A stretch of 60,177 nt of DNA from a virus. Taxonomy: Duplodnaviria; Caudoviricetes. Both the position numbers and the translations under genes were made by a program. The DNA lies in IMG/VR virus record IMGVR_UViG_3300049197_000009, positions 1 through 60,177 of that record. One strand, written 5' to 3'. The notes beneath the pieces were generated by a model. It searched no databases and was not told the origin of the DNA. It was given only the letters and a program-made list of their open reading frames with translations. Positions 1 through 60,177 of the stretch are shown one piece after another; positions within the stretch are counted from its first letter, which is position 1; every line of letters starts with the position of its first letter.

Positions 1-126
1 AACTGCCGCGAATCACCTGCTTGCCGAAAAGGGCGATCAGGTATGGACCCCTGAAGACCAGACCAAGTTCGACGGCCTGCAAGCAGACATCCTCTCGGCC
101 AAAAACCAGATTAAGAACCTGGAAGC
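1..126. repeat. Terminal direct repeat (circular assembly overlap), copy 1
   Basis: 1-126 is identical to 60051-60176; only the very last base (60177) differs. Confidence 0.95.
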
Positions 127-1150
127 CATGCGCGAGCTGGAAGCGGAACAGTTCTTCAACGCCGCGCCGCCCAAGAAGCCGGAAGAAGGCGTCACCGTCG
201 ATGCGCTGGTCGCTGTTGCCATGTACCTGCGTCACGGTGCGAACGTGACCAACGAGCAGGCGATCCAAATCCGCAATGCGATGTCCACCACGACCACGAC
301 CGAAGGCGGCTACACCGTCCCGGCCGAAATCGCCGCGATGGTGATCGACAAGCTGAAGGCCTTCGGCGGTATGCGCGAAGTGGCAACCATCCTGACCACT
401 TCCAGCGGCAATTCGCTGAACTTCCCGACCAGCGACGGCACCAGCGAAGTGGGCGAAATCCTGGCAGAGAACATCGTCGCCACCGCTGGCGATGTGACCT
501 TCGGCACCATCGCGCTGCCGACCTACAAATACTCGTCCAAGCAGATCGCCCTGCCAATTGAGCTGATCCAAGACAGCGCGATTGACATCATCGCCTTCGT
601 CGTCAACCGCCTGGCAACCCGCATCGCCCGCATCCAGAACACGCACTTCACCACTGGCGCGGGCTCGACCCTGCCGGATGGCATCGTGCCGAAATCTGGC
701 GCCGGCAAAGTTGGCGCGAGCGGCCAGACCACCACCGTCATCTACGACGACCTGGTGGACCTGAAGCACGCCGTCAACCGCGCCTACCGCGCTAATGCCA
801 AGTTCATGATGAACGACACCAGTGTCGCCATCGTGTCGAAGCTGAAGGACACCACCGGTCGCCCGATCTGGGTTCCTTCGGTTGCTGAAGGCGTGCCAGA
901 CACCCTGCTGGGCAAGGCTGTTGTCACCAACGACGACGTTGCGGTGATGGCTGCTAGCGCGAAGTCGATCATTTTCGGCGACCTGTCGCAATACACCATC
1001 CGCGATGTGGCCAACACCACGCAGATGCGCCGTTTCGATGACTCGGCGTTTGCGCTGAAGGGTCAAGTCGGCTTCTGCGGCTGGCACCGTTCGGGCGGCA
1101 ACCTGCTTGAGCCAGCAGCCGTCAAGCACTACATCAACGCAGCTTCCTAA
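2..1150 (+). CDS. HK97-fold major capsid protein, C-terminal part (true start at 60004, across the join)
   Basis: GGYTVP, YDDLVDL and IIFGDLSQY motifs; frame is continuous with ATG 60004; follows ClpP protease. Confidence 0.95.
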   Translation, partial: TAANHLLAEKGDQVWTPEDQTKFDGLQADILSAKNQIKNLEAMRELEAEQFFNAAPPKKPEEGVTVDALVAVAMYLRHGANVTNEQAIQIRNAMSTTTTTEGGYTVPAEIAAMVIDKLKAFGGMREVATILTTSSGNSLNFPTSDGTSEVGEILAENIVATAGDVTFGTIALPTYKYSSKQIALPIELIQDSAIDIIAFVVNRLATRIARIQNTHFTTGAGSTLPDGIVPKSGAGKVGASGQTTTVIYDDLVDLKHAVNRAYRANAKFMMNDTSVAIVSKLKDTTGRPIWVPSVAEGVPDTLLGKAVVTNDDVAVMAASAKSIIFGDLSQYTIRDVANTTQMRRFDDSAFALKGQVGFCGWHRSGGNLLEPAAVKHYINAAS

Positions 1151-1156
1151 GCGCCT

Positions 1157-1181
1157 GCGGCGGGTTTCGGCCCGCCGCTTT
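1157..1181 (+). terminator. Hairpin after capsid gene (short U-tail; terminator or mRNA stabiliser)
   Basis: GCGGCGGGT-TTCG-GCCCGCCGC-TTT. Confidence 0.55.
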
Positions 1182-1201
1182 CCCACACCTGAAAGAAATC
1201 A

Positions 1202-1378
1202 ATGGCAAAGACCACAAAAGCCCCAGAAGGCACCGTCAAGGCTCGCGTCCTTCTCAAGTGCTCATTCGGAGAGCCGAACGATGTTGTTGAGGTTGACGCC
1301 GAAATTGCCGCCACAAGTGCCGGCCAACTTGACGCCACCCCCGAAGCCGTCGCCTACGCGGAATCGCTCACTCAGTAG
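1202..1378 (+). CDS. Small post-capsid protein (58 aa, MAKTTKAPEG...)
   Basis: Read manually; ATG 1202 to TAG 1378; typical position after capsid gene. Confidence 0.7.
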   Translation: MAKTTKAPEGTVKARVLLKCSFGEPNDVVEVDAEIAATSAGQLDATPEAVAYAESLTQ

Positions 1379-1423
1379 TCCCCGCCCATCCGGGCAGCAA
1401 TCCCCAATACAACGAGGTAAAAA

Positions 1424-1921
1424 ATGGCAATCGTAGCCGCAGATATCGACTTCTTCCTTTCGGGCGGGTCGGGCAACAGTTCCGCAGCCGCGTCGCTCGG
1501 CGGCGCGCGCTCCACCTCCACCGAGGCAACGTCGGCAATTTTCGATGATGTCACCTCGGGCGAGTCCACCGCAGGCGATGTCGAATACCGCTGCGTCTAC
1601 GTGAAGAACAGCCACGGCTCGCTGTCGCTGACTTCCGCTGTCGCCTGGCTCCCTGCCAATACGCCAAGCTCCACGACCACCGTTGACATCGCTGTCGGCA
1701 CGTCGGCTGTGAATGGCACTGAGCAGACCGTCGCCAACGAATCGACCGCGCCAACTGGCGTTACCTGGGTGGCCGCTGCGACCTTGGGCGCTGGCGTCTC
1801 GCTCGGCACCATCCCGGCAGGTCAGCATCAGGCCGTATGGCTGCGCCGCACGATCACGGCTGGCACGACCGCCGCGACCGACACCTTCACGCTGCGCGCA
1901 ACTGGCGACACCGCTGCGTAA
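1424..1921 (+). CDS. Putative virion structural/head decoration or fibre protein
   Basis: Strong SD (GAGG), Ala/Thr/Ser-rich beta-type composition, highly biased codons, head module location. Confidence 0.6.
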   Translation: MAIVAADIDFFLSGGSGNSSAAASLGGARSTSTEATSAIFDDVTSGESTAGDVEYRCVYVKNSHGSLSLTSAVAWLPANTPSSTTTVDIAVGTSAVNGTEQTVANESTAPTGVTWVAAATLGAGVSLGTIPAGQHQAVWLRRTITAGTTAATDTFTLRATGDTAA

Positions 1922-3045
1922 TGCCTAACTACGTCGTTAGCGTCGGGCCTGGCGAAGTGCCGATCTATGGCGGGCAAGACGCGCCTGTGGTCGGCCTCCC
2001 GGCTTGGATCGGTTCGGCCGCGCTATGGGAGGTTATTGAGATCCCCGGGTCTTTGGGCGCTGATGGAGCGTCAATGATCGTGTGGGGAAGTCACGCAGTC
2101 GACCGTGAAAATAACGTCATCTACATTGGCGCAAACGGCGGACACGGAGATTCGTACGACAATCGATGGTCAAAGTTTAATATCGGCGCGGACTCGCCAG
2201 CGTGGGAGCGGTTAATTGATCCTACGCCTTTTGCCTCTGTCATCATTGACTCGGCATATTACTTGGATGGTCGCCCGAGTTCCCGCCACAACTACGACTA
2301 TTGCCATTACCTGAACGGCAAAGTTTATCTGACCACTTCGTACGGTCTTTGGGGTAATGGGAATCAGGGCAGCACGTTTGATGAGTACAACGTTGCGACC
2401 AACACGCTCGCACCGGCAGGTACGCACCCTTCGACCGCTGGACATGGTTACGGCAGCGCTGTCAACTATGTAAGCGGAAAAATCTTCTACAACACACTGC
2501 AACATTACGACCCGATTGCGAAGACGTACAGCGCGACCGGGTCCAGCAACGGCACCTCGATTCGATACCCGGTCGTGTACGACGAGGCTGACAATCAATA
2601 CTTCTGCCTTCAGTGGGGTGGCGGCGAGAGCTCACCGTCATCAAGCACATTGCAAGCGTCAAAAGTCAGCGCAACCACGCTGGCACAAACGAATGTGACG
2701 TTCAATGCAAGTGCTGCATATACCCAATTCCTGAGCGAGAAACTGGACCCGGTAAGCTCGACTGAATGTGTCGGCTACGTCGGCATGACCTATGACTCGG
2801 CCAATGATTGCTTCTACTGGTGCAGCGGGCGACCCGGTCGCACCGGGAATATCTACAAGATCACGAAGAGCGCCAACAACACTGATCCGTGGGACATGAC
2901 GCTTCCAGCGAAGACGGGCGTTTCATTGCCAGCAACGCCGGGTGCTGGGTTGAATGGCCGGATCAAGTTTTGGCCCGTCCTGGGCGGATTCACCATCGAT
3001 CCGGCGGGCGGCGGAAAAATCTACTTCGTTCGAACGGTTGCCTAA
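1921..3045 (+). CDS. Putative beta-propeller (Kelch-like) virion protein
   Basis: TAATG coupling with upstream gene; GGHGDSY, PSSRHNY and YD-x repeats typical of propeller blades. Confidence 0.55.
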   Translation: MPNYVVSVGPGEVPIYGGQDAPVVGLPAWIGSAALWEVIEIPGSLGADGASMIVWGSHAVDRENNVIYIGANGGHGDSYDNRWSKFNIGADSPAWERLIDPTPFASVIIDSAYYLDGRPSSRHNYDYCHYLNGKVYLTTSYGLWGNGNQGSTFDEYNVATNTLAPAGTHPSTAGHGYGSAVNYVSGKIFYNTLQHYDPIAKTYSATGSSNGTSIRYPVVYDEADNQYFCLQWGGGESSPSSSTLQASKVSATTLAQTNVTFNASAAYTQFLSEKLDPVSSTECVGYVGMTYDSANDCFYWCSGRPGRTGNIYKITKSANNTDPWDMTLPAKTGVSLPATPGAGLNGRIKFWPVLGGFTIDPAGGGKIYFVRTVA

Positions 3046-3111
3046 GTGGCGCTCGACTCAGGTAGTGCCTGCCGAATCGCAATAGCCCGATCAAATACTT
3101 AAGGTTAGAAA

Positions 3112-4230
3112 ATGCCCGGCATACTCTATTCAAATGACTTTGAAGCGGAAACAGACAGCACGCCTGTATCTGGATTCACCACTCAAGCCGGCGCGGCTAT
3201 GGTGGCTATGCTCGCGTCTGGCATTGGCCTTACGGTAGCTGGCGGGACGAAGGGTTTCGGGCGAAATTCGGACGGCGACTCCACGCTCTGGACTGGCGTA
3301 TCTGCGTTTGCCGATATGGCAATTCGTACTGCGCACAAAGTGCCATCGGTCGCCACGTCTGGCTTCGCCGTGATGTGTCACAATCTGCGAGGGCAGTCGG
3401 GTAGTAATGACGGCTACCGGGTTGTTATCCAGACCAACGGCACGGCATTGCGCACTAGCCTCGTTAGCTACTCAGGGGGCAGCACGACTCTGGCGAGCGG
3501 CGCATACGACGTTGCGCCATCGTCATCGGATATCGTGCAGTTCGAGTCCGAGGTTACGACTGTCGGTGGTCAGGCGGTTCTGAAAGCATGGCTGTGGATT
3601 GGTACAGGCGCGCGCCCAAGCACTCCGCATTGCACTTATACCGATACGGCGAACTTCTTCCCCACCGGCAGACCCGGCGTCCGCAACGTCAGCAGCAATA
3701 ACTGGACGCTTTGCGATAATCTCGTCATCACCGACGCTACAGTCGCTGCCGACACGTTCTACCCAGCAAGCTCGACTTCGGTTTCATCCGACCTGGCCGT
3801 TTCTTACGGAATTGTCGCAAGCATATCCTCCAATCTGGCGGTGAGCTACACGATTGACGCGGTTGGGCAAGTTTCGTCCAATCTCGCAGCGAGCTACGGC
3901 ATCGTCGGCTCGATCAGCAGCAGCTTGGCGGCTAGCTATTCCATCGCCGCGCCTACAGCAACCATCACCTTCGATGACCCGGCTAGCCCCGGCAATCCGC
4001 TCGACTTCGGAAAGAATACCGCTTCGTACTATTTCGATAGCGCCGCAGTAACGGTGTATTTCAATCTGGCGAGCACAAATGCGCTGATCGCAACCGCTTC
4101 GCTGACCACCAACGCAGATGCGACTTTGGACGCCTACGCAAATGCCGCCTTCGCATCCGGCACAAGCTACCGGTGCGTCTTTAAATTCGCTGATGGCAGC
4201 GAAGGAATGGTTACGCTGGCGGCTGCATGA
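3112..4230 (+). CDS. Putative lectin/ConA-like virion protein with four SSxLAxSY repeats
   Basis: YSNDFE start and DNLVI end of a jelly-roll-like segment; ~14-aa repeats; ATGA coupling to next gene. Confidence 0.55.
   Translation: MPGILYSNDFEAETDSTPVSGFTTQAGAAMVAMLASGIGLTVAGGTKGFGRNSDGDSTLWTGVSAFADMAIRTAHKVPSVATSGFAVMCHNLRGQSGSNDGYRVVIQTNGTALRTSLVSYSGGSTTLASGAYDVAPSSSDIVQFESEVTTVGGQAVLKAWLWIGTGARPSTPHCTYTDTANFFPTGRPGVRNVSSNNWTLCDNLVITDATVAADTFYPASSTSVSSDLAVSYGIVASISSNLAVSYTIDAVGQVSSNLAASYGIVGSISSSLAASYSIAAPTATITFDDPASPGNPLDFGKNTASYYFDSAAVTVYFNLASTNALIATASLTTNADATLDAYANAAFASGTSYRCVFKFADGSEGMVTLAAA
3781..3945 (+). repeat. Four degenerate ~14-codon repeats ([VI]SS[DNS]LA[AV]SY)
   Basis: Visible in translation. 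Confidence 0.85.
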
Positions 4231-6950
4231 GTATTGCAACCTTCACCCTAAAGTCGGCAACCACGCAAGCGGCTGCGCCGTTCTCGCTGGGTCACGCCTT
4301 CGTTCAGGGTGATGTTCCGAGTGGATCGCAGTTGGTCGCTGGCTTTTCCGATATCCAGGTGGTGGCGAAGAATGCATGGCCGGACGGCTCGCTAAAATTT
4401 GCAGTGGTGTCAGGCCGCGCTGCGCTGACCGCTGACACGCCGCTGTCGGTCGTACTGTCGATTGGCGCGCCTGCTGGCGGTTCGGCGTTGACCACCGCGG
4501 ACTTGAAGGCCACTGGCGTGACTGCGGTGATCGACGCCGCCCCCTTCGGTTCGGTCTCGTGGGCAACGACCGACTGGGATAGCCCATTCGTGGCATGGGT
4601 GTCCGGGCCGAAGATGTCGTCCTGGATCTACCGAAAGCCTGTCGGCGCCGATGCGCACCTGGTAGGCTGGCTGGAAGTGCGACTATTCTCTGGCGGTGAA
4701 GTGGAAGTGCTGCCGTGGATCGAGAACTGCACCTTTACGGTGGCGTCGCCGGTCAATAAGAGTGCAACGTATTCGTTCACACTGGGCGGTACTTCTCGAT
4801 ATTCCGGCGCACTTGATCTGAAGCATCACAGCCGCACCCCGCTGATCAACGGCACTGCCCTGTCGTACTGGCTCGGCACGGCGCCCGGCGTCACGCCGCG
4901 CAACGACGTGGCGTACATGCAGGCGAGTGAACTGGTGCCGACCTACAGCGCCACCATGACCACGCTGGCCGGGCTGGTGACGACCTATGCGCCGTTCCAG
5001 GCCGGCAACTACAGCTACGACAGCGACGACATGACCAGTTCGGGCTATCAGGAGTCCATTGGCCTGCTGCCTGAATTCGACGTTGCTTATCTGGTTTGTA
5101 CAACCAATCATGAACTGCTGTACGGTTCGGTGCTGCGCAACGCCTATTCGGCTGGCCGGTACCCGATCCACTACCGCGAATCGTCAAGCAACCGCGCGCC
5201 GCGCTTCTCTACCAACGCTACCAAGGTGCTGGCGGGCGGCAGCGGAATTGCGCACACGGGCGCATCGACGGCGAGCAACTACACGCCAACACCATCGGGC
5301 GGCGTTGTGGCCGGCTGGGATACGGCGCACAGCCCAGCGGTTGGCTACCTGGCCGGCCTAATTACTGGGCATTGGTATCACATGGAAACCGTGCAGTTTG
5401 CCGTCACTGCAAATTGGTTCAATATCAACGATTACAACGCGCACGCCAATTCAAACGCGCGATTCATTTCGGACTATGGGTCCGTGCAGACGCGCGCTTC
5501 AGCATGGGGCTTCCGTTCGCTGGCGCACGCGCTGACGCTGACGCCTGACGACGACACCACGCTGCGCGACGAGTTCAAGGCGCTGGCAGAAACGCTGATC
5601 GATTATTTCCACACGACGTTTGTCGCACAGGCAAATAACCCGTTTGGCATCGTAGAGCCGGGCGAGGAATACGGCACGGTCGGCGGCAACCAGATGGGCT
5701 CGCCGTGGCAGCAAGATTTTCACACTGCCGCATATGGCTATGCGCTGGCGATGGAAATTCCGATCACTTCGCCAAGCCGCACCAAATTGTCCGCGTTCTT
5801 CCACTGGAAGGCGCAGAGCGTCGTTGGAAGGCTTGGCACGTCGGCGGACTTCTGGTACATCAACGCCACGCCGTACACGATCGCATTTGGCACGGTCACT
5901 TTGCCTGACTTCCAAGGCGGCACAGGCCCCTGGCTAGCAGACTGGGACGCGGTCTACGCGGCCAGCACGGCGACATGGTGGGGCTCGACAGAAGGTGTAC
6001 TGACCAGCGAATTTACCTCCGATGGTTGGGGTAAATCGCTGTGGGGCAACCTGCACCCGGCCATTGCCTACGCCGTGCGCCATGGCGTGACCGGTGCGGA
6101 GGCGGGCTACAACCGCATGATCTCGGCCAACAATTACGACGATATTCAAGCGACCTTCAACGTGTCGCCGGTCTGGAGCGTCGCTCCTGCCTCCATTGGC
6201 GAATCTACACCCGAGCGAACAATGCGAAAAACAGTTAGATGCGACACCGTAAGCCTGATTCCCGGCACCGTAGTTTGCGGCGACAGGGGGCACGGCGTGC
6301 TTGCCGCTGGCATCGCCTCTGGGTTCCCGATTGCGAGCCTGCTGGAAGATGAGGTTGATGTAAGCGATCCGGCCGGCACCGAGTACATGGTCCGCATCCT
6401 AACGATTCCGGTTGGCCTGGATATTCGGGTCGATGAAACCGGCGCTTACGTGGCAACGGGCGCGGATGGTACGTACATCGGGGACAAAGAGACGCTCCGA
6501 AGCGGCGTAGCCGATCCCGCCACCACGTACACGGTCAATATTGGCTTCACAGCTGTGAGCAGCGACCTCGCGGCGTCATACGCGATGTCGGGCCAGGTTA
6601 GCAGCAGCCTCGCCGCATCGTATGGCGTGCTGGCATCGATAAATAGCGACTTGGCCGCGACGTATTCGATGCTCGCTGCGGTGAGTGGTGATTTGGCTGG
6701 CTCATACCTGATCGATGCTCTGATCGCCTCAGTGAGTAGCGACCTGGCCGCATCCTACGCGGTTTCCGCGCGCATCAATTCCGATCTCGCCGCGACTTAC
6801 GCGATTTCCTCCGCAGTCAGTGCCAGCCTTGCCGCCTCATACGCAATCGACGCAGAAACGAACTACGTGCGCGCCCCATCTGGCGGCGGCTACCGCACGA
6901 AACGCAAGACCATAACCGGCAGGAACACCGCACAGGACGGCAACCGATGA
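4227..6950 (+). CDS. Large virion-associated protein; N-terminus resembles YetA/PcRGLX-type polysaccharide lyase architecture; seven C-terminal SSDLAASY repeats
   Basis: PFSLGHAFVQGDVP...WPDGSLKFA motif; aromatic-rich helical middle (QTRASAW, SPWQQDF). Confidence 0.5.
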   Translation: MSIATFTLKSATTQAAAPFSLGHAFVQGDVPSGSQLVAGFSDIQVVAKNAWPDGSLKFAVVSGRAALTADTPLSVVLSIGAPAGGSALTTADLKATGVTAVIDAAPFGSVSWATTDWDSPFVAWVSGPKMSSWIYRKPVGADAHLVGWLEVRLFSGGEVEVLPWIENCTFTVASPVNKSATYSFTLGGTSRYSGALDLKHHSRTPLINGTALSYWLGTAPGVTPRNDVAYMQASELVPTYSATMTTLAGLVTTYAPFQAGNYSYDSDDMTSSGYQESIGLLPEFDVAYLVCTTNHELLYGSVLRNAYSAGRYPIHYRESSSNRAPRFSTNATKVLAGGSGIAHTGASTASNYTPTPSGGVVAGWDTAHSPAVGYLAGLITGHWYHMETVQFAVTANWFNINDYNAHANSNARFISDYGSVQTRASAWGFRSLAHALTLTPDDDTTLRDEFKALAETLIDYFHTTFVAQANNPFGIVEPGEEYGTVGGNQMGSPWQQDFHTAAYGYALAMEIPITSPSRTKLSAFFHWKAQSVVGRLGTSADFWYINATPYTIAFGTVTLPDFQGGTGPWLADWDAVYAASTATWWGSTEGVLTSEFTSDGWGKSLWGNLHPAIAYAVRHGVTGAEAGYNRMISANNYDDIQATFNVSPVWSVAPASIGESTPERTMRKTVRCDTVSLIPGTVVCGDRGHGVLAAGIASGFPIASLLEDEVDVSDPAGTEYMVRILTIPVGLDIRVDETGAYVATGADGTYIGDKETLRSGVADPATTYTVNIGFTAVSSDLAASYAMSGQVSSSLAASYGVLASINSDLAATYSMLAAVSGDLAGSYLIDALIASVSSDLAASYAVSARINSDLAATYAISSAVSASLAASYAIDAETNYVRAPSGGGYRTKRKTITGRNTAQDGNR
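6555..6845 (+). repeat. Seven degenerate ~14-codon repeats ([VI][SN]xDLAA[ST]Y)
   Basis: Visible in translation; same unit as 3781-3945. Confidence 0.85.
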
Positions 6951-7492
6951 GCTACAAACAAGTAACGGGACCGGAAGCATTGCCGGTCTCGATGGATGAC
7001 GTTCGCCTCGACCTTCGCGATCCCGATGTGGCATTGAATGGCCAGATCGAGTCGATCATCTATGCGGTTACGGCCGAAGTCGAGCACCGCTTGCAGCGCG
7101 CGCTGATCACGCAGACCCGCCGCGTGACTCTGGATGGTTTCCCGGAGTCGATCAAGTTGGACCTCGCGCCGGTTGTTTCGGTCGAATCGGTGAAGTTCTA
7201 CGATACGGCGGGTGCGCTGCAAACGCTCGACCCGCTCGACTACTACCAAGACTTGGTAACGGAGCCTGGCTACATCGTGCCGGCATCCGGTAAGGCATGG
7301 CCGGAAACGCTCGCTGACCAGCTCAACACTGTAACCGTGGACTATACCTGCGGCTATGGTGCGACGTACGAAAGCGTGCCGAAGGCGATTCAGGCCTACA
7401 TCCGCGCCCGCACGGTGCAGTTGTTCGATGATCCTGGCGCAAGCGAGGGCTTCCTCGGGCATTGCCTTGATGGCTTCGTGGTGTACTCATGA
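6947..7492 (+). CDS. Head-tail connector/adaptor (phiE125 gp8-like)
   Basis: PEALPVS, RALITQT and V.YTCGYG...VPKAI motifs. Confidence 0.85.
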   Translation: MSYKQVTGPEALPVSMDDVRLDLRDPDVALNGQIESIIYAVTAEVEHRLQRALITQTRRVTLDGFPESIKLDLAPVVSVESVKFYDTAGALQTLDPLDYYQDLVTEPGYIVPASGKAWPETLADQLNTVTVDYTCGYGATYESVPKAIQAYIRARTVQLFDDPGASEGFLGHCLDGFVVYS

Positions 7493-7815
7493 AGGCATTT
7501 GCCGCGACGCTTCGGCACTTTGTCACGATCAACGCGCCCGGTACTGGCCGCCTTCCTTCTGGACAGCCTGTCGTCGGCTTGGTGGAATTTGACACGGCTT
7601 GGGCAAACATCGCCACCACTGGCGGGTTGGAAACGATCAAGGCCGGCGCGATCACTTCGACCGTGAAGGTGTCGATCCGCATGCGATATCGCCTGGACCT
7701 GACAAACGCGATGGAGATCGTGCACGGCACCGACACGTACAAGGTTCTGGCGGTACTGCCCGACACGAGCGGCAAGAAGCGGCACGTTGACCTGGTGTGT
7801 GAGCAGAATGTTTAA
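7489..7815 (+). CDS. Head closure protein (SPP1 gp16-like)
   Basis: GQPV..WA, IRMRYR and Y.V.AVLPD motifs; synteny. Confidence 0.85.
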   Translation: MKAFAATLRHFVTINAPGTGRLPSGQPVVGLVEFDTAWANIATTGGLETIKAGAITSTVKVSIRMRYRLDLTNAMEIVHGTDTYKVLAVLPDTSGKKRHVDLVCEQNV

Positions 7816-8326
7816 GTTCGACGCGACAGACCTCGTTGCTGGCATTAAAGAGGCGGTCGCGAAGATAGGAAGCGCGCTCGATGAGAGTACTTTGCGCGAG
7901 GCTGGCTTTGCCGGCGCGAAGGTCTTCCGCGAAGAGGCTAAGCGCAATGCTCTGGCGCACAAGAAAACTGGCGTCATCTACAGCAACATCATTGTCAAGC
8001 GCCTTGAAGAGGAATCGTCGGGCGCTTATCGACAGTCGTACCTTGTCACGGTTCGCAACGGCAAATTCGGAGCTGAGGGTGATGCGTTTTACTGGCGCTT
8101 CGTTGAGAAGGGCCACAAGTTCGTGCCGCGCAATAAGAAGGTCAGCAAGAAGACTGGCAAGACAATCGGATGGAAGGCGCATAGAGAGGCCGCCATTCTC
8201 GAATACGGCACTTCGTCAGTTCCTGCCTATCCGTTCATGCGCCCGGCGTACGACTCGAAAAAGATCGAGGCCGACGAGGCAATTCTATCGGTTCTGAAAG
8301 CGAAGATTGAAGGGCTCAAATTATGA
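7808..8326 (+). CDS. HK97 gp10-like tail completion protein
   Basis: FYWRFVE and EYGTS..PAYPFMRPAYD motifs. Confidence 0.9.
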   Translation: MFKFDATDLVAGIKEAVAKIGSALDESTLREAGFAGAKVFREEAKRNALAHKKTGVIYSNIIVKRLEEESSGAYRQSYLVTVRNGKFGAEGDAFYWRFVEKGHKFVPRNKKVSKKTGKTIGWKAHREAAILEYGTSSVPAYPFMRPAYDSKKIEADEAILSVLKAKIEGLKL

Positions 8327-8679
8327 CCATGGAAGCGCAAATATTTGAAGCGCTGCGCGCCCTGGTTTCGGATCGCGTGATTCCTGACTTCGCCAACGAG
8401 GGCGAAACACTACCTTTTATCACCTACCAGGCGGTCGGCGGTTCCCCCGTTAATTACGTAGAGGGCGCAATCCCGAACCGCGAGAACACCCGTTTGCAAG
8501 TGAATGTATGGGCCGCCACGCGCGACGACGCATCCGCCCTTGGCAAGCAGGTCGAGGACGCCTTGCGCCTCACTGCTGCCCTACAAACAGAAGTCATCAC
8601 TGGCCGCATCGCGACTTACGACGAAGACACGAAGTATCGCGGAACCATGCAGGACTTCAGTATTTGGGTTGCCGTGTGA
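8323..8679 (+). CDS. Tail terminator (DUF3168-like)
   Basis: PFITYQAVGG and RLQVNVWA motifs; synteny. Confidence 0.85.
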   Translation: MTMEAQIFEALRALVSDRVIPDFANEGETLPFITYQAVGGSPVNYVEGAIPNRENTRLQVNVWAATRDDASALGKQVEDALRLTAALQTEVITGRIATYDEDTKYRGTMQDFSIWVAV

Positions 8680-8704
8680 TCGGCCTTAGTAACTAGAACA
8701 ACGC

Positions 8705-8800
8705 AGCCAGCGAATAGTTGGCTTTTTTGTGCCCGCAAGGGCTTTTTAAGCAGCCCGCTCCGAATCTTCGCAGCGGGTTTTTTTACGCCCCTTGCGGGCA
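8705..8800 (+). terminator. Cluster of hairpins with U-tails before tail tube gene
   Basis: AGCCAGC/GTTGGCT-T5, GCCC/GGGC-T5, GCCCGCT/AGCGGGT-T6. Confidence 0.6.
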
Positions 8801-8822
8801 TTTACTTTAAAGGAATATTTCC

Positions 8823-9470
8823 ATGGCGCAAGTACCGACTGGCACCGTCTTCCATATTGCATCCGCATATGGAAGCGCGGTGACCACCACCATCGTAACC
8901 AATGCAGCTGAGGCGGTCGTTACCGCTGCGGCGCACGGCTACAGCAACGGCGATTTCGTCGAAATCCTGTCCGGCTGGGGGCGCCTGAACAAGCGCGTCT
9001 TCCGCATCAAATCGGTCGCAACCAACACGATGGTGCTCGAAGGTGCCGATACCACCAGTACGACGTTCTTCTCGACCGGTACTGGCGTCGGCAGCGTGCG
9101 CAAGATTACGACCTTTACGCAAGTGAGCCAGGTCACCGCCGCGCAGTTCAGCGGCGGCGAGCCATCGGACGTTGAGTACAAATACGTCGAGTCCGACGTG
9201 AAGTACAAGATCAACGACGGCTTCGCAGCGACCAGCGGCACACTGACCCTGGATGCGGACAGCATCAGCACCGCAGGGTACACCGCCCTGAAGGCGCTGA
9301 CGGACGTGCAGACCGATACCTGCCTGAAGATGACGACCCGCTCCGGTTCGCTCGTTCTTCTGCCGTGCACTGCCGCGCTGAACGAGTCGATCAGCCTGCA
9401 AGACGGCCAGATCAACACCGTTACCGCCTCTTTCGCAGGCAACAACAGGAATACCAGGTATCAAAGCTAG
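8823..9470 (+). CDS. Major tail tube protein
   Basis: SGWGRLN.R.F and SGGE motifs; strong SD; biased codons; synteny. Confidence 0.85.
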   Translation: MAQVPTGTVFHIASAYGSAVTTTIVTNAAEAVVTAAAHGYSNGDFVEILSGWGRLNKRVFRIKSVATNTMVLEGADTTSTTFFSTGTGVGSVRKITTFTQVSQVTAAQFSGGEPSDVEYKYVESDVKYKINDGFAATSGTLTLDADSISTAGYTALKALTDVQTDTCLKMTTRSGSLVLLPCTAALNESISLQDGQINTVTASFAGNNRNTRYQS

Positions 9471-9550
9471 TCCCTAGCTGATAAAATGGACGAGCCCGCA
9501 AAGTGGTGGAACACGATGCGGGCTCTAACCAATCAGCGTAAAGGCGCGTC

Positions 9551-10396
9551 ATGGCTAAAGTTAATTCTACAGCAGAAAAATATTACGGCGTTATCTACTG
9601 CATTGCGCACGTAGCGAGTGGCCGGGTCTACATCGGGCAGACTACTCGGACGGTCGAACTCCGATGGCGTCAACATCAATACTATGCCGCGACGACGCGT
9701 GTTTTCGGTTCCGCCATCCTTGAGTATGGCGCGGCGGCATTTCAGGTATCTCTGATCGCCACCGCCGAATGCAAGGCAGAGCTAGACAGGCTAGAGATTC
9801 AATTCATTAAAGAATATGACTCCGCCAATCGAGTAAATGGTTTCAACTGCGCCCTTGGTGGCGGGTCGGGCAAGCACTCCGACGAAACAAAGAAGCACAT
9901 ATCAAAAATTAAAATGGGACACCCGGTAAGTGCGGAGGCTAGACAGAAAATTTCGCTTTCGCAAATTGGCAGGACTGCGAAAGATTCAACGAAAGCGCTG
10001 CTGTCCGCAGCCAGGCTAGGCCGGAAGTTTTCACCTGAAACATGCCAGAGAATGGCCGCCGCCCAAATCGGTAAGAAACACACAGAGGAAGCCAGGAAGA
10101 AGCAATCAGAGGCCAGGAAGAAGACGTGGGAAGATCCTGCCTTGCGCGAAAAGGTCTACGCGGCTCAGATTGCTGGAAAAGCTAACCCGGAATACCGCGC
10201 TGCCGCCGCTGAAAAATCGCGGGCAATTTGGTCCGATCCTGATAAGCGTGCGGCAATGCTGAAAGCGCTTGAGGTGACACGGGAAGCTGGGAACGCAGTA
10301 AGAAAGGCTGTATGGGCCGATCCAATCAAGAAAGCCGCAAGGTTAGAAAAGATCGCCGCGACACGCGCATCAAAGAGAAGTTTAATAACTAGCTAG
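9551..10396 (+). mobile_element. Free-standing GIY-YIG homing endonuclease with NUMOD3-like repeats
   Basis: GVIY...VYIGQT..RW..H; repeated H(S/T)xE(T/A)RxKxS units; atypical codon usage. Confidence 0.9.
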
Positions 10397-10417
10397 TACC
10401 GCCATCGCGCGGAGCTA

Positions 10418-10546
10418 AAGCCAGTCCTGAGAAATCACGGCTGGCCTTTTTTCGTCCCTCACTTAATTTCGTTGTCCTGCCTCGCTTCTGCGGGGCTTTT
10501 GCGCTTGTGCGCAACCCGCTTGGTCGCACCTCGTCGGGTCTTTTTC
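10418..10546 (+). terminator. Two to three intrinsic terminator-like hairpins
   Basis: GCCAGTC/GGCTGGC followed by T-run; further GC hairpins with T-runs. Confidence 0.55.
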
Positions 10547-10567
10547 ACCAACTAGAAAGACAATATC

Positions 10568-10882
10568 ATGGCAAAGAAACTATCACTCAATATCGCCCCG
10601 ACTTTCAAGGGCATGGTCGCAATCCCGGTCCCTGGCGACAAAGCCGCAGACGTTGAATTCACCTTCAAGCACCGCGAGCGTCCGGACTTCAAAGAGTTCA
10701 TGGAAAACCTGCCTGGCCGCGACGATCTCGACGTGATCCTCGATGTCGTCAGCGCATGGGACTTGGACGACCCGTTCGACAAGGATGCGGTCGATAAGCT
10801 GCTCAAGCGCTACATGGGCTCGGCCCGCGCCATCCTGAATCACTACATCGAAGAATCAGCCGGGGTCCGAGTAAAAAACTAA
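10568..10882 (+). CDS. Tail assembly chaperone (gpG-like)
   Basis: PTFK..V.IPVPG..VEFTFK; between tail tube and tape measure genes. Confidence 0.9.
   Translation: MAKKLSLNIAPTFKGMVAIPVPGDKAADVEFTFKHRERPDFKEFMENLPGRDDLDVILDVVSAWDLDDPFDKDAVDKLLKRYMGSARAILNHYIEESAGVRVKN
10873..10879 (+). other. -1 ribosomal frameshift site A-AAA-AAC giving G-T fusion
   Basis: Heptamer directly before TAA; -1 frame (CTA AGG CAG...) is open into the ORF at 10900. Confidence 0.85.
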
Positions 10883-11196
10883 GGCAGCTTGCACAGTCCA
10901 TGTATCAGTCGCTTCCCTCTGCGGAGGAGGCGGCTGCGGCGGGCTTCACACCCGAGGACTATGCAAGCGAGCCGGTAGATGTGTTCGCGGAGAACGCGAC
11001 GCCCTACGCGCTGTTCTGCTACATGCAGACACAGTGGACTTACTCGATGGCCGGCGCGATGGGCCTGAAATACGAAGTGATGCATCACAAGATGGATCGC
11101 ATGAAATTATCCGCCGAGGACTATGAAGACCTCGAAGCAGATATCAGGGTGATGGAGTTCGCCGCCCTTGAAGAAATGCACCGGAAGAAGACTTAA
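10879..11196 (+). CDS. Tail assembly chaperone gpT part (DUF1799-like)
   Basis: F..MQTQW...GL.Y and IRVME.AAL motifs. Confidence 0.85.
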   Translation, partial: LRQLAQSMYQSLPSAEEAAAAGFTPEDYASEPVDVFAENATPYALFCYMQTQWTYSMAGAMGLKYEVMHHKMDRMKLSAEDYEDLEADIRVMEFAALEEMHRKKT

Positions 11197-11198
11197 CT

Positions 11199-11219
11199 AA
11201 ACCCGCTTCGGCGGGTTTT
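11199..11219 (+). terminator. Intrinsic terminator
   Basis: AAACCCGC-TTCG-GCGGGTTTT. Confidence 0.7.
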
Positions 11220-11234
11220 CTATTGGGCTTGCCA

Positions 11235-14200
11235 ATGTCAGAAATTACCAACAGCGCGACGATCAAAGTCAGGGTCGATGGGAGTGAGGTCGAATCAGGC
11301 CTTGCTAAAATCGATGCTGCCGCCGCCAAGACTGGCAAGACAATCGGCGGACTTGGCGGAACCGATTCGTTTAAGCCACTTGGCGAGGGCGCTGAGAAGG
11401 CATCGAAGTCGGTTGAGATTGCAAGCCGAAACCTCATCGGCTCGATTCAGCGGCAGCAAGCCGCCCTTGAAGCTGGCGGTCGCTCGACTGCGGCGTATTA
11501 CGAAACCCTGGCAAAGAGCAAGGGCATCCCTGTTGCCGACATCGCGCCGTATTTGGCGAGCCTTAAGGCTGTCGAAGCCGCGCAGAAGGCCGCAACCGCC
11601 TCCGTTGGTGCGGGCGTGCCAGTCGTCCAAAAACTTGGCGTGTCGGCAGCGCAAACCGCAGCCGCCCTCCGTGGCGTGCCAGCGCAATTCACCGATATCA
11701 TCACCAGCCTTCAGGGCGGGCAAGCCCCGCTGACGGTCTTCCTGCAACAGGGCGGCCAGCTCAAGGATATGTTCGGCGGCGCAGGTAACGCCGCAAAGGC
11801 GCTTAGCGGATACGTCCTCGGCCTCATCAATCCATTCACGGTCGGCGCTGCCGCTGTTGGAGTGCTGGCGTACGCCTATAGTCAGGGCGCAGCGGAAGCG
11901 AAAGAGTTCAACAAACAGATCATCCTGACGAACAACGCTGCTGGTGCCACCGCAAGCAGCGCGGCATCGTCGGCCCGTGCAATCGCGCAGATCACCGGCA
12001 CCCAAGGCGCAGCCGCCGAGGCTGTCGCAGCCCTTCTTGCAACTGGACGTGTCGCGGCTAGCGATATGACTCGCTTCGGGGAAGTCGCAATCCGAATTCA
12101 GCGCGAGCTTGGGATTGAGGTAGCCGATACCGCGAAGCAGTTTGCCAATTTGCGCAACGATCCAGTCAAAGCGCTCAAAGAGCTCAACGATAGCTATCAC
12201 TTCGTAACCGCATCAACTTACGAGCAAATTAAAGCGCTTCATGATCAAGGTCGCGAAACCGAGGCTGGCATTGCGGCGCAACAGGCATATGCGAGCGCCT
12301 TTGATGATGTAACAAAACGCCTTGAGGCCAATGTCGGGAAGGTTGAAAAGGCTTGGCGCGGCGCTAAGGACTCGGCTAAAAGCGCATGGGATTCATTCCT
12401 CGACATTGGACGGGGTGACACCGAGTCCGGCAAGTTGAGTCTGCTATCGCAGCGCATCGCCAATAGGCAAGGAATGCTGAGCGACAGGCGTGCTCGTACA
12501 GGCGTCCAAGACGATGACGTAACGCGAACAGCGGAATCGGAACTGGCGGCAATGCGCCGAGAGCAGGAGTTGTTGCAGGCGAACGTGCGCGAGCAAAACC
12601 GTGCCAATGACGCCAAGGCCGCATCCGTTCAACTCGAAGCCGACAAAATCCGATGGATGGACCTTGGCGACCAGTATCTAAACAAAGAAGCAAAGATGCG
12701 CAAGGAGATTCTGGCCGCTCAGAATCTCGGGAAAACCGCGCATATCGATCAACTGGAAGTTGAAAAGCGCATTGCGGCAATCCGTGAGAAGTACACCACG
12801 AAAGCCCCCAAGCCGAAAAAGACTACCGACGAGTTCGCCCACTTGATGAATAAGATCAACGGCAAAGACCTTGGCGTTGATGCAGATTTCGAGAAGAACG
12901 TCGGCACCCTATCGTCAGCATATGCGTCTGGGCGAATTGGGCTTGAGTCGTACATGAGGTCGCTGGGCAACTACATCTCCCAGCAAAAATTTGCAATCGA
13001 TGGGGAAAAGGAGCGTCAAAAATCAATCGAAAATGTTCAAAAGGCCATCGCAGAGCGCGATTCCGAGGCTGCAACCTACCTTGCAAATCTGGACAAGGAA
13101 GTGCTCAGCAATGAGCGCCTGGTTCAATTGTTCGACAAGTCCAAACAGGCCATTGAACTTGAGACCATCGCGCGCCTTGAGAACGACCTAGCGAACCGTC
13201 AAGCGAACGAATACGACGAGAAAAAGGTCGCATCGCTTGAGCGTGAGATTGCCGCCCGCAAAGCTAATGCTGCGGCGCTTGGCGGCATCGACGCCAAAGA
13301 AGCGCTCAAGAAGGCTAGCGATGACTTGGATAAGTTCCTTGATCCAGCAAAGGCACAAAGCTTTGGCGATGCCTTGCGTGGCGCGTTCGGCAAGGCTGGC
13401 GACTCCTTAGTCAAGTTGACCTCGACTCTGCAATCCTACGGCATCAAGCAGGCCGAGATAGAGAAGCAGCGCGCGAACGCGGAGAAACTGCGGACTGCTG
13501 GCGGCAGCGAGGTGGAGTACCGCGAGCGCCTGGCGAAGCTTTCCAAGATGGATGTGCAAAATCGGCTTGCTGGTTATGGCGATATGACCGCCGCTGCCGC
13601 TGGTTTCTTCGATGAGCAAAGCCGTGGCTACAAAGCACTTCAGGCGGCATCACAAGTCTTTCACGCTGCCGAATTGGCGATGACGCTGGCAGAGTTGATC
13701 CCGAAAGGCATCAGTGCGGTTTTGACTCAAGGCAAAGGCGATCCATATTCTGCGTTCGCCCGCATGGCCGCTATGGCCGCCATCGTTACCGGCCTTGGCG
13801 TTGCTATTGGTGGCGTCGGCTCTGGGCCGGGGAAATCGGCTGCCGACGCGCAAAAGGCTCAAGGCACCGGAACCGTCCTTGGCGACATTGGCACAAAAAA
13901 CGTTGACGGCACTACCAGCTATAGCATTAAGTCCGACTCCATCATCAGGTCGCTCGCAGCACTTGAGAAAAACACGTACCAAAATCTAGACTATAGCGCT
14001 GGCATGCTATCTGCTCTGCGCAATATTGAATCGTCAATGGCCGGGCTTGGCAATCTTATTTCCCGCACGGACGGCCTAACCGAAGGCACTGGTTTCGGCA
14101 TCCTTACCGGACAAATATCTGGTAAGGGCGCGGCAACTGATGTCATCTCGAAGGTGATGACCGAGGTTACCAAGGGCCTGTTTGGCCCCGGTCTTGGCGA

Positions 14201-16472
14201 TAAAATCGCAGGCGCCATCAATAACCTCTGGGGCAAGACGACTCAATCAATCGTCGACTCTGGCATCAGCTTCGGCGGCTCACTCAACGCACTTCAGGCC
14301 GGTCAAGGTTTTAACCAGTACGCCAGCGTCGATACGACAAAATCGAGCTTCTTCGGCCTTGCGAAGAAGGTAACGAACAATGTGCAAACCCAAGGCCTCA
14401 GCACCGAACTGGCGAACCAGTTCGCTCTGATTTTTACCAACCTCGAAGAATCGCTCAAGCAGGCCGCTATTGGTATGGGTGTCGGCGCTGATTACGTGGC
14501 CAGCGCACTTGACAAGCTTGTCATTGATGTTTCAACACTGTCGCTCAAAGGCCTGAAAGGCGATGAGCTTACATCTGCATTGAATGCGGTTGTATCGAAG
14601 GCGCTCGACCAGATCAGCGCCGCCGCCTTCCCGGCGTTCCAGCAATTCCAAAAGGTGGGCGAGGGTTACGCTGAAACTGTACTTCGAATCGCCAACGATT
14701 TCGTCGCCATTGATACAGTGTTCGCATCGTTCGGCAAGACCTTCGGTCAAATCGGCTTGGAATCGGTTTCTGCCCGCGAGCGCCTAATCGAGATGGCCGG
14801 CGGCTTGGACAAATTTACTTCGCAGGGCGAATACTTCCTGACGAACTTCTTCACGGATGCCGAGCAGGCGGCTAAGCTGCGCGCCCGCATCGATCCTACG
14901 TTGTCGCAGTTCGGGCTGAGCACCGAAGGCGAGGGCGCTAGCAAGGCCTTCCGCGATGTCGTTGTCGGCCTCGATACCACGACCGAGGCAGGGGCAAGGG
15001 CTTACTCCTCATTGATGGCGATTGCCCCAGCCTTCAACGCTGTGATCAAGGCCGCCCAAGGCGCAGCCGATGAGCGCCGTGGATTGCAAGAGCAACTGGA
15101 CGCACTCACGCTCACCTCGACGCAGCGCCTTGAGCAGCAACGCAATGCCCTGCACGAGAGCAATCGCGCGCTGTTCGATAACATCCAGGCGATCAACGCT
15201 ACCGCTGCTGCAATCTCGTCCATCAAGGAGGCTGCTGGAACCTTGCTGGGTGGTGTGGACAATGCCCTTTCGGTGGTGCAGACGAGCGTTAATGCGGAGA
15301 AGGACGCCGAGAACAAGGCTAGGACGCTTCGCCTCAAGGCCGTTCAAGATGTGATCGACGTTGAAACGGCGGCGCTGCAAAAGTACAAGACGCTTTCGGA
15401 CGCCCTGCGATCCTCTCTCGATCAGATTTCAGTGCCAGGCAATGCCAGAGGCGACCGCGCCGCCGCACAGGCGCAGATTCAGACTGCACTGGCGATTGCT
15501 CGCGCTGGCGGCGGTCTGCCGACAACCGAAGGCCTTCGCGGCGCGTTGTCTACGCTTTCGCGCGATTCTTCAAGCCTGTTCTCCAATCTGGTTGACTTCC
15601 AGATCGATGCCGCCCGCACGCGCACCGCCTTGGGTGATCTTGCCGACCTCACCGATGGCCAGATCAGTATTGAGGAGCAAACGCTAAGGACGCTGAACGC
15701 ACAAAAAGACGCTATCGATAGGGCTAGCAACGCCGAAATTGAGCGTCTCAGCGCAATCTATTCCGAAGCGCAGAAGCAGGTTAATTTCCTCAAGGGGATT
15801 GACGCCAATACAAAGTCGGTTGCAGAGGCGATGATTGGCTTGGCTGATGCGATTAAAGCGGCGCAGGCAAACCCTGTTGTGACAGGGACGCCAGCCATTT
15901 CGCAAGCGTACAAGGATTATCTTGGCCGCGCTCCTGATGCCACCGGGCTCGAGTTTTTCACGAATCAGGCAGCAGGCGGCGTTCCAATCGCCGACATCGT
16001 AAGCCAGATCGCGAATAGCGCAGAGGCTAAGGCTCAAAGCCTGTTCCAAGACGTGCTTGGTCGTGCCGGTGATGCTGCTGGTGTTCAGTATTGGACGCAG
16101 GCGTTGGCTAGCGGGATGTCGCTGGAAACGGCTCGCATGCTGTTTATGCAGAGCGACGAGTACAAGAAGCTTCACCCGCTTAGCTCTGGCACCAACAGTG
16201 TCCCAAGGGACCGCATTGCCCTCATTCACGAGGGTGAGCGCGTCATCCCTCCAGCCGATAACCGCGAGCTGATGTTGAGGCTTCGCAATCCAAGCGGAAA
16301 CAACGAGGCACTTGTATCTGAGATTCGCGCGTTGCGTGCGGAGCTCGCCGCGTCTAATTCATCCAGGGGGGCCGAGGGAGTAGCTATCGCACAGAACACT
16401 CGTAAAACGCTAGCCGTTCTTGAGCGACTCATGCCGGATGGCGATGCACTGCAAACGAGGGCTATTGCATGA
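11235..16472 (+). CDS. Tape measure protein (lambda-type) with C-terminal DUF4214-like repeats
   Basis: PAQFTDI.TSL.GGQ.PLTV.LQQGGQLKDMFGG; long Ala-rich helical body; LGRAPDA.G..FW-type repeats. Confidence 0.95.
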   Translation: MSEITNSATIKVRVDGSEVESGLAKIDAAAAKTGKTIGGLGGTDSFKPLGEGAEKASKSVEIASRNLIGSIQRQQAALEAGGRSTAAYYETLAKSKGIPVADIAPYLASLKAVEAAQKAATASVGAGVPVVQKLGVSAAQTAAALRGVPAQFTDIITSLQGGQAPLTVFLQQGGQLKDMFGGAGNAAKALSGYVLGLINPFTVGAAAVGVLAYAYSQGAAEAKEFNKQIILTNNAAGATASSAASSARAIAQITGTQGAAAEAVAALLATGRVAASDMTRFGEVAIRIQRELGIEVADTAKQFANLRNDPVKALKELNDSYHFVTASTYEQIKALHDQGRETEAGIAAQQAYASAFDDVTKRLEANVGKVEKAWRGAKDSAKSAWDSFLDIGRGDTESGKLSLLSQRIANRQGMLSDRRARTGVQDDDVTRTAESELAAMRREQELLQANVREQNRANDAKAASVQLEADKIRWMDLGDQYLNKEAKMRKEILAAQNLGKTAHIDQLEVEKRIAAIREKYTTKAPKPKKTTDEFAHLMNKINGKDLGVDADFEKNVGTLSSAYASGRIGLESYMRSLGNYISQQKFAIDGEKERQKSIENVQKAIAERDSEAATYLANLDKEVLSNERLVQLFDKSKQAIELETIARLENDLANRQANEYDEKKVASLEREIAARKANAAALGGIDAKEALKKASDDLDKFLDPAKAQSFGDALRGAFGKAGDSLVKLTSTLQSYGIKQAEIEKQRANAEKLRTAGGSEVEYRERLAKLSKMDVQNRLAGYGDMTAAAAGFFDEQSRGYKALQAASQVFHAAELAMTLAELIPKGISAVLTQGKGDPYSAFARMAAMAAIVTGLGVAIGGVGSGPGKSAADAQKAQGTGTVLGDIGTKNVDGTTSYSIKSDSIIRSLAALEKNTYQNLDYSAGMLSALRNIESSMAGLGNLISRTDGLTEGTGFGILTGQISGKGAATDVISKVMTEVTKGLFGPGLGDKIAGAINNLWGKTTQSIVDSGISFGGSLNALQAGQGFNQYASVDTTKSSFFGLAKKVTNNVQTQGLSTELANQFALIFTNLEESLKQAAIGMGVGADYVASALDKLVIDVSTLSLKGLKGDELTSALNAVVSKALDQISAAAFPAFQQFQKVGEGYAETVLRIANDFVAIDTVFASFGKTFGQIGLESVSARERLIEMAGGLDKFTSQGEYFLTNFFTDAEQAAKLRARIDPTLSQFGLSTEGEGASKAFRDVVVGLDTTTEAGARAYSSLMAIAPAFNAVIKAAQGAADERRGLQEQLDALTLTSTQRLEQQRNALHESNRALFDNIQAINATAAAISSIKEAAGTLLGGVDNALSVVQTSVNAEKDAENKARTLRLKAVQDVIDVETAALQKYKTLSDALRSSLDQISVPGNARGDRAAAQAQIQTALAIARAGGGLPTTEGLRGALSTLSRDSSSLFSNLVDFQIDAARTRTALGDLADLTDGQISIEEQTLRTLNAQKDAIDRASNAEIERLSAIYSEAQKQVNFLKGIDANTKSVAEAMIGLADAIKAAQANPVVTGTPAISQAYKDYLGRAPDATGLEFFTNQAAGGVPIADIVSQIANSAEAKAQSLFQDVLGRAGDAAGVQYWTQALASGMSLETARMLFMQSDEYKKLHPLSSGTNSVPRDRIALIHEGERVIPPADNRELMLRLRNPSGNNEALVSEIRALRAELAASNSSRGAEGVAIAQNTRKTLAVLERLMPDGDALQTRAIA

Positions 16473-17368
16473 AGATTATCCAGCCCACAACCCTAACGAC
16501 GGCAATGCTGGTCAGTAGCACCGTCCCGGAAGCCGACTATCCGGCGTGGTCTGCCGGTACGGCGTATTCGGTCGCAGATAAGGTGATTCGCACTAGCACC
16601 CACCGCATCTATCAACGACTGGTTGCTGGGACTACCGCCACAGCACCGGAAAGCGATGCGGTCAACTGGCTTGACATCGCCCCGACGAATCGATGGGCCA
16701 AGTACGACGACAAGGTGGGTACGGTCACGACCGCAGCCACCACCATGACGGACGTGCTGACTGCTGGCAGCGTGGGCGGCATCGCCCTCTTTGAGCTTGT
16801 CGGGCGTACTGGTGTGGTCTCGATGAAAGATGCGCCGGGCGGCACGACGGTCTACAGCCGCACGCTCGATCTGGACGGCACGATTGTGCTGGACGTGTTC
16901 GACTGGTTCTTTGCCGACTACGAGCAATTGTCGGACATCGTTTTGACCGACCTCCCGGCGCAGTTCACTAGCGCGGAGCTCACGGTAACGATTACCGCGA
17001 CTAGTGGAAACGTGTCGTGCGGCGTGTGTAAGCCCGGCCTGGTAATAGACATTGGAAACACGCTCGCAGGCGCCAAGGTCGGCATCATCAACTATGACGG
17101 CAAAGACACCGATGTATTCGGAAATGTCTACATCGTGTCGCGCACTTTCAGCAAGCGCGGGTCGTTCGATGTCGTCACGCAGAAGGCGAGCTTCAACAGA
17201 ATTTTCCGCCGCCTCGCCGCGCTCCGTGGAACGCCGTGCATCTACGTCGGAACCGAGTCCGCAGGCATGGAGCCGCTGCTGATTTACGGATTCTTCCGAG
17301 ACTTCAGTATCGATGTTGCCTACTTCTCCCATCACCACTGCTCCCTTGAAATCGAAGGACTTATCTAA
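16469..17368 (+). CDS. Tail tip/distal tail-like protein with N-terminal CBM5/12-like motif
   Basis: Directly after tape measure; YPAWSAGTAYSVADKV...IYQ; IYGF.RDFSI. Confidence 0.6.
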   Translation: MKIIQPTTLTTAMLVSSTVPEADYPAWSAGTAYSVADKVIRTSTHRIYQRLVAGTTATAPESDAVNWLDIAPTNRWAKYDDKVGTVTTAATTMTDVLTAGSVGGIALFELVGRTGVVSMKDAPGGTTVYSRTLDLDGTIVLDVFDWFFADYEQLSDIVLTDLPAQFTSAELTVTITATSGNVSCGVCKPGLVIDIGNTLAGAKVGIINYDGKDTDVFGNVYIVSRTFSKRGSFDVVTQKASFNRIFRRLAALRGTPCIYVGTESAGMEPLLIYGFFRDFSIDVAYFSHHHCSLEIEGLI

Positions 17369-18219
17369 TGTCGCTTACACCACTTCCGCCACTTGATCGG
17401 ACCTCGGTCGGTTTTCGAGCCTCGCTTGACAATTTCTTCCTAGTTCTACTGCCAGCATTTTGCACTGAGTTTAACTCGGCGCTCGCGAGCATCATTACTT
17501 ACGTGGCCACATGCACCACAAAGGCTGCGGATGCATCGGCCAGTCAGGCTGCAGCCGCCATCAGCGAGGCCAATGCGGCCGGTTCAGCCTCCGCAGCAGC
17601 AGCGGGTGCTGGCGTTGCTCTTTGGGTTTCCGGGACTAGCTATACGGCCTACTCTAGTGTCGTCGTTTCGCCACTAGACCATCGAAGCTATCGCCGCATC
17701 ATTTCCGGTGCCGGGACTACAGACCCAAGCGTCGATACAACGAATTGGATACTCATTTCTTGGGGCGTATTCCCAGCGATAAAGGTCAGCGACCACAAGG
17801 CAAACAATACGGCGGGCGACTCCTTAACCGCGACGGACCTCACTCAAACGCGAGTGCTTAACACCGTCGACTACAACACAATCTCCGGGGCTTCGCTCGC
17901 GTCCAATGAGATAACGTTGCCAGCCGGGACGTACGATGTCTATGGTCGCGTGCCTTTTTGGTCCGCTGATTGGGCAAAAGTTTTCTTGTACAACACAGCT
18001 GACGCGGCCTATGTGATAGATGGCGGGAATAGCCGAGCAACCGGCGCTAGCTCGGCAGCGGCGGATTCCTTTATTACCGGTCGCTTCACCATCACAACTT
18101 CAAAGACTTTCAAAATCCGGTACTACGTCGCGACTGGTGGTGGCTCGCGCGGCGGGTACCAAATCAACTGCGGGCGGGATGAAATTTACACCGAAATTAC
18201 TTTCACCAAGGTGGCCTAG
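17368..18219 (+). CDS. Putative tail fibre/receptor-binding protein
   Basis: Ala-rich linker, WVSGTSY CBM-like motif, C-terminal beta domain (ITLPAGTY). Confidence 0.65.
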   Translation: MSLTPLPPLDRTSVGFRASLDNFFLVLLPAFCTEFNSALASIITYVATCTTKAADASASQAAAAISEANAAGSASAAAAGAGVALWVSGTSYTAYSSVVVSPLDHRSYRRIISGAGTTDPSVDTTNWILISWGVFPAIKVSDHKANNTAGDSLTATDLTQTRVLNTVDYNTISGASLASNEITLPAGTYDVYGRVPFWSADWAKVFLYNTADAAYVIDGGNSRATGASSAAADSFITGRFTITTSKTFKIRYYVATGGGSRGGYQINCGRDEIYTEITFTKVA

Positions 18220-18645
18220 ATGCGATACGTAACCTACGATGAGGCAGGCAATCTGACCGGCAGCTACCTGCAAGATGTTCACCCCGACCACCTGAGCCAC
18301 TACATTCCGGTATCGGATGAGATCGGCTTGAACTGGACGGCGTACAAGGCTAATGTCGTGCGCAATGGCGTTGAGCCAGCGCCGCCCGTTGTGCCGCCTG
18401 TTGTTGTTCCTGATGAAGTCACGCGCCGCCGTGGCTTGCAAGCGCTCTTGATTAGTGGCGTGACCGAGGCGATGATCGAGGCTGCAATCGAGGCGGCATT
18501 GACCGGCCTTGAGTGCGAGCTTGCCCTGATCGAGTTCCGCACATCGCAAACGTTCGAGCGCAATCGCCCCCTGGTGCTCGCCATCGGCGGCGCGATGGGC
18601 CTTGACCTGGACGAATTATTCACCCTTGCCGCGAGCCTGCCATGA
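18220..18645 (+). CDS. Putative tail fibre assembly protein
   Basis: VPDEVTRR.G..AL and LDELF.LAA motifs; position. Confidence 0.6.
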   Translation: MRYVTYDEAGNLTGSYLQDVHPDHLSHYIPVSDEIGLNWTAYKANVVRNGVEPAPPVVPPVVVPDEVTRRRGLQALLISGVTEAMIEAAIEAALTGLECELALIEFRTSQTFERNRPLVLAIGGAMGLDLDELFTLAASLP

Positions 18646-19142
18646 GGCCGGGCCGCGTCGTTGTTAGGTTCACGACCAAGGGCCACATCGGCAGCAGGAT
18701 CGCTGCCAAACTTTCGCAGTCGCGCGAGTTCAATCACTGCATGCTGATTGACGGCGACATGGTATCGGAGGCTGTGACGTGGGGTGGAACGCGGTACGTG
18801 AAGACGGACATAGCCATGCGCGGCGTGAAGAAGTTTCAGGACATGGTAGTGATCGTCCCAAACATAGAGGCCATGCGCACATTCCTGCGCGACCAGTACG
18901 GCAAGGGCTATGACTGGCTTGGCGCTATCGGATTGCCGATCCTGCGCTCGGAGGCGTGGCAGGACGATGACCGCTGGTGGTGCAGCGAAATCATTCTCGC
19001 GGCGCTTGGCGCTGGCGGCAATTGGATTCTTGATCCCGCTGAATTGCGAAGGGTGACTCCGAACGATCTGCGGCAAGTGCAGCTTGCGAAACTTCCCTAC
19101 AACCAACCCGCTTCGGCGAGTTTTTTTACGGCCAGCCAATGA
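18642..19142 (+). CDS. Permuted papain-like NlpC/P60 (YiiX/YebB-like) protein
   Basis: His (FNHC) precedes GKGYDW and WWCSE; VTPNDL. Confidence 0.8.
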   Translation: MRPGRVVVRFTTKGHIGSRIAAKLSQSREFNHCMLIDGDMVSEAVTWGGTRYVKTDIAMRGVKKFQDMVVIVPNIEAMRTFLRDQYGKGYDWLGAIGLPILRSEAWQDDDRWWCSEIILAALGAGGNWILDPAELRRVTPNDLRQVQLAKLPYNQPASASFFTASQ

Positions 19143-19384
19143 CCAAAATCGACAGTTCGGAAGCGACCAGCTATGCAGGCGCCTTGGTATCAATCGTCGC
19201 ATCCCTGACGCTGACTGACATCGGCGTGATCATCGGTATCACGACGGCAATCGCCACCTTCTGGCTGAATAAGTCCTACTCGTCGCGCCGCGACCGACGA
19301 GAGCAGGAGGAGCACGACGCGCGCATGCGGCTGCTGAATGCCGGAATCAACCCATATAAGGCGGACCATGAAACTGATCGATGA
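19139..19384 (+). CDS. Holin (HP1-type)
   Basis: SYAGA, TM helix, basic C-terminus; upstream of endolysin. Confidence 0.75.
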   Translation: MTKIDSSEATSYAGALVSIVASLTLTDIGVIIGITTAIATFWLNKSYSSRRDRREQEEHDARMRLLNAGINPYKADHETDR

Positions 19385-19589
19385 TTGGCGCAGGGTGGTC
19401 AAGAAGGCGTGGAGCTCGCGCCTTATCGTGATCGCGTTTGTGCTGACGGCAGTAGAGGTGATTCTGCCATTCTTCAATGAGGATATCCCGCGCGGCCTGT
19501 TTGCGGCGCTGTCGGGCCTTGCCGTCGCTGGCGCGTTTGTAGCCCGCCTGGTGGCGCAGAAAGAGTTCAATGGCGACCGCACGCAATAA
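19368..19589 (+). CDS. Two-TM holin-like/antiholin protein
   Basis: MKLIDDWR...AWS...ARLVAQ; lysis cassette. Confidence 0.7.
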   Translation: MKLIDDWRRVVKKAWSSRLIVIAFVLTAVEVILPFFNEDIPRGLFAALSGLAVAGAFVARLVAQKEFNGDRTQ

Positions 19590-20055
19590 TTGGCTGGTCG
19601 GCTCTGTGGCGGCCGTTACGCTGGCCGGCGCGGCACTGTGGGAGGGCAAGCGCAACGATCCTCACATTCCAGTGCCAGGCGACCGCCTGACCGTTTGTTA
19701 CGGCGAAACCAACGTCGAGATGCGGCACTACAGCAACGCCGAGTGCCTGGCTATGCTGAAGACATCCCTGGTCGAATACGGCAATGGCGTGCTCTCGTGC
19801 GTCAACGTGCCGATCAACGAGAACCAGCACGCAGCCTACACGCTATTCGCTTACAACTTGGGCGTGTCGACGTTTTGCAAGTCGATGTCCGTACGTATGC
19901 TCAATGCAGGCCGCGCCGAGGAATCGTGCAAGTGGCTGGCCATCGACCTCAATACCGGACGCCCGAACTATTCCACCTCGGGCGGCGTGTACTACCGTGG
20001 CCTGCAAAACCGCCGCATCTACGAGCGCGATCTGTGCTTGAAAGGGCTGAAATGA
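19570..20055 (+). CDS. GH24 lysozyme endolysin, probably SAR-type
   Basis: WEG...TVCYGET, FAYNLG, GL.NRR..E; hydrophobic N-terminus. Confidence 0.9.
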   Translation: MATARNNWLVGSVAAVTLAGAALWEGKRNDPHIPVPGDRLTVCYGETNVEMRHYSNAECLAMLKTSLVEYGNGVLSCVNVPINENQHAAYTLFAYNLGVSTFCKSMSVRMLNAGRAEESCKWLAIDLNTGRPNYSTSGGVYYRGLQNRRIYERDLCLKGLK

Positions 20056-20408
20056 ATCCGACTGCAATCTTCGCAGCAATCATCCTGTGGGGCGCGAGCA
20101 TCGCCGGAACATTCTTCTATGGCCAAGGCGTAGGCAAAGACGGCGAGATCGCCAAGCAGGCCCAAATTGAGAAAGCCATCACAGACACGCGCGAAGCCGC
20201 GCGCCTAGGAGCAGCAGATGAAATCGCAAAAATCAAAGTGCGGCACACAACAGTGCAGGGCAAAGTCGAAACTGTCATTCGTGACAATCCTGTTTATCGG
20301 GACTGCTTGCATAGCCCTGACAGCGTGCGCCTCATTAACGAAGCCCTCACCGGCAGGGGTGGACCCGCAAGTGGTGGCGAGTTGCCCGGAGTTGTCGCCC
20401 CTAAGTGA
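20052..20408 (+). CDS. i-spanin (Rz-like)
   Basis: N-terminal TM, coiled coil, PVYRDC; ATGA overlap with endolysin. Confidence 0.8.
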   Translation: MNPTAIFAAIILWGASIAGTFFYGQGVGKDGEIAKQAQIEKAITDTREAARLGAADEIAKIKVRHTTVQGKVETVIRDNPVYRDCLHSPDSVRLINEALTGRGGPASGGELPGVVAPK

Positions 20409-20508
20409 TGCCTCGTTCGGCGCCACAACGTCGAAGTTGGTCGAGGTGGCTGGCATCTACCGAGTCTGTCGCACGGCGGCGCTCGCCGAGAAGAAGTCAG
20501 CGAAGTGA
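20218..20508 (+). CDS. o-spanin lipoprotein (Rz1-like), overlapping Rz
   Basis: Lipobox LTAC; CPEL and Y..C motifs; different frame from Rz. Confidence 0.75.
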   Translation: MKSQKSKCGTQQCRAKSKLSFVTILFIGTACIALTACASLTKPSPAGVDPQVVASCPELSPLSDASFGATTSKLVEVAGIYRVCRTAALAEKKSAK

Positions 20509-20515
20509 TCGCGCC

Positions 20516-20938
20516 ATGACAACCATCGTCGCAAATCGCAAAGGCATGGCCGCCGACCGGCGCGGGACTAGCAATCCCGTCTTCAAGATGACGAAGCTAT
20601 TTCGCGTCAACGGGTCGATCATCGGCATCACCGGAAACGTTGAGCAAGCCCTGCGCTTTGTCGAGTGGCGGCGCACGCCTGAGGGTAAGCCCACATTCAA
20701 CGAGGCGTCGAACATCGAAGTCCTCGAACTGACGGCAGACGGTCGAATAATCTACTGGGGAGCGGAAATGGTCGGCATACCGATTGAGAACGAGTTCTAC
20801 GCGCTTGGAACTGGCGCTATGGCGGCAATGGGCGCGATGAGCATGGGTGCGTCACCGAAGCGCGCCGTGGCCGTGGCGGCGCTGTGGGATGCTGCTACCG
20901 GCCCTGATGTGCAGGTTATGACGCTGGGCGGCAAATGA
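20516..20938 (+). CDS. Ntn-hydrolase, proteasome beta/HslV-like peptidase
   Basis: MTTIVA...AAD (Thr nucleophile), K, IG.TG, ALGTG...AMGAM. Confidence 0.75.
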   Translation: MTTIVANRKGMAADRRGTSNPVFKMTKLFRVNGSIIGITGNVEQALRFVEWRRTPEGKPTFNEASNIEVLELTADGRIIYWGAEMVGIPIENEFYALGTGAMAAMGAMSMGASPKRAVAVAALWDAATGPDVQVMTLGGK

Positions 20939-22131
20939 AGCCACCGACACACATAGACCCGCGCCTTGAGGAATGGGCGACGCCGACCCAGCTGAAGTAT
21001 ATCGCCGCCATCCGCGAGCATGGAAGTGGGCAGAAGGCAGCAAGGGCGCTCGGGCTTGCCAGTAATGCGGTTAATGGTGCAATCGAGCGCTTGAGGCGCG
21101 AAGCGGCGCGACATGGGTATTCGCCTGATCATGCAATGACCCGCACCGTGCCGGATGGGTACATCGTTAAAGGCGTATCCACCTATTACGACAAGGAAGG
21201 CAAGCCATCGGCGCAATGGGTCAAGAGCGCAGTTGATACTGAGCGCCAGCGGGAGATAATGCAGGCGGCGTTTGCGGCGATGTCCGAGGAATTACCGCGC
21301 GTTGAGCCTATCGCCGCGCCAGCCATCACTAACGAAAGTCTTGCTAACCTTTACACTTTGACCGACAGCCATGTTGGTATGCTAGCAAGTAAGTCCGAGA
21401 ATCTAGACCCTGACGGAAGTTGGGATTTGCGCATTGCCGAGCGCGTACTTGCCGGATGCTTCGAGCACATGGTTGATTCGTCGCCAGCCGCGCGCGTCGG
21501 GATAGTGGCGCAGCTAGGTGACTGGATGCACAGTGATGGCATGGGCATGATTTCAGGCGTCACACCCACGTCAGGCCATATGCTCGACCAAGACGGGCGC
21601 TTCCCAAAGGTCGTCAAGGCCGCCATACGCATCCTGCGCCGCGTCGTTGACTACGCCCTCACCAAGCACGAGGTGGTGATTGTCCTGATGGCGGAAGGGA
21701 ATCACGACATGGCGTCTAGCGTTTGGCTGCGCGCCATGTTCCAGGCGCTCTACGAGAACGAGCCGCGCGTACAGGTGATCGACTCCGATCTGCCGTACTA
21801 CGTCTACCAGCACGGCCAAACGATGCTCGCTTGGCACCATGGCCACCTGTCGAAAAATGGGCAGCTACCCATCCTGTTCGCTTCGCAGTTCCCGAAGGTG
21901 TGGGGCGAAACGACCAAGCGGTACGCCCACACCGGCCATCGCCACCACGTTGAGGAGAAGGAACATTCCGGCATGAAGGTGATCCAGCATAGCACCTTGG
22001 CTTCGCGTGATGCCTACGCTTCGCGCGGCGGCTGGATGAGTGAGCGAGAATGCACGTCGATCACATATCACCGACTGTACGGGCAGGTCGCACGCAATAC
22101 GGTAACACCTGAAATGCTGGCCGCCGCATGA
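20935..22131 (+). CDS. HTH + calcineurin-like metallophosphoesterase
   Basis: DSHVG, GDWMH, GNHD, HHGH and GHRH motifs; N-terminal AARALG HTH. Confidence 0.85.
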   Translation: MKPPTHIDPRLEEWATPTQLKYIAAIREHGSGQKAARALGLASNAVNGAIERLRREAARHGYSPDHAMTRTVPDGYIVKGVSTYYDKEGKPSAQWVKSAVDTERQREIMQAAFAAMSEELPRVEPIAAPAITNESLANLYTLTDSHVGMLASKSENLDPDGSWDLRIAERVLAGCFEHMVDSSPAARVGIVAQLGDWMHSDGMGMISGVTPTSGHMLDQDGRFPKVVKAAIRILRRVVDYALTKHEVVIVLMAEGNHDMASSVWLRAMFQALYENEPRVQVIDSDLPYYVYQHGQTMLAWHHGHLSKNGQLPILFASQFPKVWGETTKRYAHTGHRHHVEEKEHSGMKVIQHSTLASRDAYASRGGWMSERECTSITYHRLYGQVARNTVTPEMLAAA

Positions 22132-22322
22132 CCATCCAACCACGCCGCCAATGCTCCTGTGGCCTCATGCCCATCGTAGAGCGCCGCAAGACACCGTTTG
22201 CCACCTCGGTGCAGGTCAAGTGCCGCTGCGGCCGCCACGGGGCTGCAATCCTCTACACAAAGCCGAAAGACGAGGCGTGGGCGGTTAGCTGCGCTGTGGA
22301 TGGCTGGGACTTGGACCTGTAG
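22128..22322 (+). CDS. Small Cys-rich (Zn-ribbon-like) protein
   Basis: CSCG...CRCG; ATGA coupling. Confidence 0.55.
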   Translation: MTIQPRRQCSCGLMPIVERRKTPFATSVQVKCRCGRHGAAILYTKPKDEAWAVSCAVDGWDLDL

Positions 22323-22384
22323 TGTTCATGTTTCATGAACGTCGGCTAAACTTGAACGGCTGGGGCTTTAAATCTATTGGCGCT

Positions 22385-22618
22385 CTAAGTCGCTGAGCCT
22401 GGCCGCACTTCCGCAATCGACCTTCCAAACCGCCGTTTGTACTCGTCAAAATAGATGCCCGAGCTATCGCCCCATTCAATGACCTCGTTGATCTGCTTCA
22501 TTAAGTGATCATCGCTCATCGCCATTGCGCCACGCACAGCTTTGGCGCGAGAGATTACCGCCAGAACCACGATGCCGATCATTATCAGAGCGGCCAATGC
22601 AATTTTCAATTCGATCAT
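22385..22618 (-). CDS. Small membrane protein (moron)
   Basis: N-terminal TM; SD GAGG; AT-rich upstream. Confidence 0.55.
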   Translation of the reverse strand: MIELKIALAALIMIGIVVLAVISRAKAVRGAMAMSDDHLMKQINEVIEWGDSSGIYFDEYKRRFGRSIAEVRPGSAT

Positions 22619-22709
22619 ACGGCACCTCGTAATTTAGTTATTTATCAATGTTAGCCGTCTGCTTGGCAAATTGGTAGCTATTTGTTCAATTCCAGCATTT
22701 GGCGCTACA

Positions 22710-22725
22710 CTGTTCGCATGTACAG
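22710..22725. promoter_or_regulatory. LexA (SOS) box overlapping promoter and start codon
   Basis: CTGTTCGCATGTACAG = CTGT-N8-ACAG; TTGTTC-18-TACACT upstream. Confidence 0.75.
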
Positions 22726-23017
22726 TGTCAAACAACTTCGCCGCCACGGCGCGCGCCTCAGCGACCGTCAAATCCACTCCGAGCCAGCCGTCGCCAGCCA
22801 CCTCACCATGGCAATGGTCGGCAGCGCCTACGAACTCAAGCTGCACGCCGAGAACGACGGTTCGAGCCGGGAGCCGCTCATCCCAATCCTCTACGATGCC
22901 CGCCTGATATCCATGCACGGCGACAAGATGCTGTTTCGTGGCTTGGAGCGGCGTGGCGGACAGGATGAGGCAACCTGGTTGCAGGAATGGTCGGTGAAGG
23001 TTTCAAGTGACAAGTAA
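22718..23017 (+). CDS. SOS-regulated hypothetical protein
   Basis: ATG lies inside the LexA box; 99 aa ending WLQEW. Confidence 0.65.
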   Translation: MYSVKQLRRHGARLSDRQIHSEPAVASHLTMAMVGSAYELKLHAENDGSSREPLIPILYDARLISMHGDKMLFRGLERRGGQDEATWLQEWSVKVSSDK

Positions 23018-23026
23018 CAACACTCA

Positions 23027-23246
23027 AAACTTTGGCGAAATTTTGGCGAAAACTCAGCCGCCACTAGACCACCACACACCATGCAAATCTTCTAACTTGT
23101 TGATTTTGCTAGGTCTGTAGTGGTCTGTGGTGCCGTTGGATGGTGCGGGGCCTCGGAATCGAACTAAGTCATCACTTCGAAGTAGCCCTACTGTCCATTG
23201 ACGATTGATCCTGAGTCCTGAAACTTTGGCGAAATTTTGGCGAAAA
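23027..23246. mobile_element. attP: arm-type repeats, IHF site and tRNA-derived core
   Basis: Identical 26-bp AAACTTTGGCGAAATTTTGGCGAAAA at 23027 and 23221; IHF consensus (rc AATCAACAAGTTA) 23093-23105; core 23141-23164 rc = GTTCGATTCCGAGGCCCCGCACCA. Confidence 0.85.
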
Positions 23247-24411
23247 ATGCAGCCGACTGCGCCCGCGTCTTCTCGTCGCTACCCTGCTCGATCCATCGTC
23301 CGTAATGCCGATTCAGCATCTCGGTATTCTTGTGGCCCATTTGCTTTGCAACGTACAAAGCATTCTCCCCCGCGCTCAAAAGCGTGCTCGCGAAGGTGTG
23401 GCGCGTTTGGTACGGATTGCGATACCGGACCTTTGCTTTGCGCAGGATTATCACCCAGCGTTGCCGCATCGCCTTATCAGTACTCCACTCCGCATCTGTT
23501 CCAGGATCATGGAACACGACTCCACCGGCCAGCGCCGTAAATTGCTGCTGCGCCTTCAATGCATCATATGCCGCCTGCCGCATATCGATATTCCGATTGC
23601 CCGCTGCAGTCTTCGCCTCCTCCTTGATAACGCCGGCGACCTTGACGCGCTCAACCCGTATCTTCAGATTGAGCCAGTCGATAGACTCCCAGCGAAGCGC
23701 CATTAGCTCGCTCGGCCGCATGCCGGTTGCAAAGGCAAACTGGATTAGATTCTTCTTTTGACCATCGGCAACTTTTAGTATTGCATCTATCTCTTTCATG
23801 TCCAGCGGGTCTGGCTCGAAATCGCTTTTCCTCTGCTCCTTAGACATGATCTTGGTCAGTTTTACTCGGTCGAGCGGATTCGATTCAATGAGGTCATCGT
23901 TGACCGCCTGAACTAGGGCATTGCTAAGCGGCTGCAGCATGTTGCGGGCCGTCTTGATCTTGAACGTGAAAGTTCCGAGCCAGGCGCGAAGTAGGGGAGG
24001 GGTTAAATCCCGGATCGGCGTCTTATCCCATTGCTTGAACAGGTAGACTTCGCAGGCGATCCGATAGGTCTTGGCTGTCATTGGCGACAGCGTACGCTCA
24101 GCGATTCTCAGCTGCTCACGCAGAAGATCGCCAACTAAGACGCGAGACGGCGCTGCGCCGAACTTGCCCGCATTCTTGGAATTGGGAAAGTACTCGATGT
24201 ACTTAAACGTACCTTTTTCTATGGCGTTGAGGATTTCACCCCGCAGCCGTATCGCGTAATTGGTGTTCGACTTCGTATGCGCAAGTGATAGTGTCTCTCG
24301 GCACTCCATCCCTCGATACATGAACTTGATTCTTATCGATTCCGATTTGGCGCCCTTGGCCAGCTCTATGCCCGGCGATACTGTGCTCGTACTTCCCATT
24401 TTTCCACCCAT
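23188..24411 (-). CDS. int: Tyrosine integrase with N-terminal Arm-binding domain
   Basis: TGMRPSEL, YQTRHTFAS, QMGH and HY catalytic motifs. Confidence 0.95.
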   Translation of the reverse strand: MGGKMGSTSTVSPGIELAKGAKSESIRIKFMYRGMECRETLSLAHTKSNTNYAIRLRGEILNAIEKGTFKYIEYFPNSKNAGKFGAAPSRVLVGDLLREQLRIAERTLSPMTAKTYRIACEVYLFKQWDKTPIRDLTPPLLRAWLGTFTFKIKTARNMLQPLSNALVQAVNDDLIESNPLDRVKLTKIMSKEQRKSDFEPDPLDMKEIDAILKVADGQKKNLIQFAFATGMRPSELMALRWESIDWLNLKIRVERVKVAGVIKEEAKTAAGNRNIDMRQAAYDALKAQQQFTALAGGVVFHDPGTDAEWSTDKAMRQRWVIILRKAKVRYRNPYQTRHTFASTLLSAGENALYVAKQMGHKNTEMLNRHYGRWIEQGSDEKTRAQSAAFFAKISPKFQDSGSIVNGQ

Positions 24412-24575
24412 TTTTCGACTTCGTGGAGGTTGACCCATATCCTACCGTCAACCACTTTACACTGTTCGCCGTCCAGCCACTTGCCGGCCTTTCTGCGAGC
24501 GTTGACGGAATCGACGCTATCGCCCGACAGTTCGGCGTATTTTTCCACCTTTACCCATGATAGTGAATGCGTCAT
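24366..24575 (-). CDS. xis: Excisionase
   Basis: WV.VEKYAELSG...GKWLDG...GRIWVN; overlaps int start. Confidence 0.8.
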   Translation of the reverse strand: MTHSLSWVKVEKYAELSGDSVDSVNARRKAGKWLDGEQCKVVDGRIWVNLHEVEKWVEKWEVRAQYRRA

Positions 24576-25486
24576 TTCCTCTCCTTGCAATTGCAAATCT
24601 TCCCGAAGGCGGTTCCGGTGTCGCCGCAGATTCCGCAGCCATCGCCTATCTTTGCAGCTGGCCCAACATGACGAGATGGCGCAGCCCACAGCGATCTGAC
24701 TTCGAACTCGTCGGCGAGCGCGTGCACCCGATCTTCCTGTGCGTTTTTCAGCGACCACGACTCGCCAACCTTACGCCATTGCCAGCCAACCAGCTCTCCC
24801 CTCACTTCGACAACGGACGGCTGATGCAGCACACCCACCACCTCATCCGGCTCTTTCAGGACCGCAGCTGCGAGCGCGCCAAACTCAGCGCACCATCCCC
24901 ACTTGTCCAGGCCCTCGCGCAGGCGGCGCAGCTTGTCGGCGTCGGTGCTCATGCTGGCTGGCGTGGAAGGTGGGGCGGCACGGGCCGCTTCAAGTTCTGC
25001 TGTCAACTGTGCATTGGCTGCGCGCTCGGATGCCAGCGTGTTGACGGCCTCGGCGTTCTTCGCGGCTTCCTTCTGCACTTCCGTCAACTGCCCGCGCAGC
25101 GCGGCAACCAGCGACTTATAGGCTGACTCCTGCTTAGGATGCATGTCCGATGGTGCTACTACTGGCGACTGTGCAATAGCCCCCAGCCTTGCCGTGGCCG
25201 CACGATTCTTCTGTTGCTGCTCGGCCTGGTACGCTGGCGATGCGATCTGGCTCGTGCCGAATTGTGCTGCTGGCGACGGTGCGGCACGCCGGTTCCAGTC
25301 CGCGACCATAGTTGCGCGCTGCTCGGCGGTCGCCGGGACTACCAGCGTGTCTTCTTCGATGAAGATGCAACTATCGTCGTGGTCGCCTTGCAGCCGGTGC
25401 CAGTCGCGATTGCTGCTGATCCGCATGGCGCAGTTGCAAAACGGGCAGTTCGCAAGCTCGACGCTCTCTGTGGGGGATTGGTTCAT
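24572..25486 (-). CDS. Hypothetical protein with Lar-like N-terminus
   Basis: LANCPFC...WNRR motif. Confidence 0.55.
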   Translation of the reverse strand: MNQSPTESVELANCPFCNCAMRISSNRDWHRLQGDHDDSCIFIEEDTLVVPATAEQRATMVADWNRRAAPSPAAQFGTSQIASPAYQAEQQQKNRAATARLGAIAQSPVVAPSDMHPKQESAYKSLVAALRGQLTEVQKEAAKNAEAVNTLASERAANAQLTAELEAARAAPPSTPASMSTDADKLRRLREGLDKWGWCAEFGALAAAVLKEPDEVVGVLHQPSVVEVRGELVGWQWRKVGESWSLKNAQEDRVHALADEFEVRSLWAAPSRHVGPAAKIGDGCGICGDTGTAFGKICNCKERK

Positions 25487-26466
25487 GCTGGCTCCATTTC
25501 TTTCGTGCGCACGTAGGCTGCTGTGCTTTCCTCGGTCTTGGTCTGACGACGATATTCATCCCACGGCGTCTTCTTGTAGGTCCGCGTGATCACCCAGCGC
25601 TGAAAGCATTTCAGATCCTGGCGCTTGTCGTTGTAGACCATCGGGTATGGATCAATCCCAAGGGCCACCATCTTATTGAACCGCTGCCAGATTCGATCCC
25701 AATTTTCCAGCGGGTCGTAGCCGATCAGCATGTAAGCCATCAAGTTTGTCGGCGGGATGCCGGCCATCGCCAAGCGTTCAACGCCAGTGAAAAAGATCCT
25801 CTCGTCCTTTAGGTTGTCCCATGCCGTGTACAGGCGACGACGGGAAAATTTGGTGTCGCTATACTTGATCGTGGCGAGCGCCTGGGCCGCTTCGTCCGTG
25901 ATCAGGCGCGTGTTGATGCCTTGCGAGAAACACACCTTGAACCCGCCCTCGCGAATCTCGTCCACCACCGCGCGATAGTTCGGCTGGCCGAAGAAGTCGT
26001 TGTCCAGTAGATGGATGTGCCTTGGGTAGGGATCGCCACGCCAGATCTGTGCGATTGTGCCGGTCGAGCGGTTTTTGCCCTCCTTCTGTGGCACAACACA
26101 AAACTTGCACTTGAGGCGACAGCCCCGTTGCGTGAACCCGATAGACGCGTCGAACTTGTCATAGCCCTCATAATCGTAGAACTCGTAATCGCCGATAATC
26201 TGCTCGATGGTCGCAGCTCCGCCCGTGCCGGTGCCGCCTACGATCGCGCCGGGCCACTGGCGGAGGAAACGGTCAAGGCGCTCCCGGCTAAAGGAGAAGA
26301 TGCAGGAACCGTAGACAGCGTCGTATTGCGCATCCTCGAACAGGTCGCGTTCGATATGGCGGGTGATGTGCACGCTGTCGCCCTGGGCCTTGTGCCAGTG
26401 TGCGAGGCGCATCAGGGCGACGTTCGGCAGGGCACCGTCGATCTGCGTGATCCGCACGCGGCTCAT
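25483..26466 (-). CDS. Radical SAM protein
   Basis: RGCRLKCKFC (CxxxCxxC), LLDNDF, PNVALM. Confidence 0.9.
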   Translation of the reverse strand: MSRVRITQIDGALPNVALMRLAHWHKAQGDSVHITRHIERDLFEDAQYDAVYGSCIFSFSRERLDRFLRQWPGAIVGGTGTGGAATIEQIIGDYEFYDYEGYDKFDASIGFTQRGCRLKCKFCVVPQKEGKNRSTGTIAQIWRGDPYPRHIHLLDNDFFGQPNYRAVVDEIREGGFKVCFSQGINTRLITDEAAQALATIKYSDTKFSRRRLYTAWDNLKDERIFFTGVERLAMAGIPPTNLMAYMLIGYDPLENWDRIWQRFNKMVALGIDPYPMVYNDKRQDLKCFQRWVITRTYKKTPWDEYRRQTKTEESTAAYVRTKEMEPA

Positions 26467-26789
26467 GGCTTTTCCCCAGTAGTGCCGAATAAGTCGCCCG
26501 TCTTGTCATCCTTAACCGGCACCGGCTTGCCTTCTTCGACGTAGGCGGTGCAGCACGGTGCGCCGTTCTTGTCGTAGGTCCATTCGGCCGGATATTCAGG
26601 ATCATCGACGTTGTACAGGTAGGTTTTGCCGATGATTTCGCACACGCGGTTGTCGTCGCATTCCTCCAGCGGCAGGCCCTTGAGCATGCCGTGGTCACGC
26701 TCGCAGGTGCCGCACCAGTCGGCAACGAAGCATTCGCCCTCTGACCCGTTGCTAGGCCGGTAGCGCTTGATTGGGATGGCGCCGCTCAC
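26463..26789 (-). CDS. Cys-rich hypothetical protein (paralog of 45888-46250)
   Basis: YRPSNGSEG..WCxxC..C..C; ATGA coupling to radical SAM gene. Confidence 0.75.
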   Translation of the reverse strand: MSGAIPIKRYRPSNGSEGECFVADWCGTCERDHGMLKGLPLEECDDNRVCEIIGKTYLYNVDDPEYPAEWTYDKNGAPCCTAYVEEGKPVPVKDDKTGDLFGTTGEKP

Positions 26790-28186
26790 GTCGCCTCCTT
26801 CAGCGATGCGGCAACCAGGGCGGCAATATCGTCGTAGCGCACGAACTGCCCGGCGCTGAGATTCAGCACGAGCGATCCCATGTCCAGGCTATAGCGGTTC
26901 AGGCCGGTGATGACATAGGGCAGGTTGAAACGCCCCTGCTCGGGCGGTGCTGGCTGTGCTTGGGTGGTCTTGAGGGCGCGGATCGAGTCGGCACCACGAA
27001 TGCACTCGTCCTGCTCGGCCATATGCCCCACGGCGAAGTGTTGCCCGGCACGTTCAACCATGCAACGGGCCGCTTCTTCCAGCGCCGCATTGCGCGCAGC
27101 CGCATTAAATTCACCCACAAGGCGGTCGCGGGCTTTTCGTGCGTCGGTCAGCAAGTCGAGTGGCGCGGCCTCTGGCTGGGAGGCTTGGTGAGCGGCGAGC
27201 GACATGGCGACGTTCGTTAATGCTTCGTGATCGGTCTTGCCTTCGCCCTTGTAGGACATGCCGGTCGAGTCTGTCAGAAGCCAGAACGTATGCGCCTCAC
27301 CATTTAGCCGGTAGTCGTTGTGCACGGCGACGGTCAGGCCCATGCCGCGCAACTCGACAAGCAGCGCAGTTGCATCGCTCGGCGTAGCTGGGGCGGCAGC
27401 AGGGCCATTGACCTCGCTGGCGATGGCGTTGACCTCTTTGGCGATGTCCAATGCCTCTCGCTGGAATTTCACCAAGCCGCGCAGCCTGGCGATTTCCACG
27501 TTCTTCGGCGCTACTTGAGCGGCAGTGTGGGCGTTGATGTGGGCAACGACATCATCGTGTCGTTCCTTGCGGCAGAAATCTGCTGCCATACGCATCAGAA
27601 GATTGCGAAACTCCGGTGTATCCACGCTCCCCACACTCGCTGCCACATCTATGGGTGCAGCCGGGGTGGCGTAGACGGGAATATACTTGGCGCTGCCTTC
27701 GTAGCCCATGGACCGACTCACATCCTTGATGGTTTTCAGTTCGGCTTCATCGCGGGCGAAATTTTGTGTCTGCACGCCGTCGATAAATTGGACGTAGCCA
27801 TATGGCTTCGCCGCTTCCGTCTTGCTATTGGCGAGGGTGCTGACGTGGGCGGCGAGCAGGTCGGCCTGATCTTTTGCAATCTCTTTCCAGTAATTAAGCT
27901 CATCGGGGATCGCCTCTGCTGCCAGTACAGGGGCGGTGGGGGTGGCTAAAAGCTTGATAAGTTCAGCAAATGCCTCGTTGCGCAAAACAACATCGTTCTC
28001 CCCCATCCAATGGCGTACTTTGCCTTCCACATCACCCGTCTCCTTGCTGGCGAGGGCGATGGCAGAGAGGGCGTAGCCTTGAAGTTGTTCGTCGCTATGG
28101 CCGATAAATTCTTCAACACCATTGTTCAGGTACTTGACGACATCTTTCTTAGGCAGCGGTGGCAATACTGGATTGGTGATGTTCAT
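26786..28186 (-). CDS. Mosaic hypothetical protein
   Basis: Long ORF coupled to neighbours. Confidence 0.6.
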
Positions 28187-28485
28187 TGGGTGTTCCTTTG
28201 GGCTGATTTCAAGTCTGCAAGTTCGGCTTTCACAAGCGCCAGTTCCGCCTCGGTCGATTTCCACTTGGAGATAAATTCGCGGGTGGTCAGCACCATCGCG
28301 TCGATGTGGTGGCGCTTGTCGCGGATCATGCCGTCGTAGGCGCACAGTTCGCGCTGCCAAGCGTTGGCGTACATATCAGCATCGCGGTTCGCCGCTATCA
28401 CCAACTTCTTCTGGCGCTCGATTTCCTGCCGCAGCAAGCTCATGTCTGCCATTGCCGCCTGCTCGACCCTCTCGAAGGCGCTCAT
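28183..28485 (-). CDS. Hypothetical coiled-coil protein
   Basis: ATGA overlaps on both sides. Confidence 0.6.
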
Positions 28486-28961
28486 GGCTGCCCTTTCCTT
28501 GCCAGCGCGGCGCGAAGGTCGGCGATTTCGGCCTGCATTTCCTCGATCTGATATGCAGGCTGTAACCACTTGAAATCCAATTCCGGCAACTGTTTTCTTA
28601 CGCGCTCCTGCCATGTCGGCACATCGGCTTGCTCGGTAGCGGGGTAGGTGTAGAGTGGAACTGACGTTACAGGGAATGTCTTGCTGTAGTCGCGCCCTGG
28701 GATGCCGAAGGGTTTCTGCTTGCTGAATGTCAGGGCTAAGCGCGGCTCGTTGCCCTTGATGCCCTCCGTGTTGTCCATTGTATGCAGCCACGCCACCGCC
28801 TCCGATACTTGGGCTGCTGGCCTGGCGTTCCAGGCGGCTTGGAAGCCCTTCTGGAATGCGATGCGGTCTGCCTTGGCGCGCTCAAGGATGGACGTGTGCG
28901 GACTATCCGGCGTCGGGTAGGCTTCGTCCATTGCGGCGCGCATTGCGGTCAGGTCGGTCAT
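28482..28961 (-). CDS. Hypothetical protein
   Basis: Coupled ORF in leftward operon. Confidence 0.6.
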
Positions 28962-29467
28962 GGGGATTCCTTTGGTGCAAATGGGTGGTACTTCTTTACA
29001 GCCTCTTTGCGAGCGGCAATCGCGTCGTTAATGTCGTCAAACGTACCAACCTGGATCTGCTTCATGCGAACCGCAATTCGGGCCACCCATTTCCTACTTT
29101 TCTTACTCCAAATAACCCCAACATGACCCGACCAGTACGGCCCGTTAAGCCGACGATTTTGCATATTTTCCGAGGCGTCAGCTTCCCGTAAATTCTCAAT
29201 TCGATTGTCATTCCTCACATGATTTATGTGGTCAAGCGAAGTTTTTGGATAAGTCCCATATACATGCAGCCAAATCAGACGATGCGCTAAATGATCCCCG
29301 CCCAGAATCACGATTTTTATGTACCCATGGCTGGTAATTGAACCTGCCAAACTGCCCTTCTTTACTCTTCCATGACCATCGCGATAGCGCAGCCCGCCCG
29401 CCACAGCGTCATAATCGAAAATTGATCTAACTTCATCGCAGGTGAGAATAACTTTAGCCATTGCCAC
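28958..29467 (-). CDS. HNH endonuclease with AP2-like domain (homing type)
   Basis: AHRLIW, DHINHVRNDNRIENLR, GV.W...KW.ARI; low GC. Confidence 0.9.
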   Translation of the reverse strand: MAMAKVILTCDEVRSIFDYDAVAGGLRYRDGHGRVKKGSLAGSITSHGYIKIVILGGDHLAHRLIWLHVYGTYPKTSLDHINHVRNDNRIENLREADASENMQNRRLNGPYWSGHVGVIWSKKSRKWVARIAVRMKQIQVGTFDDINDAIAARKEAVKKYHPFAPKESP

Positions 29468-30125
29468 CGTCCTCTGCTGGTGATGGTGGGGCGGTGTAAA
29501 GTGTGCGATGCTCGATGCCGAGTGCAGCCCATGCTGCCAGTTCGCTTTCCTTGCAATCGGACCAGTTCTTGACGCCGTTTTCAGTCTCGTTCAAGAATTG
29601 ATGAACAGGCACGCCTTTCGCTGCTTCGTCGGCGTGCGGCTGGGGAGTGGCAGCGAGTGCTTTTGACACGATATGATCGCGCTGATTCTTGCGAGGATGT
29701 CGGGCGCAATCCATCAACGCCGCTTCCAGCACCGCCACGCGCTCGGCCAATTGAGCGCGGTCGGCAATGGTAGATTCCGCCATGGTCTTGAGTAGATCCT
29801 TGTGAATCGTGTCAGCCTCGGCAAGCGCCTGACGCCATTTCGCGTCGCCGTGTGCGCGCATCTGCTCGGCACTGTAGTAGTCGTAGCAGCCCTTTACGTA
29901 CGCGGGCGGTGGCAGTTCCTCGTAGCACTCTGCTACTGGCTGGGCGGGGAGAGAGGTCAGCGCATCATTAATCGCAGCATTCGCCGCATCCACCAGGCAC
30001 AGCGGATACTCGCCCGCAGGAAGGTCCGCAGCAAGCGCGCCAAGCGACAGATCGAAGACCTTCACGCCAGCGGTCTCGATGACCTTGAGCATTGCCATGT
30101 ATTCGTTAGCCATTTGCTGCCTCAT
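29454..30125 (-). CDS. Hypothetical protein
   Basis: ORF in leftward operon. Confidence 0.55.
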   Translation of the reverse strand: MRQQMANEYMAMLKVIETAGVKVFDLSLGALAADLPAGEYPLCLVDAANAAINDALTSLPAQPVAECYEELPPPAYVKGCYDYYSAEQMRAHGDAKWRQALAEADTIHKDLLKTMAESTIADRAQLAERVAVLEAALMDCARHPRKNQRDHIVSKALAATPQPHADEAAKGVPVHQFLNETENGVKNWSDCKESELAAWAALGIEHRTLYTAPPSPAEDGGNG

Positions 30126-30336
30126 ATAAAGTGATGTCCTTGATATCGATGCACTGCGGATTGCCGGTCAGGTAAGCTTCGGTCTCGACGCGGCCACCAG
30201 CGAGGCGCGAGGTGATTACCTGGATGTATCCGACTTTGCCATCCCAAATCACCGGATGGGCAGAATGAAGGCACTTATGCAGCACTGCCGCGTGCTTGTA
30301 GGTCTCGGGGTCGAGTGGGGCGTATTCGATGGTCAT
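30106..30336 (-). CDS. Hypothetical protein
   Basis: ATGA-coupled ORF. Confidence 0.5.
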   Translation of the reverse strand: MTIEYAPLDPETYKHAAVLHKCLHSAHPVIWDGKVGYIQVITSRLAGGRVETEAYLTGNPQCIDIKDITLYEAANG

Positions 30337-31019
30337 GCCTTCGCCCCGTCGGCCATCGCAATCCGATACTCGGCCTTGAAAGCATCGCGCTCGGACTGTG
30401 GGCGACCGCGCCATTCGGCGTCGCCTTTGACGCGCGCATCGAAGCGCCAGTAAGCGAACTCTGCGGGATCGTCGTCAGGCGGTGATGTCGCTGGCGACGG
30501 CGGGCGCGGAAGCACTACCTGGCCGGCGTCGAGAGCGTGACGAATGGCGGCGTTGGCGATACGCTTGAATGCAATAATCTCCTGCTTAGCGCTGACCGAC
30601 CCACCGGCGTAATACGCAGAGCACAGTTGTCCCACATTCATCGCGGATTCTGGATATGACGGCTTAGGAAGCGGCCAACAGCAACCATCCAAATTGAATG
30701 CGCCGGGCGCAACCTTAAACCTATTGCCGGTCTTGTATCCGATCAGCTCGTCGCCCGCGAACACTGGCTTGCCCTCGCAGAAGCCGAGGGGGAGCATGAC
30801 GAGGTCCTTTGCTTGCGGATCGTCTGTTCTGGCAGTGTAATTTCCAACAGTCGTCCAGAGTTCGACGCTATCTTCCGAACCCGAGATGCCAACGAGAGGA
30901 TAATCATCATTTTTGCAATCCCACTTAAGAACGGTTGCCTCTTGACCACTGCGGCAGCAATACGGCGCCCCAGCCTTGGCAGCGGCAAGATCGAAAGGGC
31001 GGGTGTGTTCTGGTTTCAT
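30333..31019 (-). CDS. Hypothetical phage protein
   Basis: PFDLAAAKAG.P start; SD AAGGA. Confidence 0.65.
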   Translation of the reverse strand: MKPEHTRPFDLAAAKAGAPYCCRSGQEATVLKWDCKNDDYPLVGISGSEDSVELWTTVGNYTARTDDPQAKDLVMLPLGFCEGKPVFAGDELIGYKTGNRFKVAPGAFNLDGCCWPLPKPSYPESAMNVGQLCSAYYAGGSVSAKQEIIAFKRIANAAIRHALDAGQVVLPRPPSPATSPPDDDPAEFAYWRFDARVKGDAEWRGRPQSERDAFKAEYRIAMADGAKA

Positions 31020-31031
31020 GGCGGTCCTTGG

Positions 31032-31448
31032 TCAGTAATTCGGCCGTTCAACAAACTTCACTTCGTTCTGCGCGCCCCATGCCGCCACGTACTCAATCAG
31101 GCTGGCCATGCGGCGGATTGACATCGCAGCAGAGCTCTCTCTTAAATTCACGAATTCGCCGGTAAGCCCCGCTACCACGTCCGCACCTTCGCCGGTTTCA
31201 ATCGAATGGGCGGATATGAGTAAAATTTTCCACTGCCCGAGAGTTAGTGTCCTCGTCCCATGCTTCATCTGTTTGGCTATGTCGCCGCACATGCTGTGAA
31301 ATTTCGCGTTCTGCACAAGCAGACGATCTGGCGGTCCGACCCGTACATGGTCGCCAACCTCAAGCAAATCGATCTGCTGCTTGATGTACAGGCGGTTGCT
31401 TGGGCTGACGATCAGGAGGCGCTTTTGCGTCAAGGTGGCGCTCCCCAT
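31032..31448 (-). CDS. ninB: NinB/Orf-family recombination protein
   Basis: R...QNAKFH.MCGDIAKQ, WK.L, S...MS..RM..LIEY..AWGA. Confidence 0.85.
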   Translation of the reverse strand: MGSATLTQKRLLIVSPSNRLYIKQQIDLLEVGDHVRVGPPDRLLVQNAKFHSMCGDIAKQMKHGTRTLTLGQWKILLISAHSIETGEGADVVAGLTGEFVNLRESSAAMSIRRMASLIEYVAAWGAQNEVKFVERPNY

Positions 31449-31639
31449 GCTGGACAGTTCGCGCCATCGGTCGGCTGTACCCATATGCGCGATACCATCA
31501 CCGTGCAGGCGCTTGGAACGTCGGTTACTGTTGGTTCCGCGCGGCAGCGCGCGGTTGTGTCGCGCCTGAATCTTCCAGTCGGAGTTAGACCCCAATCGCT
31601 CGCATGCTTGCAAGTGCCGCAGCATCGGTCAGCCATCAC
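31430..31639 (-). CDS. Small Cys-rich protein
   Basis: CGTCKH...C...C; coupled. Confidence 0.5.
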   Translation of the reverse strand: MMADRCCGTCKHASDWGLTPTGRFRRDTTARCRAEPTVTDVPSACTVMVSRIWVQPTDGANCPAWGAPP

Positions 31640-32868
31640 GCCACCGCCAGCGTTTCAAAGTCCGCTTCGAGCAACCAGGCAAGCGCGGTGTTGCGATCCA
31701 CAGCAAGCCCATTGGCGATGACCATGACCAGCGTTTCGGCATCGGGAGCGGACTGGCCGTCATCACCGGTATCGAGGAAAAAGAGTTCGCCGTTTGCTTC
31801 CGGCTCTGGCGGGGCTTCGGCGGCAACTCGCGCCGCCTCATCAAACGCCGCATTCATCACCAATGCAACCGGGTGATCGATTTCGCGCAGCGCAGCGGCT
31901 TGTTGAGTGGCGATGGCTTCGGCCTTCTCGGCTTCCAGCTTCGCGCGCTCATCCGCAATCTGCTTCGCCTGCTTCTCAAGCTGGCGCTTCGTATCAGCGG
32001 CTACGCGGTCACGCTCGACCTGTTCAGCCTTGGCGCGGCGCTCGGCTTCTTCTGCAACCTCCGCAAGGCGCGCTTGCTCTTTCTGGATAGCGAGGCGCTC
32101 GGCTGCGGCTGCGGCGTCCTGTGCGGCCTTTGCGACGGCTAGCTCGGCCTGTTGACGGGCAAGCTCCTTGCGCTCTGCGGCGATGCGATCCTGTTCGGCG
32201 GCGACAGCGGCAAGCCGGGCGGCTTCGGCCTTCTCGGCAGCGTCGGCGGCACCGAACAATTCTTCCAGCCGCAGCGCGGTTTCGCAAACGGCTTTGCGCG
32301 CATCGTCGGTGAAGTCCGCAAAGGTCTCGGCTTCTACCTCCGTGCTGGCCAGCGTTTCGAGTAGCACCTTGATGGTTGCGGATGAGTTGCCAGTGGCGGC
32401 TAGGGCGAGGTCGCGGATGGCTTGTATTTTGGCCTGCAAGCCTTCGATGCGGGCGCGCTCGGCAGCCACCTTGACAAGCCGCTCGGTCTCTTTGCGGCCT
32501 TCCTCGGCCTTGATATCGGCGTCGAATAGTAGTTCCAGCGGCGTGATCAGTTCCTCCACGCCGTCGAAGCCAGATTCCAGCAGTTTTCCAATCTTGGTGA
32601 TCGGCTCCTTGCGGGCCTTGCGCTCCTTGTCGGCATCGACGCGCAGATCGCGGAACAGGGCGCGGGCCTTGATGGCGACTTGCATGCCTGCCGTGGTCTT
32701 GATGTCGTAGTCGATGGCGCGCACGCTGTCGATGGCCGATGCAAGCTTGGCCTTGAACGGCTGGTAGACCTCGGCGGCGTACTTCTCGGGCGACAGCGTG
32801 ACAACGGCTATCGCATCGACTGCGCTTTGTGTGATGGCTTGCAGCTCGGTTTTGGTCTCGGCGTTCAT
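31636..32868 (-). CDS. Coiled-coil protein (DUF1351/Gam-like position)
   Basis: Long Ala/Glu coiled coil next to exonuclease. Confidence 0.6.
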   Translation of the reverse strand: MNAETKTELQAITQSAVDAIAVVTLSPEKYAAEVYQPFKAKLASAIDSVRAIDYDIKTTAGMQVAIKARALFRDLRVDADKERKARKEPITKIGKLLESGFDGVEELITPLELLFDADIKAEEGRKETERLVKVAAERARIEGLQAKIQAIRDLALAATGNSSATIKVLLETLASTEVEAETFADFTDDARKAVCETALRLEELFGAADAAEKAEAARLAAVAAEQDRIAAERKELARQQAELAVAKAAQDAAAAAERLAIQKEQARLAEVAEEAERRAKAEQVERDRVAADTKRQLEKQAKQIADERAKLEAEKAEAIATQQAAALREIDHPVALVMNAAFDEAARVAAEAPPEPEANGELFFLDTGDDGQSAPDAETLVMVIANGLAVDRNTALAWLLEADFETLAVA

Positions 32869-33596
32869 GCGGCCTCTCGATGTTCTAGTTTGATTTGGGC
32901 TACCAGGTCCATTAGGTAGTTGTGAGCAACGGCGCACTTGGCGTCAAGTTTTTGCTCTAACGCTGGGTCGCGCTTGTAAGTGATGCTGGTAATGCGTAGC
33001 GCCGGGTCGATGTGGCTGACTTCATGCAGTTCGGGTTGCTCCCACTTGCGCAGATCGTCCGGTGTGTCGAGCATGATGAAAGCCACTTCATGCTCGTGAA
33101 CGTCTGGCCAGAGCTTCATATAGCTGACGCCCTGCCACATATAGAGCGGATCGTGCGCCTCGGAACTCAGGGCCGGGAACGTTGACAAGTCCCATGCGAC
33201 CTTGGTATCGATGGTCTTGACGCCTGGTTCGTAGATATCGCACTCGCCGGTCAAGTATTGGCTCACGCGCCGCTCAGTGTTCTTTGCGTAGCTCTTGAAT
33301 CGCATCTTGTTGATAAAGGCGATTGCCTCATCTTCAAGCAGCAGACCCTTGTCCATAAACTTGGTCGTTACCACCTTGTGATAGCCAAACACAAACTCCT
33401 TGGCGAGGCCCATCAAATAGGACTTCGCGCCGGCCGACAGGGATAACTCTTTGTACGGGAGAAGGCGTTCAGTGTCGGCGGCAGACTTGCGCGACTTGCT
33501 TGCGATATCTCGCAGATCGGGCGGCAGAATGGCGAGATCGACCGATTGTGCGTCGCTCATCAGAAGGCCGACGCTGGATGGATGGAAGCGAATCAT
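32865..33596 (-). CDS. YqaJ/lambda-exonuclease-like nuclease
   Basis: SSVG.LM, KG..LE, GECD, DTK, YMWQ..SYM. Confidence 0.75.
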   Translation of the reverse strand: MIRFHPSSVGLLMSDAQSVDLAILPPDLRDIASKSRKSAADTERLLPYKELSLSAGAKSYLMGLAKEFVFGYHKVVTTKFMDKGLLLEDEAIAFINKMRFKSYAKNTERRVSQYLTGECDIYEPGVKTIDTKVAWDLSTFPALSSEAHDPLYMWQGVSYMKLWPDVHEHEVAFIMLDTPDDLRKWEQPELHEVSHIDPALRITSITYKRDPALEQKLDAKCAVAHNYLMDLVAQIKLEHREAA

Positions 33597-34351
33597 TTTG
33601 CCTTCGAGTCCATATCAGCAAGGACAACCAGTTGATCGGTGGTCAGGGCGTAGTAGTCACGCATTTCCTTCGTGGTGTAGTCGCCAGCGGCAATAGAGGC
33701 AACCGCCTGATCGAAGCGCTTGCTGTTGAGCGGCTCCTTGACTGGTGGCGCTTGCGGAGTGTCGCGCACTTGGCCATGCCCAGCGCCGTCATCGTCCGGC
33801 ATATCACTGGTCGCGAGGCCGCAGGCGCCCAAGAGGCTGTAGCGCTGGAGGTAGGTGATCGCGGAGGAAATCTGCTGAATGCCGTTCTTCTTTCCGGAGT
33901 TGTCCGGTGGCGCTTCCAAAGACGTGGACTTGCTATGGCCCAACTTGTGCGTAAGCGTACAGGTGACAACGATCATGCCGCTCTCAGGCTGCTTCGTGTC
34001 CCAGTCGTGACTGATGCCGTTCGCCGCAAGCAGGCCAATCACAGCCTCGCAGATGCCGCCGAGTGTGGCGTGGTTATAGCTCGTACCGGAGAACGAAACA
34101 TTTTTCTCCTTGTAGATTGTCGGCGCGGTCTTTTTGAACTCGGCCATAGCCTCAACGAAAGCCATGCGTGCCTTGTTGGCCTCGTGGCGCTCTTGCAGTT
34201 CCATAAGCTTTTCCAGGCGGTCCAAATCCGCGCCGCTATCCAACGCATAGCGAAGTAGATCAGCGGGGCCGACAGATTGGCTTGGGGCACCAAGCGGCGT
34301 TTCGGCGCGAACCACCATTTGACCGTTTTCGATTACTTCACTCATTGTCAT
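33593..34351 (-). CDS. ERF-family single-strand annealing protein
   Basis: LEKLM.LQER, SAITYLQRYSL, D.DG. Confidence 0.9.
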   Translation of the reverse strand: MTMSEVIENGQMVVRAETPLGAPSQSVGPADLLRYALDSGADLDRLEKLMELQERHEANKARMAFVEAMAEFKKTAPTIYKEKNVSFSGTSYNHATLGGICEAVIGLLAANGISHDWDTKQPESGMIVVTCTLTHKLGHSKSTSLEAPPDNSGKKNGIQQISSAITYLQRYSLLGACGLATSDMPDDDGAGHGQVRDTPQAPPVKEPLNSKRFDQAVASIAAGDYTTKEMRDYYALTTDQLVVLADMDSKAK

Positions 34352-34442
34352 TCCTATAGTTTGAAATACTTGATTGCCAGGTACAGCGCGTTCTTGCGCT
34401 CGAACCCGTATCCGCGCCAGCGCCGGTATTGGGTGATCAGCT

Positions 34443-34661
34443 TCATTTCTTAATCTCGTCGTACGCGGTCATCTGGCGGCCACGGCGGTCAAGGTCGGCG
34501 TACTTGTCAACCTTCTTGGCGATCTGGTCGCGCAACTTTTCTTCGTCGCGCTGGTCCTGGTGCTGCGCGCCGCCGAGGCAGGCAATCACGACGAAGGCTC
34601 CGAGCAGGCCAAGAGCGAAGCCGAGCAGGCTAGGCAGGGCTTCTTCTTCGCGGCGGGTCAT
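34443..34661 (-). CDS. Small membrane protein
   Basis: TM segment; coupled. Confidence 0.5.
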   Translation of the reverse strand: MTRREEEALPSLLGFALGLLGAFVVIACLGGAQHQDQRDEEKLRDQIAKKVDKYADLDRRGRQMTAYDEIKK

Positions 34662-34900
34662 GGCGCGCTCCGTGGCTTTCTCGCGAGGCCGCGCCACATG
34701 AATTCGTACTTGCTAAGTTGTTCGGTTGCGGTTGCGTCTACCTTGTCGGGCGCACTGCCGCAGCAGATTGTCCAATTCACGCCATTAAAGTAGTAGAAAG
34801 GGAATGGCAAAATCCTCCCGTTCAGCGCACGGCGCTCATAGATTCCGACGCGGTTCGGCTTTACGTCAGGTGGAAACCACGGCGTCAATTTCGCGCTCAT
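34658..34900 (-). CDS. Hypothetical phage protein
   Basis: LTPWFP..VKP.R.G.YE...WRGLA. Confidence 0.65.
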   Translation of the reverse strand: MSAKLTPWFPPDVKPNRVGIYERRALNGRILPFPFYYFNGVNWTICCGSAPDKVDATATEQLSKYEFMWRGLARKPRSAP

Positions 34901-35245
34901 ACCACCACCCCCAACAAGCCATCAAGCAGGCCGCACGCCAGCACGATCAAAAGAAGGATCGCGATTGCGTGGCGATTCTCGCGGCTGGTAGTTACTTGCT
35001 GATCCATGTTGCCTCCTGTTGGTTGAAGTGGTAAATCGGGCTACCTTCATCGCTACGTACGGCTAGGGATCTCTGAAGTTAATCTTCGCCCTGAGCCTTA
35101 ACGGGGTCGGGTACTATCCGCCCAAATCCAGTCATGCGACCACCACAAGAGAGAACCCGGAGACTGGCTCAACTGGCCGGGGCGCTTCGCTGATTTGCCC
35201 GGACTCTCTCTTGTAGCCACCCCTTACGAGGGTGAGGCGAACTAC

Positions 35246-35581
35246 TCACATGCCATGCTGCTCTGCGAGGCGCGCGAGGCGGCGATGCTCCATGTGCGCC
35301 AGATGGGCCTTGTGCGCTTCCAGTCGTTCAGTGGTTGCCATGCGCGTTGCGCGGGAGGCGGCGAGGCCTGCGCCATACGGCGTGAAGTTGCTCGACGCTA
35401 CGCCCTTGATGCCAGTGCTGAAAGCGTGACCGGTTTCACTGCGGGCCTGACGCTGCTTAGCGCGCGACGATGCGCCGCTACCGCCTGCCTTCACGTCCTT
35501 GTTGATATCTTTCAACGCCAGATTGGCGATGTTGCGGCGGGCCTTGTAATCGCTGAAGCTCTCGTTCTCGTTGCGCTGCAT
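35246..35581 (-). CDS. Basic hypothetical protein
   Basis: SD GGAG; basic composition. Confidence 0.6.
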   Translation of the reverse strand: MQRNENESFSDYKARRNIANLALKDINKDVKAGGSGASSRAKQRQARSETGHAFSTGIKGVASSNFTPYGAGLAASRATRMATTERLEAHKAHLAHMEHRRLARLAEQHGM

Positions 35582-35776
35582 GTGCTACTCCGGTTGGTTA
35601 AGTGGTTCCGCGCTCGCCCATCGGGCCGACTGCGCGGAGAGTCGGGGCTACCGCCCAAAGGGTCTGATTTCCTGACCTGACCAAGGCAAGCGCCACAGAT
35701 GAAAGTGGATGGCGGCGCGCACTCCTACTGCCGCTACCGCCTCATGGGCGGCTTGCGTGGTGCTGTGGTGGCGCTG

Positions 35777-35989
35777 TTAGATCGCGCAGTAGACCAGCGC
35801 GCCCGCATCGACATACGATTTGATGGTGCGTTGCATTTCCAATTCGGGGACGCGAAATCCGACCAATCCAAGCATGTCGCCGTTAGGCAGATAGTTCGTG
35901 CCTCGAAACTGCTCGATAACGTACCCGCCGTTTGGCCAGCACACTAAGCGTTGACCGTTGCGCCCGAAATGCCCTTGCGTTATGTCCAT
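35777..35989 (-). CDS. Hypothetical protein
   Basis: SD AAGGA. Confidence 0.55.
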   Translation of the reverse strand: MDITQGHFGRNGQRLVCWPNGGYVIEQFRGTNYLPNGDMLGLVGFRVPELEMQRTIKSYVDAGALVYCAI

Positions 35990-36037
35990 GATCGGTATTC
36001 CTTTCGGTAGTCGCGCCGCCAGCGGCGGCGCTGTTAG

Positions 36038-36304
36038 TTAAGCCGCCAGCCCGTCGCAATCGAAGCGCGCAATCTGGTAGTTGATCTGGCTCTCGCGCCG
36101 CGCCGTCGCAATCGAGCGATCGGCAAACTCGTTCATCGCGTCGTAAGCCTTGCCAGGAATCAGCGCGCCGATGCTGCGCTTGTCGCCGCACAGGGCCACG
36201 TCTTGAACATCCGCCTCGCCGTCGAAGTCGCCGTACAGGTCAACCACGATATCCATGTACTTGTAGCCAGAGGCGAGCAGCTTGTAGGTCGAGTTGATGT
36301 TCAT
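36038..36304 (-). CDS. First gene of the PL operon, hypothetical
   Basis: Downstream of PL; SD GAGA. Confidence 0.6.
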   Translation of the reverse strand: MNINSTYKLLASGYKYMDIVVDLYGDFDGEADVQDVALCGDKRSIGALIPGKAYDAMNEFADRSIATARRESQINYQIARFDCDGLAA

Positions 36305-36338
36305 GGTGTTCTCGGTGTGTTTGTTGAGGCGATGAGTA

Positions 36339-36381
36339 ATTATCGGTGTTCCAATATTCAATGTCAATAGGGATACCGATA
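36339..36381 (-). promoter_or_regulatory. PL promoter with two operators
   Basis: TTGACA-17-GATAAT on minus strand; operators TATCGGTGTTCCAATA (36341) and AATAGGGATACCGATA (36366). Confidence 0.85.
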
Positions 36382-36447
36382 TTTCTTCGATATTTCTGAT
36401 AAAATGAGTCCGTTGCTATGAATTAGTGGTCACGCTGGGAGTTGCGG

Positions 36448-37029
36448 ATGAAAGTGCGGAATTACCTAGAGGCAAAGTACGGAGTCGGAAATGCAACGAC
36501 GTTGCTCTATTGCGAGGCGAAGGCGTTTGGCATTCAGTACCCACCGGCGAGCGGCTGGCTCCGCCTGCACGGAGACATCGAGATTGATTCAGGGATGGCA
36601 AGGCGGCTGCGAGCGGCTTTGGAAAAGAGCGACAAACCATCGGCAAAGGATGGTCTTCGGGTGTTGGATATTGCGTGGCTGGAGCTTAAATCTTCGCCCG
36701 ACGCCACAGGCGATCTATTTCTTCAGTCAAAAGCCTGGAAGCGGCTGCGCATTCAGGCGCTCAACAAGTATGGCCGGAAGTGCCAATGTTGCGGCGCTAG
36801 TCCGTCCACCGGGGCCGTGCTGAACGTGGATCATGTCCTACCGCGCCGCCTGTTCCCGGCTTTAGCCTTGCATCTGGATAATCTGCAGGTGCTATGCGGT
36901 GATTGCAACGAGGGTAAGGGAAATTGGGATATGACCGATTCCCGGCCTGGCGCACGATTGCAGCCCGTTCGAGCGGTGCGAGCAATGCGCGCCCGCCTTA
37001 CTGGCGGCGGGATGGGGCGCGCCAACTAA
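36448..37029 (+). CDS. HNH endonuclease in immunity region
   Basis: W..LR...L..YG.KCQCCG, VDHV.P, NLQVLC.DCN.GK. Confidence 0.85.
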   Translation: MKVRNYLEAKYGVGNATTLLYCEAKAFGIQYPPASGWLRLHGDIEIDSGMARRLRAALEKSDKPSAKDGLRVLDIAWLELKSSPDATGDLFLQSKAWKRLRIQALNKYGRKCQCCGASPSTGAVLNVDHVLPRRLFPALALHLDNLQVLCGDCNEGKGNWDMTDSRPGARLQPVRAVRAMRARLTGGGMGRAN

Positions 37030-37250
37030 GTCCGATCTAGCAGTAGCCGAAGCATTCCCTTGATCTCGTCGGCCAGCCGCCTCATTTCTTCCATGTGTTC
37101 CGTTTGTAGTCTTGCAAGTATCTCAGCGTTCAGCGACCGACCGTTGTGTTCTGCCGACGCTCTAAGTTGATCCCGTAGCTCGCTCGGCAATCGGAGTGCC
37201 GTCTGTACATAATCTACCTGTTTCGCTTTTTGTTTGGGCGGTTTCGTCAT
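37026..37250 (-). CDS. Arc-family ribbon-helix-helix regulator
   Basis: LRLP.ELR..L...A..NGRSLNAEI.ARL. Confidence 0.9.
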   Translation of the reverse strand: MTKPPKQKAKQVDYVQTALRLPSELRDQLRASAEHNGRSLNAEILARLQTEHMEEMRRLADEIKGMLRLLLDRT

Positions 37251-37374
37251 CGCCCGATTTTTTCACGGGCCACCGTGCCAAAGTGTGAACTGTTTCCATT
37301 ATGGAAGCGGCAATGTGAGAATTCGTTACTTTTCAGTGGGTAAATTAGGCATAAAAGATACCTTTATTCTAATT

Positions 37375-37390
37375 GTAGGATCATTCCTAC
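37375..37390. promoter_or_regulatory. Palindromic regulator site GTAGGA-N4-TCCTAC
   Basis: Perfect 6-bp inverted repeat in AT-rich intergenic DNA upstream of 37435. Confidence 0.55.
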
Positions 37391-37434
37391 GGTGGTACAT
37401 TAGCTAGTGAATAATTTTACGGACGTACACTTAT

Positions 37435-37641
37435 ATGAATGTTGAGCAACAGTTGTTGAAGTCGTTTTATGCGTCTGATGGCAGGGGAAGGTTGGCAATA
37501 CTGGAATACGCCGCCAGCATGGCCGAGGACTGGCCTGATCTCGGTCTAGGTCTAGGGCAGATCATCGCCGACCCGGCTTGCCTCCCTGGTAGCGAGCTTG
37601 ATAATCTCGAACCGCCCCCTATCGTCGGTCCGTCGAAATAG
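37435..37641 (+). CDS. Small protein homologous to the CI C-terminal domain (candidate antirepressor)
   Basis: Ungapped 11/27 identity with CI C-terminus. Confidence 0.6.
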   Translation: MNVEQQLLKSFYASDGRGRLAILEYAASMAEDWPDLGLGLGQIIADPACLPGSELDNLEPPPIVGPSK

Positions 37642-37926
37642 ATCAAGAAGTCCAGCCTCATCCTCGTACGCAAGAATCATTCGAGCCTGCCGCCCAGAAA
37701 ATGCCGCAGCATCGTTTGTGGCTCGCGGTAGCCCCTTCCCGGTCTCAAGCCAAAGCGCATTGACGCCGCATGCAGCAGCGATTGACGCAATCAGCGTAGT
37801 CGCGTGAGACACCCCGGTCTCCAACTCCGACAGTGAGCCTTGAGCCATCCCGACCCTCTTAGCTAGTTGCTTCTGAGTCAGCTTCGCAGCCTTGCGAGCC
37901 TCTCTTATTCTTGTTCCTATAGACAT
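37552..37926 (-). CDS. cI: CI-like XRE repressor lacking an S24 peptidase domain (124 aa)
   Basis: IREARK...LTQ.QLA..VG..Q..LSELETG; WL.TGKG; divergent from cro. Confidence 0.9.
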   Translation of the reverse strand: MSIGTRIREARKAAKLTQKQLAKRVGMAQGSLSELETGVSHATTLIASIAAACGVNALWLETGKGLPRATNDAAAFSGRQARMILAYEDEAGLLDLFRRTDDRGRFEIIKLATREASRVGDDLP

Positions 37927-37999
37927 AACGATATTATCCGTTGCAATTAAATTGGTATTCCGATTGACAGCAAATATCGGAGTGCCTATAATTTGACTC
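37927..37999. promoter_or_regulatory. PR/PRM with two operators; both mRNAs apparently leaderless
   Basis: TTGACA(37964)-17-TATAAT(37987), ATG after 7 nt; operators at 37950 and 37975 match the PL operators. Confidence 0.85.
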
Positions 38000-38203
38000 A
38001 TGAACATTCCTTTCACTATCTCAGGCTTGCGAAAAGCCGGTCTTACCCAAGCGCAAATCGGTGATGCGGTCGGCCTGAAGCAGTCGAGCATCAGCGAGAT
38101 GGAGGCTGGTAAGTGCGGCGTCACACGCCCAACGCACGGCCTCGTAACTGGCCTGGCATCACTGGCGAAAAAATACCTGATCGCCACCGAGCCACCGCCT
38201 TGA
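38000..38203 (+). CDS. cro: Cro-like HTH protein
   Basis: GLTQAQIG..VG..QSSISEME.G. Confidence 0.85.
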   Translation: MNIPFTISGLRKAGLTQAQIGDAVGLKQSSISEMEAGKCGVTRPTHGLVTGLASLAKKYLIATEPPP

Positions 38204-38256
38204 CACCTCTCAATCAACCCGCAACACGTTCCAACTTTCCCCCACAGGAGCTAAAA

Positions 38257-38508
38257 GTGAAACCAGCAACCCGAACCATCGTAGTTAAAAGCTTGCTCAA
38301 CCCTGACGAATTTCTCGATTTTGAGCGGGCCTGCGCAACCAGTGATGTGCCACAAAGCCGCATCCTCCGCGACCTCGCCACCAGTTGGTCGCGATGGATG
38401 AATCGTACAACCAGATCGCGGCGACGAGAAAGGCCCGGCGCTGGCCAACACATGGCCATGTTTCCGAGCCGTCGCGGCGGCGCGCCAACCCCTCCAATGC
38501 GGCTTTGA
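38257..38508 (+). CDS. Small DNA-binding protein in cII position
   Basis: SD AGGAG, GTG start; RHH-like pattern. Confidence 0.55.
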   Translation: MKPATRTIVVKSLLNPDEFLDFERACATSDVPQSRILRDLATSWSRWMNRTTRSRRRERPGAGQHMAMFPSRRGGAPTPPMRL

Positions 38509-38791
38509 TCGCGTAGGGAAGGGCGCCTAACCAACATAGGGAGGCCATTTGAGTTTGAAAGAGAACGCGCTTCAGAGGTTGGTCGAGTATCGCGCTGCAC
38601 ACCTGGTTGTAAAAACTGCGCCCGAGGGAAAGAAATCTCAGGCGATCAGGCAGCGCGAGAAAGCCCATAGCGATTTGCTGCTAGCGGCAGAACTCTACGA
38701 AAAGCACGTCAAGCCTGATCGCTGAAAGGAAGCATGGACACCAACATACGACTTCGCCAGCCGCACGAGCTGGCCAACCAAAACGAAGGGG

Positions 38792-39046
38792 ATGAAGATG
38801 ACACAGTACAACCCGAATCAACTGCTGGACACGATGCTCGACAATCTGTGCTTGAAGAATGATGCGGCGCTGTCGCGTGCGCTGGATGTGGCGCCACCTG
38901 TTATCTCGAAGGTAAGGCACCACCGCTTGCCGGTCGGCGCATCGATGCTGATCCGTATGCACGAAGTGACCGACATCCCGATCCGCGACCTCCGCGCCTT
39001 GATGGGCGACGTTGCACCGAAATTCCGCGCCGCTGCACTCGGCTGA
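38792..39046 (+). CDS. HTH protein of a family recalled from Oxalobacteraceae genomes
   Basis: LKNDAALSRAL.VAPPVISK.RH.RLPVGAS.LIRMHE. Confidence 0.7.
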   Translation: MKMTQYNPNQLLDTMLDNLCLKNDAALSRALDVAPPVISKVRHHRLPVGASMLIRMHEVTDIPIRDLRALMGDVAPKFRAAALG

Positions 39047-39098
39047 CAAAACAAAAGGCCGGATGTCAGATATCCGGCCTTCACAAAACGAGGAACAC

Positions 39099-39311
39099 AT
39101 GAACCGCATTGTATCCGATTTTAGCCAGTCCGCGCCGCACGTCCGTGCGCCATCTCACACTTCGGCGTTTTCGTCCGAGGCAATCGCTGATGGCCTGCTG
39201 GCCGACATGCAAGCACTGATCGCAGATCGCACCGCTCGCCAGCGCTACTACCGGGATCACCAGTTCTGCATAGCGGAAGCTGCGGGCGAAGTTGTGGCGA
39301 GGGAGGTATAA
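39099..39311 (+). CDS. Hypothetical protein
   Basis: SD GAGGA. Confidence 0.5.
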   Translation: MNRIVSDFSQSAPHVRAPSHTSAFSSEAIADGLLADMQALIADRTARQRYYRDHQFCIAEAAGEVVAREV

Positions 39312-39313
39312 AA

Positions 39314-39808
39314 ATGCTCGCTCCAATCAATGTCAAAGATATGAAGGTGAGGCTGTCTTATGACGGCGAGACTGGGATATTCACTTACAAAAATGGGAGA
39401 AAATCGGGCCAACGCGCTGGCTGTTTGAACGGGCAAGGTTATCGCCGTTTGTGTATTCGATCAACATATATTGCCGAGCATCGGGCGGCATGGGCGATGC
39501 ACTATGGTTCCTTTCCAGGCGAAATTCTTGATCACATTAACGGGATCAAGAGTGACAACAGAATTTGCAACCTGCGCTTAGCAACGCCATCTCAAAATGT
39601 CGCCAACCGTGGGCTGAAATCCAACAACACGAGTGGGCTAAAGGGGATAACTAAGCTGCCGCATGGTCGCTGGCAGGCGCAAATTCGAATAGACGGAAAA
39701 TCAAAGTACCTAGGCTCCTTTGATACCAAGGAAGACGCTGCGGCAGCATACGCAGTGGTGGCTGGGCGTGCCTTTGGTGAGTTCCACAATTCAGGGATTG
39801 CATCATGA
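39314..39808 (+). CDS. HNH endonuclease with AP2 domain (homing type)
   Basis: DHINGIKSDNRICNLR; SG.KG...WQAQI...YLG.F. Confidence 0.9.
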   Translation: MLAPINVKDMKVRLSYDGETGIFTYKNGRKSGQRAGCLNGQGYRRLCIRSTYIAEHRAAWAMHYGSFPGEILDHINGIKSDNRICNLRLATPSQNVANRGLKSNNTSGLKGITKLPHGRWQAQIRIDGKSKYLGSFDTKEDAAAAYAVVAGRAFGEFHNSGIAS

Positions 39809-40230
39809 CCAAGCCACTCCAATCCATCCACGCCACCCGCGTCCCAAGCAATCACACCGCATCATATCGCGCCTCCGAGCACATCTACGAGCGCGGCCCG
39901 ACCCTCGCCGCTGACCTGTTCGCCGCTGGCTATTTCGGCGCGAAGAAATTCAATCGCAACGCCACGCTTGAACGCGCCATCGCAAGCGGCTGGTTGATCG
40001 AGTGCGACGACAAGATCGACATCAGCCCGTTCGCCCGAAAGCACTTCGACCAGATCGAGCGGCCCGAGACGCCAAAGCAGAAGGGTGAGATCGCAGCCAA
40101 GCGCGAGTACAACGCCTACTTGCAGCCGCCGCTGTCGAAGCGATATCTCACGAGCTCGCGCGGAACCCGTGACGATGCGCCTACCTGGTCGCATCGCGGC
40201 TCCGATCATCACTTCTTTACGCAGGCGTGA
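39805..40230 (+). CDS. Hypothetical protein
   Basis: ATGA-coupled. Confidence 0.55.
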   Translation: MTKPLQSIHATRVPSNHTASYRASEHIYERGPTLAADLFAAGYFGAKKFNRNATLERAIASGWLIECDDKIDISPFARKHFDQIERPETPKQKGEIAAKREYNAYLQPPLSKRYLTSSRGTRDDAPTWSHRGSDHHFFTQA

Positions 40231-40514
40231 CTATGGATACGTTCAAGGTTGGCGAGGTGGCTGTTACGCAAAACTCCGAAACAGGCACCCTTAGTAATGG
40301 AAGTGAAGTTCTGATTATCGGCGGGCTCAATAACTATCAACTAGTGAAGCACGGGGATATTGTTGTTTTCGGCTACGAAGTGCAGTCAAGCGACGGCGCA
40401 TTCTGGCTCGCTAAGCCAAATCAACTCCGCAAGATACGCCCGCCCGCGACCGGTCTCGAATCCATTCTGGCACTTTTTAAGCCAATGCCGCAGCGCGAAG
40501 GGGTGGCGGCATGA
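40227..40514 (+). CDS. Hypothetical SH3-like protein
   Basis: FKVGEVA...LRKI. Confidence 0.5.
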   Translation: MTMDTFKVGEVAVTQNSETGTLSNGSEVLIIGGLNNYQLVKHGDIVVFGYEVQSSDGAFWLAKPNQLRKIRPPATGLESILALFKPMPQREGVAA

Positions 40515-40912
40515 GTGCCATCGAAATCGAAGAATTAAAGGCGCTCGCACTCGCGGCATCGCCAGGACCGTGGGGAACCGCGTTTGATCGCTACATCATT
40601 CCCGCCTCGCACCTAGGGCGAAGAATCGGCGGCAGCACAAATCCACATGATGATTTCGAGAACTTTGCTCATGTGATTGCAGAGGCGCGTTGCAAGTACC
40701 TCCCGATCCGCGCCAATGCGACGTACATCGCCGCCGCCAACCCTGCTGTAGTCCTTGTGCTGCTGGCCGATCTCGCCGCCGCCCGCGCGTTACTGGCCGA
40801 CATTGCGGATAACGAGACCAGGCATCAGGACGCTTTCGATGCTGGGGAAGATGACTGCCCACCAGCGGGCTTTGCTGAACGCATCCGCGCACTGCTGAAA
40901 GATGGTGCGTGA
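40511..40912 (+). CDS. Ead/Ea22-like protein
   Basis: LA.AA.PGPW...NA.YIAAANP..VL.LL. Confidence 0.75.
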   Translation: MSAIEIEELKALALAASPGPWGTAFDRYIIPASHLGRRIGGSTNPHDDFENFAHVIAEARCKYLPIRANATYIAAANPAVVLVLLADLAAARALLADIADNETRHQDAFDAGEDDCPPAGFAERIRALLKDGA

Positions 40913-41118
40913 TGGAATTCAACGCCCGAGAACTGAGGATGTACGAGGCACTGAAGCGCATCGCCTCGTACGACAGCGTGGAGCGCATCAAACGCGATGC
41001 AGGGAAGCGTTACGGCCTGCTTAACGATGAAGCTGTTGAAATGGCTTACGAGAACGTCATAGCCGAGGCTACAGCCGCTACACGCGGCATGCATGGCCCG
41101 AAGGCGAAAAAACCATGA
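40909..41118 (+). CDS. Hypothetical protein
   Basis: Coupled ORF. Confidence 0.55.
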   Translation: MMEFNARELRMYEALKRIASYDSVERIKRDAGKRYGLLNDEAVEMAYENVIAEATAATRGMHGPKAKKP

Positions 41119-41281
41119 CCCGCCACCTCCTAGCACTCCTCGTCTCGCTCATGGGCATTCCGCTGATGCACTTGCTCGGCCCGCTCGGCGTGTTCCTGGT
41201 AGGAGCGGCCACCATTCTTGTTGCCAGCCTCTACGCCGCAAAACTCTGCTGGACTTGCCCACTCTGGAAGGAGAATCAGAA

Positions 41282-41521
41282 ATGACTCATATCCGCGTTC
41301 ATATGTATGACACCGGAGAGGCGCGGCTAATCGGCATTGCGCAGATTTGGACCGTAATGCCAGCCACGTTCCCATCCGCGAAGTCTGTCGTTGCTATTGG
41401 CGCGTCGCTTAGCTGGTTCGTGCGCGAAACCGTGGAGGAAATTGAAGCGCTTCTACTGGCCGCAGCGGAGCCGCATTGGTCCAAAGCTTTTGTCAACGGC
41501 GCTGTGGCGATTACTGCATGA
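41282..41521 (+). CDS. Hypothetical protein
   Basis: SD AAGGAG; VRETVEEI. Confidence 0.5.
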   Translation: MTHIRVHMYDTGEARLIGIAQIWTVMPATFPSAKSVVAIGASLSWFVRETVEEIEALLLAAAEPHWSKAFVNGAVAITA

Positions 41522-41721
41522 GCGCCCCGACCGCAATCGCTGCCCATATGGCCGAACTGCGCACAGAGAACGAAGCACTTCGGCGCGCAAACATTGACCT
41601 GAGCAACGAGCTCGCGCGGCGCATGTCGCAGATCACCACGCTGAACCGCGAGATTGCCGTGATGCGCGCAATGCAAGTCGTGGTCGATGCGCGAGCAATG
41701 GTGCAATGCAACCGCTTGTGA
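41518..41721 (+). CDS. Small coiled-coil protein
   Basis: ATGA-coupled. Confidence 0.5.
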   Translation: MSAPTAIAAHMAELRTENEALRRANIDLSNELARRMSQITTLNREIAVMRAMQVVVDARAMVQCNRL

Positions 41722-41727
41722 GGCCGT

Positions 41728-42084
41728 ATGCCCAACTTCACTACACCCGAGGCAATCGAAATGATGAACAAGATTGAAGCGATTATCCGCGAACGATGCG
41801 GCGCGAACAGTTACCAGCTTGGCGAGGCGCTATTTCGCTCGCCGGCTACCGTCTGCGGCTACTTAAACGAAATGTGGAAACAGGGCCGCATCACGATGCA
41901 GATCGTCGCCACGAACAAAGCCCCGGCGTTTTGGGTGGCTGGGTCTGATCCGAGCGCGCGTAGGAAACCGAATACCTCGGTGGAATGCCAAGTCACGGTA
42001 AAGACCTGGCCGCCGCATCACAAGCGCGGCGTGCTCGAATGCCTGTGGTGGGGTGTGCCGGCCGCAATGGTGGTGAATCAATGA
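41728..42084 (+). CDS. Winged-HTH-like hypothetical protein
   Basis: HTH-like spacing; SD GAGG. Confidence 0.55.
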   Translation: MPNFTTPEAIEMMNKIEAIIRERCGANSYQLGEALFRSPATVCGYLNEMWKQGRITMQIVATNKAPAFWVAGSDPSARRKPNTSVECQVTVKTWPPHHKRGVLECLWWGVPAAMVVNQ

Positions 42085-42241
42085 ATGGCGCGGGTACGAC
42101 TAGCCACAAGCTGACCCCGCACACGGTCAACATCGGCATGACGACGAAGATGCGCCAGTGCGTGGCTTGTCGCATCCGAAGGTCGATAACTCAATTCGCA
42201 GGCGATTGCCCGAAGTGCATTCGTTGCCAAAGGCGTGGCGC

Positions 42242-42646
42242 ATGAAAAGGTCAGGGTTCAACGCCCGAACTAGCGGCCTAAAACCCGCCTCGTTCAAGCG
42301 CAGCGAGCGCAAGGAAGCGACCGCCGTCAAGCGCATGAAGACTTCGCGCCCGAAGATGACGCCGATACGCAAGAGCGCCAAGGACGAGGATTGCACGCTG
42401 CACTTCCCATGTTGCAATTTCGATCCGGCGACGACCGTGTGGGCGCACTCGAACAGCCACCTAGACGGCAAGGGCGCGGGCATCAAGGCGCGCGACGAAG
42501 AGGGCTGCTACGCCTGTAGTGCATGTCACTCGTGGCTCGATGGCGGCTACGCGGGCCACATGGAGCGCAGCCTGGTTGACAGCTATTTCAACAATGCCAG
42601 GCGAGTTAGCCAAGGCATCTTGCGCGCAAAGGGGCTAATCGAATGA
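42242..42646 (+). CDS. DUF1364-like nuclease-domain protein
   Basis: SAK.E.CTL...C..DP.TTVWAH...G.G.K..D...YACS.CH.W.DG. Confidence 0.85.
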   Translation: MKRSGFNARTSGLKPASFKRSERKEATAVKRMKTSRPKMTPIRKSAKDEDCTLHFPCCNFDPATTVWAHSNSHLDGKGAGIKARDEEGCYACSACHSWLDGGYAGHMERSLVDSYFNNARRVSQGILRAKGLIE

Positions 42647-42936
42647 TCAAGTACCGCCTTACCCAATGCGCAGCCGCCCCAATCGAGCCCGTTGAAGTCA
42701 TCAGCGAGACCGCAACGGCTTACCTGATCCGAGAACAGTGCAAAGGTGCCGCCCGCATCCGCAACGAGCGCAAGAAGTCGTTGATGCACAGCTACCACGA
42801 GTCGTGGCCCGCAGCGCACGCCGCCCTGGTTGAGTCGGCGGAACGCAAGGTAAGCACTGCAAACAAGGTGCTTGCCGAAACCAAAGAGCGCCTTGCAATC
42901 GTCAAGGCCATGAAACAACCGGCTGCAAAGCCATAA
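42643..42936 (+). CDS. Hypothetical protein (paralog of 43789-44070)
   Basis: IE.V.V..ET...YH.SW..AHA.L...AE. Confidence 0.65.
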   Translation: MIKYRLTQCAAAPIEPVEVISETATAYLIREQCKGAARIRNERKKSLMHSYHESWPAAHAALVESAERKVSTANKVLAETKERLAIVKAMKQPAAKP

Positions 42937-42949
42937 CAAGGGGAATGCA

Positions 42950-43792
42950 ATGACAAGTACAGGAGCGGTATCGCTAAAGGTAATGGCGGAGAAGAAGGAG
43001 GCGGGTGTATCGAAGACGACGAACTTCGCAGTCGATCCGCGCATCATGGAAGTGGAGGAAGGGTTTAACGGACGCCCGATTGATCCGGCACACGTGCGCG
43101 CAATTGCGGACTCGCTGATTGGCGGGGCCACGCTGCCGCCGCTCGAAGTGCGCGTCGAGAACGGTCGCGTGATCGTGGTTGATGGACATCACCGCCGTGA
43201 GGGCGCTTTGCTGGCGATCAGCGAAGGCGCTGAAATCGTCGCACTCGACTGCCGCCAATTCCGGGGCAATGACGCCGACCGCGTGATGCTAATGATCACC
43301 AGCCAGCAGGGCTTGCCAATGACGCCGCTGCAATTGGGCGTCCAGTACCGCAAGATGCTCGGCTTCGGCTGGACCGCATCACAGATCGCCAAGCGCTGCG
43401 GCAAATCCGCGAACCACGTCAACGACATGATCGCGCTGGCCGAATCGAACAGCGATGTTCAAGGCATGGTCACACGCGGCGAAGTCTCCGCAACTACCGC
43501 GCTGAAGGTCGTCAAAGCCAAGGGCCAGGATGCAGGCAAGGCGCTCGCCGGCCACTTGGAGGCAGCCAAGGCAGCAGGCAAAGCCAAAGTCACGCCACAG
43601 GTCGTCGCTGGCTGGCCAAAGCAGGATCGCGTCGCGTCTATCAAGGCGGAAATCGCTGCCGAGGACTTCGTCAAGGCCATTAAGCGCGAGATTGCGACGA
43701 GTGGTGAGGAGCGCGTCGAGGATTCCTGTCCGGCTTACGCTGACCTGGTTGCGTATCTGCGCGGGACGGCGAAGCAGTTGGAGGCGGCATGA
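42950..43792 (+). CDS. ParB/Srx N-terminal domain protein with HTH
   Basis: PPLEV...VVDGHHR; IAKRCGKS. Confidence 0.85.
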   Translation: MTSTGAVSLKVMAEKKEAGVSKTTNFAVDPRIMEVEEGFNGRPIDPAHVRAIADSLIGGATLPPLEVRVENGRVIVVDGHHRREGALLAISEGAEIVALDCRQFRGNDADRVMLMITSQQGLPMTPLQLGVQYRKMLGFGWTASQIAKRCGKSANHVNDMIALAESNSDVQGMVTRGEVSATTALKVVKAKGQDAGKALAGHLEAAKAAGKAKVTPQVVAGWPKQDRVASIKAEIAAEDFVKAIKREIATSGEERVEDSCPAYADLVAYLRGTAKQLEAA

Positions 43793-44070
43793 GCGCACCA
43801 ATCAGAAAGTACAAAACCAACTTCTCAAGGAATCGAATTGAGCAAGTTGCAGTTGATCGCGAAACAAAAACCTCAGTTTTCATTGGAACTACTCGCTGCG
43901 CCAAAGTCGGTTCCTACGCCGCATATCACGATTCCTGGGATGAGGCGCACGCGTTCCTAATGTCGAGTGCCGAAAGTGAAGTTGGACAGGCTCGCCTACG
44001 CCTGGAAACAGCAAACGGCAAACTCGGCAACATCAAAGGCATGAAAGCACCTCAAGGAGATACGGCATGA
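43789..44070 (+). CDS. Hypothetical protein (paralog of 42643-42936)
   Basis: Shared motifs; coupled. Confidence 0.65.
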   Translation: MSAPIRKYKTNFSRNRIEQVAVDRETKTSVFIGTTRCAKVGSYAAYHDSWDEAHAFLMSSAESEVGQARLRLETANGKLGNIKGMKAPQGDTA

Positions 44071-44426
44071 GCAACATCACCACCTTTCAACAGCGCGTCC
44101 AAGAGCGCATCGCTGAAACCATTGCAGACCTCGTGCCGGAAGAGGACCTCGCCAAGATGGTTGCGGAACAGGTCGCGCACTTTCAGCGCCACACGCTGCC
44201 GGAACTGATCAAGACCGAGATCACGAAGCAAATGGCTGAGGCGATCAAAGTGGAATTCAGCAAGCCTGAGTACAGGCCCGTCTACAACCAATTCACTGGG
44301 AGCGGCGCGAGCGAGGCCGTCACCAAACTCATCACCGAAAACGCCGGGGCAATTCTTCACAACATGCTGGGCGGCGCGATTCAGCAAACGGTGTACCAGA
44401 TGCAGCAAAACCTGCCGCGATATTAA
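44067..44426 (+). CDS. Hypothetical protein
   Basis: SD AAGGAG; coupled. Confidence 0.6.
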   Translation: MSNITTFQQRVQERIAETIADLVPEEDLAKMVAEQVAHFQRHTLPELIKTEITKQMAEAIKVEFSKPEYRPVYNQFTGSGASEAVTKLITENAGAILHNMLGGAIQQTVYQMQQNLPRY

Positions 44427-44517
44427 AAGTCGGACCTCGGAAGGTTGCACCCGACCGAGATCCTGTCAAAACCTCAGGGGAAGTTATGAGTAAAGAAATG
44501 ATAGCAGAGGTGCGGTT

Positions 44518-45189
44518 ATGACTATTGAAAAGGTAGTTATAGGGGGGGGCACGATGTATCGCGCTGATTGCAAGGATGTGCTGCCGCTCATTGGCAAAGT
44601 AGACGCCGTAATTTCCGATCCTCCTTATGGCCTTGGAAAGCGCATGCAGGGTGGCACCTGGGGCGCCAAACAAGAATTTAAGGAAATGGTCGTTTGGGAC
44701 AACGCTCCGCCGACCGTCGATTTCCTGCTCTCGCTGGCGGCGCTGGCCGATACGTGCGTGTTCTGGGGCGGGAACTATTACGGACTGCCACCAACCCGCT
44801 GCTGGCTCGTATGGGACAAGCAAAACGCGGTACCAACGATGGCCGACTGTGAATTGGCGTGGACCAGCCTTGACGCTAATACGAAGCGAAAAAGCCATCC
44901 AGTAGGCCGAGTCTTGCACGGGCATCCATCAGAGAAACCATTGCCAATCATGGCATGGACGCTCCAAGTAGTGAGGGCGTCCGGTACCGTATTTGACCCG
45001 TACATGGGAAGCGGAACTACCGGCGTAGCGGCAATCGAGGCTGGATGCGAATTCATCGGCATTGAGCGCGACCCGAAGTATTTCGACATCGCCTGCAAGC
45101 GCATCGAGCAAGCCGTCGCACAGGGCCAGTTATTCGCGCCTGCGCCGCCGAAACAAGTGCAGCTTGATGCGTTTTTGGAGGCCTTATGA
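44518..45189 (+). CDS. Beta-class N6A/N4C DNA methyltransferase 1 (in-frame G8 tract)
   Basis: DPPY, HPSEKP, DPYMGSGTTG. Confidence 0.92.
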   Translation: MTIEKVVIGGGTMYRADCKDVLPLIGKVDAVISDPPYGLGKRMQGGTWGAKQEFKEMVVWDNAPPTVDFLLSLAALADTCVFWGGNYYGLPPTRCWLVWDKQNAVPTMADCELAWTSLDANTKRKSHPVGRVLHGHPSEKPLPIMAWTLQVVRASGTVFDPYMGSGTTGVAAIEAGCEFIGIERDPKYFDIACKRIEQAVAQGQLFAPAPPKQVQLDAFLEAL

Positions 45190-45891
45190 CCGACAACAGA
45201 ATCATTGTGGGGGGGGGCTACCATGTTGAACTGTGACTGCATGGACTACCTCAAGACGTGCGCAGATAAGTCATTCGATCTAGCCATAGTTGACCCGCCT
45301 TATGGGATCAATATTGGTGACAACAAGGCCGGCATGGGTCGCCGCAAAGGCAATAAGCGCGCCGAGTACAAGATGGGAGATTGGGACTCATCACCGCCCG
45401 AGCAGGCCTACTTTGACGAGGTTCGCCGCGTAAGTGTGAACCAGATCGTATGGGGTGCAAATCACTTCATCGATATGCTTCCGCGCCGTTCGCCGTGCTG
45501 GATCGTGTGGGACAAGCTGTTCTCGAATGAGGTCAGTTTTGCCGCCGTTGAACTTGCCTGGACATCATTCGGCACGACTGCAAAGAAATTCTCTATGTCG
45601 CCGCTGCAGGACTCGCGAATCCACCCAACGCAAAAGCCGGTGAAACTCTACCAATGCCTGCTGGCGACCTACGCTAAGCCGGGCCAACGCATCCTCGACA
45701 CACACCTCGGTAGCGGCTCAAGCGCCATCGCCGCGAATGAATACGGCTGCGAGTTTGTTGGATGCGAACTGGATGGCCACTACTTCGCGGCGGCCTGTGA
45801 GCGCATCGCTGAGGCGTACAGCCAAGTAGCGCTATTCGCGCCAGACATCCCAAAGCAAATCCAACTCGACGCATTCTCGGAGGCTCCATGA
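45186..45891 (+). CDS. Beta-class DNA methyltransferase 2; coupled start 45186 is out of frame because of a G9 tract (internal ATG at 45223)
   Basis: DPPY, HPTQKP, DTHLGSGS; removing one G fuses MTDNRIIVGG to ATMLNCDC. Confidence 0.85.
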
Positions 45892-46250
45892 GCGCGGTCA
45901 CTATTCGCATCTACCCGGATTCTTTGGCCGCAATGAACATCGAGCGCGCCGGGGCTAAATACCGTCCGGGAAACGGAACCGAGGGCGAACTATTCATCGA
46001 GAGTTGGTGCGGCCAGTGCGAGCGCGACCATGGAATGATGAAAGGCCTGCCGCTCGAAGAGTGTGACGACAACCAAGTCTGCGACATCATCGCGCGAACC
46101 TTCGCATTCAGCGTCAACGACCCGAACTATCCAGATGATTGGCAGTACGGCGCTGATGGGCAGCCGCGTTGTCACTCGTTTGTTGAGGCGGGCCACGCCA
46201 TCCCGATTAAGGATGAATTAACGGTTGATATGTTTTTGGAGGCTCCATGA
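45888..46250 (+). CDS. Cys-rich hypothetical protein (paralog of 26463-26789)
   Basis: CERDHGM.KGLPLEECDDN.VC shared. Confidence 0.75.
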   Translation: MSAVTIRIYPDSLAAMNIERAGAKYRPGNGTEGELFIESWCGQCERDHGMMKGLPLEECDDNQVCDIIARTFAFSVNDPNYPDDWQYGADGQPRCHSFVEAGHAIPIKDELTVDMFLEAP

Positions 46251-46465
46251 CAACGAAAACCCAATGCCAGCAAGTAGCCGACTATCTGCGCACTGGCGCA
46301 CCGCTGACGCCACTGGAAGCCCTTAGCCGGTTCGGGTGTAACCGTCTGGCCGCGCGCGTGGACGAGCTTCGCCACAGCGGCATGAATATCATCACAACCA
46401 TGATCGAGGTCGCCGGCGTCCACGGAAAATCTCGCGTCGCCCAATACACATTGGAGGCGCAATGA
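46247..46465 (+). CDS. Winged-helix HTH protein
   Basis: LT.LEAL..FGC.RLAARV.ELR..G..I. Confidence 0.8.
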   Translation: MTTKTQCQQVADYLRTGAPLTPLEALSRFGCNRLAARVDELRHSGMNIITTMIEVAGVHGKSRVAQYTLEAQ

Positions 46466-46887
46466 ACGAATCCGACATCCGTACCAAGCGCCGCATCGAG
46501 GCCATCAAAGCGGCCATTGCCGACCGTGGCATGACCGCCAACGAGATTTCCGATGCAATCTACATGAACCGCGTATCGGGCAACCAGTACACGCGCTACC
46601 TGCTTGACCAAGGCCGCGTCCACATTATCGACTGGCGCCGCAACGCACACACGCTGGCCGCTGTGTACCTATGGGGCGCTGGCGAGAGCAAGCCACGACC
46701 GATCCCGCTAACTCGCGTCGAGGAAAATCGCAACTTCCGTGAGCGCATCAAGAAAGACCCCGTACGGCACGCGCTGTACCTGGCTCGACTGAGGGCGCGG
46801 GATCGGGCGAATAAAGCTGCCAAGACGCCACAGGGCTGGGCGTCGGCGCTGTTTGTGGGGATGCGTGTGGAGGCGTCGAATGCGTGA
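46462..46887 (+). CDS. HTH-containing hypothetical protein
   Basis: MTANEIS.AI; coupled. Confidence 0.6.
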   Translation: MNESDIRTKRRIEAIKAAIADRGMTANEISDAIYMNRVSGNQYTRYLLDQGRVHIIDWRRNAHTLAAVYLWGAGESKPRPIPLTRVEENRNFRERIKKDPVRHALYLARLRARDRANKAAKTPQGWASALFVGMRVEASNA

Positions 46888-47776
46888 CTACGCGAAAGTA
46901 GCCCCGCAGTTCTGGACGGGGAAGACCGGCAAAGCCCTCAAGACAGCAGGCCAGGAAGCAACAATCGTCGCTATGTACCTGATGACGAGCCCTCATGCCA
47001 ACATGATCGGGGTGTATCACTGCCCTGTCGCGTACATAGCCATAGACACCGGCTTGAGCTTGGAAGGGGCTTCCAAGGGGCTTGCAAGCGCCATCGAAGC
47101 GGATTTTTGCACCTACGAGGAGGAGAGCGACTACATCTTCGTCCACGAGTTCGCCGCGTACCAGATCGGCGAGGAGATGGAGCGCAAGGACAAGCGCTGC
47201 GCCGGGGTCTGGAATGAGTTATCCAAAATCCCACGCAACCAATGTTGGTATGGGTTCGTTGAGCGTTACGGCTCCGTTTTCCACTTGCCAGATGAGGAAG
47301 AATTGGCAAGCCCCTTGCAAGGGGCTTCTAAGCCCCTACGAAGCCAGAAACAGAAACAAGAACAGAAACAAGAACAGAAACAAGAACAGAAACAAGAACA
47401 GAAACAGGAGCAAGAGCAGGAACAGAATAAATTGTCTGATTCCGATTCGATCTTCGCGGATGCGTGGGCTGCGTACCCAAAGCGCCCCGGTTCCAGTAAG
47501 GCCGATTCCCTGAAGGCTTGGAATGCCCGCATCAAGGACGGAATCGACCCGCTGCTAATCCTCGATGGCGTCACCCGCTACGCCGCGTACGTGGCGCACA
47601 ACGGGACGGAATCGAAATTCATCAAGCAGCCGGCAACCTTCTTCGGGCCAGGGAATCACTTTGAAAGCGATTGGACGATTCCTGATCGAGCAGGGGGCGG
47701 GATGCTTGGTAAGGCTGGCCAAGCCACGGCGGCGGCGGCTAAGCGCTGGCTACAGGAGGGCGGCGATGCTACCTAA
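46880..47776 (+). CDS. Replication initiator protein
   Basis: MRDYAKV.PQFW...YLMTSPHANMIG; (QKQE)n linker; F...W.AYPKR...KQPATF. Confidence 0.85.
   Translation: MRDYAKVAPQFWTGKTGKALKTAGQEATIVAMYLMTSPHANMIGVYHCPVAYIAIDTGLSLEGASKGLASAIEADFCTYEEESDYIFVHEFAAYQIGEEMERKDKRCAGVWNELSKIPRNQCWYGFVERYGSVFHLPDEEELASPLQGASKPLRSQKQKQEQKQEQKQEQKQEQKQEQEQEQNKLSDSDSIFADAWAAYPKRPGSSKADSLKAWNARIKDGIDPLLILDGVTRYAAYVAHNGTESKFIKQPATFFGPGNHFESDWTIPDRAGGGMLGKAGQATAAAAKRWLQEGGDAT
47064..47337. repeat. Iteron-like AAGGGGCTT/AAGCCCCTT repeats (probable origin)
   Basis: Copies at 47064, 47075, 47308, 47319, 47330; palindrome 47308-47327. Confidence 0.6.
47345..47425 (+). repeat. 12-bp tandem repeat CAGAAACAAGAA (4 perfect plus degenerate copies)
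   Basis: Perfect copies 47351-47398 encoding QKQE. Confidence 0.9.
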
Positions 47777-48413
47777 CGACAAGAAGCGCTTTGTCACGCT
47801 GCTGACCGGTATCGCGGACTACTACGCCAAAGAAATATCAATCGGCGTCATCGGTCTGTACTGGGAAGGCCTGCGCCAGTACGACATCGAGGCGGTTGAG
47901 AAAGCGCTTTGGCAGCACACACAGAACCCGGACAGCGGGCAGTGGATGCCGAAGATCGCGGATGTGACCAAGATGCTCATCGGGCGCACCGCAGACCAAG
48001 CCGCGATTGCCTGGACAAAGGTTGACACCGCCGTGCGCCGCGTCGGCAGCTACGCCGATGTGGTTTTTGATGACTCGATCATCCATCGCGTTTTGGTCGA
48101 TATGGGCGGCTGGCTGTCGCTGGCGATGAAGACCGAGGACGAATGGCCGTTCATTGCCCGCGACTTTGAAAACCGGTATCGGGGCTACAAGATGCGCGGC
48201 GAGGTGCCGGATTACCTACCGGTGCTGATCGGCCTTGCTAACGCGCACAACGGCAAGGAGGGGATGCAGCGGCTCCCGCCTGTGCTCGTTGGCGACCAAG
48301 AGCTAGCGCGCCGCGTGATGGCGGGCGGTTCGGATACAGCGCTGCTCGCAATGCGGCCGGCATCGAACGTCATGCCTGCTATCGAACAACTCACAAACGA
48401 GAGGGCAGCATGA
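47766..48413 (+). CDS. Replication-associated protein (DUF6475-like)
   Basis: PD.GQWMPK.AD; V.FDD..IH.V..DMGGW; follows initiator. Confidence 0.75.
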   Translation: MLPNDKKRFVTLLTGIADYYAKEISIGVIGLYWEGLRQYDIEAVEKALWQHTQNPDSGQWMPKIADVTKMLIGRTADQAAIAWTKVDTAVRRVGSYADVVFDDSIIHRVLVDMGGWLSLAMKTEDEWPFIARDFENRYRGYKMRGEVPDYLPVLIGLANAHNGKEGMQRLPPVLVGDQELARRVMAGGSDTALLAMRPASNVMPAIEQLTNERAA

Positions 48414-48679
48414 ACCTCTACGCCATCGCCTTCATCGCCTCCTTTGGCTACGTAGGTCTCAAATCGGTTCAGCAGCTTAACGTTGTCCACCGCAAGTACA
48501 TCTGGATCGTGCCGGTCTCGATGCTCATGGCCGCCGTCGAAGTCTTCGTCGTTGCATCGGTGGCGAAATTCGGCTGGGGGTGGCTCGTGTTTTGGGTCGG
48601 CCTTGGCTCCGGGCTCGGCTCGCTCTGCGCAACCTGGGCGCATTCAAAATTCAGCACCAAGGAGGTTTCGCATGCTTGA
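48410..48679 (+). CDS. Small three-TM membrane protein
   Basis: Hydrophobic; QQLNV motif. Confidence 0.65.
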   Translation: MNLYAIAFIASFGYVGLKSVQQLNVVHRKYIWIVPVSMLMAAVEVFVVASVAKFGWGWLVFWVGLGSGLGSLCATWAHSKFSTKEVSHA

Positions 48680-48792
48680 CCAGAACCACGAAAGGCGGAC
48701 CGGCGCATTCTGCGGCCCCGCCACGGCGTTTGCAGCATCGCGCGGCTATGTCGCCTCATCCGCACCGATTCAAACGCCGCCAAGAGGCCCTT

Positions 48793-49137
48793 ATGCATAA
48801 ATCAATTCAAGCGCTGGGCCGCCTCAAGACCGGCTCGATGAACAAGACTGAGGCGATGTATGCCGGTAGGCTCGAATGCCGCAAGTACGACGGCGAGGTG
48901 CTTTGGTATCGCTTCGAGGGCATGAAGTTTCGCTTGGCAGACAACACGTTCTATACGCCCGACTTTGCAGTGATGCTCGCGAGCGGGGCTCTTGAGGCAC
49001 ACGAAGTCAAAGGCTTCTGGACCGACGACGGAAGGGCGAAAATCAAGATCGCCGCCGATATGTACCCGATCCGGTTTATCGCAGTGCAGCAGTTGCCGAA
49101 GAAGCTTGGCGGCGGCTGGAAGACGGAGGAATTTTGA
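48793..49137 (+). CDS. DUF1064-like PD-(D/E)xK endonuclease
   Basis: MNKTE..Y; YTPDF; HEVKG. Confidence 0.85.
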   Translation: MHKSIQALGRLKTGSMNKTEAMYAGRLECRKYDGEVLWYRFEGMKFRLADNTFYTPDFAVMLASGALEAHEVKGFWTDDGRAKIKIAADMYPIRFIAVQQLPKKLGGGWKTEEF

Positions 49138-49358
49138 TGGCCATCACCAAAAAGCGGATCGAAAGAGACATCGCGCAAGCCGAGCAGAATACCAAGAACG
49201 CGATCGAGAGGCTGCGTGAACTGGCGGACCGGTTGGAGGGCGGGTCGATTCGCATGGCGGGCATGACGATGCATAGCGACGGGCTTAATTTTGGCATGAG
49301 TTTTGACGGCGTGCATGCCACAGCTATCCCAAAAGTGAAAGTTGGCCGCGATGGCTAA
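49134..49358 (+). CDS. Hypothetical protein
   Basis: Coupled ORF. Confidence 0.5.
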   Translation: MMAITKKRIERDIAQAEQNTKNAIERLRELADRLEGGSIRMAGMTMHSDGLNFGMSFDGVHATAIPKVKVGRDG

Positions 49359-49776
49359 ATCGAAATCGCCCCGCAAAGCCTACGTGCGCAAGCCGTGCGT
49401 CCTACCCCTCAACATGCGCCGCGATATCGCCTTTGAAATGCCTGGCTATCAAGCCAGCCTTGCGCTCGGCCAGCCGCATTTCTGCGAACAGCACGTCTAC
49501 GACTTGCTATCAAACGCCGACATGGTTCGCCGCATCGCGCCGGATGGCCACGAAATTCTGACGGTGGCGCAGGCGATGGTCTACGCGGTCGCGGAGATTC
49601 AGCGACGCCACATGGACACCGGCAAGCTTGGCGTGAACGGCGACGAGTTCCGCGTGTTGCGCGAGGGCGTCGGTAAGACGATGGACTACCTGCGCACCGT
49701 TTCAAACATCGCAATAGATCGGGCTGCGCGTGCGGCGCTGAAGGAGTTTAACGAGACAGGAGCGTTACGGGTATGA
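49351..49776 (+). CDS. Hypothetical phage protein
   Basis: KSPRKAY.RKP start. Confidence 0.65.
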   Translation: MAKSKSPRKAYVRKPCVLPLNMRRDIAFEMPGYQASLALGQPHFCEQHVYDLLSNADMVRRIAPDGHEILTVAQAMVYAVAEIQRRHMDTGKLGVNGDEFRVLREGVGKTMDYLRTVSNIAIDRAARAALKEFNETGALRV

Positions 49777-49994
49777 ATGCGCTTACCTACCTCAACAACC
49801 TGCGGCCCGCGATTCCGTATTCCACCGAGAAGCCATGCACCATCGCCAGCAATGGCGAATTGCGCCGCTGGATGGCTGGCAGCGCGGTCCTGATCAACGG
49901 CGAGCCGGTCACGTGGGATGAGCCTATCGACTTTCCTGTGCATTCCCTGGTGTTCTTCCCTAAGAGCGCTCAACGCAAAACCACTTTGGTCTGA
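49773..49994 (+). CDS. Small protein with S4-like motif
   Basis: SNGELRRW....AVLING. Confidence 0.55.
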   Translation: MNALTYLNNLRPAIPYSTEKPCTIASNGELRRWMAGSAVLINGEPVTWDEPIDFPVHSLVFFPKSAQRKTTLV

Positions 49995-50003
49995 AAGGCC
50001 AGT

Positions 50004-50216
50004 ATGACTTTTGAATCCCGCTACGATGAATGGTTACAAGCCAATACCGTCAAGTATCGCTCTTTCGACATCACGCATGGCTCAGTAAGGGATGCAAGCG
50101 GAAACAGCCTCATGATGTCGTATTGCCCACTCTGTCCGACGCAAGAGCAGATTGATTCGCTCAATGCTGACGCCAAACTTTGGATTGATGAGCGATTGGC
50201 AAAGGCAGCGGCATGA
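50004..50216 (+). CDS. Hypothetical protein
   Basis: ORF in operon. Confidence 0.5.
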   Translation: MTFESRYDEWLQANTVKYRSFDITHGSVRDASGNSLMMSYCPLCPTQEQIDSLNADAKLWIDERLAKAAA

Positions 50217-50407
50217 AAGAAAAAGACCTCACCAAAGCCGAGCGCTACCAGCTCATGCTGTACCGCGCCGGCAAGCCAAAAACCGAGGCGTTACCGCAAG
50301 AGGCCTACCGCGATCCGGCCGATACCGTGCTGTTTGAATCGGAGCGTCTGGAACGCGAGAAGGCGCGAGTGAAACGCAAAGCCCTTCGGAAAAGCGAACG
50401 CGATTGA
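50213..50407 (+). CDS. Hypothetical protein
   Basis: YRDP motif; coupled. Confidence 0.5.
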   Translation: MKEKDLTKAERYQLMLYRAGKPKTEALPQEAYRDPADTVLFESERLEREKARVKRKALRKSERD

Positions 50408-50412
50408 CGATG

Positions 50413-50462
50413 AAAATAAAGTCCGCGTGCGCGTGAAACTCATCAACGCAGGCAGGTAAAAT
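50413..50462 (+). promoter_or_regulatory. Promoter with 22-bp upstream element, copy 1
   Basis: AAAATAAAGTCCGCGTGCGCGT-N22-TAAAAT. Confidence 0.65.
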
Positions 50463-50482
50463 GCGGCAACTTAGGAGGGCTG

Positions 50483-51016
50483 ATGAGTTTTGCCGACAGG
50501 TACACGAGAAGTCTGAATTCATCGAATCTGATGGATGATTCGTTCCACCATCAGACCGAGGCGCTACAGGCTGCAGCCCACGCCGACCGAGCGGCGCGTG
50601 AAATCGGCTCACTCCTGTCCCGCGTGAAGAATGCCAACGTGTACCGCAAGGCGCACGAGGGCGATACGCAGGCGTTGGCGTCGCTCCTGACGAAATGGCG
50701 CGCGATTGTCCAGAGCAAGGGTATGGAGCGTAAGTGGGTCAAGGCTGGCGATCTGGCCTTCGCCGGACGAATTTTCGAGCGCGTTGCTGACCGCTCGCTC
50801 GCGCATTGGCTGGATGGGAAATGCCCCATCTGCCACGGCTCCAAGGTCAATGAGGATCGCAGGACGTGCGCGCCGTGCTTTGGGACAGGCGAGGCGCTGA
50901 TTGAGGGTGTATCGGGCATGGAGCGCAATCTGATCCTCGACATGGTCTCCGAACTTAACGGCCTAGAATCGAGCCACGCTGGCGCCGCAAATGCACTGCT
51001 TAGGAGGGAAGAATGA
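50483..51016 (+). CDS. Q-like late antiterminator with Zn finger
   Basis: L..WL...CPICHG...CAPCFGTG; end of early operon; SD AGGAGG. Confidence 0.65.
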   Translation: MSFADRYTRSLNSSNLMDDSFHHQTEALQAAAHADRAAREIGSLLSRVKNANVYRKAHEGDTQALASLLTKWRAIVQSKGMERKWVKAGDLAFAGRIFERVADRSLAHWLDGKCPICHGSKVNEDRRTCAPCFGTGEALIEGVSGMERNLILDMVSELNGLESSHAGAANALLRREE

Positions 51017-51366
51017 GTGCGATCGAATACGATGATGAGGCATGCTCTTGCTGCCGTATGACGATGGCGCAATCTCGCCTACTTGCCGCCGCCTCAAACC
51101 AAGCGCGCCCCAAGCGAACCGACGAAAACACCATTTCCGATATCACTGTGGCGGAGGAAAAGCGCCTGCGCCTCGACTTGGCCATCGAGAAGCGCAAAAC
51201 GCTTGAACTGCAACGTGTCTACGATGAACGTGGCAAGCAGATTGCGCGCCTTGAGGCTGCGCTTGCGCCAAGAAAGAACCTGGAACTTGCGGATGACGAT
51301 CCGATCAGCATTCACCTGCAAAGCCTTGGATTGAAGCCAGAGCCTGCACCGAAAGAGCCATCATGA
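51013..51366 (+). CDS. Hypothetical protein
   Basis: Coupled ORF. Confidence 0.5.
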   Translation: MSAIEYDDEACSCCRMTMAQSRLLAAASNQARPKRTDENTISDITVAEEKRLRLDLAIEKRKTLELQRVYDERGKQIARLEAALAPRKNLELADDDPISIHLQSLGLKPEPAPKEPS

Positions 51367-51545
51367 CCATCCACTTCACCTGGTGGACCATCCCCACCAT
51401 CATCACCGCACTCGGGCTGTACTGGCCATTCTGGATGAGCCGCAAGGATGATGGCCTGTTCGCTGGCATTAGCCTGCTGTTCTACGCGGCCCCGGCGCTG
51501 GCCGTGATCTCGATTACTTGGGGCTTGGCGGCGGTGTTTAAGTGA
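51363..51545 (+). CDS. Small two-TM protein
   Basis: Hydrophobic; coupled. Confidence 0.55.
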   Translation: MTIHFTWWTIPTIITALGLYWPFWMSRKDDGLFAGISLLFYAAPALAVISITWGLAAVFK

Positions 51546-51651
51546 GCGCGGGCGTCTACACTGTCGGCGGCTTCATGGATGACTTCGGCAACTGGACCGC
51601 GCCCCACACGCTGCCGTCATATATGGCGCGGCGCGGCTACTTTACGGGAGA

Positions 51652-51864
51652 ATGGACGTGACCTTAGACGAAATCCGCGCCGCCAAGATTGAAATGGAAG
51701 AGGCGATCTTTAAATCCGTATCGGCCGCACAGAAGCGCTTTGAGGAAAGCACCTCGTTGCTCGTGCAGGCGGTGGATATGAACTTCATCCACCATGACTA
51801 TGTAGGTGGCAGGAGGAAGACCGTTCTGTCGAGCGTGAAGTGTGAGGTGGACCCGTGGCAGTGA
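51652..51864 (+). CDS. Hypothetical protein
   Basis: SD GGGAG. Confidence 0.5.
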   Translation: MDVTLDEIRAAKIEMEEAIFKSVSAAQKRFEESTSLLVQAVDMNFIHHDYVGGRRKTVLSSVKCEVDPWQ

Positions 51865-52214
51865 CTATACCGGCTGGCGCGAAGCTTTACATGCTAAAGC
51901 AGGAGTTTCGTGATCTGGTCAATGTTCTTGATTTACCTCGCTCAGCTTGGGTTCTGATAGGGAGTGTGCCATCACATCCACCCGCCAATGCTCGCATCCT
52001 GGTATCGCGGAACAAGCGAGAGGGCTATTACGGCGGCAAGCGGCGCCAGTTTAAGGAAGTTAAAACCTTAAGCGACGGGCATCACGTCTTCCGCCTGATC
52101 TCAGTTAAGCGTGTGCGCTGGTTAAAATCGATTTCGCTACGAGTCTTATATAGCAACGCCTCAATGCGCCGTTTTGAATGCTCACTCGCTAATTATGGAG
52201 GAGTATTACCATGA
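51855..52214 (+). CDS. Hypothetical protein
   Basis: ORF; SD GAGGTG. Confidence 0.45.
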   Translation: MAVTIPAGAKLYMLKQEFRDLVNVLDLPRSAWVLIGSVPSHPPANARILVSRNKREGYYGGKRRQFKEVKTLSDGHHVFRLISVKRVRWLKSISLRVLYSNASMRRFECSLANYGGVLP

Positions 52215-52375
52215 GAGAAAAATTCGACAATTTCAAAGCTGCCCTTGAGGCGCTGTGCCGCGAGCACAAGGTGCTGCTATGGTGCGACGATTTCGGTTAT
52301 GTCCTCATCGGCAATCTCCCGGATGGGTACAATCCCCTTGTCTTCGATTTGTTGGACGAAACGGAAGGCCAATAA
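52211..52375 (+). CDS. Small hypothetical protein (54 aa)
   Basis: SD GGAGGAG; read manually. Confidence 0.5.
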   Translation: MREKFDNFKAALEALCREHKVLLWCDDFGYVLIGNLPDGYNPLVFDLLDETEGQ

Positions 52376-52423
52376 AATAAATTCCGCGTGCGCGTAACTT
52401 TTCGCCAGCCAAGTCTTTATAAT
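52374..52423 (+). promoter_or_regulatory. Probable late promoter with 22-bp upstream element, copy 2
   Basis: AAAATAAATTCCGCGTGCGCGT-N22-TATAAT. Confidence 0.7.
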
Positions 52424-52563
52424 GTGCGTTGTGTTTAAATCTTCCGCGATTCGTTCGGCGTAAGCCGCGATGCCAAGGATTCCAGAGTAGTGCAAGCCAT
52501 CAAGAGTTGCTTTTGCTCGCACTAAAATACGTAGTACCTCGCAGATAGCGAGGACGAACACAG

Positions 52564-52592
52564 AACCCCGCCAAGTGCGGGGTTTTTGCTTT
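52564..52592 (+). terminator. tR'-like terminator ~140 nt after the late promoter
   Basis: AACCCCGC-CAAGT-GCGGGGTTTTT. Confidence 0.8.
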
Positions 52593-52806
52593 TAGGCGCA
52601 TCCGAATGCGGAATCCAAGGCAGGCATGCCAGCGGACAAGCGGATGGAGCGCCACAGCTTTCCAGATAGACGCTCATGTGGGTGCGCATCCTGCTAGTGC
52701 GAGACGCGCCGTGCGACCCGGCATTCTGGAATGGAAGTCACCGTTCTCAATGCGTGTGGGAGTTGTGGCGAGGGTCACGAGAACAATGCTACTCAGCGAG
52801 GCAGCC

Positions 52807-52953
52807 ATGTACCAGACCACGAAACCCTCACCGCAGGCTGTGCGTGACTGGATGCGCCGCGAGGTAGCCGCGAAGACCCCGCCGCCGACGCCTGAGCGCA
52901 TTCGGGAGCAGCTTGGCTGGAACCTGATTAAAGATGACAAACCACGCCACTAA
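52807..52953 (+). CDS. Small hypothetical protein
   Basis: SD GAGG; VR.WM...PPP.PE.IR.QLGW. Confidence 0.6.
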   Translation: MYQTTKPSPQAVRDWMRREVAAKTPPPTPERIREQLGWNLIKDDKPRH

Positions 52954-53383
52954 GCCGGTCAAGCTGATCAACCGCTCGGCAGCAAAGGCTGTCCGTGAGA
53001 TTGAGACCGACGCCGCGCCCGATCAGCAAGAGGTGCTTGAGCAGTTCGACGCTGAGACTGTGCGAGCATTTCAACAGATGATTGCGAGTGAGCATGACTG
53101 ATGGAATTGGCGGCGCATAGCCGCAACCGCGCATCACCAAGACCGCTCCTTGCGAGTGGCCGAGCGGGTTCTCGCTCGACTGTGATAGGCGACTTACCGA
53201 ACGGAAGGCCCGCAACACGAAGGGCATCGGGTAGTTGGGCATGGCGAACCCTTAACGCATCAGACAGCCTCCCACCGAGAAAACTTAAGCAGTACCTACT
53301 AGGACGCCGCTCACAAGGCCGCGCGCTTGACCTAGGCCGGACGCTATACCCGGCAACCCCGCCCCATCAGACAAAGGACCACC

Positions 53384-53626
53384 ATGCACTACCGTAATGG
53401 CCGTGAAGCAAAGAACGGCGACAAGATCGTAAAACTCGAAGGCGGCAAGGTTGTCTCGTTCGGCGTGCTGCACAGCGCAGTTCCTGGCAACGACTACTGC
53501 AACGGCAATATCGCAGTGATCCAGCCAGCATCCGACTATGCCTGCATGTGCGACTGCCTCCACGTCGATGATGTTGCCGAAGTGCTGGCAGCGCAGGGCT
53601 TGGACAAGCGCCCCGAGGGAAAGTAG
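53384..53626 (+). CDS. Cys-containing hypothetical protein
   Basis: SD AAGGA; MHYRNGREAK.GD. Confidence 0.7.
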   Translation: MHYRNGREAKNGDKIVKLEGGKVVSFGVLHSAVPGNDYCNGNIAVIQPASDYACMCDCLHVDDVAEVLAAQGLDKRPEGK

Positions 53627-53901
53627 TAGATCAACCCCGCTTCGCAAGAGGCGGCACATCACGGGGCATTAGTAGGCCTTCGATGGCTAGCTGTGCGCAC
53701 GGTGCGCTAGTGCTCGCGTGATGTGATCCCGCAAAACCCGTGATGAAACGTTGCAAGCCTATCGGGGCCACAAGCTGCGCCGTCAAAGGAGTAACACGGC
53801 GCATAGCCTCACCGGCTTAACCGGTGGCCAGACGCATGGCGATTCTAACGGGCTATGGATTGGGGGTTCCCGGTCGGCCCTTAACCTGAGTCGTCATGCC
53901 T

Positions 53902-53976
53902 GTGGTTATAGCTCAATGGTTAGAGTCGCGGCTTGTGATGCCGCTTATCTGGGTTCGATTCCCAGTAGCCACCCCA
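53902..53976 (+). tRNA. tRNA-His(GTG) with encoded CCA
   Basis: Full cloverleaf: GTGGTTA/TAGCCAC, GCGGC-TTGTGAT-GCCGC, CTGGG-TTCGATT-CCCAG, C73. Confidence 0.9.
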
Positions 53977-54012
53977 AAACGCAACGCTGGGCGTACGCCA
54001 GCACCAAATACG

Positions 54013-54048
54013 AAAGCCCCGACAGTTCACGCTGGCCGGGGCTTTTTT
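54013..54048 (+). terminator. Intrinsic terminator after tRNA
   Basis: AAAGCCCCG...CGGGGCTTTTTT. Confidence 0.75.
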
Positions 54049-54141
54049 GCTTTCAATGCGCAGCCTAGGCTTGCTACCGAACGCCGATTCGTCATCGGCT
54101 GGCAGCGCACCCATTTCAAGACGACCTATGACGGAGGGAAT

Positions 54142-54657
54142 ATGCAACAGCTTATCGTAGTTGACACCGATGTGCATCAGGACCAAGACGGCCGCTTCTG
54201 CTTGAATGACTTGCACCGCGCCGCAATGCTCAAGGGCACAGCGACAAGCAACCAGCGCCCCGGCAACTTCATGAAGCGGCAGGAGACTATCGACCTGATC
54301 GCGGCCATGGAAAAGAGATGCTACCCCGGTAGCATCACTCCCGTCCGCACGGTGAAGGGAAACACTCCCGGCATCCGGCAGGGTACGTTTGTCACCAAGC
54401 CGCTGATCTACGCATACGCGATGTGGATTGACGCCGACTTCCACCTGGATGTGATCGAGGCGTTCGACCGTGGCGGCGCGGTACAGCAAGACCTGTGGAT
54501 GCAGATGCAAGCACTAGTCGCCAAAGAGGTCAATTCGCAAGTCCGCGCAACATTTGGCTCGCACCTGATGTTGAAGCGCAAGCGTGAGATTCCACCGCTG
54601 CGCGATGAGCGTGCCTTGCTGGAAGCCGCGATTCAACCATCGCTGCTTACACACTAA
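54142..54657 (+). CDS. KilA-N domain protein
   Basis: QD.DGRFCLNDLHRAA; QGTFV...L.YAYAMWI...FHL.VI. Confidence 0.9.
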   Translation: MQQLIVVDTDVHQDQDGRFCLNDLHRAAMLKGTATSNQRPGNFMKRQETIDLIAAMEKRCYPGSITPVRTVKGNTPGIRQGTFVTKPLIYAYAMWIDADFHLDVIEAFDRGGAVQQDLWMQMQALVAKEVNSQVRATFGSHLMLKRKREIPPLRDERALLEAAIQPSLLTH

Positions 54658-54664
54658 GGCAACC

Positions 54665-54886
54665 ATGAGCATCCGCACAAAGAAGGTCATCAAGCTGTCG
54701 TCCATGCCATCACGCTCGCCGGCTGGCTTTGGCATCCTGTGGTGGCTGCTACTCGACCGCCTGAATGCACCGAGCTGGGCATATGGCGTGCTGTGGACGA
54801 TAGTCGCGCTGCTGGCTGTGGCGTTCATTGCAAGCTGGTGGACTGAGAAGCCCTGCGACGTTCCTGGCTTTGGTGAGGCTAAGTAG
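54665..54886 (+). CDS. Small membrane protein
   Basis: Two hydrophobic segments. Confidence 0.55.
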   Translation: MSIRTKKVIKLSSMPSRSPAGFGILWWLLLDRLNAPSWAYGVLWTIVALLAVAFIASWWTEKPCDVPGFGEAK

Positions 54887-55096
54887 ATGGCGCGGCGTCC
54901 GATGTGCTTTTCGAGCCCTCAGCCTATGCCGGGCATTCGCGCCGCACTCCTGAGCATCACCGAGTCACGCAAAGCCCTGGAGCGCGGTGAGGCAGCGTGG
55001 AATCGAACTCAGCTTGAGGATGCAATCAGGTCGGCCGAATACTTCATTGCGACAGCGCGCTCATCGATGGAGATGCAGCCGCCTCACGAAGCATGA
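54887..55096 (+). CDS. Hypothetical protein
   Basis: Abuts neighbours. Confidence 0.45.
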   Translation: MARRPMCFSSPQPMPGIRAALLSITESRKALERGEAAWNRTQLEDAIRSAEYFIATARSSMEMQPPHEA

Positions 55097-55452
55097 AGCT
55101 CACCACCCTCAAGACCAGCCTTCAGACGCTCAAGCCTAGCCGCCCTGGCATCGGATCAAACCTAAGCGCCGCCCAAGAGACCCAGCGCCTACGAGGCAGC
55201 GCAGCAGTAAAGCGTCGCGCCTCCTTCCTGACCGAGCATCCCTACTGCGCCGAGTGCGAGATGGAAGGGCGAGTAACCCCATCCACAGTACCGGACCACA
55301 GACAGCCGCTATGGGCTGGTGGTGCCGATGACCTGATTAGCAATGGCCAAGCCCTGTGCGCTGTCCACCATGGCAAGAAGACCAAGTGCGAGGCTCGCAT
55401 GAGGGCTGGCGGCGGGTGGATGGCGACGGCTTGCTTCTGTCGGCAGCATTAG
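55093..55452 (+). CDS. Packaging-associated HNH endonuclease (HK97 gp74-like)
   Basis: HPYCAEC, DH..PL..GG, N.QALC..HH.KKT; just upstream of terminase. Confidence 0.85.
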   Translation: MKLTTLKTSLQTLKPSRPGIGSNLSAAQETQRLRGSAAVKRRASFLTEHPYCAECEMEGRVTPSTVPDHRQPLWAGGADDLISNGQALCAVHHGKKTKCEARMRAGGGWMATACFCRQH

Positions 55453-55569
55453 CAGAGACCGCAGGAAGCGACGAGTATCACGAACGGTAGATGCATCGAA
55501 GCGTTTGAGAGCGTGGCACTGAGAGGCTGTGGGCGAGGCGCAGTGGCATTCGGTATGGAAGTTAGCCAC

Positions 55570-55650
55570 ACCCCTCCGGGGGATGCAATCTTCACAACCT
55601 CGACGCCAGGAAACCGCGTGGTTCCGCACGTACAGAATAAATCCCCCTTT
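55570..55650. other. Probable cos region
   Basis: Intergenic between HNH and terS; AACC-GCGT-GGTT dyad; exact cut not determinable. Confidence 0.45.
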
Positions 55651-55663
55651 GAGGAATATGTTA

Positions 55664-56122
55664 ATGGCTTTAACAGGCAGGAAACGCGTGTTCGCGGATG
55701 CCGTTTTGGCCGGTCTCACGAATAAGAAAGCGGCAATCAAGGCCCAATACAGTGAGGCGACTGCATCTGCTGCCGGGTCGCGCCTTGTTAAAGACAAACA
55801 GGTCGCGGAATACCTGGCAATGAAGCGCGCCGCCTCGGAAGCCGGGTCGGCAGCACCAGTGTCAGCCCCGACGACTCAGCCCACTACCGATGGCAAGCAA
55901 TTCGACCCGCGCCCGATGCTGGAGCAGATCGCACTCGGCTTGGTCGAGGTGTCGGCGCAGCAGTACAAGGCGTTGACCGCGTTGCTGCCGTACACGAACG
56001 TGAAACTCGGTGAGGGCGGCAAGAAAGATGCTGCTGGCGCAAAGGCTAAGGAGGCGGGCGCGGGCAAGTTTGGCTCCGCCGCGCCGCCGAGATTGGCAGC
56101 AGTCGGCGGCAGGAAGACCTAA
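55664..56122 (+). CDS. terS: Terminase small subunit
   Basis: F.......AAI.A.YS..TA...GSRL; LLPY...K.GEGGKK. Confidence 0.85.
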   Translation: MALTGRKRVFADAVLAGLTNKKAAIKAQYSEATASAAGSRLVKDKQVAEYLAMKRAASEAGSAAPVSAPTTQPTTDGKQFDPRPMLEQIALGLVEVSAQQYKALTALLPYTNVKLGEGGKKDAAGAKAKEAGAGKFGSAAPPRLAAVGGRKT

Positions 56123-57804
56123 TGCCAACCTGGTCAACCTCGTGCCCGGATTGGGCGGCGCGGCTGGTTGCGGGCGAATCAATCATCCCGCCGCCGATCT
56201 TCCCGGAGCAGGCCGAGCAGGCGCTTGCCATCTTCAAGCAACTCAAGATTGTGGATGCGCCTGGCAGTCCAACGTTTGGCGAGTCCTGCGCCGAGTGGGT
56301 GTTTGACCTGGTGCGCTGCATCTTTGGCGCATACGACGCCGATAGCGGTCGCCGGCTGATCGTTGAATTCTTCGTGCTGATCCCGAAGAAGAACAGCAAG
56401 AGCACGATTGCGGCCGGAATCATGATGACGGCGCTTATCCTGAACTGGCGGCAGTCTGCCGAGTTCTCGGTCCTGGCGCCTACGGTTGAGGTGGCGAACA
56501 ACGCCTACGCCCCGGCGCGCGACATGGTTCAGAAGGACGAGGAGCTAGAGGCGCTCATGCACGTCCAGAGTCATGTGAAGACGATTACCCACAAGAACAG
56601 TAACGCGATCCTCAAGGTGTTGGCTGCCGACCAGAACACGGTGGGCGGCAAGAAGTCAGTCGGGACGCTGGTGGATGAGCTCCACCTGTTCGGCAAGATT
56701 TCTAGCGCGGAGAATATGTTCCGCGAGGCGCTTGGCGGTCTTGCTTCTCGCCCTGAGGGCTTTGTTATCTGGCTCTCGACCCAATCGGACGAGCCGCCAG
56801 CCGGGGTCTTCAAGCAGAAGTTGGAATACGCCCGCAAGGTGCGCGATGGTGAAATCATCGACCCGGCTTTCGTGCCGATCATCTTCGAGCACCCGCCAGA
56901 GATGGTGACGTCGGGCGCGTGCCTGAAGCTTGAAAACATGCGGCTCGTGAATCCGAACATGGGCTATTCGGTGGACGAATCGTTCCTTGAGCGCGAGTTC
57001 AAGAAGGCCGAGGAAGCCGGGCCGGGTTCGTTCAATGGCTTCATGGCCAAGCATGCCAACGTCGAGATCGGCCTGAACCTCCGCTCCGACCGCTGGGCCG
57101 GTGCCGACTTCTGGCAAGCCCAAACCGAAGCCTGCCTGACGCTCGATGAAATCCTAGCGCGAAGCGAAGTGGTCACGATTGGCGTAGACGGCGGCGGCCT
57201 GGATGACTTGCTTGGCCTTGGCTTGATTGGCCGCGAGCGCGACACCCGCCGCTGGCTCACCTGGTCGCACGCTTGGGCGCACAAGATTGTATTGGAGCGC
57301 CGCAAGGACATTGCCCCGAGGTTGCTCGACTTTGAGCGGGACGGCGATTTGACCATTGTTGACCGCCCTGGCGATGACGTGACCGCAGTTGCAGACATCA
57401 TCTGCCGCGTGCGCGACATGGACCTGCTGCCCGAGAAGTTGGCAATCGGCGTCGATGCCGCAGGCATTGGCGACATTGTGGACGAGATCACCACCGAGGA
57501 ACGCGGCATCACGCCAGAGCAGATCGTTGCAATCTCGCAGGGCTGGAAATTAAATGGAGCCATCAAGACCACCGAGCGCAAGTTAGCTGGCGGGGAAATG
57601 GCGCACGGCGAGTCGGACATGATGAATTGGTGCGTGGGTAACGCCCGCATCGTCCAGAACGGCAACGCAATCTCAATTACTAAGCAGGCTTCCGGCACGG
57701 CCAAGATCGATCCGCTCATGGGGCTGTTCGACGCAGCCTCTTTGATGGCACTGAACCCGGAAGCATCAGCAGGAATAATCACGCAGGGGTACGTTTCCTT
57801 ATGA
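56122..57804 (+). CDS. terL: Terminase large subunit
   Basis: IPKKNSKST (Walker A), LVDELH (Walker B), G.DGGGLDD, KIDPLM. Confidence 0.95.
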   Translation: MPTWSTSCPDWAARLVAGESIIPPPIFPEQAEQALAIFKQLKIVDAPGSPTFGESCAEWVFDLVRCIFGAYDADSGRRLIVEFFVLIPKKNSKSTIAAGIMMTALILNWRQSAEFSVLAPTVEVANNAYAPARDMVQKDEELEALMHVQSHVKTITHKNSNAILKVLAADQNTVGGKKSVGTLVDELHLFGKISSAENMFREALGGLASRPEGFVIWLSTQSDEPPAGVFKQKLEYARKVRDGEIIDPAFVPIIFEHPPEMVTSGACLKLENMRLVNPNMGYSVDESFLEREFKKAEEAGPGSFNGFMAKHANVEIGLNLRSDRWAGADFWQAQTEACLTLDEILARSEVVTIGVDGGGLDDLLGLGLIGRERDTRRWLTWSHAWAHKIVLERRKDIAPRLLDFERDGDLTIVDRPGDDVTAVADIICRVRDMDLLPEKLAIGVDAAGIGDIVDEITTEERGITPEQIVAISQGWKLNGAIKTTERKLAGGEMAHGESDMMNWCVGNARIVQNGNAISITKQASGTAKIDPLMGLFDAASLMALNPEASAGIITQGYVSL

Positions 57805-59114
57805 CGAACAAAGCAACGTGGGATGATGTCAAGCGCCGCGCCTCGGTACAGGGTTCGCCAATCCTGACCAACTGGAAGGCAGAGCGTGAAGCGGCCCGCG
57901 TGTCGAACGAGGTGACGTATAGCGACAGCGTCATGGAGTCGTTCGGCATTTCGGCGGGCGGCACATCCGTCTCTGCCGCTTCGTCAATGCAAGTCTCCGC
58001 TGTGGCCGCGTGCGTGGCGAAGATCAGCGGCGCAATCGTCAACATGCCGATTCACGAGTATTCGCTTGACGGCGGCGAGATTCCGGCGCGCATGCCGCGC
58101 AGTGAATTGTGGTATCTGCTAAACGAATCACCGTCGCCGCTGTACACCGCAGCCTCGATGTGGGAGGGCGTCAGCATGGCGCAACTTCTGCGAGGTGACA
58201 GCTATGGATTGATTCGCCGCCGCCTCAATGGATCGTTCCGCGAAATCCTGCCACTGCCTTGGGGTAGTGTGTCACCGGTTCGCACGCCTGGCAATGGGGT
58301 CCGCTACTACGTCAACCTTCCTTCCCACGGCATCACAACGTGGTTTGACCCGTCGGATATCCTGCATTTCCCCGGCCTTGGCTTCGATGACGAGACGATG
58401 CGCTCGATGTCGGTGATCCAGTTCGGCGCCCGCAACGCCATCGGCAACGCCATTGCGATGGATGAATACAGCGGCAAGTTCTTCGAGAACGGCGCGAACC
58501 CGTCGATTGTCTTGCAGTCGGAGTCGAAGATGAGCCAGCAGCAGATAACGGACATGCAGGTCGCCTTCCGCAATCGCTATTCTGGCTTGGCCAACGCTCA
58601 CCGGAACCCGTTGGTTTTGACTCAGGGCGTGACAGCTAAAGAATTGAGCCTGAGCGCCGACGACGCCCAGCTGCTTGAGGCGCGCAAGTTCCAGGTTGGC
58701 GACATTGCCCGCGCCTTTGGCGTGCCGGCGCACATGATCGGCGAATCGACCGGGCAGACCTCATGGGGCACCGGCCTTGAGACCAACAGTCGCGCCTTCA
58801 TTCAGTACACGGTGCAAACCTGGCTGAAGAAGATTGAGCAAGAGTTGAACCGCAAGCTATACCCGCGAAACACTGGCCGATTCCTTGAGTTCCACCGCGA
58901 ATCGCTGTACGAGAGCGACGTGAAAGCGCAGGCCGATTACTTCCGCGCCGCGCTTGGCGGCCCTGGCGCAGGCGATGGCTGGATGTCCGTTGACGACGTT
59001 CGCCGCATCAAGCGCATGCCACCAATTGAAGGCGGCGGCGAATACTACCGCGCCCCACGAGACCCCGGCAAGCCTGCCGACAAACCAAATCCTGAAAGCA
59101 CGCCCGCAGAATGA
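57801..59114 (+). CDS. HK97-family portal protein
   Basis: ILHFPG, FFENGA.P, DAQLLE.RKF...DIARAFGVP. Confidence 0.95.
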   Translation: MTNKATWDDVKRRASVQGSPILTNWKAEREAARVSNEVTYSDSVMESFGISAGGTSVSAASSMQVSAVAACVAKISGAIVNMPIHEYSLDGGEIPARMPRSELWYLLNESPSPLYTAASMWEGVSMAQLLRGDSYGLIRRRLNGSFREILPLPWGSVSPVRTPGNGVRYYVNLPSHGITTWFDPSDILHFPGLGFDDETMRSMSVIQFGARNAIGNAIAMDEYSGKFFENGANPSIVLQSESKMSQQQITDMQVAFRNRYSGLANAHRNPLVLTQGVTAKELSLSADDAQLLEARKFQVGDIARAFGVPAHMIGESTGQTSWGTGLETNSRAFIQYTVQTWLKKIEQELNRKLYPRNTGRFLEFHRESLYESDVKAQADYFRAALGGPGAGDGWMSVDDVRRIKRMPPIEGGGEYYRAPRDPGKPADKPNPESTPAE

Positions 59115-59920
59115 GCAAAATCCTTCAGCTGTTCCGCGACAACGCGGCTCGACCAAAGCAGCCGGTCAACTTGGTGCGCAACGCATCCGAGGCGTCGCTG
59201 TACATCTATGACGTGATTGACTCGTACTGGGGCGTGAGCGCCATGCAAGTAACTGAAGCGGTGGCCGAGGCTGGCGACGCGGAAGTGCTTCACGTCTACA
59301 TCAACTCCCCTGGTGGGTCGGTCTTCGAGGGACGCGCAATCATGGCCGCCCTGTCGCGCTTCAAGGGTAAGACCATCGCCCACGTTGATAGCCTGTGCGC
59401 GAGCGCCGCAACCAGTGTCGCACTGGCCTGCAACGAGGTCGAAATGTCGCAAGGGGCCTTCTTCATGGTGCATAACGCCAGCGCGATGGCTTGGGGCGAC
59501 AAGACCGCGATGCGCGAAACCGCTGATCTACTGGAGCAGATTGAAGGCTCTATCGTCAACGATTACACGACCAAGACTGGCAAGGAAAAGGACGAGATTG
59601 TCGCGATGATGGATGAGGAAACGTGGATGAGCGCCGATCAAGCGCTTGAGCATGGATTCATCGACAGCATTACCCCCTCGCCAGTCAAGACCGGCGCAGC
59701 CAATGTCGCGAACGTCGCGGCATGGAACCTCGCAGCGTACGACAAAGCCCCGGCAGCCCTGACCGCGCCCACACCCGATCCCATTCCCGAGCCGGCGGCC
59801 GCACCAGTTGCAGCCGCCGAGCCGGAACCCGCGCCTGAGCCTGTCATTGAGCCGCCCTCTCCAATTCCATCCATGACCCAGGCGAACAAGAATCGTCTCG
59901 CACTCACCCTAGCACTGTAA
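59111..59920 (+). CDS. ClpP-like head maturation protease
   Basis: INSPGGSVFEG, CASAAT, MVHNA, ETWM.A..A...GF.D. Confidence 0.92.
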   Translation: MSKILQLFRDNAARPKQPVNLVRNASEASLYIYDVIDSYWGVSAMQVTEAVAEAGDAEVLHVYINSPGGSVFEGRAIMAALSRFKGKTIAHVDSLCASAATSVALACNEVEMSQGAFFMVHNASAMAWGDKTAMRETADLLEQIEGSIVNDYTTKTGKEKDEIVAMMDEETWMSADQALEHGFIDSITPSPVKTGAANVANVAAWNLAAYDKAPAALTAPTPDPIPEPAAAPVAAAEPEPAPEPVIEPPSPIPSMTQANKNRLALTLAL

Positions 59921-59963
59921 CGCTTCTCGCGTACGCCCGCCGAGGTCGGACACCTCAACAACT

Positions 59964-59986
59964 GGGAGCCATTTGGCTCCCTTTTT
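59964..59986 (+). terminator. Hairpin/terminator before capsid gene
   Basis: GGGAGCCA-TT-TGGCTCCC-TTTTT. Confidence 0.6.
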
Positions 59987-60003
59987 CATTTGAAAGGCCA
60001 TAA

Positions 60004-60177
60004 ATGGCTGCTACTATCCAAGCCCTCCGCGAGAAGATCCAGACTCTCGCAACTGCCGCGAATCACCTGCTTGCCGAAAAGGGCGATCAGGTATGGACCC
60101 CTGAAGACCAGACCAAGTTCGACGGCCTGCAAGCAGACATCCTCTCGGCCAAAAACCAGATTAAGAACCTGGAAGCA
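60004..60177 (+). CDS. Major capsid protein N-terminus (delta/scaffold coiled coil), continues at window start
   Basis: SD AAAGG; MAATIQALREK... in frame with 2-1150. Confidence 0.9.
   Translation, partial: MAATIQALREKIQTLATAANHLLAEKGDQVWTPEDQTKFDGLQADILSAKNQIKNLEA
60051..60176. repeat. Terminal direct repeat, copy 2
   Basis: Identical to 1-126. Confidence 0.95.

What the first reader, a model, noticed from the sequence alone, without database searches (positions are those of the whole stretch)
37374..37926. Convergent mini-gene that mimics the repressor's own C-terminal domain: candidate host-signal-controlled lysis switch
Seen: CI is 124 aa with no autocleavage domain. The convergent ORF at 37435 has no HTH but aligns without gaps to the CI C-terminus (EQQLLKSFYASDGRGRLAILEYAASMA vs EAGLLDLFRRTDDRGRFEIIKLATREA, 11/27 identical), in a part that does not overlap cI and is diverged as DNA. 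Its 3' end overlaps cI antisense by 90 bp. Upstream sits TGTAGG-N6-CCTACG, unlike the CI operators but similar to the GacA/UvrY-type box TGTAAG-N6-CTTACA. Inference: a host response regulator drives a dominant-negative copy of the oligomerisation domain (plus antisense RNA) that inactivates CI, giving SOS-independent induction.
Basis: partly seen in the sequence, partly recalled or inferred. Interest (0 to 1): 0.82.

Follow-up and report, generated by a model that had tools for sequence, protein, structure and literature searches.

The report
Mini-gene mimicking phage repressor tail
A small gene that sits tail-to-tail with the repressor gene in a group of soil phages encodes a copy of the repressor's own pairing domain, and it probably switches the repressor off when a host signalling protein turns the small gene on.

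Summary
The 68-aa ORF (37435-37641, +) is a real, conserved gene. A full HMMER scan found 10 small homologues. Four further viral loci carry the same convergent arrangement. Nine more mini/repressor pairs were shown, from the proteins alone, to overlap antisense in the same codon register: 10 of 10 cognate pairs, 0 of 90 non-cognate.

Its N-terminal two-helix hairpin is homologous to the repressor's C-terminal hairpin (hhalign P 7e-6; reciprocal HMM hits).

The upstream palindrome is better read as GTAGGA-N4-TCCTAC. It is kept in 5 of 5 loci, although the repressors' DNA-binding domains differ. In Oxalobacteraceae-type genomes the same palindrome lies upstream of an Fnr-like gene, often directly after a NarL-family response-regulator gene. 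It resembles the BvgA inverted heptad.

Best reading: a SinI/SinR-like, AimX-like small antirepressor wired to a host regulator. Binding, derepression and the identity of the palindrome binder are untested. GacA itself is not supported. This is a new variant of a known kind.

The parts
37435..37641 (+). Mini-gene, 68 aa. Residues 3-29 form a predicted helix-turn-helix-like two-helix hairpin homologous to the repressor C-terminal hairpin. The tail (residues 40-68) is read antisense to cI.
   Evidence: ORF list. 10 small homologues in the full HMMER scan and 14 in the profile search. AF2 predicts helices 3-13 and 16-29 at pLDDT 86-93, with a disordered tail. hhalign against the CI C-terminal domain, P 7.1e-6.
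37552..37641 (.). Convergent overlap of the mini-gene 3' end with the cI 3' end, 90 nt, codon opposite codon (mini residue k lies opposite cI residue 165-k).
   Evidence: The register is the same in all 5 DNA loci, from the coordinates. 10 of 10 cognate protein pairs are fully codon-compatible over 26-32 codons, against 0 of 90 non-cognate.
37552..37926 (-). cI repressor, 124 aa: an N-terminal HTH_3 domain plus a C-terminal two-helix hairpin. No S24 autocleavage domain.
   Evidence: Pfam. 54 homologues. Alignment A1. AF2 mean pLDDT 86.9.
37564..37665 (-). Part of cI that encodes the C-terminal hairpin (residues 88-121, motif LLDLFRRTDDRGRFEIIKLA). Presumed dimerisation/oligomerisation element.
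   Evidence: Conserved in the CI family (E90, R98, D101, R103 nearly invariant). Predicted helices 88-99 and 102-121.
37375..37390 (.). Perfect palindrome GTAGGA-TCAT-TCCTAC in the mini-gene promoter region. Candidate operator for a NarL/FixJ-type host response regulator, or for the Arc-like protein.
   Evidence: Conserved in L019, L020, L081 and L085. A search with it recovered two new loci that carry the module. Host sites. BvgA site TAAGAAATTTCCTA.
37373..37401 (+). Weak sigma-70-like promoter for the mini-gene: TTGTAG, 17 nt, TACATT. The palindrome lies across the -35 hexamer and the spacer.
   Evidence: Read from the sequence. The TTGTAG and TAnATT blocks are aligned in the related loci. 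It was not picked up by the consensus scan. The start site is unmapped.
37026..37250 (-). Arc/Mnt-like ribbon-helix-helix protein, 74 aa, transcribed divergently from the mini-gene and on the same strand as cI.
   Evidence: Pfam Arc, E 3.2e-12. Homologues sit in the same position in L020 and L085 but are absent from the L019 contig (96% complete) and from L081.
37964..37992 (+). PR-like promoter TTGACA-17-TATAAT for cro, flanked by candidate CI operator half-sites (ATCGGAGTGCC / GGTATTCCGAT).
   Evidence: 12 of 12 consensus match. Inverted repeats I6 and I7 and direct repeat D11.
38000..38203 (+). Cro-like HTH protein, 67 aa.
   Evidence: Pfam HTH_31/HTH_3 and phrog_6831.

Best explanation
The mini-gene encodes a small antirepressor that is a paralogue of the repressor's own C-terminal pairing hairpin.

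Proposed mechanism:
1. CI consists of an HTH domain and a two-helix hairpin. It needs hairpin-to-hairpin pairing to bind its operators around PR.
2. When the mini-protein is made, its hairpin (residues 3-29) pairs with the CI hairpin in place of a second CI subunit. This gives a DNA-binding-defective heteromer, so PR is derepressed without proteolysis and without SOS. The logic is that of SinI/SinR and AimX/AimC.
3. Expression is set at a promoter that carries the conserved palindrome GTAGGA-N4-TCCTAC. That is an inverted-heptad site of the type bound by NarL/FixJ-family response regulators. The same site marks a conserved host promoter beside such a regulator gene.
4. In 3 of 5 loci a divergent Arc-like repressor gene probably adds phage-encoded control.
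5. The mini-gene and cI transcripts converge and overlap, which gives mutual transcriptional or antisense interference.

Shown here: gene conservation, the homology, the synteny, the overlap register, conservation of the palindrome and its host context.

Inferred: binding, derepression, which protein binds the palindrome and with what sign, and any role of the RNA overlap.
For: Real gene:
- phmmer against 1.84 billion representatives gave 12 proteins at E<=0.001. These are the ORF itself, 10 small homologues (64-120 aa, 44-57% identity) and one 1231-aa repetitive hit that I set aside.
- A profile search gave 14 proteins.
- The conserved part, MTDEQKLLxAFRxSDxRGRxSILxYAxSMAEDWP, lies outside cI.

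Homology to the CI C-terminal domain:
- hhalign P 7.1e-6.
- A CI C-terminal HMM run against 26,927 six-frame segments has the mini-ORFs as its best non-repressor hits: L019 1.5e-4, L020-type 3.3e-4, the window's own only 0.29.
- A mini-protein N-terminal HMM has the repressor C-terminal domains as its best non-self hits: 2.6e-6, 1.4e-3 and 0.022.
- Both parts are predicted as a two-helix hairpin.

Synteny:
- The same convergent overlap is seen in L019, L020, L081 and L085.
- 10 of 10 cognate mini/CI pairs are codon-compatible antisense, against 0 of 90 non-cognate.

The module travels as a cassette:
- The repressor (through its C-terminal domain) is the only protein found in all of G000, G001, G003 and G004. 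The mini-protein was found by BLAST in two of the three others and by position in the third.
- The repressor N-terminal domains differ: HTH_3, YdaS-like, and HTH_3/Phage_CI_repr.

Palindrome:
- It is kept in 5 of 5 loci while its spacer varies.
- A search with the palindrome alone recovered L081 and L085.

Host link:
- 11 sites in 5 genomes against 1 control site.
- 66 sites against 34 control sites in 151 genomes.
- In 18 of 36 host loci the palindrome lies about 200-250 bp upstream of an Fnr-like gene. In 13 of those it directly follows a NarL-family regulator gene.
- The BvgA optimal site is TAAGAAATTTCCTA (passages read).
- None of the phage records encodes a GerE/LuxR-type HTH.

Precedents (passages read): AimX binds the AimC C-terminal oligomerisation domain and is compared with SinI/SinR. 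TF-smORF modules inactivate cI without proteolysis.
Against: - No experiment and no expression data bear on this.
- BLASTP of the window's two proteins finds nothing. The window ORF's own score against the CI C-terminal HMM is weak (E 0.05 to 0.29).
- There is no clear Shine-Dalgarno sequence before the ATG, and the -35/-10 hexamers are weak (7 of 12). The consensus scan missed them.
- With that promoter the palindrome covers -33 to -18, a position more typical of repression than of activation.
- The -10 block is not at a fixed distance in L081 and L085.
- An Arc-like repressor gene sits next door in 3 of 5 loci, so the palindrome need not be a host site.
- Enrichment of the palindrome across the whole bacterial family is only about two-fold (66 against 34).
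- The Fnr-like protein, rather than the response regulator, could be what binds it in the host.
- Cognate mini/C-terminal-domain pairs are not more alike than non-cognate ones: 27 of 120 permutations reach the cognate sum (n=5, one anchor one residue out of register).
- That the CI hairpin mediates oligomerisation is itself an inference from analogy.
Confidence: 0.55

Rival explanations
1. The antirepressor is the same, but it is controlled by the phage and not by the host. The neighbouring Arc/Mnt-like ribbon-helix-helix protein binds the palindrome and keeps the mini-gene off in the lysogen. This would be a secondary immunity region like P22 immI, which has Mnt/Arc, Ant and the sar antisense RNA (recalled from the literature).
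For: - An Arc-like gene is transcribed divergently from the mini-gene in the window, in L020 and in L085.
- The palindrome overlaps the -35/spacer of the best promoter candidate, which is a repressor-like position.
- L019 has no Arc homologue on a 96% complete contig, and it carries the only imperfect palindrome (ATAGGA...TCCTAC).
- The convergent overlap resembles antisense control.
Against: - L081 has a perfect palindrome but no Arc-like gene in the 3.4 kb upstream. That contig is only 11% complete.
- The same palindrome recurs at conserved host promoters that are not in prophages and have no Arc-like gene nearby.
- Its 14-bp core matches the inverted-heptad type of NarL-family sites.
Confidence: 0.3
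2. The mini-protein is not an inhibitor but a partner or decoy. It may cap or stabilise CI. It may tune CI's oligomeric state for immunity or for the decision on infection. Or it may soak up a third factor that targets the hairpin, such as a foreign antirepressor, a protease adaptor or a host protein.
For: - The homology shows only that the two hairpins are of one kind, not the sign of the effect.
- Hairpin-bearing small ORFs occur in tandem, and fused to other domains, in host mobile elements without a visible repressor partner. This suggests a general interaction module.
Against: - All well-studied cases in which a small protein resembles or binds a repressor's oligomerisation domain are antagonists: SinI and AimX and the TF-smORF modules.
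- Convergent, mutually interfering transcription with cI fits opposing roles.
Confidence: 0.12
3. The ORF is a non-functional by-product: a decayed inverted duplication of the cI 3' end, or an antisense frame kept open by the codon usage of cI.
For: - The tail (residues 40-68) is dictated by cI on the other strand.
- In-register antisense frames tend to stay open in GC-rich genes.
- No RNA evidence is available.
Against: - The conserved part of the protein is the 5' part, which does not overlap cI.
- It keeps frame, start and motif across at least 18 homologues at 43-54% identity, and in loci whose DNA is otherwise unalignable.
- DNA identity to the cI segment is 47%, with third positions at chance.
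- Its promoter region is conserved too.
Confidence: 0.03

Closest known systems
SinI/SinR (and SlrA/SlrR) of Bacillus subtilis
   Same: A repressor with a phage-type HTH domain and a C-terminal helical pairing domain is antagonised by a small protein that is homologous to that pairing domain and forms a heteromer with it. This is taken from the abstract of PMC3163267 in the listing and from passages. Foldseek also lists 1b0n_A (the SinR/SinI complex) among the matches of the CI model, but through the HTH domain.
   Different: - No sequence membership: no Pfam SinI or any other family at E<=1 for the mini-proteins or the CI C-terminal domain.
- A phage lysis-lysogeny switch in proteobacterial-type phages, not a chromosomal biofilm switch.
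- The genes are convergent and overlapping, not sinI upstream of sinR (that order is recalled).
- A different upstream regulator.
AimX/AimC of arbitrium phages (bioRxiv 10.1101/2025.11.23.689978; PDB 9sf2)
   Same: A small phage antirepressor binds the repressor's C-terminal oligomerisation domain, takes the place of the second subunit and blocks DNA binding (passages read). 9sf2_A appears among the Foldseek matches of the CI model.
   Different: [quoted passage not shown]
- It is controlled by AimR/AimP peptide signalling.
- It belongs to Bacillus phages.
TF-smORF modules of linear plasmid-like phages (Silpe et al. 2023, PMC10432266)
   Same: - A small ORF transcribed divergently from a transcription-factor gene inactivates cI without proteolysis and independently of SOS.
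- Some modules use LuxR-type receptors that sense host signals (passages read).
- Here too a small ORF sits next to cI and, in 3 of 5 loci, is divergent from a small DNA-binding protein gene.
   Different: - Those smORFs 'lack homologues and predictable domains'. Here the small protein is recognisably a paralogue of its target's C-terminal domain, which suggests the mechanism.
- Here the neighbour is an Arc-like RHH protein and is not always present.
- Here the promoter carries a site shared with a host regulon.
- The supplementary tables of that paper were not available to me.
P22 immI region (Mnt, Arc, Ant, sar RNA); recalled, not read here
   Same: A secondary immunity region in which ribbon-helix-helix repressors and an antisense RNA keep an antirepressor gene silent.
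   Different: The mini-protein has no similarity to Ant (no PHROG or Pfam hit) and is about four times smaller. The module lies directly against cI.
TP901-1 CI CTD1 'helical hook' dimerisation domain (PDB 6fxa; PMC4941734, abstract seen in the listing)
   Same: A short helical dimerisation element follows the HTH domain of a non-cleavable phage repressor. 6fxa_A is rank 1 of 48,161 chains for the mini-protein model.
   Different: Z is only 2.7 (rmsd 3.0 over 34 residues) and is tied with unrelated helical hairpins, so this is a lead and not evidence. TP901-1's antagonist MOR is an HTH protein and not a mimic of the C-terminal domain.
NarL/FixJ-family response-regulator sites: BvgA inverted heptad TAAGAAATTTCCTA (PMC7250471) and the GacA box TGTAAGN6CTTACA (motif string found in 3 papers, listing only)
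   Same: - The 14-bp core TAGGA-N4-TCCTA is an inverted heptad. 10 of 14 (window) and 11 of 14 (L019) positions are identical to the Pfha primary BvgA site.
- At host promoters a further TCCTAC half-site lies 21 nt beyond the right arm. BvgA dimers bind with their centres spaced 22 bp apart.
   Different: It is not the GacA consensus, because a symmetric A-to-G change is invariant in 5 of 5 loci. No binding protein has been identified. The adjacent host regulator is below every NCBIfam equivalog cut-off.

Membership tests
SinI/SinR-type antagonist-repressor pair | The small antagonist is homologous to the repressor's C-terminal pairing domain. | tested here: met
   hhalign P 7.1e-6. Reciprocal HMM searches over 26,927 segments. 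11 of 27 identical without gaps.
SinI/SinR-type antagonist-repressor pair | Sequence membership in the Pfam SinI multimerisation domain. | tested here: not met
   No Pfam family at E<=1 for the mini-protein. CI matches HTH families only. 0 families for 9 further hairpin proteins.
SinI/SinR-type antagonist-repressor pair | Both partners form a two-helix hairpin (helical hook). | tested here: inconclusive
   AF2 monomer predictions only: CI helices 88-99 and 102-121; mini-protein helices 3-13 and 16-29. The fold searches are not discriminating.
SinI/SinR-type antagonist-repressor pair | The antagonist forms a heteromer with the repressor and abolishes DNA binding. | not testable with these tools
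   This needs two-hybrid, SEC-MALS or EMSA experiments.
TF-smORF induction module (Silpe et al. 2023) | A small ORF transcribed divergently from a transcription-factor gene in a temperate phage. | tested here: met
   An Arc-like gene is divergent from the mini-gene in the window, L020 and L085, which is 3 of 5 loci. In L019 and L081 the divergent neighbour has no DNA-binding family.
TF-smORF induction module (Silpe et al. 2023) | The TF activates the smORF, and the smORF inactivates cI without proteolysis. | not testable with these tools
   This needs reporter and induction assays.
GacA/UvrY box | 18-bp palindrome TGTAAG-N6-CTTACA. | tested here: not met
   The window has TGTAGG-N6-CCTACG. The G/C departure is invariant in 5 of 5 loci, and the outer base of the right arm is G, C, A, T, T. 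The conserved unit is GTAGGA-N4-TCCTAC.
NarL/FixJ-family response-regulator operator (inverted heptads) | Two inverted 7-bp half-sites with TA outermost, further half-sites at about two helical turns, and location at regulated promoters next to the regulator gene. | tested here: inconclusive
   The core matches the BvgA Pfha site at 10-11 of 14 positions. An extra half-site at +31 or -21 occurs in 15 of 36 host loci, and a NarL-family regulator gene lies directly upstream in 13 of 36. No binding data. The Fnr-like protein or the Arc-like protein could be the binder.
LexA/lambda-CI-type autocleavable repressor | C-terminal Peptidase_S24 domain. | tested here: not met
   No PF00717 in CI. Some relatives of the N-terminal domain (P0042, P0053, P0054) do carry it.
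P22 Ant-type antirepressor | Homology to Ant/KilAC-type antirepressor families. | tested here: not met
   0 PHROG and 0 Pfam families for the mini-protein.

The most novel reading that the evidence does not exclude
The unit is a portable induction cassette with three parts: a promoter carrying a host response-regulator site, a mimic mini-gene, and the repressor's pairing hairpin. It can be grafted onto unrelated DNA-binding domains. It lets soil phages of Oxalobacteraceae-type hosts eavesdrop on a host two-component pathway, the same one that drives a conserved Fnr-like regulator and is therefore perhaps an oxygen, redox or stress signal. The phage would then leave the lysogen without DNA damage. 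The fixed codon-on-codon antisense overlap with cI would make the two genes mutually exclusive at the RNA level as well.
Probability: 0.3. Interest if true: 0.8.

Novelty: new variant of a known kind. Interest (0 to 1): 0.66.

Why it matters
Small antirepressors are emerging as the way many phages leave lysogeny without SOS. In most described cases the small protein has no recognisable relatives and its mechanism has to be worked out case by case.

Here the sequence itself suggests the mechanism, because the small protein is a copy of the target's pairing domain. It also suggests the input, because the promoter site is shared with a conserved host promoter beside a two-component regulator gene. 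That gives a directly testable link between a host signalling pathway and prophage induction in soil betaproteobacteria.

The family has no Pfam or PHROG model. It has no match in 50,697 deposited phage genomes. The hairpin module also occurs in tandem and fused forms in bacterial mobile elements, so it may be a wider interaction currency.

Tried and rejected
- Complex prediction of CI residues 70-124 with mini-protein residues 1-45, both given as alignments: median score 0.30 against a mark of 0.32, so no verdict. This is no evidence either way.
- BLASTP of the two window proteins: no alignment.
- DNA search of 3 kb around the locus in deposited phages: no match. tblastn of CI in the same collection: 19 records, N-terminal domain only, none covering 80%. 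tblastn of the mini-protein: no match.
- Pattern-based locus searches with the single ORF, and the word-indexed protein search (self only), missed relatives that the full HMMER scan later found.
With A4 it returned only chance AEDWP matches: L023-L025 are tail and metabolic genes.
- Genome-contig scan with the CI alignment: 13 loci, mostly matches to the N-terminal domain only.
- LexA box CTGT-N8-ACAG: 14 matches in the window against 16.35 expected, none at the mini-gene promoter.
- Rfam over 36900-38300: nothing.
- No GerE/LuxR-type HTH in the five phage records.
- Literature search for the palindrome string returned only unrelated papers.
- Sequencing runs: no RNA holder listed. Contigs of one other soil run (X2) carry a variant of the mini-gene with 3 synonymous and 3 non-synonymous listed changes (G16D and R19K are residues seen in homologues). 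The cI N-terminal domain in that run shows 7 of 7 synonymous changes. Depth was 3, from one contig, which is too thin to use.
- Cognate-versus-non-cognate similarity test, n=5: not significant.
- Foldseek of the mini-protein model: nothing. VIA-align top hit is the TP901-1 CI dimerisation domain, but Z is 2.7 and tied.
Full report
WHAT IS THERE

The window is a 60,177-bp viral record. It was found in soil and rhizosphere metagenome runs.

Positions 36.4-39.8 kb hold a classic immunity region:
- an HNH endonuclease gene (36442-37029, +);
- an Arc-like ribbon-helix-helix gene (37250-37026, -; Pfam Arc, E 3.2e-12);
- the 68-aa ORF in question (37435-37641, +);
- cI (37926-37552, -; 124 aa; HTH_3, E 5.1e-11; no Peptidase_S24);
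- a perfect TTGACA-17-TATAAT promoter (37964-37992);
- a Cro-like gene (38000-38203, +).

The ORF and cI converge and share 90 nt (37552-37641).

CHECK OF THE OBSERVATION

The gap-free match of ORF residues 4-30 to CI residues 90-116 is 11 of 27 identical. Its BLOSUM62 score is 42. That score was reached by 5 of 5000 shuffles of the ORF and 13 of 5000 shuffles of CI.

BLASTP itself reported nothing at E<=100, so the pair alone is only suggestive.

As DNA, the two segments are 38 of 81 identical, with third codon positions 8 of 27. This is old divergence at the protein level. It is not a recent inverted duplication, and it is not an RNA hairpin.

The palindrome exists. Its true symmetry is GTAGGA-TCAT-TCCTAC (37375-37390), a perfect 6-4-6 repeat. 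Within the window it is not beyond chance (1 match, 0.76 expected).

THE CI FAMILY

CI has 54 relatives at E<=0.001 among proteins of 68-217 aa.

I aligned 35 of them, leaving out the near-identical P0002 and the shorter or partial matches. In this alignment the C-terminal stretch RMILAYEDExxLLDLFRRTDDRGRFEIxKLAxRE is as well conserved as the HTH domain. E90, R98, D101 and R103 are nearly invariant.

AlphaFold2 on this alignment gave a mean pLDDT of 86.9. It predicts a five-helix HTH domain, a poorly ordered linker (residues 76-79 below 50) and two C-terminal helices, 88-99 and 102-121.

Some relatives of the N-terminal domain carry Peptidase_S24 instead (P0042, P0053, P0054). In deposited phages the N-terminal domain matches D3-type cI genes over residues 1-78 only. 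So in this family a short helical hairpin stands where autocleavable repressors have their dimerisation/cleavage domain.

THE MINI-ORF IS A REAL GENE

The word-indexed search found only the ORF itself. The full HMMER scan of 1.84 billion representatives found 12 proteins at E<=0.001:
- the ORF itself;
- ten small proteins of 64-120 aa at 44-57% identity;
- one 1231-aa repetitive protein (P0057), which I set aside.

A profile search added more, giving 14 in all at E<=0.001.

Their common core is MTDEQKLLxAFRxSDxRGRxSILxYAxSMAEDWP. For the alignments I left out P0061, P0066 and P0067, which have N-terminally extended gene calls, and P0074, which is identical to the L020 product.

This core is encoded by the part of the gene that does NOT overlap cI. 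Its conservation therefore cannot be a shadow of cI.

AlphaFold2 on 19 sequences predicts helices 3-13 and 16-29 at pLDDT 86-93, followed by a disordered tail. This is the same helix, two-residue turn, helix layout as the CI C-terminus.

HOMOLOGY BETWEEN THE MINI-PROTEIN AND THE REPRESSOR TAIL

- hhalign of a 14-sequence CI C-terminal alignment against the ORF gives P 7.1e-6 and probability 84% over 33 columns.
- An HMM of the CI C-terminal domain, run against all 26,927 stop-to-stop segments of the window and 140 loci, has the convergent mini-ORFs as its best hits after the repressors themselves: L019 1.5e-4, the L020 type 3.3e-4, and the window's own only 0.29 (0.051 in the smaller set).
- In reverse, an HMM built only from mini-protein N-termini has the repressor C-terminal domains as its best non-self hits: L019 2.6e-6, L020 1.4e-3, window 0.022.

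THE ARRANGEMENT IS CONSERVED

Searching viral contigs with the CI C-terminal alignment gave L019 and L020-L022. Both types have a convergent small ORF with the motif, overlapping the repressor's 3' end:
- L019: DEIQLLTAFRKSDRRGRRSILTFAKN;
- L020: EEEQLLAAYRASDERGRSTTLARA.

Most are presumably chance. Two, L081 and L085, are new instances of the whole module, and L105 and L108 repeat the L020 type.

The overlaps are 90, 105, 57, 117 and 81 nt. In all five loci the two reading frames are codon opposite codon, from the coordinates modulo 3.

For nine further mini-proteins no DNA could be read. Each shares its contig length with a CI homologue. The four others had no such partner and were not tested.

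For these nine, and for the window pair, the mini-protein's tail is fully codon-compatible as the in-register antisense of its partner's C-terminus over 26-32 codons. That holds for 10 of 10 cognate pairs and for 0 of 90 non-cognate combinations.

In total this gives 14 loci with the same architecture.

THE MODULE IS A CASSETTE

Among the four larger phage records (G000, G001, G003, G004) the repressor is the only protein found in all of them, and it matches through its C-terminal domain. The mini-protein was found by BLAST in two of the three other records and by position in the third.

The repressors' N-terminal domains differ:
- HTH_3 in the window, L019 and L081;
- a YdaS-like HTH in L020, below the Pfam cut-off;
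- HTH_3/Phage_CI_repr in L085.

The Cro-like genes differ as well. So the hairpin, its mimic and the mimic's promoter travel together across immunity types.

THE PROMOTER AND THE PALINDROME

Upstream of all five mini-genes the arms GTAGGA and TCCTAC are kept (ATAGGA in L019). The 4-nt spacer varies: TCAT, GGAT, TTTT, CTAA, TTGT. A TAnATT block follows. Invariant arms with a free spacer are the signature of a dimeric DNA-binding protein.

In the window, TTGTAG-17-TACATT (37373-37401) is the best sigma-70-like promoter. It matches 7 of 12 consensus positions and was missed by the scan. With that promoter the palindrome spans -33 to -18. The spacing is less regular in L081 and L085, and no start site is known. 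Activation versus repression is therefore open.

WHO BINDS THE PALINDROME?

CI and Cro are unlikely, because their types differ among the loci.

None of the five phage records encodes a GerE/LuxR-type HTH.

An Arc-like gene is the divergent neighbour in 3 of 5 loci (window, L020, L085). It is absent from the 96% complete L019 contig and from the fragmentary L081 contig.

The palindrome also occurs in bacterial genomes:
- In five Oxalobacteraceae-type genomes (Massilia, Janthinobacterium, Duganella, Solimicrobium, reached through CI-like loci) it occurs at 11 sites. The reversed control pattern occurs once.
- In 151 genomes of that GTDB family it occurs at 66 sites in 43 genomes, against 34 control sites. 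Two of the 66 sites are in G090, an unpublished genome.
- None of the 36 host loci that were fetched holds a mini-gene.
- In 18 of the 36 the palindrome lies about 200-250 bp upstream of an orthologous Fnr-like gene (67-100% identity).
- In 13 of those 18 it directly follows an orthologous NarL-family response-regulator gene (79-100% identity).
- In 15 of the 36 a further TCCTAC or GTAGGA half-site lies 21 nt beyond one arm, just before a CATATT block.

The regulator's best NCBIfam model is UvrY/SirA/GacA, at 166.9 bits against a cut-off of 280. It is a NarL-family member but not a GacA equivalog.

The optimal binding site of BvgA, a NarL/FixJ-family regulator of a betaproteobacterium, is the inverted heptad TAAGAAATTTCCTA, and BvgA dimers bind with centres spaced 22 bp apart (PMC7250471, passages read). 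The phage core TAGGA-N4-TCCTA matches that site at 10 of 14 positions in the window and 11 of 14 in L019.

I therefore rate a host NarL-type regulator as the most likely binder, at about 0.5. The Arc-like protein comes next at about 0.3. The Fnr-like protein is a further candidate, because Crp/Fnr sites also have a 5-4-5 layout (recalled).

The symmetric G/C that departs from TGTAAG-N6-CTTACA is invariant in all five loci. That motif string was found in 3 papers (listing only).

MECHANISM PROPOSED

Shown:
- a conserved small gene;
- its homology to the repressor's tail;
- a fixed convergent overlap;
- a conserved promoter palindrome that is shared with a host promoter.

Inferred:
1. The CI hairpin mediates dimerisation or oligomerisation needed for operator binding. 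This is by analogy with SinR, with the TP901-1 CI CTD1 'helical hook' (abstract in the listing) and with AimC.
2. The mini-protein's hairpin pairs with the CI hairpin and caps it, which releases PR without proteolysis or SOS.
3. The signal enters at P_mini through the palindrome.
4. No terminator was found between the two genes, so transcripts from P_mini and from cI collide and are complementary over 57-117 nt. Transcripts from cI may also run on across the whole mini-gene into the Arc-like gene, which lies on the same strand. This would give a second, RNA-level lock.

No LexA box lies near the promoter, which is consistent with an SOS-independent route.

COMPARISON WITH WHAT IS KNOWN

The logic is that of SinI/SinR and of AimX/AimC. 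[quoted passage not shown]

The genomic layout resembles the TF-smORF modules of Silpe et al. and, from memory, P22 immI.

It is not a sequence member of any of these. There are no Pfam, PHROG or NCBIfam families for the mini-proteins, no match in 50,697 deposited phage records, and no Ant-like domain.

What is new is this combination:
- the antagonist is a recognisable paralogue of its target's pairing domain;
- it is in proteobacterial-type phages;
- it is locked to cI by a fixed antisense overlap;
- it is portable across DNA-binding domains;
- it sits behind a site shared with a host regulon.

My literature searches found no description of such a pair.

LIMITS
- No expression or binding data exist.
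- The complex prediction gave no verdict.
- No RNA run holds the locus.
- The cognate-similarity test is not significant (27 of 120 permutations, n=5).
- The hosts are inferred from relatives of the CI N-terminal domain and from the distribution of the palindrome.
- The host loci examined are those the tool chose to fetch (36 of about 77 sites).

Noticed in passing
L159:1474-2031(-), L162:1465-1944(-), L160:917-1805(-), L161:284-691(-): The same hairpin motif (E..LL..FR..D.RGR..I...A.EDWP), often followed by a P..LRLV-like strand, occurs in Oxalobacteraceae-type genomes outside the cI context. It is found as the C-terminus of 150-190-aa proteins and as two or three tandem small ORFs. One array lies beside dnaQ in what looks like an integrated element. 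Matches were found in 3 of 301 genomes. No Pfam family.
   Followed up: partly
L152:1501-1516 and 17 further host loci (L153, L165, L176-L178, L180-L191): A conserved host promoter architecture: the GTAGGA-N4-TCCTAC palindrome, a further TCCTAC half-site 21 nt on, then CATATT. It lies upstream of an Fnr-like regulator gene and often directly follows a NarL-family response-regulator gene and a universal-stress-protein gene. It looks like a FixJ-to-FixK-style cascade, which I have not seen described for these bacteria.
   Followed up: partly
L155:1501-1516, L156:1501-1516, L175: In two Massilia genomes the same palindrome lies only 10-13 nt before the start codon of a 420-442-aa secreted protein with a PEP-CTERM-like C-terminal anchor. 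A 49%-identical relative lies next to the palindrome in L175.
   Followed up: no
window 37190-37200 and 37976-37986: The 11-mer ATCGGAGTGCC, a candidate CI/Cro operator half-site at PR, recurs exactly inside the Arc-like gene. There it overlaps a + strand promoter-like site, TCGGCA-18-CATAAT (37184-37213). This could be a CI-controlled antisense promoter, or it could be chance (about 0.2 expected for any 11-mer repeat in 1.3 kb).
   Followed up: no
window 37313-37335 and aligned blocks in L019, L020, L081, L085: A second conserved block, (T/C)GTGAGAATTCGT(T/G)ACTTTT, lies about 50 nt upstream of the palindrome in all five loci, whatever the divergent neighbour gene is. It may be the divergent promoter or a second regulator site.
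   Followed up: no
window 36442-37029 (+) and 39314-39808 (+): Two different HNH endonuclease genes (HNH and HNH_3+AP2) flank the immunity region. This suggests homing-endonuclease-driven mosaicism around the switch.
   Followed up: no
window 37234-37257 (+): A terminator-like hairpin with a T-run on the + strand overlaps the 5' end of the Arc-like gene. It would stop rightward transcription before the mini-gene promoter.
   Followed up: no
P0042, P0053, P0054: Proteins that share the window CI's N-terminal HTH domain (50-62% coverage) carry Peptidase_S24 C-terminal domains. One DNA-binding domain is thus found with either an SOS-cleavable domain or the hairpin domain.
   Followed up: no
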